NCBI GenBank assembly: GCA_010093705.1
Contig: MU006090.1
Coordinates: 1,329,817-1,393,816, forward strand
Reading direction: 5' to 3'
Origin: Patellaria atrata CBS 101060
Taxonomy: Eukaryota
Length of the DNA: 64,000 bases
Shown here: one piece after another, positions 1 to 64,000 of the stretch
Position numbering within the stretch: position 1 is the stretch's first letter
How the letters are laid out: the number at the start of each line of letters is the position of its first letter
Position numbers and translations under genes: made by a program
Notes under the pieces: generated by a model
Told to the model about the DNA's origin: nothing
What the model saw: only the letters and a program-made list of their open reading frames with translations
Database searches by the model: none

Positions 1-2241
1 CTCCATAAACATCTTTTGGGAGACATAGACCTCAATAGCATCATTCTGTTCGCCGAGACCGAGCAGAATAGCTGCAGCCGGATGTATGTCCCCTTTTTCC
101 AGTAGTCTTTGCACAAATGCTTGGCCAACCTTCTTCTGAGAATCAGCACCCATGGAGCTGAGTGCTAGAAGCATCCAGTCTGATGAAGTCATGGATTCTG
201 ATCCAATCATAGAAGCCATTAGATCTGCACCCATATCTCCCAGCCATTTGGAAAGGAGAACACCGCTTGCGGAACCTGGAGTATGCCGGGACACTAGCTA
301 GAGATTAGTACTATCAACCTAACAGTTTACAGGTCTCTTAACTCACATTCATCACGAATGAGCGACTCAATGTCATCATCCCATCCAAAAACAACGCTGA
401 GCATCTGGCGGCGCAGATCATCAGGACTTCGCTGTTGACCGTAGGATGGAGTCTTGAAGACCACCTCGCTTAACCTAGCCTTTACGAAGGGAAACAAATC
501 CATTGCCTCCAGTTTCTTAGCTTCGTCAGGACTCCTGAGGATTTCCTTCCTCAATCCTGACGAGGCATACTTTGAAGATGTGGTAGATGATACAGACCTA
601 ATTGAAATACTCTCATGGCCACTCCGCAAGGAAACACCAGAAGAGAACATGGTCCCTTCGCTACCTGAGACGGTAGAAGAGGTTGAAGACATGGTAGGCT
701 TTTCCCAGCGATTGACTTCGCGCTGACGACTGCGTGAACCGTGTGATGATCGCGAACTCACAGAGGATGCTCGACTGGAAACAGGACTCAATGGAGCAAG
801 TCGGTCACGTCTTTCCTCCTCTAGAGCATCCATCTCCTGGGCTATCTTCTGAAGCGGTGACATAGCACCCTCGTCTTCACTACTCTGTTCAAGGTATAAT
901 GGTAGAGCAGGGGCAACAACTGGAGCGGCTTTACTTGACGCAGCGGTTGTCTGTTCTTTTCTTTCCTCTATCGAGTTAGGAGGAGACGGTGGGGCATTGG
1001 CAGGCACATGTTGTGCAGATGCAACCAACATTGGATTGCTGCTCGGGTTCACGTCATACTGTTGAACTGTATGATTCCTTCCGAGAGTAAATAGTGTCGC
1101 TGTTGGACCATAATTGTTGATAGCAATAACGCCATCAATGGTTGGTATCGTTTCGAAAGTGACCTTCTTAGTCCGCACATCCCAAGATAGGGTTTGCCTG
1201 TTGATTAGATTAGTAAACCGCCCATGATGCACGCTACTACGCTACAGCCCGAATACAGTTCACTTACCCCTCAGTGTATTGAATGATTCGACCATTCTTA
1301 GACCATCCGAACCAGCATGGTCCGGGTTCCCTATGTTCGGTTCTGTTCAATACTCGAATGATGCTGGGCGCATCTGTGTGAGGAGCTTTGGGGACACTCC
1401 AAACCCTAAGGTCACCGTCTAACGTTTGCGCCGCCAACATCTCAGATTTCTGTTTTGAGGATGTCCCATGCCATGCAAGAGCATTTATTGGCGAAGGTGC
1501 CCTTGTCGTAGTGAGAGTATTCAAAATAGTGAACGAAGGTTGTAAACCTGCAATCAAAATAGAGCCATTCTGATATCTGAATTCCAAGTTAGGATATAGT
1601 AACAGGGGGAAAGGCAGGACCTTACCCTATTGCAAAGGTTCGACAATCCGCTGAAGGTGCTAAAGCAGTGATAGGGTCGAAAATTGTTCTAGCAGATATA
1701 TGTTCTGAAGTCTGTGGTTCGAACAATATCACGTTACCCTGAGAGTTACCTGCAATATCATTAGCATCCCCACAACGCAAGAATTGTCGCAATTGAGAGG
1801 AATAAAATCAATGGGGCTCTTACCAAAAGCGACATTGCCGTTTTTCATCCATGCTGCAACTCTAATATGTTCATATGAAGCAAAACGGGCGATTTCGTCG
1901 CCGGTGAAAAGATCCCAAACAATTGCAGTGCTCCCTGTGTCATAACTGACAACCAATCTTCCTGAGCCGCGCTCACTAACATTATCCACATATATAAATG
2001 ATACATCCTCCCTATGCCCCTCAAATCGTCTGTCAATTGCTAATGTGTCATGGTGAAGACACATTATCATGTTCCTCTGCGCGTATAGGAAGAACGACGG
2101 CGTAGCAGCACATGGTTCGAGGCGAACCTCATCGTTTTGAGGTGTAATACTGGGTGCTGGTGGCGGTAAAAATGCTTTCTCCCGCTTAGAACTCGTTCGC
2201 GACGTCGACCGATGTCGTCTGGGGTAACCTCCGGTCGACAT
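1..2241 (-). CDS. WD40-repeat protein, multi-exon, runs off the left edge
   Basis: WD-like motifs (AIVWDLFTG, LRVWSV, LSWDVRT). GT-AG introns at about 1750-1823, 1577-1625, 1198-1267 and 298-346 join the ORF-track pieces. Confidence 0.85.
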
Positions 2242-5200
2242 TGTGAGGCTCTCTAGAGTGGCACTGACTCTGTTATTAGTCGGATCGTTGCAATTGGATT
2301 GCTCATCAAGATGACGGATGGAATTCGATCGAAGAGAAGCGCAGCGATGAGGACGACATGAAGATAGGAGATGTGCGGGAGTCGGGGAGTCTCAAAGTAT
2401 ACACTCACACTGGATGCGAGTACTGGGGTAGGGCGCACTCGGCCAGAACTCTAAGAGCTCTCTACTCGACCCTTACACAGTGTGTGGAGGTTGCTCGAGA
2501 AGCGGTACGGCTCTCAGGGCCCCACGCAGCGTGACTAGGATGGTCTGCTGTGTAAGGAGAGAACTGCATGCGCCCGTTCTGGGAGAGAGATGTGAGAAAG
2601 GTTGCAAATAGGTACAACAGAGTAAAACGTGCAGCTGGGAGAGAGGATACGGTGCAAGAAAAGGACGTAGAACCGCCAGAGAGGTCGTGTATAGTGCAAT
2701 CCAACAGTAGCCGAATCAGGGCTCGGCGCTTAGAGGCGGACAGAAGTACAGGATATACTTAGAGTAGAACTCACCAGGACTCGATTACAGAACAGCCACT
2801 GCAATTGCAGAAGAAGAAGAGACGCGTGAGAAATAGAAAGCAACTGCTCTGTATGTGAACTGCAAGCCCAGAGGTGAGGCGTTTAACCGCTAGGGTTGGA
2901 TAACGAGCGAGTGAAGCTTCACAGGGCTATATGGGATAGGATTAATAGAATAGCCAGTGAAGGCTGGGATGTCGACCAGAAGCCAGTACAAGTACCTTAT
3001 TACCTCGTACCTCATCCTCTTCAGTGATCACCCAAGCTCCAGACCATCCTGGAAGGCTTTAAAGACGATCGCACCTTTTTTCTCTCCTGCTCACTTTACT
3101 TTCACTTGCTCACAACCTCTTGATCGGTCTGATGAGATCAAGCGATTCAAGCGAAAATAACCCCAGGGACTCAAGGGACCCATTTGGAGGCCGCTAAACA
3201 GGGAGCGTGATGTGGACTCGACGAAAGTCGTTTTTGCTCTTTTGCTGCCATTTCGCATTTTGGAAAGCAACACAAATTGTGCGATTGGACTGGGTTTCAT
3301 GCGTGATGCTCTCAAGCACAGTGATGAAGATGCTGTGTGGTTGGAAGAGTGATGTGCTATCCAGGAACGAGTAAGGATGGACGGCATGTTGGGGGAGGCA
3401 AAAAGCCCAATCGGATGGGAGGAGGCACCTGAGATAGAGCAAGTTCCATGTCTTTTCCGTGCAAGTGGCTGCATCTCAATGCATCCATCACAGAAGTGTC
3501 CAAATATTCGGGCCAATTGTTATTGAAATCAAATGTCCGCCATCTTGGACGTTTTCGCAAGCATAAGCTAAGTTAATGGGGGGGAGCATTATTAGAACTA
3601 GCAACTCTGCAAGGTCCATGATTATTTCCCGCTTCGACATGCAAACTCTTCCCCCCAAAAGTCAGTAATACCAAAGAAACATGGGGAATATCCGTAATGC
3701 TCGACATTCGTCCAGAGAAGTCCAGCCTTAATCAGATCTCCATCGCCTGATGCAGTAGTGCTGGACCTCTCAAATCCACACAAAGAAGAATGTTGAAAAT
3801 TGATATAACTCTTCCGCCCAAAATACTTAAAGGGCAAAGGAACTCCCCCTATTTTTATTTTTTTTCTGATTGAATCCCAGGAATTCCTGCCCATCCTTTA
3901 GCCACTATGCAGACCCAAACATCATGCCGGAAGAGTATTAGAGCAATAGACGGTAGACCCCCAGGGGTCCGTATGCCATCATCTCTATGGCTGACCTCGC
4001 GGAATTGGCGCATCGTATTGCAGCTTTTTGGCTTTCTCAACGTTCGGGTCGAGAGTACGGTCACGTTGGTGGCACATAGATCGTGCCATGAAAGAAACAG
4101 CAGCATCAACTCGTGGTACAGACTACGGAGTACAGTAAGAGGAGTGAGAAGGAGGTGAAAGCATAACCGCGAGAACGTAATCTCTCAACGTTTCGAGATT
4201 GAGATACTGGTTCACCGCGTACCCACATCTTGACGTGTTCGAGGCAACGCGACCTCTTCTGCAGCCGTATCGACAGGCATTCCATGTTCCATGAGAAAGG
4301 ATGATAGATTGATGGGTCCTGAATTTCACTATTTCCCCGTCCATAGAGAGCCCGATTGCGGTGACGATGTTTATCGATAGGAATTTATGAGATAGCGGTG
4401 ATATGATAACATATGCCTTGCTGCCACAGGTGCCATCAGCCATCTCCACAAAGCATAGCCAAAAGACATAATAGTCATAGCTTCTCCATGGCATGACGGC
4501 TTTCAATTGCGACAATTGTTTCGGTACGGGAAGAACCTTACCGTGTGAGGTGACTTACATTCGGTCAAAGCGCCCCCCAGGTCGATCCTGGATGGGCCTA
4601 TGCTCTTCGAGTGTGCGCTCTGTTAAAGCATAAACTCTTTCAAGGTGCGTATCGACAATAATGAAAAGCCTTGATTCAGATGAGCCTCATCGTAGGGGGC
4701 CAAAGGACAATATATTCGCGGCTATGTGTAACGAAGACCATGTTCGAAAAACTCTCCATTGCAGGTAGGTAAATAAAGAACATTCTGACATTATCATTGT
4801 AGCTATAATTGTGATATTACTTTGAAGCCTGAGATGCTTAACAAGTTCCATTGTGACTTCGTTCTTCCTTCCTCATGCTAGCCCATGCTAAGCGCCCGCA
4901 CTAAACCCGCGGGCCTAATTCACCTCCCTCTTCGTATTCAAGCAGATAGAAAATTCTGCACAATTGCAAGAACAAGCAACTATGCACAATCCCGTGCGAA
5001 TAACTTCCTTCCAGAATAATGCCGACCCCCGCTATACACTAATGAAAAAAAAATTATCTTTCCCCAAGCTCGAGCCTATCCAACCCCAGGCGGAGCCTCG
5101 CGATAGGGCGGGACAAGTCTGGACTCAACCCCCATACGCTACACCCACCCCCATATCTTTTTTTAAGGCCAGTCGCCTCGTAGACAAAACCCCACCACTC

Positions 5201-5678
5201 CGAGCAAAAACTCTACTACGGAGCCAAGGGTTTTTATTCTCCAATAATAATCTCAGTCACAGGTGATGAATCTGAGCGGAATATGTGACAACTTGTTTGC
5301 CCCTCGGAATCACTGTGACGGATCGGCACTCCGTGGCACACAGAGGCGAATCGAGGCTCTTTCAACCACACGCATCGCAGACTAACAGGATGGCTGACAG
5401 TGGGATGGACCGGACGGTACGGGGCGTCGCGATGGATGTGATAGGCATAATCACCATCCCATCTTCTATCGGACAGATCGTGTCTCGGTTGAGTTTCGAG
5501 TCAGAGGCTCAGTGGCTCTCTTCTGTTCTTTGTTCTGCTGATGAGACGACTTGCAGTAGCTTTCAAGAAAGGTTTGTATCTCTGGACGTATTGGATTAGT
5601 ACGCGCTTCCTGAGAAAAAGGGGTCTTGTAGCTTACCTTCAGGTGTGAATATGGTGACTTCTCATTTCCAGGTTGCTC

Positions 5679-6104
5679 TCACTCAGGGGTCTCGGGGGAT
5701 TCAGAGATAGGAGGCATCGGCTTCGAGGGCCGTCGTTGCTTCCGGGAGCTCTTTCTCCTAGACTTCTTCGACTTCTCGGATGCGTACAGTGGAAGGAGGG
5801 GCATCGCCACAGGTTGTCGGGGTTGTCGTGGCATAGCTGGAGCCTCTTGAAGAACTGGGACGCTGTTGATATCCAGATCCGCGAGAAGGTCGTCCGTGAA
5901 TAGATCCGCGTCACTAATAAAGGCACTAGGTGCGGTACTTCTGAATGAGCCGAGCGAATTTCCCATCGGCCAGCTTGGGAATGCGCAGGAAGATCCTTTT
6001 GTTGAAGAACTCATGTTTAATGTGGAGTCTGATGGAGAGGCTGGAAATCCTATTGAAATAGGTGTCGAGGATGGCGAAGATGTCGGTGTGGTGTCGAAGT
6101 ACAT
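5679..6104 (-). CDS. Small Ser/Pro-rich fungal hypothetical protein with basic C-terminus
   Basis: ATG at 6104 (MYFDTTP...). Protein-like motifs SCAFPSWP, SAFISDADLF and MPPISESPE. Confidence 0.7.
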   Translation of the reverse strand: MYFDTTPTSSPSSTPISIGFPASPSDSTLNMSSSTKGSSCAFPSWPMGNSLGSFRSTAPSAFISDADLFTDDLLADLDINSVPVLQEAPAMPRQPRQPVAMPLLPLYASEKSKKSRRKSSRKQRRPSKPMPPISESPETPE

Positions 6105-8771
6105 ATTCACGTCGGTATGATTTTCTATGGCGGTGGTAGCCCGAAATTTATATTGATGCACCTCAGTATGATATAAGCTGAGTAATGTTGGGGCAACTCC
6201 AGGTAACCATCCAAGGAGAAGACCAGTAGTATAAATAAAAGACACGGAGTGATTTTATTTCATTTAAATGTGTGGAGGCGAGGGAGTTGTTGGGTGTTTT
6301 GTAGGGTCGACGCGTTTCAAAGGAGGATCAGATGTTAGACCCGCGTGGGAGGAAGTGACCGATATGATATATCAAGCGGACACCTCAGTGAAAAGAAAAA
6401 AAGTTGGTGTTGTTACCCACGCACGCCACGACACATGTGTTTCATCAAAAGCCGACAGCGAATGTCTTCGTTGGCCTGCTTTTAATCGAAGCGCGTTTGA
6501 ATTAACGGCGGTGAACACACCGCTATTGCGCCTCGGGCATAACTGGCAATTCGGCTTTCCGTTCCACGTCCCGGGAATCCAAGCTAATCACCGCTTTTTG
6601 GCTCTTTTTCCAAATTCCGACCAGTCATGCATCGCCGCGCTCACTCACCCGTCAGCCAAAAGAATCCACGACCACCCTCGATGCCAGATCTACCCCGGGA
6701 AAGACCCTCCGCCTTCAGGCAGCGCAAGTGCATGTTTACAGGCTAGCACTCCTCGATAGAGTAACCATTTGCGTCTTCTTCCGCCGGAAGAGAAATACAC
6801 TCAGCATAACATAAGACAAAGAGCCCGCGAAGGAGTAAGGACAGATTTTTTCTCTCCAAAATGTTTTGCAACCGTACGGACGGATAAGTTGCTTGAATGC
6901 TTGCCATGGAATCAGGATTTTGGACTGCACACAAAGTTAGACACGAGAATATACACGTCATTTGATATATCCAAGCCTGTTACTTTCGTGGGGATCCGGA
7001 ATATCGTGCTTTTCGAAAGACACGTTCCCAAGGTGACCCTTCAACACGTTGCGAGAAACGGAGATGACCCCCCATCCAAGTCGTCCAGTCCATACCTCCA
7101 GGTATCCCACCATTCCCGCCGTCCCACGAGTTAGGGTCATCCTTCTAGTCAACCCCACGTAGAAGGAGGAGAGTGGAATATCGTGGCTTGCAACCTGAAG
7201 ACTCCGCATTTCCGCAACTGTTGTCGTCTGATAAGTCGCGAGTGGACAACGTGTGTTATCGTTATGCGACTCTTTTTCGTAGCCAAGCTTTGCATCCCGC
7301 GACTGTTGCTTTTTAACTCCTTTTTGATTTCGTTATTTTTTCACTTTCTAAAAGGAGTAAGGTATACTGTAGTTAGAGCTGTCAACAAGCTGTCAAATCG
7401 ATCGTCATCTGCGGGCTATTTTCCCGCCGCTCCGCTTTGCCTGTACACTCCCGTACAGGCTACAACCTTAAAGCGTACGGCGGGCGATTCCCATCTACCA
7501 AGGTCTCACTTCGGAGAGCGATAATCTTCCATTCCGCAGGATAGTATGCCCGAAAGTCTACACAGACCACAGAGCCTTTCCACGATTTTGGAAGATCTCG
7601 GTAGAATGTGAGAAAACTGGGGTACAGTACATTGAGCCCGGGGGTGGGCGGGCAGACGGCTGCAGGGCTGCTTAACGTTGCTTGAGACCCTTATTCTCAT
7701 CATCTAGCGTCAGTTCTGTCTGATGGAGCTTTAAAGGTCTCGGACAATCTAGAGGAAGAAGTACCCTAAGGTACCCTGCATACTGTACTGTCCTGTACTG
7801 TACTGTAGTTGAATGACTCAAATCATCAAATGTCTTTTGACCTGTATGAGCCTCGGATCTTGTGATGGTTTTTGGGCGGCGAATTAGATAGATAGTAAAA
7901 GGCGGGCCCCGCCGTTTGCCTTAGGATATATTCAAGCACACCAGACCTTACGAGTCGCCTTATGTAGGATAGATTGTGACTGCCTGGAATTTTTGATGTT
8001 CGAGCTCTAAAGCTTGAGGAGGTCGATCAACACATGAGGCAGGTCGGTCTGCAAGAGGTGTCACATGTGAAGGTCGGAGGGTCTCCTTCCGCCCAGTGAT
8101 ATCCCACGTATTTGGTGTAACAGTATGATCAGTATCATTGTGAATTGTTTGCAAACCGCTCTTGCCCTACAACAGTATGCGGAGTTATGTTAATCGTCCA
8201 GGTCGTCCAGATTGTGAACGTTTCCACCTCTAACTCAGGTTCCTCCCCGGTGTCCGGCGGATTACGATAACTAATTCAAATAACACCCGATTCGTGTTTA
8301 GAATCAGTGGAATCTAAGATGAGTAAGTCAAGACTTAGAGTTGTAAGGATTTACCGTAGATCTTCCAGAGCCTGTATTATACCTATTATGATTCACAGTG
8401 CTTTCGTTGTGGATCATCGGCTTACTGCCGAAAAGGGCTGACCGACCAAGGAGACCGCTCTTCCGAATCCTCAAAGAAATGCCGTGCGAATTTTGCCCTT
8501 GTGGTACCATGGGTTTATAGTGAGCTAGGAACCCTACATAGAGGGTCTTCACGTGTATGTAACGTCCCGCAAGCTATTGTCAGCATGCAGGGCTACAAAC
8601 TAGAAATAGCGCAAACCAATATCAGTCGCTTCCAGATGTATTGCCGATAGATCAATCCCAGGGTCAATTACGACGGTGAAATTATAGTACCTTCGAGAAG
8701 TCGTAGAGGTGATATAGTTTGATTGTTGTATGCTAAGGATGAGGTTCGATCAGCTTCCGAGCCAGATTTAT

Positions 8772-10070
8772 TCACTTCCTTTCCCAATATCCATCCCAAT
8801 TGAATTTAAGAACCTCATTGCCCCAAGACCACCACCCCGCAACGAGGTTACGAGCGAATATTTCCAAACCATTGTCAACGCGGAGTTCGGGTACGACCAA
8901 TTTGAAAATTTCCTTCAGACACGGTTTCCTTGAATGAAGGTCGGGTACTCCAAAGATAGCTCGTTTCCTAATAGAATCAACGGGCTCTGGAACTGCCATA
9001 GAAGACTTTGGTGCTCGTGCCACGAGAAGCACTTCATAAGGTTTTCGCCAAAGACTATCGAGGTCACTTACTAGCTCCCCCTTGATGGTTGTTTTTACCC
9101 AGATCCACTCTTCAACAAGCTGTACATTGATCTTTTCAAAAAGGCCAAGTATCATTCGTCTAATTGCTCGTTTATTCGTGATCCAGACACCGATGAGTCC
9201 ATTAGGTTCAATGAAAGCGTCGAGGTCCATTCTTAAAAGTAATCTTTTGATATCGTTCAGATGTGAATATGTCTTGTATCGATTGCTACGCTTAGCCGAC
9301 GCATTCGGATATGGGGGATCAATAAGAATCAAGTCGAAACGGCGAGGAGTATCGTATTCCTGAGAGATATTTTTTACGGCATTTCGAAAGGTAATTGCAT
9401 CTAGACAATTACCGAGAACGAAACTAGATTGTGGAGGAAAGAAGAATCTATATTTTCTCTCTTGTGTCTTACGAAGAACGTCCCAAAAAACTGGACTGTT
9501 CGAGGGGTTGTGAAAGATAGGATCAAGAGAAAGTAAATCAAGCTCTTCCTCAGAGACTTGCTGCAAGCTAAACCCTTGCCGCTCATTATTGACTGTGTAG
9601 AAGTCCCTAGGTGAGTCTTGAAGGGACGAAAAGAAGTCATTGGGAAGGTCTACTATGAATTCAATTGTGCCATCTCGACCATGATCATTCTCACCTGTAG
9701 CTTCAGATTCCGCAATTGCTCTCTTGCTACGAGTCTGGGCGCGTGACGAGATGTGGTCTTTGACCCTTCGAGGTAGACACCAGTTTCCCCGAAAGTTCAG
9801 GTGTATCATTGCTAGGGATTTATCAATCAATGTTCGGTATTCCGCATGAAGCTCTGATTCGACCGTGTTCGCGTTCAGCTTCTCTGCTGCATGTTTCGTT
9901 TTAGGATCATGCGGTGCATAAGGTTGCTCCAATGGTTGCGATGAGAGTAGAGTTCCGATCTGATCAGAAGGCTCTCGGTATTGAGCAAGAGCAATTGATA
10001 TTGGTATATCGACCAGAATGATCCCCAGTTTAGGATCTTGATATAGAATTGAGGAAGTTGGACCGTCCAT
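8772..10070 (-). CDS. MT-A70 family N6-adenine methyltransferase, METTL4-like
   Basis: FDLILIDPPYPN motif IV, GVWITNK, EEWIWVKTT, RKPYEVLL, HSRKP and LEIFARNL..GWWSWGNEV. Intronless; likely ATG at 10070. Confidence 0.9.
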   Translation of the reverse strand: MDGPTSSILYQDPKLGIILVDIPISIALAQYREPSDQIGTLLSSQPLEQPYAPHDPKTKHAAEKLNANTVESELHAEYRTLIDKSLAMIHLNFRGNWCLPRRVKDHISSRAQTRSKRAIAESEATGENDHGRDGTIEFIVDLPNDFFSSLQDSPRDFYTVNNERQGFSLQQVSEEELDLLSLDPIFHNPSNSPVFWDVLRKTQERKYRFFFPPQSSFVLGNCLDAITFRNAVKNISQEYDTPRRFDLILIDPPYPNASAKRSNRYKTYSHLNDIKRLLLRMDLDAFIEPNGLIGVWITNKRAIRRMILGLFEKINVQLVEEWIWVKTTIKGELVSDLDSLWRKPYEVLLVARAPKSSMAVPEPVDSIRKRAIFGVPDLHSRKPCLKEIFKLVVPELRVDNGLEIFARNLVAGWWSWGNEVLKFNWDGYWERK

Positions 10071-11798
10071 TTCTGCCGAGGGATTTCTACCAGGAGATAT
10101 TGTTTTAGTTCTTATGCAGAGAAGGAATGTATAAACAAGCACTCTGATCACGCAAAGAGCTATGTTATGCATCAAGTGTAGTGCACCTTTACTCTAGTAG
10201 CTGATGCAAAGTAATATGACCTTATTGTTGACGGACCAGTTCACGTTAAGGTACTATGGGATCCTATTTCCACTAGCACCAAAATGGAAAGCTCATCCTA
10301 TCTGCGCACGGGCCGGTCGATCTTATCTGAGGTGGATATCAGCCGTGAGCTTTGACACGACGAACCTTCCATCACATCAACTTCTGTTCTGCCCCTGCGT
10401 CCTGCATTATTACTGCACTTTCAATTATCCAGGAGCCTGTTACTGTGCGTCATAGCTAACGACAGATGCTGTTAAGCCTGAATAACTATCAACAATATCC
10501 CTAATTCTAGTCCGAAGATATGTGGTAGCGTACGTCACATTTCCAATTTTCAAGGCCTCTCGTTCCTGATACCGACTTGACAGCTAAAAAGGCCTTGAGA
10601 TAGAGATTATGACGTATATTATCCATATACTATGGAATCTCTTCAACGTTGTTCTCGTAGCTGTTCTCTATGGTCAACAATGAAAGCCTTGCCCATCTTT
10701 TGTGGTCTCAATCTGTGTCTGAAGAGCCCTCAAGAGCAGATACCCCCTTGAACCAGATTGCCCAAGAAAGAGTTGAAAAGAGGATAAATTCTCATGTCGA
10801 GACAAAATATAGCAGATTTCCTTCATTGTCATGACTGCCATTCCCCGGTATCACGTGGGTATCCACACATTTGCTACGGGAAGGCCGGAATATCGATGGC
10901 TACCTATTATCTATACAGTTGGATTATTTCTACAATTGCGAGACGTTCGTACGTTCGCGTCTTTCTCATACAGTGTTGATGGAAACCCCTTTGAGACTAA
11001 GCGTACAGTGAAACGAAAAAAGATAGTGAAGCGTTCAACTGGTGAGAGCCCTTCCTGAGTTCTCATACTAGCAGTGAGACTTTCGATCCATCGTCAGTCT
11101 TAGGACAAACAGTGTACTATCACTACTTCGGTATGCATCGAAAATGGAAGGCTTATAGTTTCTGAAGCTGTCTTTGCTATGAAGGTTAAGATGATAAGGT
11201 AGCGTAAAGTAGATGGATGTAGGACATTTCCTTATTATTGTCGTGTAGCCTTTTCTTCACATTTCAGCTCAGTTCGAAACTAAAAAGTCTACAAAGCAAT
11301 AGTCATGATCTTGGAGTGTACATGTGGCATGCTGCATTATCATCGTTAATGTTGGTGAATGATTTCTCTTCAATGTAGTTTGTCATTGGCGTCATCCCCG
11401 TCCTATGTCACAACTTCAGTCAAATCTGTATTGTGTATTCACACTTCAAAGAAAGCCAAGAAATTTGGTCAGGACGCGTGATAGTTCTACGCAGGCAGTT
11501 ACCAACGCATCCCACATCGCCTTCCGCATCAAATCATTGTTTCCTCTCCTTAGTCATTCAACCTACCAAAGTCCTCAACATCAACCGGTTGTGCGGTCTA
11601 CTTGCTGCAAATAGACTAAATTCATCTATTACACGCAGCTTATCTAAATCATTGTCAATCTGCGTCTTCTAGAGACTCTATTTCTGTCTTCCTCGTGAGA
11701 AACGGCTTATTTGACAGATCAAGGCATGTGTTGATTCATAAGTGAGACGTCTGGGGTTTCTGACGTCCGTCTAGCTCAGTTCTGATCATCTAACCAAC

Positions 11799-13394
11799 AT
11801 GTCGGCTTCAATAAAAACAACAAAAAAAATCCCCCAGGGTCAAACTGCCGATGGAGCTATCAAAGCTCGTGACGGCTATAAAGCTCTGGACGCCGCTAGA
11901 AAAGCCCCGACCATTCCTCAAACCAAGAAAACCCCTCGGACATGTCCAAATGCCATTCTCAAAGCTGAAAATCTGGGGGAAAGCCATGAAAAGCGCCTGG
12001 AATATGGCGAACGTGTTGCCAGACCTGTGGGATCTCGAGGCGCTAAAACTGTCTTAGTGCCACCAGAGTATTTCAAGGAAGGAGGCACCATTACAGATGC
12101 TCGTGCTATCATCACGGAGCTGGATGGCTCTTTGGAGGAGCTCTGGGATGATCTTCGAAACAAGATAAATAATAGTACTGCACCAGAACCAAGGAAGCGT
12201 AAGAGGGAACGGAATGATGGTGATGATGAGGAGCGTAACCACACCACAACTGAGAAGAGGCAGTTGAGGAGCAATGATGTTATCAGCGATTCCATCAAAG
12301 CTGAAGCCAAACAGCCATTACAAGAAGCCACAAAGAACCCGAAAGAGCCTACACTGGCTAAGAATGAAATACTGAGGAAGAACACCAAGCAGCCCGCCCC
12401 GGCCCCACGAGATCCTTGCTCGTCTACTCTGTCAACCATCCCGGAAAGCGGAGTGGAATCTGGTACTGCAAAAAAGGATAGCTTGAACAAATCCAGCAAA
12501 ACCACTTCCTCTGCAAAGGCCGCCGCGACCAAAGGGTATGTGGCGCCAACAAAGCAGTCCTCAGCGAGAAGCAAGACTGTAAAACGTACAGAGAGTACCA
12601 CCACAATTAAGAAGGTCACCGTCACCAAAACCGTGATCGAGACGAAGACGCGTAAAGTTAGGAGGAAAGATGAGAAAAAGACTGCGACCCATCAAGCTAA
12701 ACTACCCGAATCTACTCCTACTGTCGCAACCGCGAAACGTACAGCGGGAAAAGCTCCAACAACCCGTACGGGCGCCGCCACTCGTTCCTTCGCTCCTCCT
12801 CCTTGGCCGAAATTCCTTCCCCCTCCTCCTCCTCCCTCCCTCTCCAGCTTCTCCTCCGTCCCATCTGTACTCTCTACCCCCTCTCTGTCCCCAGTCCCCG
12901 AAACTAACGCGGCTGCATCAGTACAGCCCATCGCCACCCCCGCCTCTGCCTCCCTCAAGCGTAAGTGGGATAGTACAGATGAAGAGGAGTCGGTCAGCAA
13001 GAGGATGAAGCCAGAGCGTTCCGCGAAGGGTACCAAAGGTGTGGCGATTCAAAATGGAGCCGCTGTAACGAAGGGTATTGCGCAAGTGACAGTGAAGAAG
13101 GAAGCAGCTGATGGGGAAGAAGAAACCCCTCCTCTCGGCGCCAGCTCCTCAAAGCGTGCGCGAGATGACACAGACGAAGAAGAGATCGTGAGCAAGAAGT
13201 CCAAATTAGAGTCTACGGCTGAGAGTACTAAAGATGTGATGGTACAGAGGGGAGTTGCCAGTGCGAAAGGCGTTGCCGTTGCGAAGGGCGTTGCACAGGT
13301 TAAGGGGAAGAAAGATACAACGGATGGGAAAGAGAAGCCTGCTAAGAAGAGGCCGACTAGGGCTGCAGTTGCAAGAGCTTTTTTCAAGTTCTAG
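11799..13394 (+). CDS. Lys/Thr/Ala-rich low-complexity protein with internal duplication, function unknown
   Basis: 531-aa ORF, ATG in AACATG context, basic NLS-like clusters, poly-Pro tract. Confidence 0.75.
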   Translation: MSASIKTTKKIPQGQTADGAIKARDGYKALDAARKAPTIPQTKKTPRTCPNAILKAENLGESHEKRLEYGERVARPVGSRGAKTVLVPPEYFKEGGTITDARAIITELDGSLEELWDDLRNKINNSTAPEPRKRKRERNDGDDEERNHTTTEKRQLRSNDVISDSIKAEAKQPLQEATKNPKEPTLAKNEILRKNTKQPAPAPRDPCSSTLSTIPESGVESGTAKKDSLNKSSKTTSSAKAAATKGYVAPTKQSSARSKTVKRTESTTTIKKVTVTKTVIETKTRKVRRKDEKKTATHQAKLPESTPTVATAKRTAGKAPTTRTGAATRSFAPPPWPKFLPPPPPPSLSSFSSVPSVLSTPSLSPVPETNAAASVQPIATPASASLKRKWDSTDEEESVSKRMKPERSAKGTKGVAIQNGAAVTKGIAQVTVKKEAADGEEETPPLGASSSKRARDDTDEEEIVSKKSKLESTAESTKDVMVQRGVASAKGVAVAKGVAQVKGKKDTTDGKEKPAKKRPTRAAVARAFFKF

Positions 13395-13920
13395 GCTCTA
13401 TGGAATTTTTGAGGCATATGGACTCATGTTTATGGCATTATGGGTGGAGAATGACGGTTATTAAAAGGGAGTTTCAAGATTTCAGATGGTCAAGAAGGCT
13501 CAAAAGGGGTATATCCGATGTTCACACATTACAATGGTGTTTTACAGGATGAGCATCATCCAAGACTGAAAGGTTTACATGGTTGGTTGTTTCATTATCA
13601 TTTGCATAGTTTCGCGGCGTTCATCAAATTAGGAGAAGATACCCCAAGTTTTCATAACGTCAGGCACAGCGTTTGTAGCAAATTTGCATTTCAGGGTGTG
13701 AAAAACAGCGGTTTAGTTCATTTTTTGGTAGTCATTAATCGAACATGATAAAATTGCAGGAATTCCAAGCCGAACAAAGTAAACCGCGGTAAAGAGAATC
13801 CATTTCCCCTTGCTCTTTCGCCATTCAGCAGTCTCGTAGTCCACCACAAGTGTTTTCGATCCTCCCCGTACTCTCCCAATGCATGCTCTACGAGCTCATA
13901 CCGACCACCTATCCATTTCT

Positions 13921-14376
13921 TTACTTCCCAAGCGCAAAGGCAGCCTGCGTCAACGTCCTGAACGCAATAATGACGCTCGAGAACCACAGCCCAGTCCTGA
14001 TATAACTGTACGAGTTCGTCGTCGTAGTGATATAACTAACCACATAAACGACCCTCAAGGCAAGATAAACCTGCACGAACGTATCCACGCCGTCCAAGTT
14101 CGCCAGATTGCCCGCGATGACGGCGGCAGCGAAGAGCGGGAAGTTCTCGAGCATGTTGCCGTGCGCGGCCTCGGCGCGCTCCCAGCGCGTGTACAGCGAG
14201 GGCCCCAGCCGCTGCGCCAGCCGCGGCCGGTAGTCCGTCCCCTTCGGGTTGCGGTTGTCGACGCTCGCTGGGTTGCCTTGGCTCGCGAGGTTGGTCGCGT
14301 AGAATTTGGGGAGGAGCGCGAGTCCCCAGTAGATGGGGAGGCCGAGGATCGAGAGGTTGGCGGAGGTCCACGACAT
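13921..14376 (-). CDS. MAPEG family membrane protein
   Basis: DNRNP, RAEAAHGNMLENFPLFAAAV, RVVY..SY and R..LW motifs; hydrophobic helices. Confidence 0.9.
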   Translation of the reverse strand: MSWTSANLSILGLPIYWGLALLPKFYATNLASQGNPASVDNRNPKGTDYRPRLAQRLGPSLYTRWERAEAAHGNMLENFPLFAAAVIAGNLANLDGVDTFVQVYLALRVVYVVSYITTTTNSYSYIRTGLWFSSVIIAFRTLTQAAFALGK

Positions 14377-14506
14377 AATGGCGGGCGTGTGTGTGGTTAG
14401 GGATGCAAGTATTTGCTGAGGTTCCCAGGTGACGGGCGCCAGGATGAATATGGGTCGAGCAGGTGTAGGTACTTCAGGAGCTCTGGTTGATGTTATGTAG
14501 GTATGT

Positions 14507-14508
<2 letters not shown>

Positions 14509-14542
<34 letters not shown>
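14509..14542. repeat. (AG)n microsatellite
   Basis: Uninterrupted AG dinucleotide run upstream of the MAPEG gene. Confidence 0.95.
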
Positions 14543-14544
<2 letters not shown>

Positions 14545-15137
14545 AAGTAAAGGGTTGCTTGTTAAGACGGAAAAAAGACACTTGCATCAATCAATGCTTA
14601 AGGTAAGTTCTTTATTCCTTCTGTCAGCATTTTAAAAGGCAGGATGCAGCTGTCAAGATATACATTTCCGTGCCTCAACCCGGAGATGGTGTAATGATAC
14701 CCATGTTGTGTTGCGAAAGTGAGCATTGCGGCGCGGTTTTTATTGTAATTGATTGTATTCGCCAGCTATACGCGAGGTCTACGAGGTTCTATCACAATGA
14801 TTTGGTGTAACATGATAGAAGATGACAGTTCATGCCAAGGGACCCTTGGGTGTGTTTCCGGAAGCTGGGGGAAAGCCGTGAACACACCAAGGAAAATCCC
14901 TGCCTCAATCGGACGGACCTGTAACGGAGACATTCCATAAACTCCCACCGCCTCTGATTCCATATAAATCTGATAGACACCTATTTGGAAGCAAGATCTC
15001 GTCTATCATCTCGGTCCAAAAGATAAGGACGCTGCACACGTGTTACTAGTCGCCTAACTTGGAACATCTATCATGCAATCCTCCTGAAAGTGCCACAGAA
15101 AGTATGAACTCAGTCTGCCAGCTCCATTCCTCGGGAC

Positions 15138-15187
15138 CTATGCGTAGTTAGCAGAGCTTCCAATATGTAGAGAATTGGGGGACTTAT
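15138..15187 (-). other. Terminal 50-nt intron of the telomerase RNA precursor (non-canonical AUAAGU donor)
   Basis: On the minus strand: ATAAGT (15187-15182), GCTAAC branch point (15152-15147), TAG (15140-15138), directly after a U-tract. Confidence 0.85.
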
Positions 15188-17400
15188 AAAAAAAATAAAA
15201 TGCCATCCCGTAGGATGGCATGGCCTCCTCGGCCCTTTCCTCCACACTTCCCCACCCTTTCCGCCAGATGAGCATCCTTCCGACCAGGTCGTCCCCTCCG
15301 CTGCCCGACATCGACCATGAAACAAGAACAACGTTGAGCCGGGTAGATCTAAAACAGAGGTCTTGCACTAGGTGAACGCATCGAATCAGCACCGGCTGCT
15401 TCGACACCGATAGAGACTCAAAAGAACCAAAGGGAACTCCACGTGAACAACAACCAGCAGACAACGTCCCGCAGACAAGCCTTGACTTTGAGCCTCACTC
15501 TAGAGAGGTCCCGCGTTCGAATTGCCCGTGATCCAGTTGCGGTCCACGCTTCATCCCTTTATCTCCCTGCTCTACCAATGGCGACCCCTTCGAAAACTCG
15601 CGCGTTGAACACCGAGAAGGTGTGCATTTCCAATTTGATAGACGCCAGACTCTGCTGATACCTGAGACCAAGGTGAAGTGATCGGGTTTGAGAAGAAACA
15701 GTGGGCATTGCCTCTTTCGTGATACACACCTTGGCCCCAATTGCAATCTCTTTCTCCACAGCTGTTTCTCCAAGTCTCAATCTTCTCGATTGCTTCTGTG
15801 AAAACACCGTGCCACTTTTCAACTCTCAACAACCAAACCCCGGGGTCGGGAAGGCCTCTCTCTGTTGTTATTGCATTCCTCTCGGAGACAGTCTTTGTTT
15901 CCTCTCCGGCGTGATTCCGGAGGGCGTTGATAAGCGGACAAAGTACATCTACAAAAAACCGCTTACATCTCCCGCAGGAGGAGTTTGACACAACTGTGGT
16001 GGGTCATGACAAACGATATCGGCGTTCATCGATCGACCGTACGCTAAACGTATGATGAGATGATTAAGCGTGGCTGATCCAGACATCACTATGAAGTGAC
16101 AGTGCCTATGGCTGATGCCGCGGCAAGGGCCTTCGCACAACTATCACATGTGCCCGGGTTGGAGACAGGAGCAGTCCGCAAGGACATCGCTGGAGAGACG
16201 TACGGGACATCTTCACCTTTGCTGGCCCCTGATTTCTATCAACTTTTCGACTGCAACCTTTACTTACCATAAACCAATTGTATGCTTGAGCAACGCTAAG
16301 GCTGAGATGAGTTTTCACCTGCGGCTGCGTCGGGAACGGTGTTTACCGGGATACACTCTTATCAAATTTCGAACGCAGGGCGTGGCGGACTGCCATTGCC
16401 TTCAGAAAGACGCCTGACTGAAGGTGATCACCCTTTCCCTAGTCTCTGTTGAAACTCAAAGGCCTCGCTACGTGTATGACACGATTCAGACGAGTGGACC
16501 TTTGAGAATGGGAACTCAAATCCCGAGGGTAGATCGTGGGATGATCTGTTGTAAGCTTAGCTCTCCAGGAGAGTTAGATTCGCGCTCAATTCTAGTTTGA
16601 TAAGAGTAATCCGTCGTAGCTCGCCCCTCAGCAGTCGTAGACACTACTAAAAGTGCTAATGAAAAACCCTCAGGCAGTCCGAAGCTCAACAATTGGAGTT
16701 TGGCGTCGCAGATATATAGTCCGATTGATAGAATCCAGCGGTAGCAAAGGCATGTGAAGATCCCAAGAACGATCCTCGTGGAGGTGTTCGACTTCTCTCA
16801 CCTGTTTCTCCCATAAGGTGTTGATGTGCAATTGATTGAAAACTGTCCAAGGTGACCAGAGTCTGACGTCTGTCATCCGGTTTCGACGCGCGCTCTCCCG
16901 GGAGAATCTTACCCAATTTTGGCGCATGAAGACCGGTTTCTAGCACCACGAGACCCACTTTCCCACCTTGATCGTCACCTAGAGCGCAGTTAAGCATTCT
17001 AGGGAGTTCAGGGTGTTTAGTCATGAGCCCCGGCAACTATATCCACGAGACTAAGCTTCACTAAGAAGCAAACCGATGAGGTGGAGTTAGGGTTAAGTTC
17101 CAGATTCCATCCACCTCAAAATACCCTTTTTTACAATGTTGCCATCGCAGCACTGCAAGCGGCAGCAGCCGATACTCTGGTGAGACCATGCTATGAGGCT
17201 CGAGTAAGGTGGTGAAACTTCACAGTGCAGGTATTATGAGGGGTCGTGAGACATCCTGACCGTGAGGCCCGAAGATGGAGATCGGGGACTGTGGGGAGAG
17301 TGAGGTGCATTTGAATACCCACCGTAGTGAGCGAGAGAAGAAGGGTTGGAGAGAGCTTCGAGCGACGCGTTGTTCCAACATCTGTCAACGTCGGACGAAC
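15188..17400 (-). ncRNA. TER: Telomerase RNA (TER/TR); 5' end approximate
   Basis: Template UAACCCUAAC at 17095-17086, candidate pseudoknot and P1, P6.1-like GAGUGAGGCUC at 15500-15490, U-tract and AUAAGU splice site at the 3' end. About 2 kb long, with no credible CDS. Confidence 0.88.
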
Positions 17401-17796
17401 ACCGAGCGATTAGAGAAATTAGATGTGGAGGGTTTGTTAGAGATGAATCAAAGACAAGACAGAGTATTATTAATCAAGACAATGTGTACCCCGAGTTTGG
17501 TGGCGAGAATCCCATGAGGAGAGAAAAGAAGAAAAGGAATCATGGAGGTTGCGGGCAAGGGTTAGTTCTACATTTATTGGCGTGCCAAGGCTTTACGCGA
17601 AGTGAACGCGCTTCACGTGGAGTCGGTGTTCATTCCGAATTTTCGACGACCTCCTTAGTGCCACTCTCCTCTGCTTTGATTTTAACAGCAATGATGAATT
17701 AACTTACTTGATCTCTACTATATAGTCTTGAGGTAGTAGCATTTCATTACACATGTAAAACATTTATATGGAAAAAAGTGTTGAAATTTCAAGACC

Positions 17797-20700
17797 ATGG
17801 TAACCTTACAAAAAGCCATTCAAAACGCTGAGGATTTCCTCCACCCGTTGAAAACAGCAAAGAGGTACTGGCCTCCTTGTGGTTATGTTAGTTAAGATAC
17901 TAAATATTACAGTGAAGAGCACAAGTCTCTCATCAACTGTCTTGCCACTTATGCAAATACTGCTGAGAATGGGGATGAGACCTCTGGACGAACACTAGTA
18001 TTGAGTCAAGCATTAGAGCTTCTTCAAGATATTCATAATGCCATTAAAGAGGAGAAAGCAAACCCATATCGTATCTTATTGCCAACAGGAGAACCATCAT
18101 CGGCAATCTTCCAGTTGCTAGATTTATTAGTTTTAGAAGGCATTATCCCGTTCTTATCTCTAGGAGTCGCAGTCCAACGTCGTCCGACGACAGCTCTGCC
18201 ATGGATATCCTTGTCTCCGCCGCAAGATCTAGACGTGGATGAAGGTATCCTTCGTCTAACGATAGATGGTTTATTAGCTATATCTAGGGAAACCGATTCA
18301 GGACTAGAGCCTGTATTGCGGGATAGAATAATTGCTGATCTCATAGCCGGCAGTGCGGAACTATCTTTCTTTCCTCGTTATGCAAGCAACAAGGGGGAGA
18401 ACAGTAGTCCTAACCTTTTTCAAGTACTCCTAGATATGTACGTTCTATGTAGTTCCCTAAGTAAAAACCTGAATATATATTTCCACCCGCTTCCCAGGAC
18501 TTGACTGAGAATCTGTCATAGAACACCCACGGCTACTCTAATGCTCCAGCTAACCCACCTATTACAACAACAATTACCAGACTGGCTTCGCCCTCACCTG
18601 TCAAAAACGTTATCTTTATTACCTCTTCGTCCTCGGGGCGTACGTACGGTTATCAGTTTCATCGCAGCATCCCACCCCTTACCTCCCGCAGCAGAAGACC
18701 AGTTTGAAGCCTTGCCCAACTCTCAGGGCCCTCCGCTGCCCCTCGAAGCCCTCCAGCAAGCTACAAAGCTACTGTCTTCAGTCCCGAGCTCGATGAACCT
18801 AGGGAGCTATTATTCTGCATTAGCACTCCAGTTATGGGAGCTTTTAGATGGAGGCGATGGTCCTGAAATGGCTAGAGTGGCTGCTCACATTATCGGGAGC
18901 GGCATTCTTGGAAGGAGATCTGTCGGTGCTCCCGGCAAGATCGGATGGGTCCTGTTTGCAGATCCGATCATCGGTCCTCTCAATCCTTCTACAGTGCCGA
19001 GACTTTCTTCTTCTGAAAATGCCAGTAAGGCTTCACTTGGAAACCCTATAGTAGACGAACCAGCCCTTGCACTTGCCTTGAAACGGTTTGTCACGCTCGT
19101 TACTTCGCATCCTAACCCAGGGCTCACAAAACGGCTTGTTGGCCGAACGCTATTGCCGTTATGGGGTCTGCTTTGCTACTCGAAGTCTCATCAGGTGAGC
19201 CCAGTCTGGGCAGAACGAGCTGAACTGCTTCTTTCATCCTTCATTAGACTCGGCGCGGGGCTCCCAGAGCTCGAAATGCTCACGTCAGACCTCCTATGGG
19301 ATGGCACTCCTCAGTGGATGTATAGCCGCGGAAGTGACGGCGGAATCGAGATACGGCTGAGGAGTGCCACAGAGAGTGACGCTCTTAATATTATCGAAAC
19401 TATGAACCAGATTGATAAGCGGATGGAAGCTTTCACGGGACTGCTCTCATTAAGCTCCGTGGATAAGGACATGGCCTGTCGACTGTTCACTGTGATCACT
19501 AAGCGGTGGCTCCTTCCGAAGCAAGTAACAAATACCGCGGCTCTTTCTTTAGAGGTTAATGCAGAGCCGGATCCTCTACAGACTTTCGCAAATGCTAAGC
19601 TTGTGCAAGTTATGCTGGAGCAGACTAAAGACAAGTTTGCCGAAAATCCAATCCATATCCTAGAATTAGTTAAGCAGTTACTGGAACAACATGTGGAAAA
19701 CGAGAAATACCAGTCTAAACGCAAACAAGACGTGAAAATGGCCCGATATGCAGGACTGAGCAGCATTGTACAGCACGACACCGCCGCAACGGAAGACCCG
19801 TCCGACCTCGAAGCTGCTGGAGACGAATCAATTGACCTCATAACCATGGCCACCAGCATCCTCACGACCATCACAACATCCAAAGACTTCAGCCTAACAC
19901 CGCAGACGCTATCAACCCTCTCCTCCACGCTTCCACTACTCACCCATCTCACCTCAAATCCCTCAAAATTCCCACGATCTGTCCTCAACACAGTCAACCA
20001 TCTCCTTACGACCATTACCGCACTAACCATCACCTCATCGACCTCACCGCACTCTTCCTCCCTGCCTAACCCCACCAATACAACCGACAACGACACCCAA
20101 GTCCTCCGCACCGCTCTCCAAAACCTCACCTCCCCCCTCCCCCCCATCCGCGTCGAATCCCTCCACACGCTCCACAACCTCATCAAATCCCACTCCCCCG
20201 TCCTCCCGATCCCAACCCTAACCACCCTCCTCATCTCCACCGGCCTCTCGGACCCCGAAAGCTACGTCCACCTGTACGCCATAAAAACCCTCGTGGCCCT
20301 CACAATCCGCGAGTCCCGCGTTGCCGGCCCGCTCGTCGTAGACGCGCTGCTGGACCCCAAGGAGGAAGGGGGCCTGGACGTTCGTCTCAGGCTCTGCGAG
20401 GCCGCAACGCAGATCGTGGAGGGCATTGCGGAAGGAAAGAGCGAGCGGACTCAGGGGCGCGTGTTGGTGGGGAAGATCGGCGCTGCTGTCGTCGCGGTGG
20501 CGTCGAGGAGGGGGAGACGGCCTCGGACGCTGGCTGCGCGGGAGAAAGCGGCGAGGGTGGAGGATGCGAGACGGATGGAACGGGAGGAGGTGCTTGGCGA
20601 GGCGGCTGCGGCGTTGGATGCATTAGATGAGTTGGATGAAGATGGGAATCCGATACCGGCTGCGAAGGTCTTGGAGAGGGAACAACTGAGCAGGATTGTG

Positions 20701-21231
20701 CAGGGCTGGGCGGATGTGGGGTTGGAAGAGGATGTGAGGGTCCGCGCGTCGGCGATTGCTGTACTGGCGAAGGTTGCGGAGGTGGCGCCGGAGGGGTTTA
20801 CGACACAGGGGTTGGATCAGGCGGCGGAGCTATGTATCGCTGTTCTCGTCCTCGAGACGAAACCCGAGAAGGCGATTCTGAGGCGCGCTGCTGTACTCGT
20901 GTTTTTGGGCGTCTTGAGGGCAATGGATAAAGCGCTAGAGGAGGGGAGGGAGGTACATGTTGGTCTCGAGGGGAAGAGATGGGAGGAGGTGGAGAAGGTG
21001 TTGAAGTGGGTACGAGATGAGGATCAGGACGATATTGTTAAAGGTCATGCTGGAGTTGTGCGGGAGGGATTGGAGGATTGGAGGATGAAGAGGTTGCTTG
21101 GTATTGAGAGAGATATCTCTGCGGATTTGACGCCTAGATTTGGGCTTGAGGGACGATTGAGAGGTTTGGGTGTTGATCCTGAGGTAAGTGTGAGGGGGAA
21201 GAGAGTTGTAGTTGAGGAGATAGAGGATTAA
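17797..21231 (+). CDS. RTP1: RNA polymerase II assembly/import factor Rtp1 (TANGO6-like ARM/HEAT protein)
   Basis: Exons 17797-17864, 17913-18437 and 18522-21231. Motifs LSLLPLRPRGVR, L.SPLPPIRVESL, LSDPESYVHLYAIK and EDVRVRASA. Confidence 0.85.
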
Positions 21232-21550
21232 GCTATCTTTTTCCTTTCCATGCGGCTCATCATTCACTTACTTCCTGTTGTCAATCAAGGTATTTACTGA
21301 GCAAAAAAGCCATCAAATGAAAAGATAACTGAGCGGGGAAATCGTTTGTGGTTTAAGGAGATAGATGATTGAGCTATCCTTTTTCATTTCAATGGAGTTT
21401 CTAACTCACATACTTACCTTATTTACACTTGTAATTTAATAAGATTTCCTACATTCTTAGGCGAAGAGATAGCATGTAGTCAATGAAGATATTTACTTAG
21501 CAAAAAGAAAAGCACATCAACTAAATCAAAAGACAAATAAGGGGAGAAAA
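21211..21550. repeat. Degenerate tandem duplication of the RTP1 stop/3'UTR segment
   Basis: Copy 1 (~21211-21340) GAGGAGATAGAGGATTAAGCTATC...GTCAATCAAGGTATTTACTGAGCAAAAAAG. Copy 2 (~21351-21550) AAGGAGATAGATGATTGAGCTATC...GTCAATGAAGATATTTACTTAGCAAAAAG, with an insertion. Confidence 0.8.
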
Positions 21551-21559
21551 GAAAAAGCA

Positions 21560-21752
21560 AAAGGAAATTTTCCCTTCGATACGGCCCTCCCCTCCGCATC
21601 GTTCTCAGCGGCTATCCTCTGAGTCCCCTCCCGCCATTATTGAAATGGAACCGCCGAGGATTGAACACAAGGCATTTCGGGAGACCACGATCGCAAGTTC
21701 TGCTGCGGGATAAGAGCTGATCTCTTACCAACTTGACTAACGTGGGTTTGTT
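21560..21752 (-). ncRNA. Structured ~190-nt ncRNA with RNA polymerase III promoter layout, family unassigned
   Basis: A box TAGTCAAGTTGG (21739-21728), B box GTTCAATCC (21666-21658), TATA-like element at ~21784-21777, T-run terminators at ~21563-21547, several nested hairpins. Confidence 0.65.
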
Positions 21753-22187
21753 AAAAACCTTGCGCCTGTCACTTCAAATATAAAGTAAGTGCCCCAAACC
21801 GAAGGTTGGGTAAGGGATAACTAAGGATGCAAGTGAAAGGAATCTCTTCACATGGTTACGATACTTGGCGTCTTATCTGATACTGTGTTGTTATCTTTTA
21901 TGGCAGGCTTATGCAAACTGCGTGAAAGTGACTGTGATAAAGGAGAAGTTGTATATTATTCAGATACAATGTCTGCATTCTTCTATTGTATGTCTAAGAT
22001 ATGGATTCCCAGCTCCCTAGATCCAAATGCTTCGTGAGGAACTTTTTAGGGCTGCGGTCGCGTCCTCCATCACCGACTGCCAACCGCAATGCCAAACCTC
22101 TAACCAGCTATGAGCGCAGATAGCAGCGCTTCGATCCATCCGCAGCAGAATTTTATCCATGTTATATCGAGACCCCATACCCCTTCC

Positions 22188-22801
22188 TCACCCAGACATA
22201 TCCGTATCTCCCTTCGGACCCGCCGCCGACATCCAAAGCACGTTATTACACCTATACACCATCAGCCACGCATTCCCACAACCACAACCCTCCAGTCCCA
22301 ACCGGCCATGACAATCCTCAAGCAACCCATAAGAAGTGTATGAAATAGCTCACCTTATCAGAACCTGTCCGAGATTCCCGGTGCTCTTCCCATCGATAAA
22401 CTCCTCGGTCCCGGCGAGTTGGATGTTCATGTAGCTATCCGCGCTGACAAGGCGGCCGCGGTACTCCGTCTCGCCCCATTTGAGGCGGATGATGACGTCT
22501 TGGTCGATGCTGGGGTGGTTGCGTTAGTTATGGGCTCTGGTGTGAGGGTATTGCATGAACGGTCTGCTGGAGTCGAAGGGCTAGAAGCAGAGTTTTCATC
22601 CAGGCCATCTGGATAGGAAAACGTAGCTGCGCATAGTGCACTTATGGGAAAGGATACGGGGTTTATTGGGGAGTATGGATGTGAATGAATGGAGGAAATG
22701 GCTTACAGCGACTGCAGCATCGGCCGCGGGTTGAGAGGGACGAATGCCTGTTATGGAGGTTAGATGGTATTATACCGTAGTTGCACATTACTTACACTCA
22801 T
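22188..22801 (-). CDS. SmF: Small nuclear ribonucleoprotein SmF
   Basis: Not present in the ORF track. Exons 22801-22796, 22747-22707, 22509-22354 and 22251-22188 give [47 protein letters not shown]...[14 protein letters not shown]. Confidence 0.95.
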
Positions 22802-23530
22802 TGTTTTCTTGGACTTATGTGGGAGTTTGGCTGAGCGCACTGCGGTTTTCGTCGCTTTGAGGTTGAAGCTCGAAATTCTGATGTTGAAGGTTCGGCTAAA
22901 GTTGCTGTTCTGGTCTTAGAACTAAAGCTCTCAGGCACTAAACTTCTGAAGTTGGACCTCCGCTCCATCTCTTATACATTGCAGCAACTTGCTATGACTT
23001 ACTATCTTTTCTATCAAGATAGGTTGTCTATCCTATATTACTTGTAGTAATTGATTTGAGGACCCAGTACGCCGAAGAACAGAAACACCAACCCGAAGTA
23101 TTTTATCAGACTATCAAATCTCGTCTGTACAGGATCTTCGTTGGCCTCAAACTCGCTGAAAGATCTTCATGGCTGTAAGTGTATAGTAAGCTACGAAAGC
23201 ATTGACAAGGGAAAGAAAGCTCCCAGATATCTCATATTCAAGAGCTCCAAAAACTACTACCTGAGCCATCGTTGAAAATAACTGTGCGTCTTCGTGCCCA
23301 TATCCTGATCCAGCTACCTGTAAAGATAGCATCTATGCTCGGATGCCGTCTCTTTAATTCCAAGCACAAGTAGGTAGCATACAAAGACTGAGTCGCCATG
23401 AGCAAAACTTACGTCTCACGTACATACAGCCAGCAAAATATCTCAGAAATCCCGCGTCTCAATCTCAATATATCGAAGCACATATAACTGTAGGAAATGA
23501 ATCGCTATACATCTATTCAAAGATTTGAAC

Positions 23531-25287
23531 ATGCAAAATATCAAAATCACTGTAGCTTCGACCGTTGAACAATCAATCCATACCCCTTTAATAGTTCCTA
23601 CCACCGCATCTTTCGATCCCGACGCTCCAAATTCATGTCCATCGCTCGTCGTCAAGACAGGACAATTCAAACTACGTCTCAAGAATCCCAGTAGGATGTT
23701 CGTTGCTAGGACAAGACAGGAGCTGCTCGATGAGACGGGAAAAACGCCTCGGAAAACGATATCACGCTTCTCGCATCGAGCGGGGAATATTACGTAGAAC
23801 CAAGAAAGGAGAGGTCATAGGTTGTCCCTAATGACGATGAACAACCTAGCAAGAATCCCCGGTATCTCTCCTCGTGCAAACAGCTCCAGTGGAACAACTC
23901 TAATCAACCAGGTAGACGCCACTGCAAAGTCTCTCTTGGGCTTGATACATGCAATATCTCAGCTCGATAAACATCCCGGAACTAAGTTTCCTGTAGGAGC
24001 AGTGTTTATGTCCAAAGAGTGGATACATCCGCCACTTATCGGGGGCAACATTGGCTGTGGCATGGCTTGATACAAGACCGAATTGTCTCGCAGCAAGGTC
24101 GATGGAGACAAAAGAGAAGAGAGTGGCTGAGAAGCTGAGAGATCTAGAAGGACCATGGTGAACGCGCTGTACCTACTCAATCGCGCGGAGTATGGCTCAC
24201 AGATGGAAAAAGGTCTTACGCTACAGGGCCGGAATAGGACAGCTCCCTTGTGCTGGGAACCGTTTTGCGGAAACCCAGATTGTAGAAGCTACGTCTTTGA
24301 GTCAGGGGGAGGATGCGTATTAGCCATGAATGAGAACGAGGTGGTCCTACTCGTTCACTCTGGAACAAGAGGTTATGGAGGTGATATATTGAAGAGATAT
24401 TCTTCTGATACATGTCCAAGCTTACATAAGATGGGAAAGAACGGTGCCTGCAACTGGACGAAATTGAATCGAGATCTGATGAATCCAATGATTCCAATCG
24501 CATTTCGATTCTTGGCTTGTCTCGGACCAGGGCAAGAGCTACGGGATCCACGACGGAATGAATTCCGAGAGTCAGGTACTTCGGATGCAGATCTAGCTTC
24601 CATATAACTGCAGCGAAAGCAGAGTTGAAGAAGCGCTGAGTGGTGGATATATGGTATAACAATATCAAACGAAAAGTTTTGTCTCCTAAACCGTATAGTC
24701 CGTATTTAAGCAATGCAACAGCACCTGGTTCGGTAGACCGACTTCAATCTTCATCGTTGAATGACAAATCCTAGCAGACATACGCATACGTTCAAAGAAA
24801 AGGTGTTGCAGTGTTGCGCCGACATATGGATTTTTCGAGCAGTAATGTATCTCTTTCTTTCTTACCTCTTCCGGAATCTCGACGGCCCGACCATCATTCT
24901 AAGACCTCTATTCTCAGAGGCTACAGGATGGTGTCATAAAAAGGCATTCATTAGCTCATGGAGCGGGGAGAGCAATGTCTTGAGCCAAGGCCAATTCATC
25001 TCTACGAGAGAAGTCCAAAGACGCTAATGCCCTTCTTCAACCGAGCACCGGACAAATCAAGGAAGCTGTCAATCGGGGAAACGTGCATGGTGGAAGCTGG
25101 GTTTATCTGCGGAGAGAAAGACCTGGTGTGGGAAGAAGCACCGGAAGCTTACAAGGACGTATATGCCGTTTGCGATGATCTCGTTGGCGAAGGCGTCGCT
25201 GAAGTCATAGGGTGATGTAGAGCGAGGGTCAAGTATAAGGTTAAGAATGAGTCGAGACGATCAAGTCTATTTCCAGGAAAAGCATGA
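23531..25287 (+). pseudogene. Disrupted RtcB-family RNA ligase (release-factor-H-coupled RtcB type)
   Basis: Motifs D.HPG.KFPVGAVF, PPLIGGNIGCGMA, VHSGTRGYG, LAHGAGRAMS and EEAPEAYKDV. In-frame TGA at 24068, 24981 and 25213, plus frameshifts. Confidence 0.85.
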
Positions 25288-26651
25288 TTATTCAAGCATG
25301 AATGCGAGATGAGAGCATCGTGATGACAGTGAACTGTATTCCGTACGCGTGCGTAGATTAAAGGTAGATCTTGATAGCGGCTCTTAGAGGCTCTTTGAGA
25401 TAAAACGCACGATCGCGTCGAGTGTATATATATATGTATATTGCAATGTAGAAATGGAAGATAAGTGGACATGACGATGTAATATATTTATACTGATATA
25501 TTAGGTACCTTGCAGGACGGTATTGGCATATAATATCTCCCGGTTAATTGGCTGGTTATTGGTTGATATTCATAACGCACGGTGATTGTGGGGTAGAAAT
25601 TGATTACTTTTAAAGCGACATTTGCCGATCCTTCCATTCTCCTCCAGGTTCCAGAAGACTTACCGACTTTCATGACGAAAATATCATCTTTTCCTCTGAA
25701 TAATCCCGTAATTTTCTCTTTCGTTTTGCAATTGACGGAATTTCCCCACGAGAAACGGTGAGTCAAGGAGGCGCTTGAAAGAGGTGATGCAGTGTGATAT
25801 CTTCCAGCCTTCCAGCTCAGTAAGGTTAAAGTCAGCAAGTGGATTGAACCGGAAGTTTCAAAACGATGCGGCAGAGTTGGGTCTTTCCTAAAAGCTTGGT
25901 ATGAAGTAATGCAAGGGGTAACCTGCCCAGGGCGGCTATACCGGGTATGGATCTGCTATTGTTTCAAACGGGCTTGCTGGGCTTCTTGTTTTGGTGCTGG
26001 GGAAACTGCCACCAGCTGCCAGCCTCGCTCCTTCCTCTCGTTTCATCCAACTGGAAAGAACGAGAACATCACCAAGAGTTGGCCCATCACTGCGACCGAA
26101 TGTTTCGTCAGGTCTGATATCTATATGTATCTCTCATCTAAGCGCTTTGAGGCTGTTCTATTCTCATAATCTCAAACAATGCCATGTTGATACAGAGTAT
26201 AATCTCCTGGATGTGTGATTGCCATGGCTGTACTAGGATGCCGTTTATTGATGTATATCACGAAGGAAATTACACACCCGTGGCTGCATGCGTGCGTACA
26301 AGAGACAGGCGTCTGCCTCCTCAACACCCAATTCACAACCTTCTGCCACCTGCCACCTGAATCTTCTACAATACCCTCTTCACCCCGATTAATTGACATC
26401 TAGTCACAGCTATTAAATACTAATAATCTAAGCCGCTTCTGGCAAAAAAGGTTGACTCAACACTCGTTTGCAATAATCGTTAGGTCATTCTTCCCAATTC
26501 TTTGTTCGAGGTCCACTAAGGTAGCACTTGCCCATTTTATATCTTGACCTTATTTCCTCCTCACCTCCATCTTATTACTCTTTCTTTTCCCAAGGAACAT
26601 TATCACTTTTAATTCATCGAGTCAACTTCAATTGATATCGAATTGTTCAAG

Positions 26652-27494
26652 ATGCGCGCCTCAACAGTCATCTCCTCGCTCTCCATCCTCGCCCTCGCCA
26701 GCGCTCAAACCACCACTGGTCAACTGGGTGACGCAGCAGCAATCACCAACAACCCCGAAGGTGCCATCTACGTCGCCACTCTTCCAATCAGCAAGGGCGT
26801 TCGCGGTACCGTCACCGCACAAACCGCACCAGGAGGAGCCGGTGTGGCCTTCCAGATCACTGTTGACGGTCTGCCAACGGAGGGTGGTCCATTCTGTAAG
26901 TCTTAAGTCATACCACAACCATTGAGGAACATTCCTCTAACAGAACTACCTTCAGCATACCATCTCCACGATGCTCCCGTTCCCACCAATGGGAACTGCT
27001 CCGGCACCCTCGCCCATCTGGACCCGTACAAGCGCGGCCAGACACCACCTTGCGACGCCTCGGCCCCTCAGACCTGCGAAGTTGGTGATCTGTCAGGCAA
27101 GCACGGCAAGATCAATGGCACCTCCTTCTCCGCTAGGTAATTCCTCCCTTCTCTTTCATACACCCTATATCTCCTTTCTAGATCCTAACATCGTACCAGC
27201 TACGTCGACGTTTACGCCTCTACCCTCCAAGGGATCGGCGCCTTCTTCGGCAACCGCTCCGTCGTCTTCCACTTGGCCAACAGCACCCGTATCAGCTGCG
27301 CCAACTTCACCGCTCTCTACGCACCTGGCCCGACTGGTGGCCCGACAGGCTGGTACCCGACAGCCACTTCCAGCGGTGGTATCTTCGCTCCTACATCCAT
27401 CGAGCCACCGATCCCCACTTTCACCGGTGCTGCGGCCACGCTTGGATGGGGCGTCGGTGCCGTGTTCGCCGGTGTGATGGGTGCGCTTTTGTAA
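26652..27494 (+). CDS. Secreted GPI-anchored Cu-only superoxide dismutase (SOD5-like)
   Basis: Signal peptide; YHLH, AHLDP, CEVGDLSGKHG, RSVVFH..TRISCANF; hydrophobic GPI tail. Introns 26896-26957 and 27137-27199. Confidence 0.9.
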
Positions 27495-28844
27495 GTGACT
27501 AAATGATGCGATAGCGGGAAGTTTGTGGTCAGGGGTAAGATCATCAAGGAGGCGCCTTTCAGATCTGGTAGACTTTTCTTGTGTATATTTTCGATTCTTT
27601 CATGTTGCCATGACAACTTTTTTAAAATCGGTGGCGGGGGGATACCTTACAAGGAGGCTTTTAATACCCGTGGGGGGTTGGACTATGAGTAAATATGTGA
27701 TTATGGCCCTTTAGCAGTAATAAATATGAGGACATTAGATCTCGGACGTCCACTCGGTTTCTTTTGCTTGCTTATATCTGTGGGTTGGGTTGGTATTAAT
27801 TCGAAAACCCTATATCTCGACAGTATCCCCGGGCGTACTGTACTTCACATTATAGGCCAGTTCCCCACGCCCCTCAACCCCCCCTATCTTCACGTCGAGT
27901 CGAGTCACGGATCCCCGGATTGTATATCTGTCACGTGGCATCGAATCGAAACGAATCGAGCGGCGCGTTGAGTCCGATCTGCATCCGAGCAAATGCGTAA
28001 CAGAACCGCGATTGAGGGGCGGGGGGATGGGGGTTTAAACGGAGATGAGAGATCAGAATCGAAGGACACAACGGGCGTCCGTAAGGTAGAATGATATCGT
28101 CTTTGGCTCTCCCATCTCCATCCCTATACGGAGGGCGTAACAGTAACCCCCCCATCCCTTTCCCCCCCCCCCTTTTTTTTTCTTTCGATGACTAGGTTGA
28201 ACAGTTGAACAGGGAGGGGGGGTTTTGGCGGACGGGATGGGTTGGAACTGGGCTGTTTCGCGATGGGAAAGGGGGTTGTCGTGCATACCCCGTGAATATC
28301 CTTTTTTTTTTCGTGTACCTAAGCTATTTGTTCGGAGAGTATATTCCGGAAAAGGAAGATTCGGTATGGAGGACTGAGAAGGGAGTGAAAGGTCCTCGGA
28401 ACAGTCTAGCGGTGCTTGTTTTTCTCGTTGTGTGAATTGAAAGGGTCCGGTGAGGGTGCGGTTGGTGTATATGATGATAACGTGTCCTCTTCGATTCACT
28501 CTTAGGTACTAAATGATCATTTCATAATTTCTTCAAGAGGTGAATGTACAGGGTTTTCAACAGTTCCAGCAATGGGAGGTCATGTTGTAAAATGGAACAG
28601 CACGGGAAGAATCATACTGTAAGAAGTTCTCTAACGGAAAGCTGTTCATTGTCCTATCTAACTTTAGTACAAGGGATAATCACGAATGCTACCGATCAAC
28701 TGGGAAAACCAGACATGTAACCCATGAAAAGCAACAGAGAAGATAGGAAGAAGGACGCTCGTTCCACCTTACGGGAACTCAAAATCATATCATGAATTCT
28801 TTGAGCGCGGAGTATTAAGAGCATTCAACGGCAACCACAGAGAC

Positions 28845-30766
28845 TTAATCCAATATTTCACCTGCACGGGGGTTAGAAACTTCGTCTTTAAGAGCAAACA
28901 TCATTCTGCGCTTCGGCTCCGTAGACGTGAAGGACCGGACAGAGTTATACGAAGTACGTTCGTCATGTTCGTCGGGAAGGTCGTAGAGAGATAATTTGGC
29001 TCTATCGCTTTGGTCGATCTCACCATCCTCACCCCATAGTTTGAGGGATGCCATGATTAGACCCTCTTTGGTTGAGATGTCCGGTAGATTGTCCGATAGA
29101 CCTATATCGCTCCCGGACTTTTCAAAGGACCTGGAGTCCTCCTCTGTACCATATTTGATTTAAGTCTCGTTGAGAAGATCCTCGATCTCCTCGATTGTGG
29201 AGTTGCTGTTGGCTGGTTTTAATAGTCTTGCGTTAAATGCTTTTGTAACTTCAATCGGGGAAATGGTAGTGGGTCGTCCAAGCCTCCAATACCCGTGGAA
29301 TGTAAGAAGAATACTCATAGCTGTGGAGAGTATCATTAGAACGGCAGCCATAAGATAGTTTATGCGCGATATAAAGACGGTGATCTCTTCTATCCGCTTT
29401 GCTTGAACAGTTTGTGTGATGTTCAAGGGCTGCTTCGGCTCACCCGGCATGTAATTTTTTTTTTGGCCCTTCGAACCGATATAAAAGATTATCATCTTTG
29501 CCGAAACTTTTGATAGCATGGCAAAAGGATAATTCCTGCACCATTCGGATGACATCAGGCATTGGATCGATATAGGTTGTTTGATAATTTCCAGAACCGC
29601 CACCGGTCTCAACATAGTTACGACCACTAGCGCCAGTTATATCATGCTCAGTCCGGGTGGTCTCATACAATAGCTGCTCTACGACCTTGTTTTGGAACTG
29701 ATCTTGAAGGACATATAAAAATCCATGAATATATATATGGTTATCTCCATACAGGAGCCTAACAGTCACATTCGAGGTCATCGAGGGATCCCGAAAGACC
29801 AAGGACTCACTTGCATTACTAAGTCTAATGTTATATTCGACTATTGCAGTCCGGAAGATATATTTGTGCGTAATAAAGTCCGGGGTGCTTTGATATCCCA
29901 TACGGACTTCGAAGTGATTGTAAGCATTGGGGTCAAACGGAATTTGGAGGTCATAGACTGTCGAATTACGGATATTCAGGTGTTCAGAACTTGATACTTC
30001 AAATGGTGACTAGTCCGTGTGTGTTATGTTGCAGTCTACGCAAACCCCACGGCGAGCACGGTTCCATCACAAACTCCGTGGCAATCATTAGCCGTAAGGT
30101 GACTATCCTCGTTGCGGATATATTCCTGAACCGTTTGCCTGAAATCCTGACTGTAGAATTTTGAACTGTAAGCAGTCGTCCATGTGCTAACAGGACCGGC
30201 ATAGATGTTAAGGGTCAAATTCACCCAAGTTGCCTTTGACATTTTACCTGTCGACTATGATCTTTGAATCAATAGCCCATCCAATGAGAATAAAGCCACA
30301 AAGAATGCAGCAATCCGGAGGAAACGAAAGTAGCATGTCGGCTTTATGACTTCCAGAAAACTGTGCGAGTAAGTCCAGGTAGGATTGAGTTCCCGAAGAG
30401 AGGTCCATTTTAGAGCACTAGACCACCACGCAATTACCACACCTTCTGCAAAAGCAAATCGGAGAAGTACATTTTCACTCGCTGAAAATATTGCGAAGTA
30501 TACTGTAGGCTGCATTGGCCAATCCTCGACTCGTTGCCCGTTAGACTTTCAAGATATTATCAGGAGTCTAATAGCACACATCACAGCTAGAAGGATGCTG
30601 ATAAGGCCTAGCTTCGCGGACGAGTCCAGAGTCCAGGATTCCATCGTCGAGGATGCATAGAAGGTTTAGGGTTGCGAATTCTGGAGGAGAGATGAATGAA
30701 CCGGTTGTGTTGAGCTATGGCTGCAATGACAGTGTGGAACTTTTTAATACGACGGAAGATGGCCAT
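28845..30766 (-). pseudogene. Disrupted fungal multi-pass membrane protein gene; ends approximate
   Basis: Co-linear fragments (QPTVY.AI..., GVVIAWW, GYWRLGRPTTISPIEVTKAFNA) broken by stops (e.g. 30255, 30036, 29160) and a frameshift near the T-run at ~29455-29464. Confidence 0.7.
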
Positions 30767-31100
30767 GTCTATCTTTTACTCGAGGCCCCTCTTCTGGCGT
30801 TATCTTGAATAGCGAGTGTAAGAAATTTTCGTTTTAACTGGGGAAAGGAGGCGGGTTTGACTGCTGGATATGTATAGAAATAAATGGAGACCAAACCCTA
30901 GTGAATGAGCCTGTTATCAATCTCTAGCATGGCTATGGACAAAGAATTTCAGAGCACATTCATAAACACACCACGAAGCGTCTCTGACCCCACAGGTGTA
31001 TGCTATGAACATCACGCAACATCTGAGAATGCATTGATGTTCATGAACCTGCGGCACGAGAGTTCTATTGTGTAACCGGATATATATTGGGCCTGAGGTT

Positions 31101-33330
31101 TTAATTGAGCCAGTCAAATGCGTCCAATAGGTCTAGATGACTGAAGTTATCATAATCCGCCATGTTGAATGGAATATCAACACTAAACTCGACCGGGGGG
31201 TCGTCCGGCACAACAGGGGGCCGAGCTAATACTTGATCAAGGACTCTACACACGATGCTTTTAACACCAAAGCATAAATTTGAATTCGGTGCTGATATCT
31301 TCACCCAATCTAGAAAAGCAACAAGCAAACTCAGACTCTGTATTACTTCAGAGCGAGGGATGTTGCACTGGATGTAGTTTGGACGCTTTGTTTGCTTCAG
31401 AAGTTCAACACACAAGATACCACTGGCCGGGACTGCGTATGATAATACCTAATGTTTTTCAGCTTGCCATTTTTGAGAACCGTAAGGAGGATATGACGTT
31501 GTGAAATGAAGAGAACACGATTATCTTCAAGTGGGACTGGCGTGACTTACCAGCCATTCGAAATCACTATCTAATCCTGCGAAGCGATCTTTATATTTCC
31601 AAAAGACCAGAGTCACACTCAGCATCTCGACACATACGTCGACCAAGTCTTGCACATGAGCGTTACTATTTCTGATTAGTAGTCGCTCAAGTAGGAATCT
31701 GTCTTGCAAATGTTCTAGCCGCAACAATGCTCGAATGTATATTTCCGAGCCCGGAATATCCGTGTCCGTCAGATGGTTAGGGCGATAGACCAGGACATTA
31801 GGTAACTGAGAATAGATGGATAAAGTGCGCTCCTTCAGTTCCCTAACACAATTAGCTCAGACTACTGTCAAGTTGCGTTTGACTTTACATCGTTATTTCT
31901 GAGGAGTTCAGTTTGGGTCCGAGAGCAATCTCTAATATTCCCTCACGGATGGAGGCGAACATTGCGCGTGCTCGGAGGATCGTTGCCGAATGGATTCTGT
32001 TATTAGTGTTCCACCCGTTGCTATCTAGGGAGGTGATCTCTGCTGATATACTCGAATCTTCGCATAGCAAAGCTGCATCACTGAGATCCAGAGGTAATGG
32101 TGTGGAACTGTACCGTACACTTAGAAGTGGCGGGCGTCCCAACATAGTTGCCATAACCTTATCTATGTTGTACACTGTGGTATACACTCTTCTTCTAGCT
32201 TCTAAGCCAATGGTTGTTTCGGTCGGGAATGTATCTGGATTCGTATTGAGACCTGCAGACAACGTTGTTGCTACGAGGGCTCCATGACCTCTCCACACAG
32301 TGGGACAAGCATCTCCTGTAATGATGGATTGCAGAAGATTAAGTTTGTACATGAGATAAACCATGATAGGGTTACTGTAACCATCCATATCACATATTTT
32401 CAAGCATAATGCGGCGCACTCTTTGAATCTGATCATAACTTTTCTGCGATCCTTGCTGTGAGGGTCGAGACAAGCAATTATTTCGTCGTTACCTGGAGAT
32501 GATACAGATCCATATGCCCAATACGTGAACAGAACCCCCAGGGCTTCCCATCTGAGGTTACGTCCAGAAAACGAGCTCATATATTGCTGGGGATCTTCCT
32601 CGTCCTCAAGGGCATTTTGTCCATTTGATAACATGAGCTGCGCAAGGTTCCGGATTTGGTTATAATCTCTATTGGATAAAATCCCACCAAATGTCGTGAA
32701 CATAGACTGAGACAGACGTACTGCAGCTAGCCTTATCCAGCCATCATTGAGGTTGACATGCCGAGCAAACAGCACATCACAGGTCTTTTCGTCTGGAATC
32801 TGCTGTAGAGCTTGAATACCTAAAGCTACTAGACAGGTAGTAGACGCATCGGAGCCGCCTGACCTTGCTGAATGTGGAGTTTGGTGTTCAATACTGCTGT
32901 ACCCGGAAGTATCTGGGGAGTCGGTACTATTCAAATTATCCCTATTCTCCTGGAAAACAGCGTAGAAGCTGGTGGGACCGAGAAATCTTGCTGGTTTATT
33001 GGAAGTAGGCGTGGAGTCCGTTATTAGCTGTGATGCTTCACACCCTTCGTTTCTATTCTCGTCGACTTGGAGATCAACGTCATTCCTATTTGCTCTTACA
33101 TCACGTCTCGTCTCTAAATTCCGTTTACCACTAGAAGCCTCTCTGTTAACTATAGAAGTAGGTGATCTGGACGATGATGCAGCGAGATATACGCAAAGAT
33201 GTGTGGTCTTCCGTCCCCTACACCTTTGACACGGTACTGTATGGTCGTATGCTAGTTTCCGAATTCTACAAGGTTCACAAGCAGGCAGTTTTCCATTCCG
33301 TCTTCGTGGTACGATAGATGTTTGTGACAT
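31101..33330 (-). CDS. Zn(II)2Cys6 transcription factor with fungal-specific middle homology domain; third Cys replaced by Tyr
   Basis: ACEPCRIRKLAYDHTVPCQRC...CVY, and EARRRVY..YNIDK..ATMLGRPP. Introns at ~31843-31888 and 31449-31550. Confidence 0.85.
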
Positions 33331-33839
33331 GAATGAACATGATGAGATTTTACATGTAACATGTTCACTGTGGTAAAATCAAAGGTTTGGGTCTTTGAGA
33401 AGAGTCAAGTTAGTCGGAGTTCGGGGCTCGGGTCTCGGGACTCGGCTTTCGCTCTCTACCCCGCTTTTCGTTACCTACCCATGCTTACGGCAACACCTGT
33501 GCTATATTTCCAAGCTGAAGATTCTTGGAGGCGTACAGTCTGTTTGCTTTTACCAAGGGGCAGGGGAAGGCAATGTAATATGGACGATATGGGATGTACG
33601 AATTGCGATGCGTTAGTCAATAGGAAAATACTTTTGATTGTGATGATACTACAAGAAAACATCTAGTATGAGTATTCCTAGCCTCTTAAGATATGGGAAT
33701 GGAAGGTACTGTACACTCTATAAATGAAAATAATTATGATAGCTATGATTTGCCTTGGAGTTGTACACAAGGTCCCAAACCCTGTACGCCCATCACAAAA
33801 GAGTAAAACGCAACAATGACTCCCGTACGGGCTCTTCTG

Positions 33840-35198
33840 CTACCCCCGAGTCTTCTCAGGCCGTCTAAAATGCGGCTTCAACGGCTCCCAGCTCTCCGCA
33901 TTATAGTCCTCTTGTACCTTTCTACATTTCTTTAAGCCCCAGTCCGTTACTCCAACCATCAAGCAACTTTCAAACATAAAGGCCATACTACCCTCCCCCA
34001 CTTTCAACGGTGTCAATTCCGCACTCGACGCTTTCTCGTGCGTCGCCGCGTCGGGACCGTGAGCGCTCATCACGTTGTGCAACGAAGCACCTGCGGGCTG
34101 AAATCTACCTCCTGTCTTCGCATCGTACTGACCGTGGATGAGGCCCATGAACTCGGACATCGTATTGCGGTGGTACCATGGTGGCCTGAATGTATCTTCC
34201 TGTACAAGCCAGCGCGGAGGAAAGATGACAAAGTCCGCGACGGCTGTACCTGGGTGATCACTTTGGGCAGTCAAGACTGTGAAGATGGAAGGGTCCGGGT
34301 GGTCAAATGAGATACTGCCGATGGTATTGAAGCGTCCCAGGTCGTATTTGTACGGATAATATTGTCCATGCCAAGCTACTACGTCGAAAGGTGTGTGATC
34401 TTGCTTGGCTGCAAACAAATGACCAGCGAATTTCGATAGAACGTGCCATGTACTGGTGGTATCTTCTTCGAAGTATGCTACCGGAGCTTGGAAATCTCGT
34501 ATATTGGCGAGACAATTGCTTCCGATAGGACCTAGTTCTGGCAGTTGAAAGTGGCCCTGATATAGTTCGAGTATATATCCTCGAACTGGACCATGAGGTA
34601 GAGCTACTCGATAGCGAATACCTCTTGGAATTACGCATATCTCATTTGGTCTCACTAAAATCTTTCCTAATTCTGTTTGGATATCGAGGACACCATGCTG
34701 CAAGACGATTAGGAAATCACCGTCTGCAGAATAAAATGCTTCGTGGGGATCCATGTCCTTGCCTGCAGCAAAGATAAAAATTCCAATTCCCGTTTTCATT
34801 GTTGGGTCTCCAGCACCTGCGACGAGGTGTAAGGAATGAACCCAGTCTACCGTCTCATCGAGATCGAATGGGTCCCATCTCAATTGGTTGGGAATCTGAT
34901 GTATCTTCTCATGTGGTTTGTTTTCCGGGTTCGTATTGTATGTAGATGACTCCCGCGGTTCGAAAGGTGCATGTGCAGAAGCTGGCAGAATTCGATATAG
35001 CCATGATTGCTGATTCTCAGATCGTGGAGCAGTAAAGGCAGTCCCGGAGAGTTTTTCAGCATACAGTCCGTATGGTGGTTTCTGTGGAGAATTGGAACCT
35101 ATAGGTAAGGCGCCTTCAATCGCTTCGGACTCATGGTAGGAGTTGAAGCCATTCTGGTATGGATAGCTTTCTGGGACCTTGAACTTTGTGGAAGGCAT
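33840..35198 (-). CDS. hmgA: Homogentisate 1,2-dioxygenase
   Basis: [57 protein letters not shown]. Confidence 0.97.
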
Positions 35199-35472
35199 CG
35201 TGTTCGTCGTTGTAATCTTCGTTCCAAAACTCGGTCAAGTTCCTTACAGTCAATGGTACATAACTCTTTTCAAGCTTCGGCTCTCTCGGAGCTTTTGATA
35301 ATTTCTTTAATAAGCTCTTCCAGGGGGATGACTTCTCCCCTGGAAGAGGTTTATTCGGGTCGTAATAAGAGGTTGGAGATGGTACTGGCGAGAGAGTAAG
35401 AGGTGTTGTAAACCGACGGGTGTCGTCGGGTGAAGAGGTAGAGGTGCTACTAGCACCGGGTGTCAAAACCAT
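35131..35472 (-). CDS. 113-aa out-of-frame upstream ORF overlapping the hmgA start
   Basis: ATG in strong context (CAACATGG); overlaps hmgA by 68 nt. Confidence 0.45.
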
Positions 35473-35941
35473 GTTGAAGGAGGAAGGTGGATGAACAGCG
35501 TAAGTCGGTATGTGAAGGCTTTATTCGCAGTGTTACTGTGTCAGATGAACAGTGCGATGCAAGAAGGTCGTAATATAGTCGTATGATTGGTTAAAAGTCG
35601 AAGGTCTCGTCTAATTTTCTCTATGATCAAGGCAGGAAAGAAAAGAAGTTGAAGTTGCCGAGCGGACATGAAGTTTTGATTGTGCGGCATTTGACGCACG
35701 GTCCTTAAGCCGCAAAAAACCGCGACGCAGCTCCCAAGGTTCTCTCATCGTTACCTTAACCTCACCTTGTCATTTGACCACAAGTCTACAACCATGAACT
35801 TACCCGACGTTATTGTAGGATACTGGAATTGGATCACCACTCTGAAATTAGGACCTTTCCGTAAAATTACACCCTGAATCACATACAGTTCATCTTCCCA
35901 CAGATTCCTGCATATCACTGTACCTGAAGAACGTTGTTGGC

Positions 35942-37303
35942 ATGTCTTCATTACGGTCGTGGTTGTACATTCCCAAGAACTCACACTTCTCCCTTGCAAA
36001 TATACCATTCGGTATCATTAGCACTGCCGAGTCTACAGAACCTCGCCCAGCGATCGCAATTGGAGACTGTGCACTAGATCTTAAGGTTTTCGCCGCGAAT
36101 AACGGATTCTCCGCCCTCTCAACCGTCCAACCTCACCATAAGGTTTTCTCAGAACCGACACTGAATGCGTTTGCTGCGCTGGGTCGCCCAATCCATAGTA
36201 TCGTACGTAAATACTTACAAAATGTGTTCCTAGACGACACACCTTTTCCAGAGGTTCTCAAGACAAACCCTGCGTTACAGAAACAGGCTCTCGTACCCCT
36301 TAAAGAGCTCCAAACACACTTACCGTTCACAATTGGAGACTATACCGACTTCTACGCCGGTCTGAATCATGCATACAATGCAGGTGTAGTATTCCGTGGG
36401 CCCAACAATGCTCTACAACCCAATTACAAACATCTACCAGTGGGTTATCATGGACGAGCCTCATCAGTGGTAGTGTCCGGTACCGATATCCGTCGACCCA
36501 AAGGACAGATTTTAGAGAATCCTGCGGCAGAAAAGAAAGTCCCTATTTTAGCATCGACCCGGAAACTAGACATCGAATTAGAGCTAGGGGCCTTCATTTG
36601 CAGGAACAATGCCATGGGCGAATCTGTCTCAGTTGATGAAGCTGAGCAGACTCTCTTTGGCTTAGTACTTTTGAATGATTGGTCAGCACGCGACATCCAA
36701 GGTTGGGAAGCCGTTCCACTCGGACCCTTCCTCTCCAAAAGCTTTGGTACTAGCATCAGTCCATGGGTAGTCCTCGCAGACGCACTGGAACCCTTTCTAG
36801 TGAAAGGTCTCGAAAATGATACCCAGATCCTCCCCTACCTACAGGAAGCACGCGAGAAAAATGTCTACAACATTAATCTCGCTGTAACGCTCAAAAGTAT
36901 GTCTAGTATAAGATTAGTCTTTCCCAAACTGGATGTGTGGTCAAAATAAACTGATATCAATCCAGCATCTTCTTCTGAGAGCCGGTCAACAATTTGCAAG
37001 ACAAACTCCCGGAACCTTCTCTTCTCCTTTCCGCAGATGATCGCTCACCATACCGTGAGCGGCTGTCCACTCCGCGTTGGAGACCTCCTTGGTTCAGGTA
37101 CCATCAGCGGGACTTCTCCGTCCTCTTGCGGTAGTTTGCTCGAACAGAACGCGAATGGCAAAGGTAGCATCGCACTTAGTAACGGTGAGAACCGGACTTT
37201 CCTAGAAGATGGTGACGAGGTACGACTAAGTGGATTTTGCGGTGAAGATGATGTCCTAGTTGGTTTTGGAGAGTGTATCGGAAAGATTCTACCCTCCTTG
37301 TAA
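35942..37303 (+). CDS. fahA: Fumarylacetoacetate hydrolase
   Basis: SHFSLANIPFG, GDYTDFYAG..HA, LPVGYHGRASS, LDIELELG, NDWSARDIQ, GDLLGSGTISG. Intron 36897-36965. Confidence 0.97.
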
Positions 37304-37954
37304 ATGTCGCGAGACCTTCTCCCAGAACGTACCGTCGCGCGAGTCGATAATCTTTGGATATCGTATATTTCTAAGAAAAAGTAAGCATGTCCTTTGAGGC
37401 ATTATTCACTGGTAGATTGCAAGATGTATGGTAAGTGAATAGTTCTAGGAAAACACTGGATGGCCTTGAGGGATGGATTGTACTTTGTGTAGTACAGTCT
37501 AGCGAGAAACGGCAACTGACCATGAACGAGCGATTGTACACTATAGCGCTGATACGTCTTGAATTTCTTACTCTAAATTACCTCTGTCCTTGAATTGAGC
37601 TATGGCGCTCAATGAATACTAGCATGCATATCAAATATAAGGAACTGAAGCATCATTACGCAATGATGGCGGCAAACTAACTTTTGTCACATATTCACCA
37701 TATAGTACACGAATAACGATAGAATGTTTTAAGGCGCTTTATTTTACCGTTGTAAATTGAACTGTGATCGGAATTTACACCATGATATTGTCCACTTTGT
37801 AGTACTGCCTTAGATTCGTGTGAAGTGAATCTTAGAAGTACCGTACCTTGCTAGCTCATCCATATCCCCCTAACCTCACTCCATATACCGTATCAAATAC
37901 TTACAATGCTTCGATAGTAAGTAGCAATGAATACACAATAAAATCTAGAATATA

Positions 37955-38800
37955 ATGTCCTTCCACTCCCCGCGCCAGTCTCAGTCTCAGTTCCAATACA
38001 ATCCATCAACTCCTCCCCTACCTCCGCCTAAACCTTCAGGTCATTCTAGTTCTCGCGGGACGCCCGTTACAGGACCACCTCTTCCACCTCCACCCCCAGG
38101 ACAATCGGGTTCGCCATATCTCAGGGACCAGCAGAACAATGCTAGAACTACAATTTTACCGGATCAATATCCGCAACAGCATGCCTCGGCCCCTCATATT
38201 CAGGTTCCAGAAGAAGGATGGCTTCCGGACATCCTAAAGGACAAAGCGTAGATCGTCCCTATATTATTTTAAAGTAAAAGATAGCATATACTAATATTCA
38301 ACAGCACCCCTGATCTTCACGCGGTACTTCAAGACGCCGCTCTGCAAAAGGCACTCACCCATGACCCTCACACTACACACCCCTCTATCCCGGCCTCCAC
38401 CGCACCCCTCGACGCCATCCTAACCGCAAATCTCCAGCTCGCCCACTCCCTAAACGACCTGCACACACACCTTCAGCATACACGTGCCTCGACGCAGTCA
38501 CGGCTGCTCGCCCTGCGCGCACTAGAAGGCCAGTGGCGTGCCAAACAGACCGAACAGGACGCTGCGTTACGTGAGTTCAGCCCCCCGGCGTTATATCAGC
38601 GATTAAGTGCGGCGGTGGGCGAGCAGGAGGCTTTATGTCGGGGTCTGGAGGAGAGTTTTTTGGAGGGTGAAGGCCGCGCTGACGAGAGGGAAGTCGCGGA
38701 GTTTGTGAGACGAGTGAGAGAGGGGAAGAAGATCGGGTATTTGAGGAGAGAGAGGAGGGAGAGGTGGGATGAGGGTAGAGTCGGAGGTTGGAGAGGGTGA
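37955..38800 (+). CDS. VPS37: ESCRT-I subunit Vps37 (Mod_r domain)
   Basis: Pro-rich N-terminus, coiled coil, C-terminal LEESFLEG...FVRRVREG..YLRRERRERWDEGRVGGWR. Intron 38248-38304. Confidence 0.8.
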
Positions 38801-39316
38801 TCAATAAAGTAAGGAGTTGCTGAGTTACGGTTGATAAAGTTCTACCATGTCCGGCCGCCCTGGTGGACCAAAGCGAATGTGAAAGCACACACGATCAACC
38901 CTTGGATGGATTATAGCAATGAACTAGATTATAGGAGTCGGAGAAGTTTAGCGTCCGGATCTTGGAAACTTATTCTCAATATGAAACCACATTCGGGCAT
39001 CCTATGGAAGTACAGTATATTGAAGCCAGCTCTATCCAGAGCTGCCGGGGATAATAACATGAATATGGGATATGATTAGACCGCACGCCGCACATCGTGT
39101 TTGATGTCCCGCTATTTGAAGAGATTGCCTATATATTTAACTCCCGCCTAGTGCTGAAACCGAAACGCATTCATCAATCGTCGGATTCGTCTTCATCCTT
39201 CCAGATCGTGGGCCAATGTATAAACGAGCTAATTTTAGATATCTTCTCCGAACACCAGCAGAGTAGTTGATCGTCGCCAGGGTCGTGACTCCAACACTGT
39301 TCTTGCTGTTCGATCA

Positions 39317-40540
39317 TCATGTTAGTGTATCTACAGTCATAATTATACTCGATAGACTTACAGGTAGGCACGGACCTTCATCCGTTATTTGGTTCCACCA
39401 TACCTTATTTGCCCGGAGTATAGACTTGTCTACGAGCCATTCTTCTACTCTCGACGGAATATGTTTCCAATCTCCGCCCCTCAGAGTCTTGATTACATGT
39501 CTGACTTTATTCTTCTTAGGCGGGTGATATACGAAGAATCGATCGATATTAAACTGACGCTTATCATCGACCTTAGAAAGTTCATTAGAATTAACTCCCA
39601 CTAGTTCGAGGCCGAGGTCCAGGGTCTTAACATTCGGAAGCCGTTCTAAGAATCGTTCCACGGTGTTGTAAAGTTTTACATCCGTGTCTTTAGCATCCAA
39701 GAATCGTGATGTGGTACGGTACGATTGGTCGAAGTTGCCATTCATATTCCACGTACTGTCAAGCTGCGTTTGGGTTGTCGGGTGTATGGAAACAGTATTC
39801 CACATCCCCCAGTTCGGTGTGTATTTGAGCCGCCTACGATCAAAAGCCGTCAATTCCGAATGCGCTACATTTGCCGACGCATCTTCGACCTCTGAATCGT
39901 CGTCCATTGTGAGATCGATAACTTCTTTACCCCCATCTTGGAGACAGTCCCATCCCCATCCCGCGTGCCACCTTGCGACGATGACGAGACTGATGACCAA
40001 CTTTCGGCCTTCCAGCTTCCAGAAGCTTTCATCGAACACGAAATCGTATGGCTGATCTGGCGTGTTTTCTATGTAAATGTACAGGACTTTATTTGTATTC
40101 CTAACAATGGTATCGAGAAACTCTGCTTGGAGCTGCTTGCATGAAAGCATGAGGGCCAAACGACCTTTCCGAAGCTGTATTTCGTCGTCGTACTCATCTA
40201 GGATTTCCTGCGGAATCCCCATGTCATTCCTGTCAGAATTTGGTTTCCATTCTGGATCCGCAGGATCATCGACGTATTCCAAACTCTCCACCTCTTCATC
40301 TCCTGCCCTGCCTAGCGTGGCCATTGAGCTGCTGCTATCAGATAAAGGATCTGATATGCTCTCTGATGTTCGATCTGATGTCCTAGTAGAAACGGCTGTG
40401 GATGCATCACAAGATTCCATGTCATTTTCTTCCACAACGTTCCACAATGGCGATGGTAGATGAACTCGGACATGATCGTGAGGGATGAAGTACATGTAAA
40501 TATGATCTCGCATTTCAAGAGGGAGTCCCATGAAAGACAT
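39317..40540 (-). CDS. Hypothetical protein with N-terminal F-box-like motif
   Basis: SFMGLPLEMRDHIYMY, followed by LMLSCKQLQAE after an acidic insert; 407-aa intronless ORF. Confidence 0.75.
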   Translation of the reverse strand: MSFMGLPLEMRDHIYMYFIPHDHVRVHLPSPLWNVVEENDMESCDASTAVSTRTSDRTSESISDPLSDSSSSMATLGRAGDEEVESLEYVDDPADPEWKPNSDRNDMGIPQEILDEYDDEIQLRKGRLALMLSCKQLQAEFLDTIVRNTNKVLYIYIENTPDQPYDFVFDESFWKLEGRKLVISLVIVARWHAGWGWDCLQDGGKEVIDLTMDDDSEVEDASANVAHSELTAFDRRRLKYTPNWGMWNTVSIHPTTQTQLDSTWNMNGNFDQSYRTTSRFLDAKDTDVKLYNTVERFLERLPNVKTLDLGLELVGVNSNELSKVDDKRQFNIDRFFVYHPPKKNKVRHVIKTLRGGDWKHIPSRVEEWLVDKSILRANKVWWNQITDEGPCLPVSLSSIIMTVDTLT

Positions 40541-41352
40541 TGTCGGTGCGCCTGAGGCTTACTTACTCAACCTAAAGTATTGTAGTGATGTTGTCGAAGT
40601 TCGATTGTCGAAGGGAGACGCTTTTTCTAGAAAAGACTGAAGAAGAAATAGACGTATACTGTGAAGGGTAGAGCTTCTAGCTTCGGGTCCGGTGAACAAG
40701 CACTGGGAGATTCTTATCTGATAAATGCTCACATGAAGAAATGATGTTAGCTAGTGAAGACCACAACCTTGAGCTATGATAGGACGAGAGATATCACTAT
40801 TTTGGTAATGACGTCTGATAGTCGGGGTTGAGACGGATATTAGATAGAAGCTAGAGCGTGTACTTCACTATAGTTCATCAACACTGACTAGCCTATGACC
40901 ACCAGGCAATAGAAGATGTTCTCATTAAGGAGGCCACCTCAGTTGCTAGGCAACTATATAGTCCAAAGGGTCAGGCTGGGAATAGATGGCGGGTACGAAA
41001 GATGCCTAGCGTCGGTTATACGGTCAAGGCTTTAGGGTAGGTACGGCATCCGGATAACTTCACAAGCCACGATGATCACCCGTCTATGTGGCTTTAACTG
41101 CTTAACTGAACACCACAGCAGCTCAAGGCATTCATTAGGTTCGAAGAAGATGACACGCCCTTTAAGTCACCGTAGCCCGTTCATTCCTATACTGCAAGGT
41201 TCCACCTGTCTAATATTACCTTACTTCTTACCTTTCCAAACCTATAGTTCTACTTGCGTCGTTGCTTCTTTAGTTTGGCAACTATGTACACTTTGTTTAC
41301 ATCAAGTCTCTCTGGTTGATGCATTCCATTTCTTTCTTTCCATACTAGCAAC

Positions 41353-43632
41353 ATGCCTTCTTTTTTCCGCTCTGTAAATGATGCCACATCTGCGGATGAG
41401 TCAAGTAGCACGTCTGATGAAGATGTCGCCTCAGATATAGAACAGAATCCGACTTCTGAACCCGATGAACAATTGCACAAGGCCAGTGATATCCGGACCG
41501 ATGAAGGTGATCAGCACGACGTCTTAGTCACTGTCAACCAGACTACCGCTTCTAGAGTAATGTCCCAAGATGCACAAAATCATAGCAATATGATATTGCA
41601 TGCTTTACTTGAAGACAAGTGCCTTTCGGATGCCGTCGAACATTTCAACAAGAGAGATAACGGAAAACAAGTCAGTGGTTCTCGACAATATACCAAAGAT
41701 GACCCAGAAGTCAAGGCTTTCGCGGCTACGAAGTATCGTTATATGTCTGAAAGCCTTGGTACTTATGGTCTTATTGCTCCAGGCCTTCATAAGGAAGAGC
41801 AACGGCAGACAAGACAGGACTATCGGCGAGCTCTTGATTATCTATCCACTAAGAGTTCTGCTGATGTTGCTGTTGCTCTCGAAGCCAGATCTGGTGAACC
41901 TGAACTTCGAAAATCTGCAATTGCTCTGGCAAACAACAATCTGGTTGCAGGTTTTAGTAAACTGACATTCTCTGCAAAGCCAAGCAATCAGAATGTTTCC
42001 CATAAAGATGCACGCAGCTTGTTAGAGAGTTCAACTTCGCATCTTCCATTGCTTCTACAGCCCCTGGTCGATCATCCATTAGTACAGACTTCACGTTATC
42101 AGCGCGATTTCACTGAAGTCTGCACTCTTGGAAAGGGAGGATATGGAACAGTATACCGTGCTATGCATAGGCTGGATGGGGTCCACTATGCGCTGAAAAA
42201 GATATCTCTAAATCCTGTTCGGATCCAAAAGATCCATGACCGCGGACAGCTGGAACTAGATCGCCTCCTTAACGAACTCAGGACTATTGCGCATATGGAC
42301 CATCCCAATATTGTGCGATATTATAATGGATGGATCGAATATTCTCCTCCAGAAGCTCAAGCATTACCTTTGCCTATGTCATCAACAACTAGCCCCCGGA
42401 ATCCGCATCTGGAATACACTAGCTCGGAAGACCAGTTGAGAGAAGGTCCAAGCACTTCCAACCGCTTTCACGGCCATGTACTTAGCAGTAGTCTTGGTAC
42501 TTCTGATTACGAAGCTGCAGACAATGTTTTGTTCGAGAATACCGACGGGGATCAATCCTTGGAACGAGGTATAGGCATTGAATTCAGAGAAGACGCCAAC
42601 ATTACAAGTAATTCGCCACCGCAACCTATAGTCAGTCGGCGGCGGAGGCGACTATCTCATGCTACTGTTTCATCAACGATGTCAAAGCGCAGCACAATTC
42701 GCAGTGTAGGTATAGAAGAAGATGACGAAGAAGTCGAAATGATACCAAGAGGAGAAATGAACTTCTCGGACCACGAAACGTCCCTCTTCGATCCTCTACC
42801 CAGCGACATGCTATTCGACCACTCCCTCGCCGGCCAACAATCTAATGCGCTACCTCCCCACCGGGATCCGCTCCTCCCAACACTCACCCTTCATATCCAA
42901 ATGTCCCTCTACCCCCTTACCCTTGCGGACTTCATCTCCCGATCGTCACACTCCCCGCAACCCTCGTTATCCCCCATGTTCCCCACCTCGGACACTCTCA
43001 CCGCCCTTCACCACTGTTTTCACAAACGACTTTCCATACAGATTCTTCTCTTAATCCTCGCCGGCGTCGAATACCTTCACTCAACCGGCATAGTCCACCG
43101 CGACCTCAAACCCGGCAACATCTTCCTTTCCGCCTTCCCCAGCACGTATCCCAACGCCGGCTGCATCCGCTTCGACTGCCACGACTGCAACCAACCAACC
43201 CGAAATCCCATCCAACTCAACGTTCGTATCGGGGATTTCGGGCTCGTGACCGCCATTGCGCGGCCGGATGACACTTCTCCCGTTGTTGCTGCGAAGGCGG
43301 TCGGCACGGAGTTTTACAGACCGCCAGTGGGTAACGGAAAGGGTCACGCAAACGAGAAACTCGATGTGTTCGCTTTGGGCGTTGTGCTGTTTGAGATGCT
43401 CTGGCGGTTTGGGACTAGGATGGAGAGGTATGAGATTTTGACTTTACTGAAGAAGGGGAGCTTGCCTAGTGACTTTAGGCAGAAAATGGGGGAGCAGGGG
43501 AGGAAGCTTGAAGAGTGTATTCTTGGGATGGTGAGGGAGGATGAGAGGGAGAGATTGGGGTGTAAGGAGGTTAGGGGACAATTGGAGGGGGTGTTGAAGG
43601 GGTTGGAGAGGGGTGGTGTGGTTAATCAGTAG
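41353..43632 (+). CDS. eIF2-alpha (PEK, HRI-like) protein kinase
   Basis: SRYQRDF..LGKGGYG.VY..HRLDG..YALKKI, HPNIVRYY, long kinase insert, LHIQM, HRDLKPGNIF, IGDFGL, GTEFY. Confidence 0.9.
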   Translation: MPSFFRSVNDATSADESSSTSDEDVASDIEQNPTSEPDEQLHKASDIRTDEGDQHDVLVTVNQTTASRVMSQDAQNHSNMILHALLEDKCLSDAVEHFNKRDNGKQVSGSRQYTKDDPEVKAFAATKYRYMSESLGTYGLIAPGLHKEEQRQTRQDYRRALDYLSTKSSADVAVALEARSGEPELRKSAIALANNNLVAGFSKLTFSAKPSNQNVSHKDARSLLESSTSHLPLLLQPLVDHPLVQTSRYQRDFTEVCTLGKGGYGTVYRAMHRLDGVHYALKKISLNPVRIQKIHDRGQLELDRLLNELRTIAHMDHPNIVRYYNGWIEYSPPEAQALPLPMSSTTSPRNPHLEYTSSEDQLREGPSTSNRFHGHVLSSSLGTSDYEAADNVLFENTDGDQSLERGIGIEFREDANITSNSPPQPIVSRRRRRLSHATVSSTMSKRSTIRSVGIEEDDEEVEMIPRGEMNFSDHETSLFDPLPSDMLFDHSLAGQQSNALPPHRDPLLPTLTLHIQMSLYPLTLADFISRSSHSPQPSLSPMFPTSDTLTALHHCFHKRLSIQILLLILAGVEYLHSTGIVHRDLKPGNIFLSAFPSTYPNAGCIRFDCHDCNQPTRNPIQLNVRIGDFGLVTAIARPDDTSPVVAAKAVGTEFYRPPVGNGKGHANEKLDVFALGVVLFEMLWRFGTRMERYEILTLLKKGSLPSDFRQKMGEQGRKLEECILGMVREDERERLGCKEVRGQLEGVLKGLERGGVVNQ

Positions 43633-44545
43633 GAATGTTAGGATGGGATAACGGGATTATTGTATTATAAACCTTAGAATCAAAATGAATTAAAAAAAAT
43701 AGATTTACAGTACTTTTTCGCTAACCACTAAAACTTGCTTTATAGATAAACACGCCCATAGAGTGTTCATAGGACCGGGAGAGACCTGGGTCCGCACTAG
43801 GGTGACAAATGCTCGAATTGATAGACCCCATGATTGAGATCAATCGTTGACCCTTAAAAAAGTGGCAATATGGTCTGAAAGTGCAGATGAACCTTTGAAC
43901 TGCCTAAGCCGGTTGCATTGCGCGGTCCTAAATATGAGGAAACCGCGTCGAGAACATGATTGGTCGCAGACGTGCACTTGAAAAATTAGGAAGAAGTAGA
44001 TTAAGGGTCAGCATAGTGTGATGGATTGCTAATGTACCAGTTGCGCTATGAATATTCCGCAATCGAGCATTTTCAGTAGTATACTGACCGTGTTATGGGC
44101 AGCAGTCCTAGATCAAAGGATGCTTGATGTACAACCGCGGGTCAGGTTTGTGGGGGAAGGACCAAGAGCTCTGAGGGATACATATGATTCGAGACTCGTA
44201 CAATAGGATATCTTTGTATGATCTAGGTCGTGATAAACGACGGAGTGGGAAGCCTTTCGCCCATAACCGTACAGTAGGCTAGGAGACAAATGGTTTTGGT
44301 TTGCGTACAGCTCGCGGTATTCGTACATATACATTCGCTATGCGCAACGTAGTCAGAAGTTATTGTTTTAGGAATCGTACAGTAGCTCAGGAATACTACG
44401 CCAAGGAGAAAATAGTTACAAGCGTTGGCTACTGGCATGAAAACGGATATTTTATTGGCCCAAAGCATTTTTGATACAGATATCTTACAATTGCACCTAA
44501 ACCGAGTTGCATTATTCCTCCATACTAAGACCTCAGCCGAACCCT

Positions 44546-45188
44546 CTATGTGGTAGACTCCTCCTTCCACTTGTCCCGGCCCTCAAGCAACCGCTTCGCC
44601 TGCACAGCAATCGACTCCCTCTCTTCAGGCCGCTTAGCCGCATACCTAAGCGGCCTCGTCTTATTCTGCATATCTTCATGGGCGTGCTTGGTCGCATCAT
44701 ATTTCGACTTATCCCACCTACATCACGCACCCATCAGCATTCATCCACCAAACTGAACAACCCCAATTTGGGGAAATACTCACAATTCGTAATCCTCCGG
44801 CTCCGCCGGCCAAACGAACGGACTGTCCATCTCGATTGTCATCCTTTTCACCGCCCTAGGCCTGTGCCATTTTCGCGGTTTCGGAAGCCGTGCGAACCTT
44901 TTGTCGGCCCGGACTTTCTGCTGGTGGACGTAGGAGCGGACGCGGAGGGCGCGCACACCGTACGCGTGCCAGAGGTAATCGCGCAGATCGAGCTTGTTGA
45001 AGGTTAAGGGGACGATGAAGCGGGCGAAGGTTGGGGGGAGCCTGGGGGAGCGTAGGAGGGTGATGATGTGGTTGGGCCTAAGGGGATAAATTAGTGGGGG
45101 GGAATTGGGGTGGTAGGATGGGAGGGATGTACAAGAATACTTGCTTGCGCCCGACTATGAAGTGGGGGTTTAGGGATTTGGAAGCCAT
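44546..45188 (-). CDS. MRP20: Mitochondrial ribosomal protein uL23m
   Basis: Exons 45188-45133, 45077-44784 and 44717-44546 give GRKQVFLPN..., F.VPLTFNKLDLRDYLWHAYGV, KRMTIEM..PFVWP. Confidence 0.9.
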
Positions 45189-46272
45189 TTGATGGGCATT
45201 GGGGGTGTGGATGGGTGCTTGGGAGATGTCAAGAAACTTTTGGAGGATATCCTTGAAGCTTAACGAGAGGGTTCTGTTGCTGGTGGTGCAAACGCGCCAA
45301 GGCCTGACCATTTCTCTCTCTCCGCGCTTGTACTTATTCGGACGACATTCAATGGTGTAATATTTTTAGGAGCGGTTCAAAATTTAAGAGTATACATTAT
45401 CGTCAATTCAAATGCATACATAAAGTTGATGATCAGTTTCTGCAAGAAGAAGTCTGGGAATTATGGCTTCGGTTGAACCTAGCGAACAACTGGAGCACTA
45501 CAATCCAGTATTCAGATGGTTAGGCATTAAACCAATCATAATTAAGCCGTCAGTGATGCTGTGATAGATATCCCTTGAAGAGGACTGACAATTTACCAGT
45601 GACAATACTTATGAAAATTCGGTTTTCCTTGAACGTCCTCTTCTTGGACCACTTCTTTTCGAGAACAATTCGTCAGATGCTCGTGATCATGCAGCAAATG
45701 AGAGAAGTATGTCCTTCAATGTTAGTACTTGCCTGTTAACTGACTCTGGACAGCGTTTCTATCATGGCTACGACTGTCAGTATATATGGCTATAGTATCT
45801 ACGGCCATAGTCTTGTCGTTTCATCTGAAACGACAGCCTACAGTTATGGGTAATTTTGGACCCCTTATATGAATATGGTCCACTAAGGAGATTATAGAGA
45901 AACGATTTGCATTACCATTCGGTATTATCTTCTGGCTCCTATCGGTTGCTTGTCTAGCTAGTGGATTGGCAAATTACATCGCAACTGTAACTAAGTACAG
46001 CCAACGACGGGCTCTAGTGCAATCCGGATGGAAGACGCAGATGGTAACTAAACGCTAGACATTATAAAAACGCATGGCTAATTCATATTAGGTCTTCACA
46101 GTGGTGGCAACGGCGATTGTTGCAGCTTGTATATTGCTTCTTTCCACACATTCGGTTTCAAGCCGTTAAAATCTTCCTATCTTAGGCTGCATATGTCTCG
46201 ACCTCTTCAGAGTGATAATACTTCGTATATCATAGCGGTATCGTCGTGAGCCGCTTCTGATTCCCAATTTGG

Positions 46273-47255
46273 TTAGATATCCAGTGGGGCCCACGTCTCA
46301 TCATCCACGGTTGTGTAGATCGCCCCCATTTCCAAGAGTTCAAACCCAGCTCTCCCTACTTCTGATAACTCCATACCTATTCTTGATGCAATGTATTGAC
46401 AGTGTAGACCCGTATGAGATTGTTCTGAAGTTCTAATGCACTCATAGACCTTTCTAGCAGCGGGAGACATCGATGTCAGCAGTCCTTGTTGGCCTCCATA
46501 GTTATTTTGCTGTTCCGTATAACCGCCGTTATTTGTTGTAGTGGCGACACCAGTTCCAGGTGGTCCTCGTGTGAAGTGCAAGTGCACCACTGTAGCTTCT
46601 AACAGGTGATAAGAAATTTCGTTGTAGTCTGTAATAGGTCGAACGACATGAGCGGTGACATTTCTCCTATTGTTGAATGCTTTTAGACGGCCCCATACTC
46701 GGGCGTATGTATTTGCTACGAGTTTTGGTTTCGAATCGTCTGTATCCATATCGTTGATTGCGTCGGCATCTATCCATTTCTTTACTTCTATTGTACCAGT
46801 ACCATCATCAAACGTATAGTTGGTATGAGTAGCTTGCGATGATAGACTTCGTATTTGTCCAACGAATGTGAGCTACATCAAGATTTAGTTCAGGCTGTAC
46901 GATAGTACTTTGACGCGAAGGTACCTGTGTAATTTCCGCACCATCTATTTTGAACTCAGCATCTGGGTGCGGCTGCTGAGCATCAAGCAGTTGCTTAATG
47001 GTCACGGGTCTTAAAGTATCGTTGCCATGAGACTATCGAGATTTTATAGTCAGTGAGAAGGCTTAATAAAGATATGATGCATTACCTACCCTGTTTGCGG
47101 ATGGGCTGCTCTGGCTACCTTGATTCATGAAACCTCCTCCGCCAGATCCTCCTTGAGCTCCATAACTTGTAGTGGAATATCCACCACCGTAACCACTATA
47201 CTCTACAGATTTGTTAGCATGGACAACTTCACAAACGACAGACAGATTTACCCAT
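46273..47255 (-). CDS. RFA2: Replication protein A 32-kDa subunit
   Basis: GGFM, TLRPVTIKQL, OB fold (FDDGTGTIEVKKW), HLLEATVVHL, C-terminal winged helix IYTTVDDETW; three introns. Confidence 0.93.
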
Positions 47256-47416
47256 CTTGATGTGGTGCGGGCCGCTAAGAATGGAGCCGGATCACTGAAA
47301 TGGACTGATACAATTCTCTATAGCAAAATTTGACGTGATTGCATACGCTCAACCTAGATGTTTGGAGATAGTATGGCGTTCGTGAATAGGTTACAGTACG
47401 GAGTAGAGCAGTTTAA

Positions 47417-47442
47417 ACGCGATCGATTGGAGAAGAACGCGT
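47417..47442. promoter_or_regulatory. MCB-like (ACGCGA/ACGCGT) cell-cycle elements in the RPA2/DBP10 divergent promoter
   Basis: ACGCGA at 47417-47422 and ACGCGT at 47437-47442, ~170 bp upstream of RPA2, a typical G1/S gene. Confidence 0.5.
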
Positions 47443-47592
47443 CGGTAAGGTGTCGCCCGCTTGCCCCTCCACTTTGGACCCTGAAGTTTGAGGGTCTGAG
47501 CTCAAATTTAGTTTTAATGTCTTGGCAGAATGATATTTTTCAACATCGGTGATGGTAACAGATTGTAAGCTGCAATAAATCTGACCATCGAA

Positions 47593-50325
47593 ATGCCTCA
47601 CCGCGCCGCCTCTCCTGCCGAATCGGAGAACGAGTTTGATATAGGAAACGTTATATTCACAGAGGGAGCTACAACTCAGAGCGAAGACGCTAAAGCAAGG
47701 GATATACAGTCGTTTGATTTTTCGATTGAGCCTGTAGGTGATGAAGATGGAGATAGCGGCGATGAAGCTTTCATTGCCGCTCGCCAGGCTGCGTCGAATC
47801 GCAAAACTTCGAACCTGAGGGGAAAGATAGGCAAGAAAGGTGGAGGTTTTCAGTCTATGGGGCTTAATCCGGCCCTTCAAAAGGCGATTACAAGAAAAGG
47901 TTTCACTGTCCCTACCCCGATACAACGAAAGACAATACCCTTGATCTTGGACAACCAAGACGTTGTCGGAATGGCTAGGACAGGTTCGGGCAAAACTGCT
48001 GCGTTCGTAATCCCAATGGTAGAGAAACTGAAGAGCCATAGTGCAAAAGTTGGAGCAAGGGGTGTGATCATGTCACCCTCTAGAGAATTGGCACTGCAGA
48101 CACTGACTGTGGTAAAAGAGCTGAGCCGTGGAACTGACTTGCGTGTCGTTCTACTTGTGGGCGGCGAGGGTCTCGAGGAGCAATTTGCCTCTGTGGCTTC
48201 CAACCCGGATATAATCATTGCTACTCCTGGCAGGTTTTTACATTTAAAGGTAGAAATGGGACTTGATCTATCCTCCGTAAAATATATTGTATTCGACGAA
48301 GCCGACCGCTTATTCGAGATGGGGTTTGCTGTACAGCTGACCGAACTATTATATTCTCTTCCTACATCACGCCAGACTTTACTGTTCTCCGCTACCTTAC
48401 CAAAATCTCTAGTTGAATTCGCAAGAGCAGGACTGCAAGAACCCAAACTTGTTCGCCTAGATTCCGAGAGCAAGATTTCCCCGGAGTTGCAGAGCGCTTT
48501 TTTCACAATCAAGAGCTCTGAGAAAGAAGGTGCATTACTCCATATTATACAAGACATCATCAAGATCCCAGCAGGGCCTACTGTTCAAAGCCTCCAACTG
48601 AAGGACCGGCCGGCTGGAAGTAAGAAGCGAAAGCGTGAAACTGCGCGTTCTAGCGTAACAGAATGCCCGACAGAGTATTCAACTATCATATTTACGGCCA
48701 CAAAGCACCATGTGGAGTATCTCGCAGCCCTTCTTCGATCATCTGGATATACTGTTTCTCATGTCTACGGGGCACTTGATCAAGCAGCGCGCAAAATGCA
48801 GGTTCAGGACTTTCGAAGTGGTCTGTCACACATACTTGTAGTGACAGATGTTGCTGCTCGTGGCATCGACATACCTGTGCTTGCCAACGTTATAAACTAC
48901 GATTTCCCATCACAGCCGAAGGTCTTTGTGCACCGGGTTGGGCGAACGGCTAGGGCGGGGAAGACTGGCTGGAGCTATAGCTTGATTAGAGACTCAGATA
49001 CACCCTACCTTCTAGATCTTCAACTGTTTCTAAGTAGAAGATTGGTACTCGGTAGGATCGCTGAATCCACCAGTTTCTCTGAAGATGTCATTGTAGGAAA
49101 TATGCCCAGAGACAAGCTCGAGAGCAGTTGCGAGTTGGTTAACAACCTGCTGGGCCACGATATCGATTTAGTCAATCTCCGGACCGTAGCGCAAAAGGGA
49201 GAAAAACTGTACGTAAGGACTCGAAATGCAGCATCAACTGAGAGTTGTAAACGGGCCAAGGAGGTATTTTCCGCTGAGAATGCTGCCGGGCTTAATATGC
49301 TCTTTAGGAACGAGGTTCATGAAATAGAGAGCGAAAGGGAGAGGATGCTTGCTCGGTTAAGTGGCTTCAGACCTCAGGAAACCGTTTTTGAGATCGGCAA
49401 ACGGGGATATAATAACGAGGCCGGAGAGATCATGCGCAAAAGAAGGGAGAAGATTGAATCTCAAAAGCGCCCCACTGCGAAGGTGTCAGCATCTAGTACC
49501 GGGATGCTCGACCAAGACGCACTCCCAAACGGGTCGTCCCCATCCGAAAAGGATGACTCTGATATTCAGTCGTATGCAGGCTTAGACGACGAGCTTTCGG
49601 CCTCCGACGAGGAATTAGAGATAACATTCTCGCAACCTACAAAATCTGACAAATCAGGAGGCGATTCATGGAAGGATTCCGCGTTGTTCATGTCCTACAC
49701 ACCTCAAACATCTAATCTAGTAGAAGATCGAGCGTATGGAGTACAGTCCGGGTCGTACAACACTGCTCATCATAGTTTGGGATTTGTTGAGGCTGCTCGT
49801 GGTGCAACTATGGATCTCAACCAAGATGAAGCTCGAGGCTTTGCGGAACCCAGCAAAGCCCGAGGGATGCGGTGGGACAAGAAAAGCAAGAAATATGTCG
49901 CAAGGGCAAATGATGAAGATGGTTCACGAGGCGTCAAAATGGTACGTGGCGAAAGTGGGCTGAAGATTGCGGCAGGCTTCCGAAGCGGCCGCTTTGACGC
50001 GTGGCGTAGGTCGAACAAAATCGATCGACTGCCGCGAACCGGTGAAGCAGAGCTCTCGAAAAGTTTCCATAACGGCAACAATCAGTTTGGGAAGCGCTTC
50101 AAGCACAAGGCGGAGAGAGCACCAAAGGACGCCGACAGATACCGTGATGACTTTCACGTTCAGAAAAAGCGTGTCGCAGAGGCCAAAGAAAAACGTATTG
50201 GCAAATTCAAAGATGGTACTGGGAAGAGTGAATTGAAAGGCGTTCACGACGTGCGAAAGGCAAGGCAATTGAAGGAGAAGAGGAGAGAAAAGAACGCCAG
50301 ACCACCGAAGAGGAGTCGGATATGA
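47593..50325 (+). CDS. DBP10: DEAD-box RNA helicase Dbp10
   Basis: [37 protein letters not shown], and DBP10 C-terminal WDKKSKKYV...GESG.KI. Confidence 0.96.
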
Positions 50326-53300
50326 CTTGGTAGCAATCCATAACTAGCTACAATCCAAATACTGTATGATATCAATTCGAAAGACTCAATGAATAGTTGA
50401 GACCGGCCGTTGTCTGATTTCTGATCGGTACTCATTGCTTCAAGTTGCTTATTATTGTCCGCCGGTCAACAGAAGCATATAAGAGCGTTGAACCTATGCC
50501 TTAAGGAATGGTCCGGAGCTACTGTATCCTTCCACACTCCACGGAGGTTTATGTCTTCAAGTAAGCGTGGTTCACGTGTTATATTATCCCCTCCTTTATC
50601 CCGCGCTACTGCACGACAACATGCGTATGTCTCGAGCGGTACGGAGTACATGAGCACGAATTTGACCTGCCATGGAATTTTCGACTCGGTTACACCCCAA
50701 TCCACTAACCGAGCGCTTTTCTCAAATATCCATAACGATATCAATCCCCTCGCCGATACAAAGACGCCTGAGAACGCCGAACTTTGAACTTTGGTCGATT
50801 CGCGAGGTAGGTCGGGAATATAACTGACATGGCCTATGGGCGCTTCAAGCCACCAACGCAACATGTCGAGTCTGGGGTATTCCCAATGCGTCACTTCGCT
50901 TATGGAAAAGGATCCTCTTCTGTATGGAGTAGGTTCCCTGGATCAATCCATGTAACAAGCGCTACCTTCTCTCTTTTAGGGGTGCAGCTGACATTCTTTT
51001 AGATGAGTTTGTGGGAACCCGGAACATAAGAACAGGTGTAAGCCTGCTTAGCGTCTTAGATACACCCGAGATCGTGGACCAATATATAGCGAAAAGGACT
51101 CCCGGCCGGGGAGCCTGCGAGCACGCATCGATTTATACATTAATCTCTCAGCGTGATACGAGCTTTGTGCTGCGGGGTACAGAGAGGGAATCCAATCTAG
51201 TGGGTACTAAAGATACCTCAGGAGCTGCGTGACACTTGAACTCCACTACTGCCTTTTGCAAATATTTTTTTATTTATTTATTTTTCATCATGGACGGCCT
51301 CGTTTAACTGATCGCGTCCGCGGTACCAACTGGGTGGGCTCTTTATTTGGAAACAGCAGGGATAGATTTTCAGCAGAGATACGCGAGTTAAGCCGTTGAG
51401 TAGAGGTAATCTTATTTGGTATGTGATCTACGCCGTCAGTCAAACCCATCTTCTTCGATCCCTCTCGGTCTCGTTCCAGCTTCATCTCCGCTTTCCAAAT
51501 CTTGCTGCCACGCTTGCTTCCCATGCTCCCTTGAAACAAAGAAATCTAAGGTCGGCGACTACCGAGCAACTTCGGTGAGACTGGCCCGTGCCTGATACCG
51601 TGATATGCGCTCACCCAGGCCTAACTCCTAAGGCGAATTGGCCAAGTCCCAGGAACAAGGTTATGGGAGAGCCCCGAGAACCGTTGGAGTTCGCCCAGCC
51701 GTGCCAGTCCTCCGTGGGGAGTCAAAAAAATGCCCGGGTGCCAGGTCGGGAGACGGTGGTGTCGACTAAGGACCACATTCAAAACCATGATCCTAATTGC
51801 ACGCACAGCATGGTTTGCACTACTACTGGTAAGTCTGGTAGGCTTCTTGACAGATGGGAAGCCGCCCGTTCGGCACCCGCGCTAAAGACCAGACTTGGCT
51901 ACGGCATGAATATTGTCAATATATTCGGAGGATTTGCAATTACCGGCCACTGCATCGAGTGCTCTCGCGTGCTTTCGCGAGCCCTGAGATCCTTGGGAAA
52001 GAACCGTAGTAAGACCGATGTCGAGCGAATTTATACCTTATTCTCGTGACTACTACTGCAGTACTGCTCGGCTTTCAGAGTTCAGACAGGGACAGACTTG
52101 GGGAGCCAAGGGCGTCAGTGTGGTCGTTTAAAGCTTACGGGCGGAACAAGCAGATGAGCCGTGAGCGAAACGCCATTGTATCCGCTACTAAACCTGTCTA
52201 GAGACTCGTGGAGACCTTGTCGTCGAAATTGTCGTAGCTTCGAGGGAAGCCGACAAAACCCTGTAAATCGGCGACTTAACAGCCTTTTCCACCTTCAACC
52301 TTCCCGCTTTCTGACCACCAAGTGTCACAGCAAAGTCGCACCGGTCCTGTAAGTTAATCTTCTGGTTCCTCGTTTAGGCTGCAATGTCTATACTCCCCGG
52401 TCTCCACGATGTCGTGTACGCCATATTCTCCTTTAGAGCGTACGTACCAACATCATGGGTTCGATGCACTATGCAAATGCAAGCGAACGCGTGCTTCCCC
52501 GCGGTTGGGTAAAGACTCCCTCCTCGCATAACCGTGCTACCTGAATGTTGGGAACAACCCATCGCAAGAAGAGCTGCTAAATAGAACCGTAGCGTCTTAT
52601 CATCCTCTACCTCCTTCCGCAAGTATCAGCAGGCATCGCTTGGATACCATCCCGCGCTTCCGTAACGGGTCTTTCTCGACAGTTTGAGGATTGACAACGA
52701 TGCACGAGGAATTGAGGAGCTGGACAAGATGCCTCAGTTACCAATTTTAGGTTTTGACGCTTCATACCGCGGATGATCCACTACTATACTCTCTTTGTCA
52801 AGCTCATAAGCAAGACTTACCATTACGTGCATCGTATCTTTCATATAGACATCATATAGAATCAGCCAAAGTACAAGGTTGGAAATGAGTTCAAAAGTAC
52901 GGTACCACGAACGGCTGTATTGAAGAAGCTTTCCGCCAATGGCTTCCTCAAGAGAAACTTATGGGATTAGGAGGCTTCAAATACACTTTCTCCGAAGCAA
53001 GTTTTCGGAAAATTCGTGCTGATCATTTACGGACGCTATTTTTGCTTGTTATAATATGGATAGCAACTTATTAGTAAGAACAGTATTTCTACGGTATCAC
53101 TGGTATGCTATAATAATGTTGTTAGTCCTAGCGGAGCTTTGCGGCTGAGGTGGTCCTGTCCAGTATCCAGGCGAAGTAGAACTACCTTACTGTAGTAATA
53201 GTTAAGGTAGTGATGCGACTACCTGACGATGTTATCGAACACGCCATTCTGCTAAAGGATTTTCAGCAACAAGAGCGGAAGCGGTTCAGGTCCAGGTAGG

Positions 53301-55346
53301 GTAAGCGGCTGGGATCTCCCACCATTTTCCATTGAAAGTGAAAATAACCGGGATTCTATCTATTACCTTCTATTACGACAAGCCTTTCGGGTCTTTCATA
53401 ACATCCTGTACGACAAGATAGCTTAATGCGGGTCCTTTACCATACCTTACCTGCTGTAGTTCAGAGTTCAGAGGAGGTGAATCTGCTCCGAGGTGACAGG
53501 CGCGTTTTTATCCGGTGCCTCACACCCACTCATTTTTATAACGTTATTTCCCGGTCCAGCTACGCCAGCAGGCCAGCAGAGGGCCCCGATCTGCGAGTTT
53601 CGCAGCTTTGGACTCAGGCTAGCATGGGAGACAACATTTATGGTGTTGCCGCTGCATACTTTCCATGTGGCTTTATAAAAATCCTGGGACAAATTGAATG
53701 CGTCGGGCATTGCACATCCGTCTCATGTCTGTGGTAGTAGGTGGTGGTAAAGTCGCCGTATGAAACTAAACATGCGGCTGTTGCCGCTAGGTACGGGTAC
53801 ATTTAATTTGGATTTTTATAGGTCAGGCACTATCTTCTTCAATTTTTCTGGATATATCAAAGCTACCAAACCAATTGGACTAGATGTCTCCCATGTTCCC
53901 CATTCGGTCATTCAGCAAAACTAGCGGTGGCTAGTGCAGTCGTTACTTTGCGCCTCCAAGGAGGTGGCGAGCGGCGGAAAACAGTTGGGAGTCTTGGGAC
54001 TCACTCTGAGGAGCAGATGATGAAGATCGTTCCATGGTGGCTGAACGGGCTCTTGATTCTCAACTGACAGTGAGCGTCTGGGCTTGAGCCTTTTGCTATG
54101 AGCATCTGGTTAGAGGTGAGAACCTGCATCAAGTCATCAACATTCCGCCAGTCAGCGCGCTCCAAATAATACGAAATGATCCAAGAGCCTTACTGTCTTG
54201 TCTGGAAAAGCCACATTCGCCATTCCAGCTTCAGACGTTCTAATTCGTCCCTATCGGGGGGCGACCCGGGCGATCAAAAGCAAAAGGCGCAGGATGGCCT
54301 CGAGGGAAAGTCGAGTCTACCAGCAAGCTGATTGGCATATCGTAGGTAACCGTGCTCGCATCCTCACGAAGAGTTTCTACGGCGTGGCCTGTTTCCCTAC
54401 CCTATGGCTAGGGCTATCGAATAATAATGGGGAATTGAACCAGTTTGACAAGCCTTCTCTTTTCTCTACGGTGAGCCACCATCAAACATCATCCCAACAT
54501 GCTGGCATCCGTGCTTAGTCTGTCTGGACTAAGGTAGTTTAGGAAGTGTGAGAAACTGGACAGTACCGTAGTCACAGTACTGTAGGAACGATCAGCCGAA
54601 CGAAGCTCAAGCTTGTAAGCGTCCTTTTTCTCGCCGCTATACTACAACCGATGCAAGCAAAGTGGCTCTCTGCTATGGCTGTCATCCATCTGCGGGTTCG
54701 ACATGGGTCCTTCAAGGGAGATCTGTGGTCCCGCAAAGCATTTCCTTCCCGGTTCTTCTTAATTAGTGGTTGATATCCTCCCGCGCTGGGACCTGTGTTC
54801 AATTATTGTCATCTTTTCTCCACATGTCGCGTAGCACCCAGCACCCAGCATCCAGGCTCTACTACTGACTGCCTAACATGAAGTATCAAGCGTACTCCTT
54901 GTGAAGAGATTTACTCTGCTATACTTTGAATCGATGCCATCGTTGTAGCCGGTCAGGCTACTGTCTGTCTCTACTGGTGCCAGATTCGGTCTGCTGAGAA
55001 GCTTGAGATACGTTCCCTTACAAGTCTTGCACTAATACATGGTAAGAACGCCCACATGACCCTCTCCCCGAACCTCTCTATCAACTTATTTTCGGAATAC
55101 CTTTGTATTCCATCTATGTTTCCCGTAACTCTAAAATATCATACTGCCACATGAACGCATTCTCTCTTTTTGGACTCTCGCTCATGGTTCTTAGGAAGAG
55201 TTATGATTGCTACTTAACTCAAATACTTTCAAAGGATCTGTATGCAATCATAAGGCCTCCGTATGTGGTATTATCTTGGGTTACCGTTGTCTTGGGGCTT
55301 GATTGCGTGTTGCTGTTGAGTCTACGAGTTCGACTTGCGGGAAGCT

Positions 55347-57399
55347 ATGCATATACGGGCTCAGCATCCACCTCCCCAATTTCCCTATTCACCCGCCTGG
55401 ACACAGAAAGAGCTTTGTTCAGCGCCGATTAGTCTCCCAGAGCCGTCAAGGACGTCACAAGCTCAGCTACGGAGCTTTCCCTCCCCTCCCATGTCAGATT
55501 CTCTATCTCCCCGGCAAGCAGCCCAAAGACAAGAAGTGGAAGAATCCAGGAGATCTTCACGAAGCGGAGTCAATGAACTGCGAGAACCGTTTTTGAGAGA
55601 ATCTGCCGCTACTACATCATCTCCCGTTTCCACATTGACTCCAATAGGAACCCTCCAGCGAGAGTTCCACCATCATCATACAAGAAATCCACCTCGGCCA
55701 GCAGTAACCGGGCGTCGAGATATCCCTTTCTCGAGTGCAAATGTACCATCGCCGACTATGAATGCAACTATTGCGCCTGGGATCCCTTATGGTTATCATA
55801 GCGCGGTGCCAACTTACCTTGGAGCGCCGTCCTCGGGTCCCCAAGCTCAGCCGACGGGGTTTGCAACGCCAACATCATATGCACAAGAAGTCAGTAGGCC
55901 TGCACGAAGGACGAAAGCTCATGTAGCTTCTGCTTGTATTAATTGCAAACGTGCGCATTTGAGTTGTGATGTTCGAAGACCATGCACTCGATGTCTTGCT
56001 GCTGGAAAACAGGTATCTCTCCATCACCTCATAGTCATTTTCAGTCATCGACATTGTAAATAAGCTAACTAATATATGTAAGGACACCTGCTATGATGTT
56101 CAACATAAAAAGCGCGGGCGGCCGAGACTCCGTGACGAGAACAGAGGCGAGGGTTTCGGGGAATTTAAAACCCCTCAAAATTCCATACTTCCAACTTCCA
56201 CACCTGCTCTCGCGCCATCGACATCTCCCACACAGCTTGTAGCCGACTTATCCCGTACTGCGGGTATTCGGAGCTCTGACAGAGAACGGCATATAGAATC
56301 ACCGTCGTTAAGAAAAGAATCGCAACCCACTTCCTCAAGAGCCCCGCTCCAGCTTACGCCCATCAAAACTCCTTCTATTGAGTCTACACGTTCCACAATT
56401 ATCTTTCTTAACTTGGACCTGGTGATTTTGAGATGGAGTCCTGCGTTGACTACCCTACTCCGCCTTGATCGGAGGATCGGTCGAGATAAGAATCTTGGCG
56501 ATTTAATTGATGAGCAACATAGGGAATCATTACAAATTCTCCGTAATGACCTTCGTGAAGAGAGAGACCGTAAAGAACCTTCGTATATGGCGCCGATATT
56601 TGGGCCGAACGAAGAGGAGGCTGTTCGATCTATTGATGAGGAGGCAATAGCTGAGATTACGGATGGCTTTCAAGTTCGGGATCATTCATGGACCTTTCGG
56701 CTAGCCAGTGGACATGCCCAAGTAATACGAGTAAGAGTACGGCTTGCAAAAACCAAAATATATTTCGTAACTCTGGCGCTGCCTCCATTGGACCAACTCA
56801 ACTTCCCGGGGGATGTTCTTCCTCCGTATTCAGCCCCAGCTCAAACATCAAGCGTCCAATCGAAGTTCGGACCAGTGCAGTCACCTTCAGACCCTCGAAG
56901 TCTACCACCTCGTTTAACGTCTCCGCAGTTCTCCTCAGCGCCATCCTCTCCGTATTATGTCTATCATGCAATTCCTCCGACATTACCACCTTCGAATTCC
57001 AGCTTTGCGCAAACCCCGAGGAAAGAACACAGCGTGTTCACTCCTTATCCACCTCCACCGCCACATCTAACTCCACCGCCCCTTCCAACAACAGTTTCTC
57101 TCCCTTCGTATGCACCAATCCCTCGACCTCATTCTGCCACATCTGAATCTGTCGCGCGTAACCGTTCTCTGCCCGACCCTTTCCCATCGGAGCAGCGTGA
57201 ACGGCTCCATCTACCACCCTTAATACGGGAATCAGCGCCCTCACTTCTCCTACAAGCGCCTACAGATCCAGCTCCCGTGAGAACATCGCGGGTTCGTCGG
57301 AGAGAGGTAACTCCGGAAAACAATAATGGCAATACAGCTCCAGAGCCACCGGACAGTCGAAAAAGACGGCGACTAAATATTCATGAGGTCCTAGAGTAG
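55347..57399 (+). CDS. Zn(II)2Cys6 transcription factor
   Basis: HVASACINCKRAHLSCDVRRPCTRCLAAGKQ|DTCYDVQHKKRGRPRLR across intron 56013-56082. Start codon uncertain. Confidence 0.88.
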
Positions 57400-58137
57400 T
57401 GTATTGCATTATCAAAGGATTATAAGCTCTATCTTGTAATTCCTTTTCTTCCGAGCCGGCCTCACGTCTTTTACTGAAAATGCGGTACGAATGACTATTA
57501 TGTTACATGTCCTTTGCTTCTTCCTAATAATTTTGCATCAGTAAAACATCATTGTTTGAGGAGCATCTGTCGTTTCAGAGATCCCAGTATTCTTTTCGTA
57601 CATATACTTTAGATATATTGTTTAGCTATGCATTAGTAGCGCATATATAGGGGCGTTTGCGCGGACATATTTGACGTTTGGCTCGATCAGAAGACCAAGT
57701 CAGAATATAGAGAGCAGTTGAATAAAAATTGGACCACGGCGGACAGCAATCGTTTAGCGTACAAAAGCAGGAGGGCAAGGAACGCGTATCTGCATGGATA
57801 TGGTCACTTTTACCCATAAAATACTTCAAGATATGTCTATGGAGCATTTAGCAATTCTTGTACAGTACATAATGCCGGAACTGCGCCGATCGAATACAAA
57901 AACGGCCTTTGGCCATCTATTAATCGTTAGTTGCATACCTGACTTGAGGTCAACATTACATTTATTAGTCTGTCCTCCACTCTGCCAGTTTGCATGATAT
58001 CTTCCAAAGACGGCTCTAATAGAGATAAATAGTCATATCCCTGAATTTAGATGAGCTTATCGCTCCAGCCCAACCCTAAGCACCTATGCTGACACCTGTC
58101 CTTAACTCCGAGACGTCAGACCAGGTCCGCTCCGCGC

Positions 58138-58851
58138 TCATCCCAGCACCTTTAACTTCTTCTTTTTCTTTTTCTCCCCTCCCTCCGTGGCGGTAGGCTT
58201 CCCTCCCTTCTGAAAATCTCTCCAACTCCCAATCCGCTTTTCCCTCGTGTCCTCCCATGCCTTTTCATGATCCCTCTTCCGCTTCCTCTCCTCTATCTCC
58301 GCATCTTCTTTCCTCTGTTGGCGCCCCTCCTCCTGCATCTGTGCCTTCAACTGCCTCTGCCGCCTCGCCTCATTATCAATCAATACCGCCTTCGTCTTCT
58401 CCCTCCACATCACTTTAAAGCTCTCATCTCTCACCTCTGGGGAATCTGGGGTCCATTTGTGCTCGCGCATTAGTAGCATGCGCGCGTCTGAGATTGCTTC
58501 GTCGAGCTTAGCGCGCCGCTTTTCGTCCATTAACTCTGATTCGGCTTTTTTGAGGCGGTCGAAGGCTTCGGGCGCCCGGGCGTTACTGGTCTTGTCAGGA
58601 TGAATTAGCAGAGACTTTTTGCGGTAGTGCAGTTTTATGTCGGAATCAGGGCAGCCGGGGAGGAGATCGAGAACGGCGTAGGAGTCGAGCCGGAAGGCGG
58701 AGAGGATGCGCTCGATTTCCTTGTCCTGCACAGAAGGGTTAGTAGGTGGTAATGGGGGCAAGGTTTGGGGGTGGAATTGTACCTTATCATACTCTTTGGC
58801 TTCTTTTTCAAGGGCATCGAGGGCGTCAAACGCATCTTTCTCGTCTTCCAT
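58138..58851 (-). CDS. J-domain co-chaperone, DNAJC8/Spf31-like
   Basis: YRKKSLLIHPDK J motif, WEDTREKRIGSWRDFQ. Intron at ~58726-58782. Confidence 0.92.
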   Translation of the reverse strand: MEDEKDAFDALDALEKEAKEYDKVQFHPQTLPPLPPTNPSVQDKEIERILSAFRLDSYAVLDLLPGCPDSDIKLHYRKKSLLIHPDKTSNARAPEAFDRLKKAESELMDEKRRAKLDEAISDARMLLMREHKWTPDSPEVRDESFKVMWREKTKAVLIDNEARRQRQLKAQMQEEGRQQRKEDAEIEERKRKRDHEKAWEDTREKRIGSWRDFQKGGKPTATEGGEKKKKKKLKVLG

Positions 58852-58940
58852 GGTCGCGTAGAATATGAGGTTGATTCAGCAGAAATGTTGTGGTACTGGA
58901 GAAAGGAAGTGAGGTGCTACAGACGTTAGATAGCCGTCAT

Positions 58941-58952
58941 CTTATCGATAAG
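58941..58952. promoter_or_regulatory. Perfect palindrome CTTATCGATAAG in a short divergent promoter
   Basis: 12-bp palindrome with two GATA cores between the J-protein and DBP4 starts. Confidence 0.45.
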
Positions 58953-59082
58953 GCTGTAGGCGGTGAGACACAAATACTGCCAAGATTTCATCGTTTATCA
59001 GCTTAAGATTTTTCGATACTCAGTCTCTTCGATTCTCAGGGGCGATAACACTGAGCTTTTATGGCTTAAAATAATACATATT

Positions 59083-61585
59083 ATGGCACCGTATGCCACA
59101 GGTCGTGCTCGAAGTATCAAAGCGAAGGATCACGAGAGACTTCAAAAGCGGAAACGTGATAATGTTGATATCGAAAAGCTAGAGCAGGATGTCGCACAAC
59201 TGGTAAGACATCTTGCAGCTACATGTACCTTAATCTAACATACCCAAGGACTCAAAGAATGCCGAATTCAAAAATTTCTCCTCTCTTCCCCTCTCTGAAC
59301 CAACTCGCGCTGGACTAAAAGCAAACCACTTCACAACCCTCACCGACATCCAAGCAAAAGCAATTCCCCTTGCTCTAAAAGGTTCAGATATCCTCGGCGC
59401 CGCAAAAACAGGTAGCGGGAAGACCCTCGCATTTCTCATACCGGTGCTAGAGAACTTATACCGTGCGCAATGCGTTGGCTCAGATGCCGGCCTCGGAGCC
59501 ATGATCATCTCCCCAACCCGTGAACTCGCCATACAGATCTTTGAGGTGTTGAGGAGCATTGGTGGGAAGGGACATCTCTTTGCCGCTGGCCTCATTATCG
59601 GTGGGAAGAGCTTGGAAGTTGAGCGTCAGGCGTTGACGAGGATGAATATTGTCGTCTGTACCCCTGGCCGGATATTACAGCATTTATCTCAAACCGCACT
59701 GTTCAATGTGGACGGCCTAAAGATGCTTGTACTGGATGAGGCAGATCGTATCTTGGATATGGGGTTCCAAAGAGACGTCGATGCGATCATTGAGTACCTT
59801 CCCCCTGAACGACAGACGCTACTCTTCAGCGCCACTCAGACCAAGCGAGTTTCCGACCTGGCGAGACTGAGTCTTCAAGATCCAGAGTACGTTTCAGTGC
59901 ATGAGGCAGCTGCAACAGCGACGCCGAAAGGGTTGCAGCAGAATTATACGATTACCTCTTTACCAGATAAACTGGACACCCTGTGGAGTTTTATTCAAGC
60001 GAGCAAAAAGTCTAAGATACTAGTCTTCCTGTCATCTGGTAAGCAGGTGCGCTTTGTCTACGAGAGCTTTCGGCACATGCAGCCCGGTATCCCCCTTTTA
60101 CATCTCCACGGAAGGCAGAAGCAGACAGCACGGCTGAATATAACCTCTAAATTTTCCACGGCAAAGACGTCGTGTCTTTTTGCTACGGACGTAGTTGCTC
60201 GTGGTTTGGATTTTCCTGCTGTAGATTGGGTTGTCCAGGTCGATTGCCCAGAAGATGCAGATACTTACATCCACCGCGTGGGTAGAACCGCACGATACGA
60301 ACGAGATGGGCGTGCAGTCTTGCTTCTTGACCCCAGTGAAGAGGAAGGCATGCTAAAAAGATTAGAACAGAAGAAAGTTCCAATCGAACGAATCAACGTA
60401 CGAGCGAAGAAGCAACAAAGTATCAAGAATCAGTTACAGAACATGTGTTTCAAAGATCCCCAACTGAAATATCTTGGGCAAAAAGCTTTCATATCCTATG
60501 TACGATCGATATATCTACAGAAGGACAAGGAAATATTCAACCTTGAAAAATTACCACTAGAAGAGTTTGCCAGTAGCTTGGGACTTCCTGGTGCTCCCCG
60601 CATCAAATTCATTAAAGGGGAGGATGTCAAAGCGCGGAAGAACGCGCCAAGACAGAACTTCTCGTCATCAGACGACGAAGATGATAGTGATGCGACGAGC
60701 GCCACGAACGGAAAATCTAAGACTACCAAACAAGAAGTGCGGACGAAATATGACCGCATGTTCGAGCGTCAAAACCAGGACGTTCTTGCTCCTCATTACG
60801 CACGTGTTCGTGATGAAGGACCTATTGTACAAGAGGTTGATGAAGACAATTTAGATAGCTTGAACGGTTCTCTAGATGACGATGATGACCTTATGACAGT
60901 CAAAAGACGGATACCGGTGGAAGGTGAACCCGAAGGCGAAAGTGGAGAACCCGAAGCATCAGGGAAACGTTTGGTCACAATCTCAGGGGCGAAGAATCCT
61001 ATACTTATTGATTCAAAGCATCGTGAAAAGCTACTCAAATCCAAGAAAAAGCTTCTCAAATTCAAGGAAAAAGGTACTAAGCTCATCTTTGACGACGAAG
61101 GAGAAGCCCACCCGATCTATGAACTTGAAGATGAGGAAGCATTCAGAAAGAAGGGAGCAGCAGAAGAGCAGAGGAGAAGATTCTTGGAGAGCGAAACGGA
61201 GAGAGTTAGAATGGTAGATGTTGAAGACAAGGAGTTTGCGAAGGCGAAGAGGAGGGAAAAGAAGGAAAAGAAAAGGGAGAGAGAGCGAAGGGAGGCTGAT
61301 ACTAAGGCTCCAGATGATGTGCACGGAGGCGTTGCTGTCGATGGTGATGATGGGACTGCCTTAGATAACTTCCTTCAGGACGCACAGGTTAGTGATGATA
61401 GTGAGGGTCATGAGTCAAGTGATTCGGACAGACCACCTTACCCGAAACCAAAGAAATGGTTCCAGGTCGACGCGAAGGACGGAAGCAATAAGAGGAGAAA
61501 AGGCTTTGGTCCGGGAATGCATGAGGAGCCCGAGACACTGGAGGATTTGGAAGCTTTGGCCGAGGGTCTGCTTGGGAAGAAATAG
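59083..61585 (+). CDS. DBP4: DEAD-box RNA helicase Dbp4/Hca4
   Basis: [43 protein letters not shown]. Intron 59203-59248. Confidence 0.96.
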
Positions 61586-63047
61586 AGAGTGATCGCGAGC
61601 TCTGTATAGTCAAGTGCAAATCGAATACAAAACAAAATGTTCATATTGAAACCCGGAATATTCTCATGGCGATGGTGGAAAACTCCGCTCCTCTGGCATC
61701 ACCATTTAACCCATAAACCCATAAGGAGCTACCATAACTGGAAAATCGTTGCCCAGAAATGCGGACAGGGATTGCGGGTATTTACCTTTAGTATTTCAGC
61801 TACAAGAACTTCATCCATTTCAGGCACGACCTCTCGCTAATTATTACCGCATTTAGCAACACATCGGTGAATAAATAGCTTTTTCCTCAGTTTCCTGATG
61901 GAAGATGCCATCTGTGCCATAGCAGTTTGATCTTCGGCGAGCTGAGTTCAGTCATGGAAACCCACAGGAAGGGAAACCTATTCGGCCCGTTTCGCTCCCG
62001 CATAAGCGGCGCGGCCAACGCTGCTTTTCGGAGGATTTGAGCACACCCACCGCACCGTGTGTGAGATGTGAAAGCGCCTACAGACCTGCATGCACGTGGT
62101 GTAGCTGTACTGTACCTCCCTACTGTATGTACTATGGAGGTCTTGAGCTTGAGGGATACGGTATGTACAGTACAGATGCCTCGTACATACGAGGCAAGCG
62201 GGAGTTTTCTTGTGCACTAGGCGCTTTCGATGTGTTGCTTCGGCTTCTCCGATTACCGGGATCGTGTCGCCGCGCGGTTGGGAGGGATTTGAAGATTCTA
62301 CTGTACGAGTAGGTACTGTAAATGTGCAGAAGAGGATCGATGTTACACGACCTTAAAGTACAATATCTTACCGGACGTTGAGACTAATGGGGATTACTGT
62401 TTCTGCAGCACTTCATCGCTTGGAAATTAGAAGAACTTCATTCTCCATTCCTTCCCACGTGAGAGCACCGATGCTGGTCTGCTGGATTGCAGATGACAGC
62501 TGTCAAATCTTGTAGGATGAAAGGGTACTGCAGTAGACCCATTCGTCCGGTAGACTCCAAAACCTATCTCTCACCATTGGTCAATGTCAATGACGAGAAT
62601 CTCTAGTGAGTGCACAGGAGTGACAACACGCGCTACGAGTATAATGTAAGTTAGAATTGAAGTCATAGACGAAAGTTTCTCTCTACCTTACTGCCATGAT
62701 ATGAAAGTGGATGATGTCGATTCAGCATCATCAACCTCTCGAAAAGCTCAAGGACGTCGATCTTCCATCTCCCTTACATGTCACCGCTTGTCAATCGAGT
62801 CGATTGCAACATAACAGCCAATGATAATATTCACGTACCTGACGCTGAACGACCACAGCGAATGCCGCAATATATTCCATCAATAAGCCGCAAGGTACCT
62901 GGTGTAGCTCTTCATAGCTATGCCCTTGCCATTATTACCGATGACGTTTGATTTACAAGCCAGCTCTTCTCACATAAACCTCTGTATGACAAGAACTCGC
63001 CATGGCAGTAGAGCATCTCAGAAGACTCATCCACAATGACACTGAAG

Positions 63048-64000
63048 ATGCTATCAAGTGCACAGATAGCAATTGTTGGCCTGCTTGCGAGTGCAATATC
63101 AATTGGAGGCCAAGGGCTGATCACAGACCCCGGTGTTGCTGGACTACCCCTAGAAATAGCCCACCTTTACTACGATCAATCGCCTACAGGTATAGCTGTT
63201 TCTTCAACGGGGCGCATATTCTCCAACTATCTAGCCGGCCTCGATGCAAATAATACGAATAATGGGAGCAATGGCAAGTATCAGGTGGCCGAATTTACGA
63301 GCAATAACACCGAGAAACCGTATCCGAGCCTGGGATGAACACCCCTCCGGGTGGTGCAATTGATTATTGCGAATATCGTCACAGTGAGTTCCGCATGTGG
63401 AGGTCGCCAGCGCAATGTCCAGACTCCTGATCGATCATATTAGCTGCCAAGGGTCTCTCCACCTAATCGGCGTCCAAAGTGTGGTGATAGACTCGCTCGA
63501 CCGTCTCTGGATACTTGATACGGGAAGAGCCCAGACGGAAAATGGGACTCAAGCTACTGCGTCATACGGCGGCCCCAAGCTGATTGGAGTGAATCTCGAA
63601 GATGACACCATCATCAAGACGATCGTATTTCCTCCCAGTGTAGCATATGCAGACTCGTACCTCAACGATATCCGCTTCGATCTTCGAGCAAACGTAACCT
63701 CTTCCGGAGGTGGGATTGCATATATAACTGACTCCAGCGCCCAGCACAGCGGCATCATCATCGTTGATCTCGGTACCGGCGAATCCTGGCGTCATCTAGG
63801 CGGCGCTATGGCCGTTCAACCAGAGGAGAAGTTCGTCCCTTTCGTTTGGGGACAACCTCTCTACCGGGTCCCAGGATCGGAGCAGCCCCTTTCCTATGTC
63901 AATTTTGGTTCTGACGGTATCGCACTGTTGACAGACGGAGAAAACCTCTTCTTCTCGCCGGTCGCTTCGCGCTACATTTACTCAGTCCCCACCGCACGTC
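63048..64000 (+). pseudogene. Major royal jelly/yellow-family secreted protein, apparently frameshifted; runs off the right edge
   Basis: Signal peptide, PTGIAVS..GRIF, LIGVQSVVID..DRLWILDTGR, YLNDIRFDL, AYITDSS. Frameshift at ~63333 and a second just after intron 63384-63443. Confidence 0.75.

Follow-up and report, generated by a model that had tools for sequence, protein, structure and literature searches.

A candidate spliceosomal-cleavage module closing the telomerase RNA gene of a filamentous ascomycete at its 3′ end

A telomerase RNA gene in the window

The window (the whole 64,000-nucleotide [nt] stretch of DNA that was analyzed here) contains on its minus strand a noncoding region of ∼2.1 kb, flanked by a gene for an Rtp1-type assembly factor of RNA polymerase II and by one for a MAPEG protein (Table 1). 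A single Rfam family, Telomerase_Asco (RF02462), was found across the whole window. The match, which lies within this region, scores 30.3 bits, where the gathering score is 30, has an E value of 2.5e-05 for the window as a whole, and spans model positions 1285 to 1381 of 1858 (97 positions); we read the matched helix as the P6/P6.1 three-way-junction region. The putative template, UAACCCUAAC, lies 1.15 kb upstream of this match and occurs in one copy in the window, compared with 0.08 expected. Both share their strand with the module that is the subject of this report, which lies 1.9 kb downstream of the template and 0.7 kb downstream of the Rfam match.

From the template region to the module, only short open reading frames (ORFs) are present, and a Pfam search with five mechanically derived ORFs of the region returned no family (best E value, 0.066). 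The region also contains internal runs of five and six T's (T5 and T6), which argues against transcription by RNA polymerase III. The closest protein clusters of the Rtp1-type neighbor are mostly from Ascomycota. Together, the Rfam match, the unique template, the body free of Pfam families, the T runs, and the ascomycete affinity of the neighbor indicate that this region is the telomerase RNA (TER) gene of a filamentous ascomycete and that the module is its 3′ end. Automatic tools detect this gene only marginally, with Rfam matching one helix at threshold, and the present analysis provides an annotation of it.

The 5′ end of the gene may be indicated by a promoter-like box, CGCGTCGCT. In Aspergillus TERs, according to Kuprys et al. 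(2013, PMC3603654), a CRCGDCGCG box lies 39 to 48 nt upstream of the 5′ end, and the approximate 5′ end given in Table 1 is tentatively placed from the similar box in the window. Boxes like CRCGDCGCG also occurred in the related loci described below, at variable distances.

Table 1. Features of the putative TER gene and of its 3′ module (positions are those of the window)
Feature	Position	Strand	Remark
Promoter-like box CGCGTCGCT	17369-17361	minus	one mismatch to CRCGDCGCG
TER gene body, ∼2.1 kb, noncoding	17320-15188	minus	3′ end set at the predicted cleavage site; 5′ end approximate
Template UAACCCUAAC	17095-17086	minus	would specify TTAGGG repeats
Junction helix	15962-15887	minus	Rfam RF02462 Telomerase_Asco match
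3′-arm element GGGACCUCUCUAGAGUGAGG..CAAGGCUUGUCUG	15513-15472	minus	highly conserved; blastn and regular expression
Small hairpin GGCC-GAGGA-GGCC	15234-15222	minus	adjoins the terminal hairpin; present in MFE and centroid folds
Terminal hairpin AUGCCAUCC-UACG-GGAUGGCAU	15221-15200	minus	perfect 9-bp stem, cUACGg tetraloop; read and folded
U tract UUUAUUUUUUUU	15199-15188	minus	predicted to form the single-stranded tail at the mature RNA's 3′ end
A-first 5′ splice site AUAAGU	15187-15182	minus	predicted first-step cleavage between 15188 and 15187
C run right behind the donor	15181-15177	minus	
Branch site GCUAACU	15152-15146	minus	branch A is 15148
3′ splice site UAG	15140-15138	minus	predicted to be unused

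Forty-one metagenome loci, retrieved by the Rfam-matched junction pattern alone, served as relatives for comparison. They are metagenome contigs and phylogenetically not independent, and because the retrieval pattern was taken from the junction only, their 3′ ends are unselected. A template-like word is found 740 to 1,319 nt upstream of the junction in 29 of the 41 loci, and the context GGAACUUAACCCUAA around the template is common to the window and most of these 29; the other 12 are either shortened upstream or have a template that the simple pattern missed (e.g., L003, L004, and L006). Similarity by blastn to two of the relatives, L026 and L038, runs from position 17372 to position 15223 of the window, and the nearest relative, L026, gave E values of 6.6e-22 and 2e-34 for the core and the junction. 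The 3′-arm element shows 85 to 96% identity in blastn matches to many relatives, and a regular expression detected it, in two covarying versions, in 27 of the 41 loci as well as the window.

Elements of the module and their rarity in the window

The first-pass annotation had described a hairpin, a U tract, AUAAGU, GCUAAC, and UAG at this place, read from the minus strand, and each of these elements is present as described (Table 1). The intron that they delimit, AUAAGU...GCUAACU...UAG, measures 50 nt, and its UAG, 10 nt away from the branch A, is the earliest AG past GCUAACU. The description of the tract as ending in pure U without G likewise holds: the final 14 bases of the exon include 12 U's and no G, and the predicted cleavage product has a 3′ end of U8.

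Folding of the 131 nt from 15260 to 15130 gave a minimum free energy (MFE) of −47.8 kcal/mol (z = −3.0), with 2 of 200 shuffled sequences being as stable, and the local fold of this stretch is dominated by the terminal hairpin. For the 60 nt ahead of the donor, z was −4.0 and none of 300 shuffles was as stable.

The single pieces of the module are common in the window, and their composite is rare. The window has four perfect 9-bp hairpins (shuffle mean, 1.1), eight runs of T8 or longer on both strands, and 20 copies of ATAAGT. The composite ATAAGT-N20-50-GCTAAC-N4-25-TAG occurs once in the 64 kb, compared with 0.06 expected (at least one match was obtained in 5 of 100 shuffles), and it is this sole match that the T run and the hairpin directly adjoin. 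A strict pattern for a conventional intron, GTAAGT..GCTAAC..YAG, had no match in the window, and a loose G-first intron expression matched 24 times, compared with 34.5 times in shuffles.

A GC-containing hairpin followed by a T run is also the form of a bacterial intrinsic terminator or of an RNA polymerase III T-run terminator. Both were set aside as look-alikes, given the ascomycete host, the internal T5 and T6 runs, and the conserved splice signals.

Recurrence of the module in related telomerase RNAs

An A-first donor together with GCUAA[C/U] is found 446 to 917 nt past the junction in 19 of the related loci, which correspond to 13 distinct sequences; the donor of the window, at a junction-to-donor distance of 706 nt, falls inside this range. 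The donors of these 13 sequences are AUAAGU (9), AUACGU (1), and AUGAGU (3), and the introns are 47 to 58 nt long. Nineteen further loci stop short of the expected place and are uninformative. Altogether, a hairpin, an A-first donor, and GCUAA[C/U] are present in 13 of the 14 distinct TERs that extend to this place.

As a control, an A-first donor, a branch site, and YAG were sought within the 800 nt of the expected end. The full pattern was found in 12 of 13 nonredundant sequences, compared with 1 of 13 when the reverse strand was searched, and 500 rounds of shuffling yielded a mean of 0.98 of 13 and a maximum of 5. In 12 of the 13 nonredundant sequences tested, a YAG lies at most 40 nt from the branch site; L038 has no YAG within these 40 nt.

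When 14 sequences were aligned, their mean identity was 45%, and the only invariant columns were AU..GU of the donor, GCUAA of the branch site, and one isolated C. The donor is A-first in all 14, and 13 of them have C at five or more of the eight positions past the donor. Nothing is conserved beyond the branch site in this alignment, and the last blastn match to the window ends at 15223.

A hairpin is predicted just upstream of the donor in all 14 sequences (z = −1.7 to −5.5), and for 8 of them, none of 300 shuffles was as stable as the hairpin region. The stems have no common sequence between groups and the loops vary; it is therefore the hairpin alone that is conserved, and the UNCG loop is peculiar to the window. 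Two layouts can be distinguished. Seven sequences have a free-tail layout, in which the hairpin is followed by a pyrimidine- or U-rich tract and then by the donor. A free tail of 10 to 14 nt is predicted in six of these seven, including the window; in L003, most of the tract is paired in the fold. L003 and L004 fit the published Aspergillus form CGGC3-5U7-12 and align with the window. In the other seven sequences, a long, well-conserved hairpin is followed by a small second hairpin that adjoins the donor and leaves no U tail free (hairpin-abutted layout). The long hairpin shows compensatory changes at 4 of its 15 pairs, with 98% of the cells of the alignment paired, and conservation does not extend to the U run of the small loop in these relatives.

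The one exception among the 14 distinct TERs is L036, which represents the same RNA as the shorter contigs L008 and L029. It has the terminal hairpin, but the 225 nt past it lack an A-first donor, and the module is thus not universal. With this one apparent exception, these TERs, retrieved blind to their ends, support the published claim of A-first cleavage introns as the rule in filamentous ascomycetes.

L036 also bears on an account in which the splice signals are bystanders and the 3′ end is defined by the hairpin and the U tract, once transcription has terminated and exonucleases have trimmed the RNA as far as the hairpin. A simple scan does flag the hairpin and T run as terminator-like, and L036 suggests that termination or trimming may occur in some lineage. 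Against this account, the donor and the branch site are the only invariant blocks at 45% identity and recur in 13 of the 14 distinct relatives, and the Aspergillus niger donor A is needed for both the cleaved form and telomere length in the experiments of Kannan et al. (2015, PMC4299874). We consider termination and trimming very improbable as the origin of the 3′ end in the window.

Two contigs end close to the module: the end of L029 lies at most 2 nt from the point at which its sister contig L036 diverges from the motif of the hairpin, and that of L016 falls on the 3′ strand of its own hairpin. The ends of both contigs were considered as RNA ends and set aside, as such records do not distinguish DNA from RNA. 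Two sequence runs that were considered as possible RNA support were rejected as well; they are continuous genomic contigs that run through genes and spacers.

Proposed cleavage and protection of the 3′ end

We consider it very likely that this stretch is the 3′-end-processing module of a filamentous-ascomycete TER, which would act through spliceosomal cleavage restricted to splicing's first step, as the first-pass annotation had proposed. This reading is supported by the location of the module on the same strand as the template and the Rfam match, by the recurrence of the arrangement in 13 of the 14 related TERs, and by the published Aspergillus mechanism. The window has the features of the Aspergillus- and Neurospora-type cleavage introns, namely, a position at the TER 3′ end, an A-first donor, the spacing of the branch and 3′ splice sites, and a U-rich tract upstream. 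The A-first donor is reportedly shared with the Neurospora-type TERs, and a 2015 study of Neurospora crassa by Qi and coworkers is said to have found that such a donor alone restricts splicing to the first step and is conserved across Pezizomycotina.

For Aspergillus, Kuprys et al. describe a 3′ pyrimidine tract, AUAAGU, and GCUAACU in 13 TERs of the group (PMC3603654). The window shares with the Aspergillus TERs the pyrimidine or U tract, AUAAGU, GCUAACU, the 3′ splice site, the TER length of ∼2 kb, and a TTAGGG-type template. In contrast to them, it lacks the C3-5 block, and its tail, UUUAUUUUUUUU, is joined directly to the cUACGg hairpin; the flanking genes in Aspergillus oryzae also differ from the Rtp1 and MAPEG genes of the window. 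According to a review (PMC4993307), spliceosomal cleavage is how every known telomerase RNA of filamentous fungi is processed. The mechanism, its kind, and its spread in these fungi are already in print, and the locus adds another case.

In the proposed mechanism, RNA polymerase II would transcribe past the module into a downstream exon. The spliceosome would then act on the 50-nt intron, where branch A15148 would attack the U15188-A15187 bond in the first step. Since the intron starts with A in place of G, the second step would be blocked, as we infer here from A. niger. The 5′ exon would be freed as the telomerase RNA, with the U tract (15199-15188) at its end, probably trimmed by a few bases. 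The stable hairpin (15221-15200) might serve as a stop for 3′ exonucleases and might also offer the oligo-U tail to a factor that binds the end, for which Lsm2-8, a La/LARP7-type protein, and Sm are candidates. Cleavage at the locus itself would thus be expected by analogy with the published systems.

The A. niger data on which this analogy draws were obtained in Schizosaccharomyces pombe and not in the native filamentous fungus (PMC4299874). In that report, the A. niger intron, when inserted into TER1 of S. pombe, gave a cleaved RNA that ends inside the pyrimidine tract, and the spliced product was barely detected; changing the first intron base from A to G (A1G) resulted in a spliced product, a cleaved form reduced more than 10-fold, and short telomeres. 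An A at intron position 1 is described there as blocking the second step in introns of yeast and humans as well as in the TER intron of A. niger. These results also weigh on the account in which the intron is an ordinary one that is fully removed, so that the functional TER would extend into a second exon located past 15138. The three splice signals are indeed all there and 50 nt is an intron-like length, but such an intron would have to be completed from an A at position 1, and similarity to the relatives ends at the module, with blastn matches reaching 15223 and nothing conserved past the branch site. We regard complete removal of the intron as scarcely plausible.

First-step cleavage at the A-first donor also bears on where the mature RNA ends. 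The first-pass annotation had put the mature end at 15188. This is the correct end of the predicted cleavage product, but the mature RNAs probably have ragged ends, like the published ends of the A. oryzae TER, which are non-polyadenylated and vary within 6 nt (PMC3603654). The module in this way fixes the expected 3′ end of the gene, which is useful for studies of telomere maintenance in this fungus.

In S. pombe, as proposed here for the window, the first splicing step frees the 5′ exon of TER1 as the mature RNA. There, other intron features uncouple the two steps, not an A-first donor as is found in the window. The S. pombe type of uncoupling, through the strength of the branch site and a long distance from branch to 3′ splice site, also does not fit the window, where the branch A and the UAG are 10 nt apart. 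Furthermore, the AU6GG Sm site of S. pombe TER1 overlaps the donor by one base, whereas the U run of the window is not followed by G. Lsm2-8 holds most of the mature S. pombe TER1 after Sm has left (PMC5805746) and protects its U-rich end.

We found no test of Sm or Lsm binding in filamentous fungi in the literature. The yeast Sm consensus is quoted as AU5-6GR in PMC3603654. A canonical site of this form is absent from the window, in which AUUUUAUUUUUUUU is followed by AUAAGU and the final 14 exon bases contain no G. As the first-pass annotation had suggested, the G-less oligo-U end would bear a resemblance to an Lsm2-8 substrate. A canonical Sm site is not conserved beside these introns in the relatives either, which makes the identity of the protein that protects the 3′ end directly testable.

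The U tract might nonetheless be an Sm site, with the same cleavage taking place and an Sm ring, rather than Lsm2-8, holding the mature end. The equivalent tract is called an anticipated Sm site in both PMC3603654 and PMC4299874, and fungal TERs are generally described as Sm bound. This possibility has to be set against the tract of the window, which is free of G over its last 14 bases, unlike AU5-6GR of yeast, and which cleavage would leave as a bare oligo-U end; against the finding that most of the mature RNA is held by Lsm2-8 in S. pombe; and against the lack of conservation of the U run in the hairpin-abutted relatives. We therefore think that an Sm ring on the mature end is possible, if doubtful.

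A more far-reaching proposal, which we offer as speculation and think unlikely, is that the Sm stage is skipped in this lineage. Lsm2-8 and/or a LARP7/Pof8-type protein would then directly recognize the G-less oligo-U tail on the extremely stable cUACGg hairpin, an end like that of U6. Furthermore, a helix formed in the precursor only, between a G run ahead of the terminal hairpins (15255-15238) and the conserved C run at the start of the intron (15182-15167), would hold the A-first donor in an open junction loop. If this were so, RNA structure, and not just the A at position 1, would help to commit the intron to cleavage without ligation. Among the U-tail relatives, the G-run/C-run clamp is inconsistent; the window and most of the hairpin-abutted relatives are predicted to form it, with 78.6% of the cells paired and one compensatory pair across seven sequences.

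Sequence around the A-first donor

Right behind the A-first donor (AUAAGU in the window), the first eight bases contain at least five C residues in 13 of the 14 telomerase RNAs (TERs) of alignment A1 (the window and 13 distinct relatives with such a donor), compared with an overall C content of just 20 to 30% in the TER segments compared. A second layout of the 3' end was found in the last 60 nucleotides upstream of the donor in seven of the related metagenome loci (L007, L011, L013, L014, L023, L027, and L034), where a long hairpin, nearly invariant at its top (CUCCAGAAAUGGCG), is followed by a small hairpin that adjoins the donor, without a free U tail.

Features in and around the predicted TER gene of the window
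Feature	Window position	Strand	Location or basis
Rtp1/TANGO6-type RNA polymerase II assembly factor	17797-21231	+	divergent from TER
TER 3'-arm element GGGACCUCUCUAGAGUGAGG..CAAGGCUUGUCUG	15472-15513	-	strong conservation, blastn and regex
Mechanical ORF, 108 amino acids	15138-15464	-	spans hairpin, U tract, and intron
Upstream G run with intronic C run, predicted helix	15238-15255 and 15167-15182	-	precursor fold
C-rich tract	15177-15181	-	immediately 3' of A-first donor, alignment A1
(CT)n microsatellite, ∼56 bp	14497-14552		between TER module and MAPEG gene
MAPEG-family membrane protein	13921-14376	-	downstream of TER

In the predicted fold of the window precursor, the G run upstream of the donor pairs with the intronic C run, and the U tract and AUAAG are left unpaired in a junction loop. 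The same outer helix is contained, with weak support (78.6% of cells paired, with one compensatory pair), in the consensus fold of the seven relatives with the hairpin-abutted layout; among the U-tail relatives, it is inconsistent.

An apparent exception to the A-first donor is the related TER L036 (with L008 and L029), in which the conserved terminal hairpin is present 3' of the junction and no A-first donor was found in the 225 nucleotides that follow this hairpin. Contig L029 ends at most 2 nucleotides from the point where L036 departs from the hairpin motif. Either the cleavage intron was lost in this lineage, or the record represents processed RNA.

A conserved element in the 3' arm

The 3'-arm element is 85 to 96% identical to many relatives by blastn, and its regex matched the window and 27 of the 41 related loci; the regex match in L027 is false. 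The element occurs in two versions, between which the stem halves change together, and may act as a binding site for a protein. No name for it was found in the TER literature searched.

Coding potential and gene neighborhood

The ORF that runs across the 3'-end module terminates at the same UAG that was taken as the 3' splice site. No credible Pfam match was obtained for it, and in all likelihood it does not represent a gene. The Rtp1/TANGO6-type gene is apparently split by introns. Both this gene and the MAPEG-family gene as flanks differ from the neighbors of the Aspergillus oryzae TER, as these are reported in PMC3603654. At the (CT)n microsatellite, both sets of run contigs, which consist of genomic DNA, are interrupted.

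Follow-up and report, generated by a model that had tools for sequence, protein, structure and literature searches.

Several SINE families have been described in fungi, including Foxy in Fusarium oxysporum, MgSINE in Magnaporthe, nrs1 in Nectria haematococca and SINE2-1_BG in Blumeria (PMC5063351). Low-copy fungal SINEs of about the size considered here are on record: nrs1 has 11 copies, and members of the AfuSINE families number 1-5 (PMC5063351). The AfuSINE2 candidates of Aspergillus fumigatus Af293 are 140-493 bp long, are present in 1-5 copies and carry degenerate A and B boxes (PMC5063351). Here we describe an element of Patellaria atrata that resembles these fungal SINEs in being short, non-coding and dispersed, in having A- and B-box-like motifs near its 5' end, in its low to moderate copy number and in its location in or near gene-rich DNA (PMC5063351). 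It is about 200-220 bp long and has about a dozen copies, unlike MgSINE at 472 bp, nrs1 at 500 bp and Foxy with about 160 copies (PMC5063351). It also differs from the fungal SINEs in its T-rich tail and in a head that is not detectably tRNA-like. The AfuSINE2 heads also have no cloverleaf fold, and some of these candidates have no clean target-site duplications (PMC5063351). Their hosts belong to a different fungal class than P. atrata. One of them, AfuSINE2-5d, has short words in common with our element around the B box and downstream of it, a likeness that was seen by eye and is taken as a lead only (PMC5063351).

The element can also be set beside Pol III genes. As in tRNA genes, its A box resembles the D-loop (AGTTGGTAA), its B box resembles the T-loop and a candidate T-run terminator follows; unlike tRNA genes, it has no cloverleaf and its predicted RNA is about 200 nt long. 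RPR1 and SNR52 of budding yeast, which are Pol III genes of the leader-promoter type, likewise have both boxes in their 5' part and an unrelated body after them. Each is present as a single copy, and its body can be recognised as RNase P or box C/D, whereas the element is multi-copy and matches neither RNase P, MRP nor snoRNA. Our analysis showed that the element belongs to a short non-coding dispersed repeat family, about 200-220 bp long, in the P. atrata genome.

Results

The locus between RTP1 and SmF

We analysed a stretch of 64 kb from P. atrata CBS 101060, which we refer to as the window. The element occupies the minus strand from about 21757 to 21540, in the AT-rich gap between the convergent 3' ends of RTP1 on the plus strand and SmF on the minus strand (Table 1). 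The gap between the two stops is 957 bp. Within it, the element shares the strand of SmF, about 430 nt downstream of the inferred stop of that gene. From the RTP1 stop, which is on the opposite strand, it is about 310 nt away on the downstream side. We found that GC content is 0.51-0.54 over 21550-21749 compared with 0.29-0.40 in the flanks, and this GC island within AT-rich DNA looks like an insertion.

Table 1. Positions of the repeat, its motifs and the neighbouring genes in the window
Feature	Position	Strand	Basis or remark
RTP1, last long exon or ORF	18541..21231	+	Pfam RTP1_C1 E = 1.8e-19, RTP1_C2 E = 2.1e-07
Repeat unit, one copy of the dispersed family	21540..21757	-	Depth, contig breaks, loose ends
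Candidate Pol III terminator, T-run cluster (T4, G C, T5, C, T4)	21562-21547	-	T-run scan
Repeat core, most copies at least 90% alike, with B box and two small hairpins	21591..21679	-	Contig depth
B-box-like motif GTTCAATCC	21666-21658	-	Motif in sequence
A-box-like motif TAGTCAAGTTGG	21739-21728	-	18 nt inside the repeat 5' boundary
TATA-like motif TTTATATTT	21784-21776	-	19-27 nt upstream of the repeat 5' boundary
SmF, LSM-domain exon 22523-22350 and last exon with stop at about 22188	22188..22523	-	Pfam LSM E = 2.5e-15

The RTP1 reading frame is 100% identical to a protein of P. atrata CBS 101060, and the next best of the 120 listed matches reaches only 45%, indicating that the source lineage is an isolated dothideomycete and not an Aspergillus. 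The frame in the window encodes 896 aa compared with 1100 aa for the identical database protein, so that at least one further exon lies upstream of 18541. For SmF, the exon join and the position of the stop are our own reading of the frames.

The 3' region of SmF showed an irregularity in X2, one of the two DNA runs that are presented below. Contigs of this run break at 22171/22191, their depth is slightly raised over 22077-22238, and two alternative 61-mers cover 22149-22209, with depths of 286.5 and 5.6 and with 0 and 2 other letters, respectively. The anomaly at 22149-22209 may reflect polymorphism, a small repeat or a bubble in the assembly.

Copies of the element at other loci

Contigs of two DNA runs from one sample, X1 and X2, were aligned to 20700-23100. 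That both runs are DNA is indicated by a 6538-nt contig that spans SmF, the inferred intron included, and shows 0 gaps and 0 other letters there; joints were not reported either. The sample is possibly the source of the window assembly itself, and the evidence for repetition within the genome is not weakened by this. Summed contig depth, which serves as a rough copy count only, was 325.7 to the left and 318.8 to the right of the element in X1 and peaked at 4365 over the element. In X2 the flanks had depths of 392 and 481.1, and the peak over the element was 5586. Flanking depth was otherwise flat, apart from the slight rise over 22077-22238 in X2, and the increase was about 13-fold in both runs. 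The three bins over 21510-21752 had depths of 1454, 4365 and 955 in X1, and of 1290, 5586 and 1593 in X2.

The contigs themselves gave the same picture. Long contigs ended at 21597 (X1) or 21592 (X2) and restarted at 21644. On 20700-23100, X1 yielded 28 contigs, 11 of them at 99% or above, 7 at 95-99% and 10 at 90-95%; the corresponding numbers for the 56 contigs of X2 were 13, 21 and 22. Short contigs that are 90-99% alike cover the element by the dozen. Nine of them were listed, and eight of these had depths of 226-420, near that of the single-copy flanks, with the remaining one at a depth of 14. Furthermore, contigs left the element into differing flanks at 21559, 21690, 21694 and 21740. 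Together, the depth jump, the contig breaks, the variant contigs and the differing flanks establish a dispersed family. It has roughly a dozen copies, of which the element is one; they have diverged, are found at different loci and are at least 90% alike in the core. No second copy was found within the window.

Boundaries, tail and divergence of the repeat

The 5' boundary of the repeat was placed from a single other copy, the one with its loose end at 21740. Compared by eye, this copy agrees with the window in 15 of 17 letters up to about 21757 and in 4 of 13 beyond it, which is the level of random sequence. Because the likeness stops there, the start of the unit would be about 18 nt upstream of the A box. 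For the 3' end, only a range within the T-rich tail can be given, about 21559-21540 on the minus strand. Two other copies, with loose ends at 21559 and 21576, share by eye the sequence GGGAAA(A)TTTCC, a run of four or five Ts, a G, a second T-run and more T-rich sequence; the second T-run is 5, 6 or 9 letters long among the copies. Since a T-rich 3' end is common to three copies, the tail appears to belong to the repeat unit, with variable run length. The three visible copies also seem alike past the first T-run (G, second T-run, C, third T-run). A transcript that ended at the first terminator would lack this later shared tail, which counts against reading the element as a SINE.

At the inferred and uncertain ends of the window copy, we found neither terminal inverted repeats nor a flanking direct repeat that could be a target-site duplication. 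The 7-nt sequence G(G/C)TTTTT occurs on both sides and was rejected as a target duplication, because its pattern of a G and a T-run is common to other copies and is hence part of the tail.

A 12-nt direct repeat is present on the plus strand, as AGCAAAAAGAAA and AGCAAAAGGAAA at 21499-21510 and 21556-21567, 57 nt apart. One of the two lies in the T-rich tail of the element and the other in the flank, and they may represent a partial duplication of the tail or merely low-complexity DNA.

Conservation among the copies was highest in the core of the unit. The top depth bin covers 21591-21671, and the listed short variant contigs span 21576-21679. At all six listed variable places the letter of the window is that of the majority, and the B-box block has no reported variant that reaches 10% among the copies. 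Copies differ by substitutions and by indels, as many as 6 other letters and 4 gaps within 96 nt, and one copy, judged by eye, is only about 70% alike in a stretch between the A and B boxes. Divergence of this kind fits the decay of copies better than selection on a family of RNA genes.

Pol III-like motifs

The A- and B-box-like motifs are correctly ordered on a single strand near the 5' end of the repeat, 73 nt apart from start to start and with 61 nt between them. Transcription from a type-2 promoter would be expected to begin at the boundary 18 nt ahead of the A box. Between 21752 and 21563 the sequence is free of runs of at least four Ts, and T-runs come directly after this stretch on the minus strand. 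The TATA-like motif seems to lie outside the repeated unit, since the sole other copy with a visible upstream flank is unlike the window past about 21757; the motif would thus belong to the site of insertion and not to the repeat family.

We then compared the box pair with chance expectation. A relaxed A and B pair was found once in the window compared with 0.51 expected, and at least one such pair occurred in 35% of 200 shuffles. A stricter pair occurred in 2% of 400 shuffles, a figure biased by the pattern having been written after the sequence was seen. On their own, motifs and stems are no more than suggestive. The earlier note, which had been made from the sequence alone, was accurate in its description of the locus: the TATA-like element, the A box, the B box about 60 nt further on and the T-runs are all present on the minus strand as it had said, the element does lie between RTP1 and SmF, both identified by Pfam matches, and the GC-rich island in AT-rich DNA that it had noticed is borne out by the GC values given above.

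Fold, coding capacity and known RNA families

The minus-strand fold has a free energy of -61.1 kcal/mol, and the mean for shuffled sequence is -59.0 (z = -0.46); of the 200 shuffles, 55 were as good; the plus-strand fold gave z = +0.22. Two small hairpins are predicted in the repeat core, at 21648-21634 and 21623-21604. Among the six variable places listed for the copies, an A to G change at 21646 keeps a hairpin pair as G-U and a C to A change at 21610 breaks a predicted pair, both as judged by eye. Since only six places are listed, with one pair kept and one broken, covariation could not be used. Open frames across the element reach 62 aa at most.

Searches for known RNA families gave no assignment. 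ARAGORN found no tRNA gene in the whole window, and an Rfam search of the head (21640-21762) at E <= 10 returned no match at all, the tRNA model included. Without an ARAGORN or Rfam tRNA match, the head cannot be called tRNA-derived. At gathering scores, Rfam reported nothing in the region of the element. At E <= 10, the matches over 21400-21950 were at chance level only (mir-6, Pinc, eiav_FSE, MIR528, MAT2A_E and snR81, with E = 1.3-8.8). We rejected H/ACA or box C/D snoRNA, RNase P/MRP, U-snRNAs, 5S and 7SL as identities for the element, as none had a match to its Rfam model.

These results divide the remaining claims of the earlier note. Its view that the element is not a canonical tRNA agrees with the negative ARAGORN and Rfam tRNA results, and the lack of 5S, U6, SRP, RNase P/MRP or box C/D hallmarks that it reported is matched by the lack of any Rfam family; the Aspergillus Afu_ families, which it had proposed as a check, likewise gave no Rfam match. 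Six of the seven stems that it had drawn are found in the minimum-free-energy fold and the CGCA/TGCG stem is absent. The claim of a structured RNA did not hold, as the fold is no better than that of shuffled sequence, and the word orphan does not apply to a stretch that is multi-copy in the organism's own DNA runs. Because of this multi-copy state and of stems at shuffle level, its headline of a single-copy orphan structured ncRNA is unsupported.

The only Rfam match in the window at gathering scores was a piece of telomerase RNA elsewhere. Telomerase_Asco matched 15887-15962 on the minus strand with 30.3 bits (gathering score 30) and E = 2.5e-05, over model positions 1285-1381. A template-like TTAACCCTAAC is located at 17086-17094 on the same strand, about 1130 nt upstream of this match, and only short ORFs of 92-139 aa lie between the two. 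AACCCTAAC occurs twice in the window compared with 0.36 expected. A minus-strand telomerase RNA gene is likely at these positions.

Relatives in other genomes and in the literature

A 21-mer across the B box had no match in metagenomes. A 19-mer of the core matched four metagenome loci, which were alike over 19-24 nt only and were attributed to chance. In the translated search, the 62-aa plus-strand frame gave no candidate. A 53-aa minus-strand frame had three matches in a representative protein library, all of them long, internally repetitive proteins, two of which resemble bacterial surface proteins; we judged these matches spurious, because short stretches were matched several times over in repetitive proteins.

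Literature searches were also negative. The 16-17-mers of the element and their reverse complements did not occur in the searchable paper text, and the 13-17-mers (one as reverse complement) were absent from the supplement of PMC5063351. No paper on repeats of Patellaria atrata was among the literature matches listed, and the whole word 'SINE' has 0 occurrences in PMC4522978. Thus, the metagenome, paper-text and translated searches found no relative of the element outside the P. atrata genome. This absence says little, because the nearest sequenced relative stands at 45% protein identity.

Discussion

The family is most likely a SINE-like element of an ordinary, already known kind. More specifically, we assign a probability of about 0.5 to the reading that the element belongs to a SINE-like retroposon family of low copy number, with an internal type-2 promoter for Pol III and either active or a relic. 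The element is short, as SINEs are (100-600 bp), it is non-coding, and it is dispersed in several copies. The alternative that the earlier note had offered, a SINE-like relic, fits best, with dispersed diverged copies and with A- and B-box-like motifs where the head of a Pol III retroposon would be expected. Neither ARAGORN nor Rfam at E <= 10 found the tRNA-homologous head or cloverleaf of a tRNA-derived SINE2. SINE tails are usually A-rich and can also consist of simple repeats or of sequence in common with a partner LINE; at the 3' end of this element we found no A-rich or simple-repeat tail but a T-rich one on the promoter strand. Since no tRNA likeness and no target duplication were seen, the tail is T-rich and the likeness seems to extend past the first terminator, we describe the element as SINE-like and not as a tRNA-derived SINE2.

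Pol III transcription, retroposition and any present activity of the family are inferred here. In such a scheme, TFIIIC would bind the A box and the B box (Table 1) and TFIIIB would be positioned upstream. Pol III would start near the 5' boundary of the repeat, at about 21757-21750, and would stop in the T-run cluster, giving an RNA of about 190-205 nt. A LINE reverse transcriptase could then copy this RNA into new sites, and the present copy would have been inserted where two convergent genes leave an AT-rich gap between their 3' ends, a place in which it would do little harm.

Alternatively, the element may be a dispersed repeat of a different sort, such as a solo LTR, a piece or terminus of some larger transposon or a short repeat of no established class, in which the boxes are coincidental and Pol III has no part. 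We consider this explanation rather unlikely. It accommodates the multi-copy state, and chance by itself is expected to supply a relaxed A and B pair 0.51 times per window; the missing tRNA likeness, the missing target-site duplication and a tail that is T-rich instead of A-rich are consistent with it as well. However, coincidence would have to account for boxes that are in order and at the right distance from the 5' boundary, followed by a body free of T-runs and then by T-runs, and the stricter pair was found in just 2% of shuffles, for a pattern chosen after the fact. The element also has neither terminal inverted repeats nor TG...CA ends, and a solo LTR was rejected for want of the latter. 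In addition, the flanks of other copies diverge right at the boundaries, so that in those copies it does not belong to any longer unit. A MITE was considered too; no inverted repeat was present at the inferred ends and the fold is not hairpin-like on either strand, which argues against it.

We regard it as improbable that the copies are genes for a functional Pol III small RNA, each with its own promoter and terminator, in the manner of dispersed 5S or tRNA genes. T-runs are kept at the 3' end of every visible copy, the core around the B box is the best kept part, the window copy has the majority letter at each of the six listed places and the change at 21646 preserves its pair, all of which speak for such genes. 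Selected RNA gene families are usually near-identical, whereas the divergence among copies of this element is as much as 10% in the core and about 30% over a stretch of the head, with indels. The fold at shuffle level, the lack of an Rfam family, the pair broken at 21610 and the lack of a relative found outside the P. atrata genome speak against functional genes in the same way. We see a slim chance that about a dozen lineage-specific Pol III RNA genes of about 200 nt, or intergenic TFIIIC sites, have been kept for the core with its B box and two hairpins. If a functional family did prove true, it would be a retroposon-born fungal counterpart of Y, vault or BC1-type RNAs.

A single-copy, locus-specific 'orphan' gene for a highly structured Pol III ncRNA is very hard to credit: the sequence does contain the motifs and the majority of the stems, but the stretch is multi-copy with variants in other flanks and its structure is not above chance (z = -0.46).

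The comparison made here also has a practical side: in contigs of an organism's own DNA, a depth jump together with contig breaks is a cheap way to tell a repeat from an orphan RNA gene. To our knowledge, SINEs have rarely been catalogued in Dothideomycetes, and the lineage of P. atrata is poorly studied and lacks a close relative with a sequenced genome. A family this small, whose promoter appears intact and whose tail is T-rich, would be a modest addition to fungal genomics. If some of its copies are transcribed, they may be useful as strain-typing markers and may act as local Pol III/TFIIIC sites adjoining genes.
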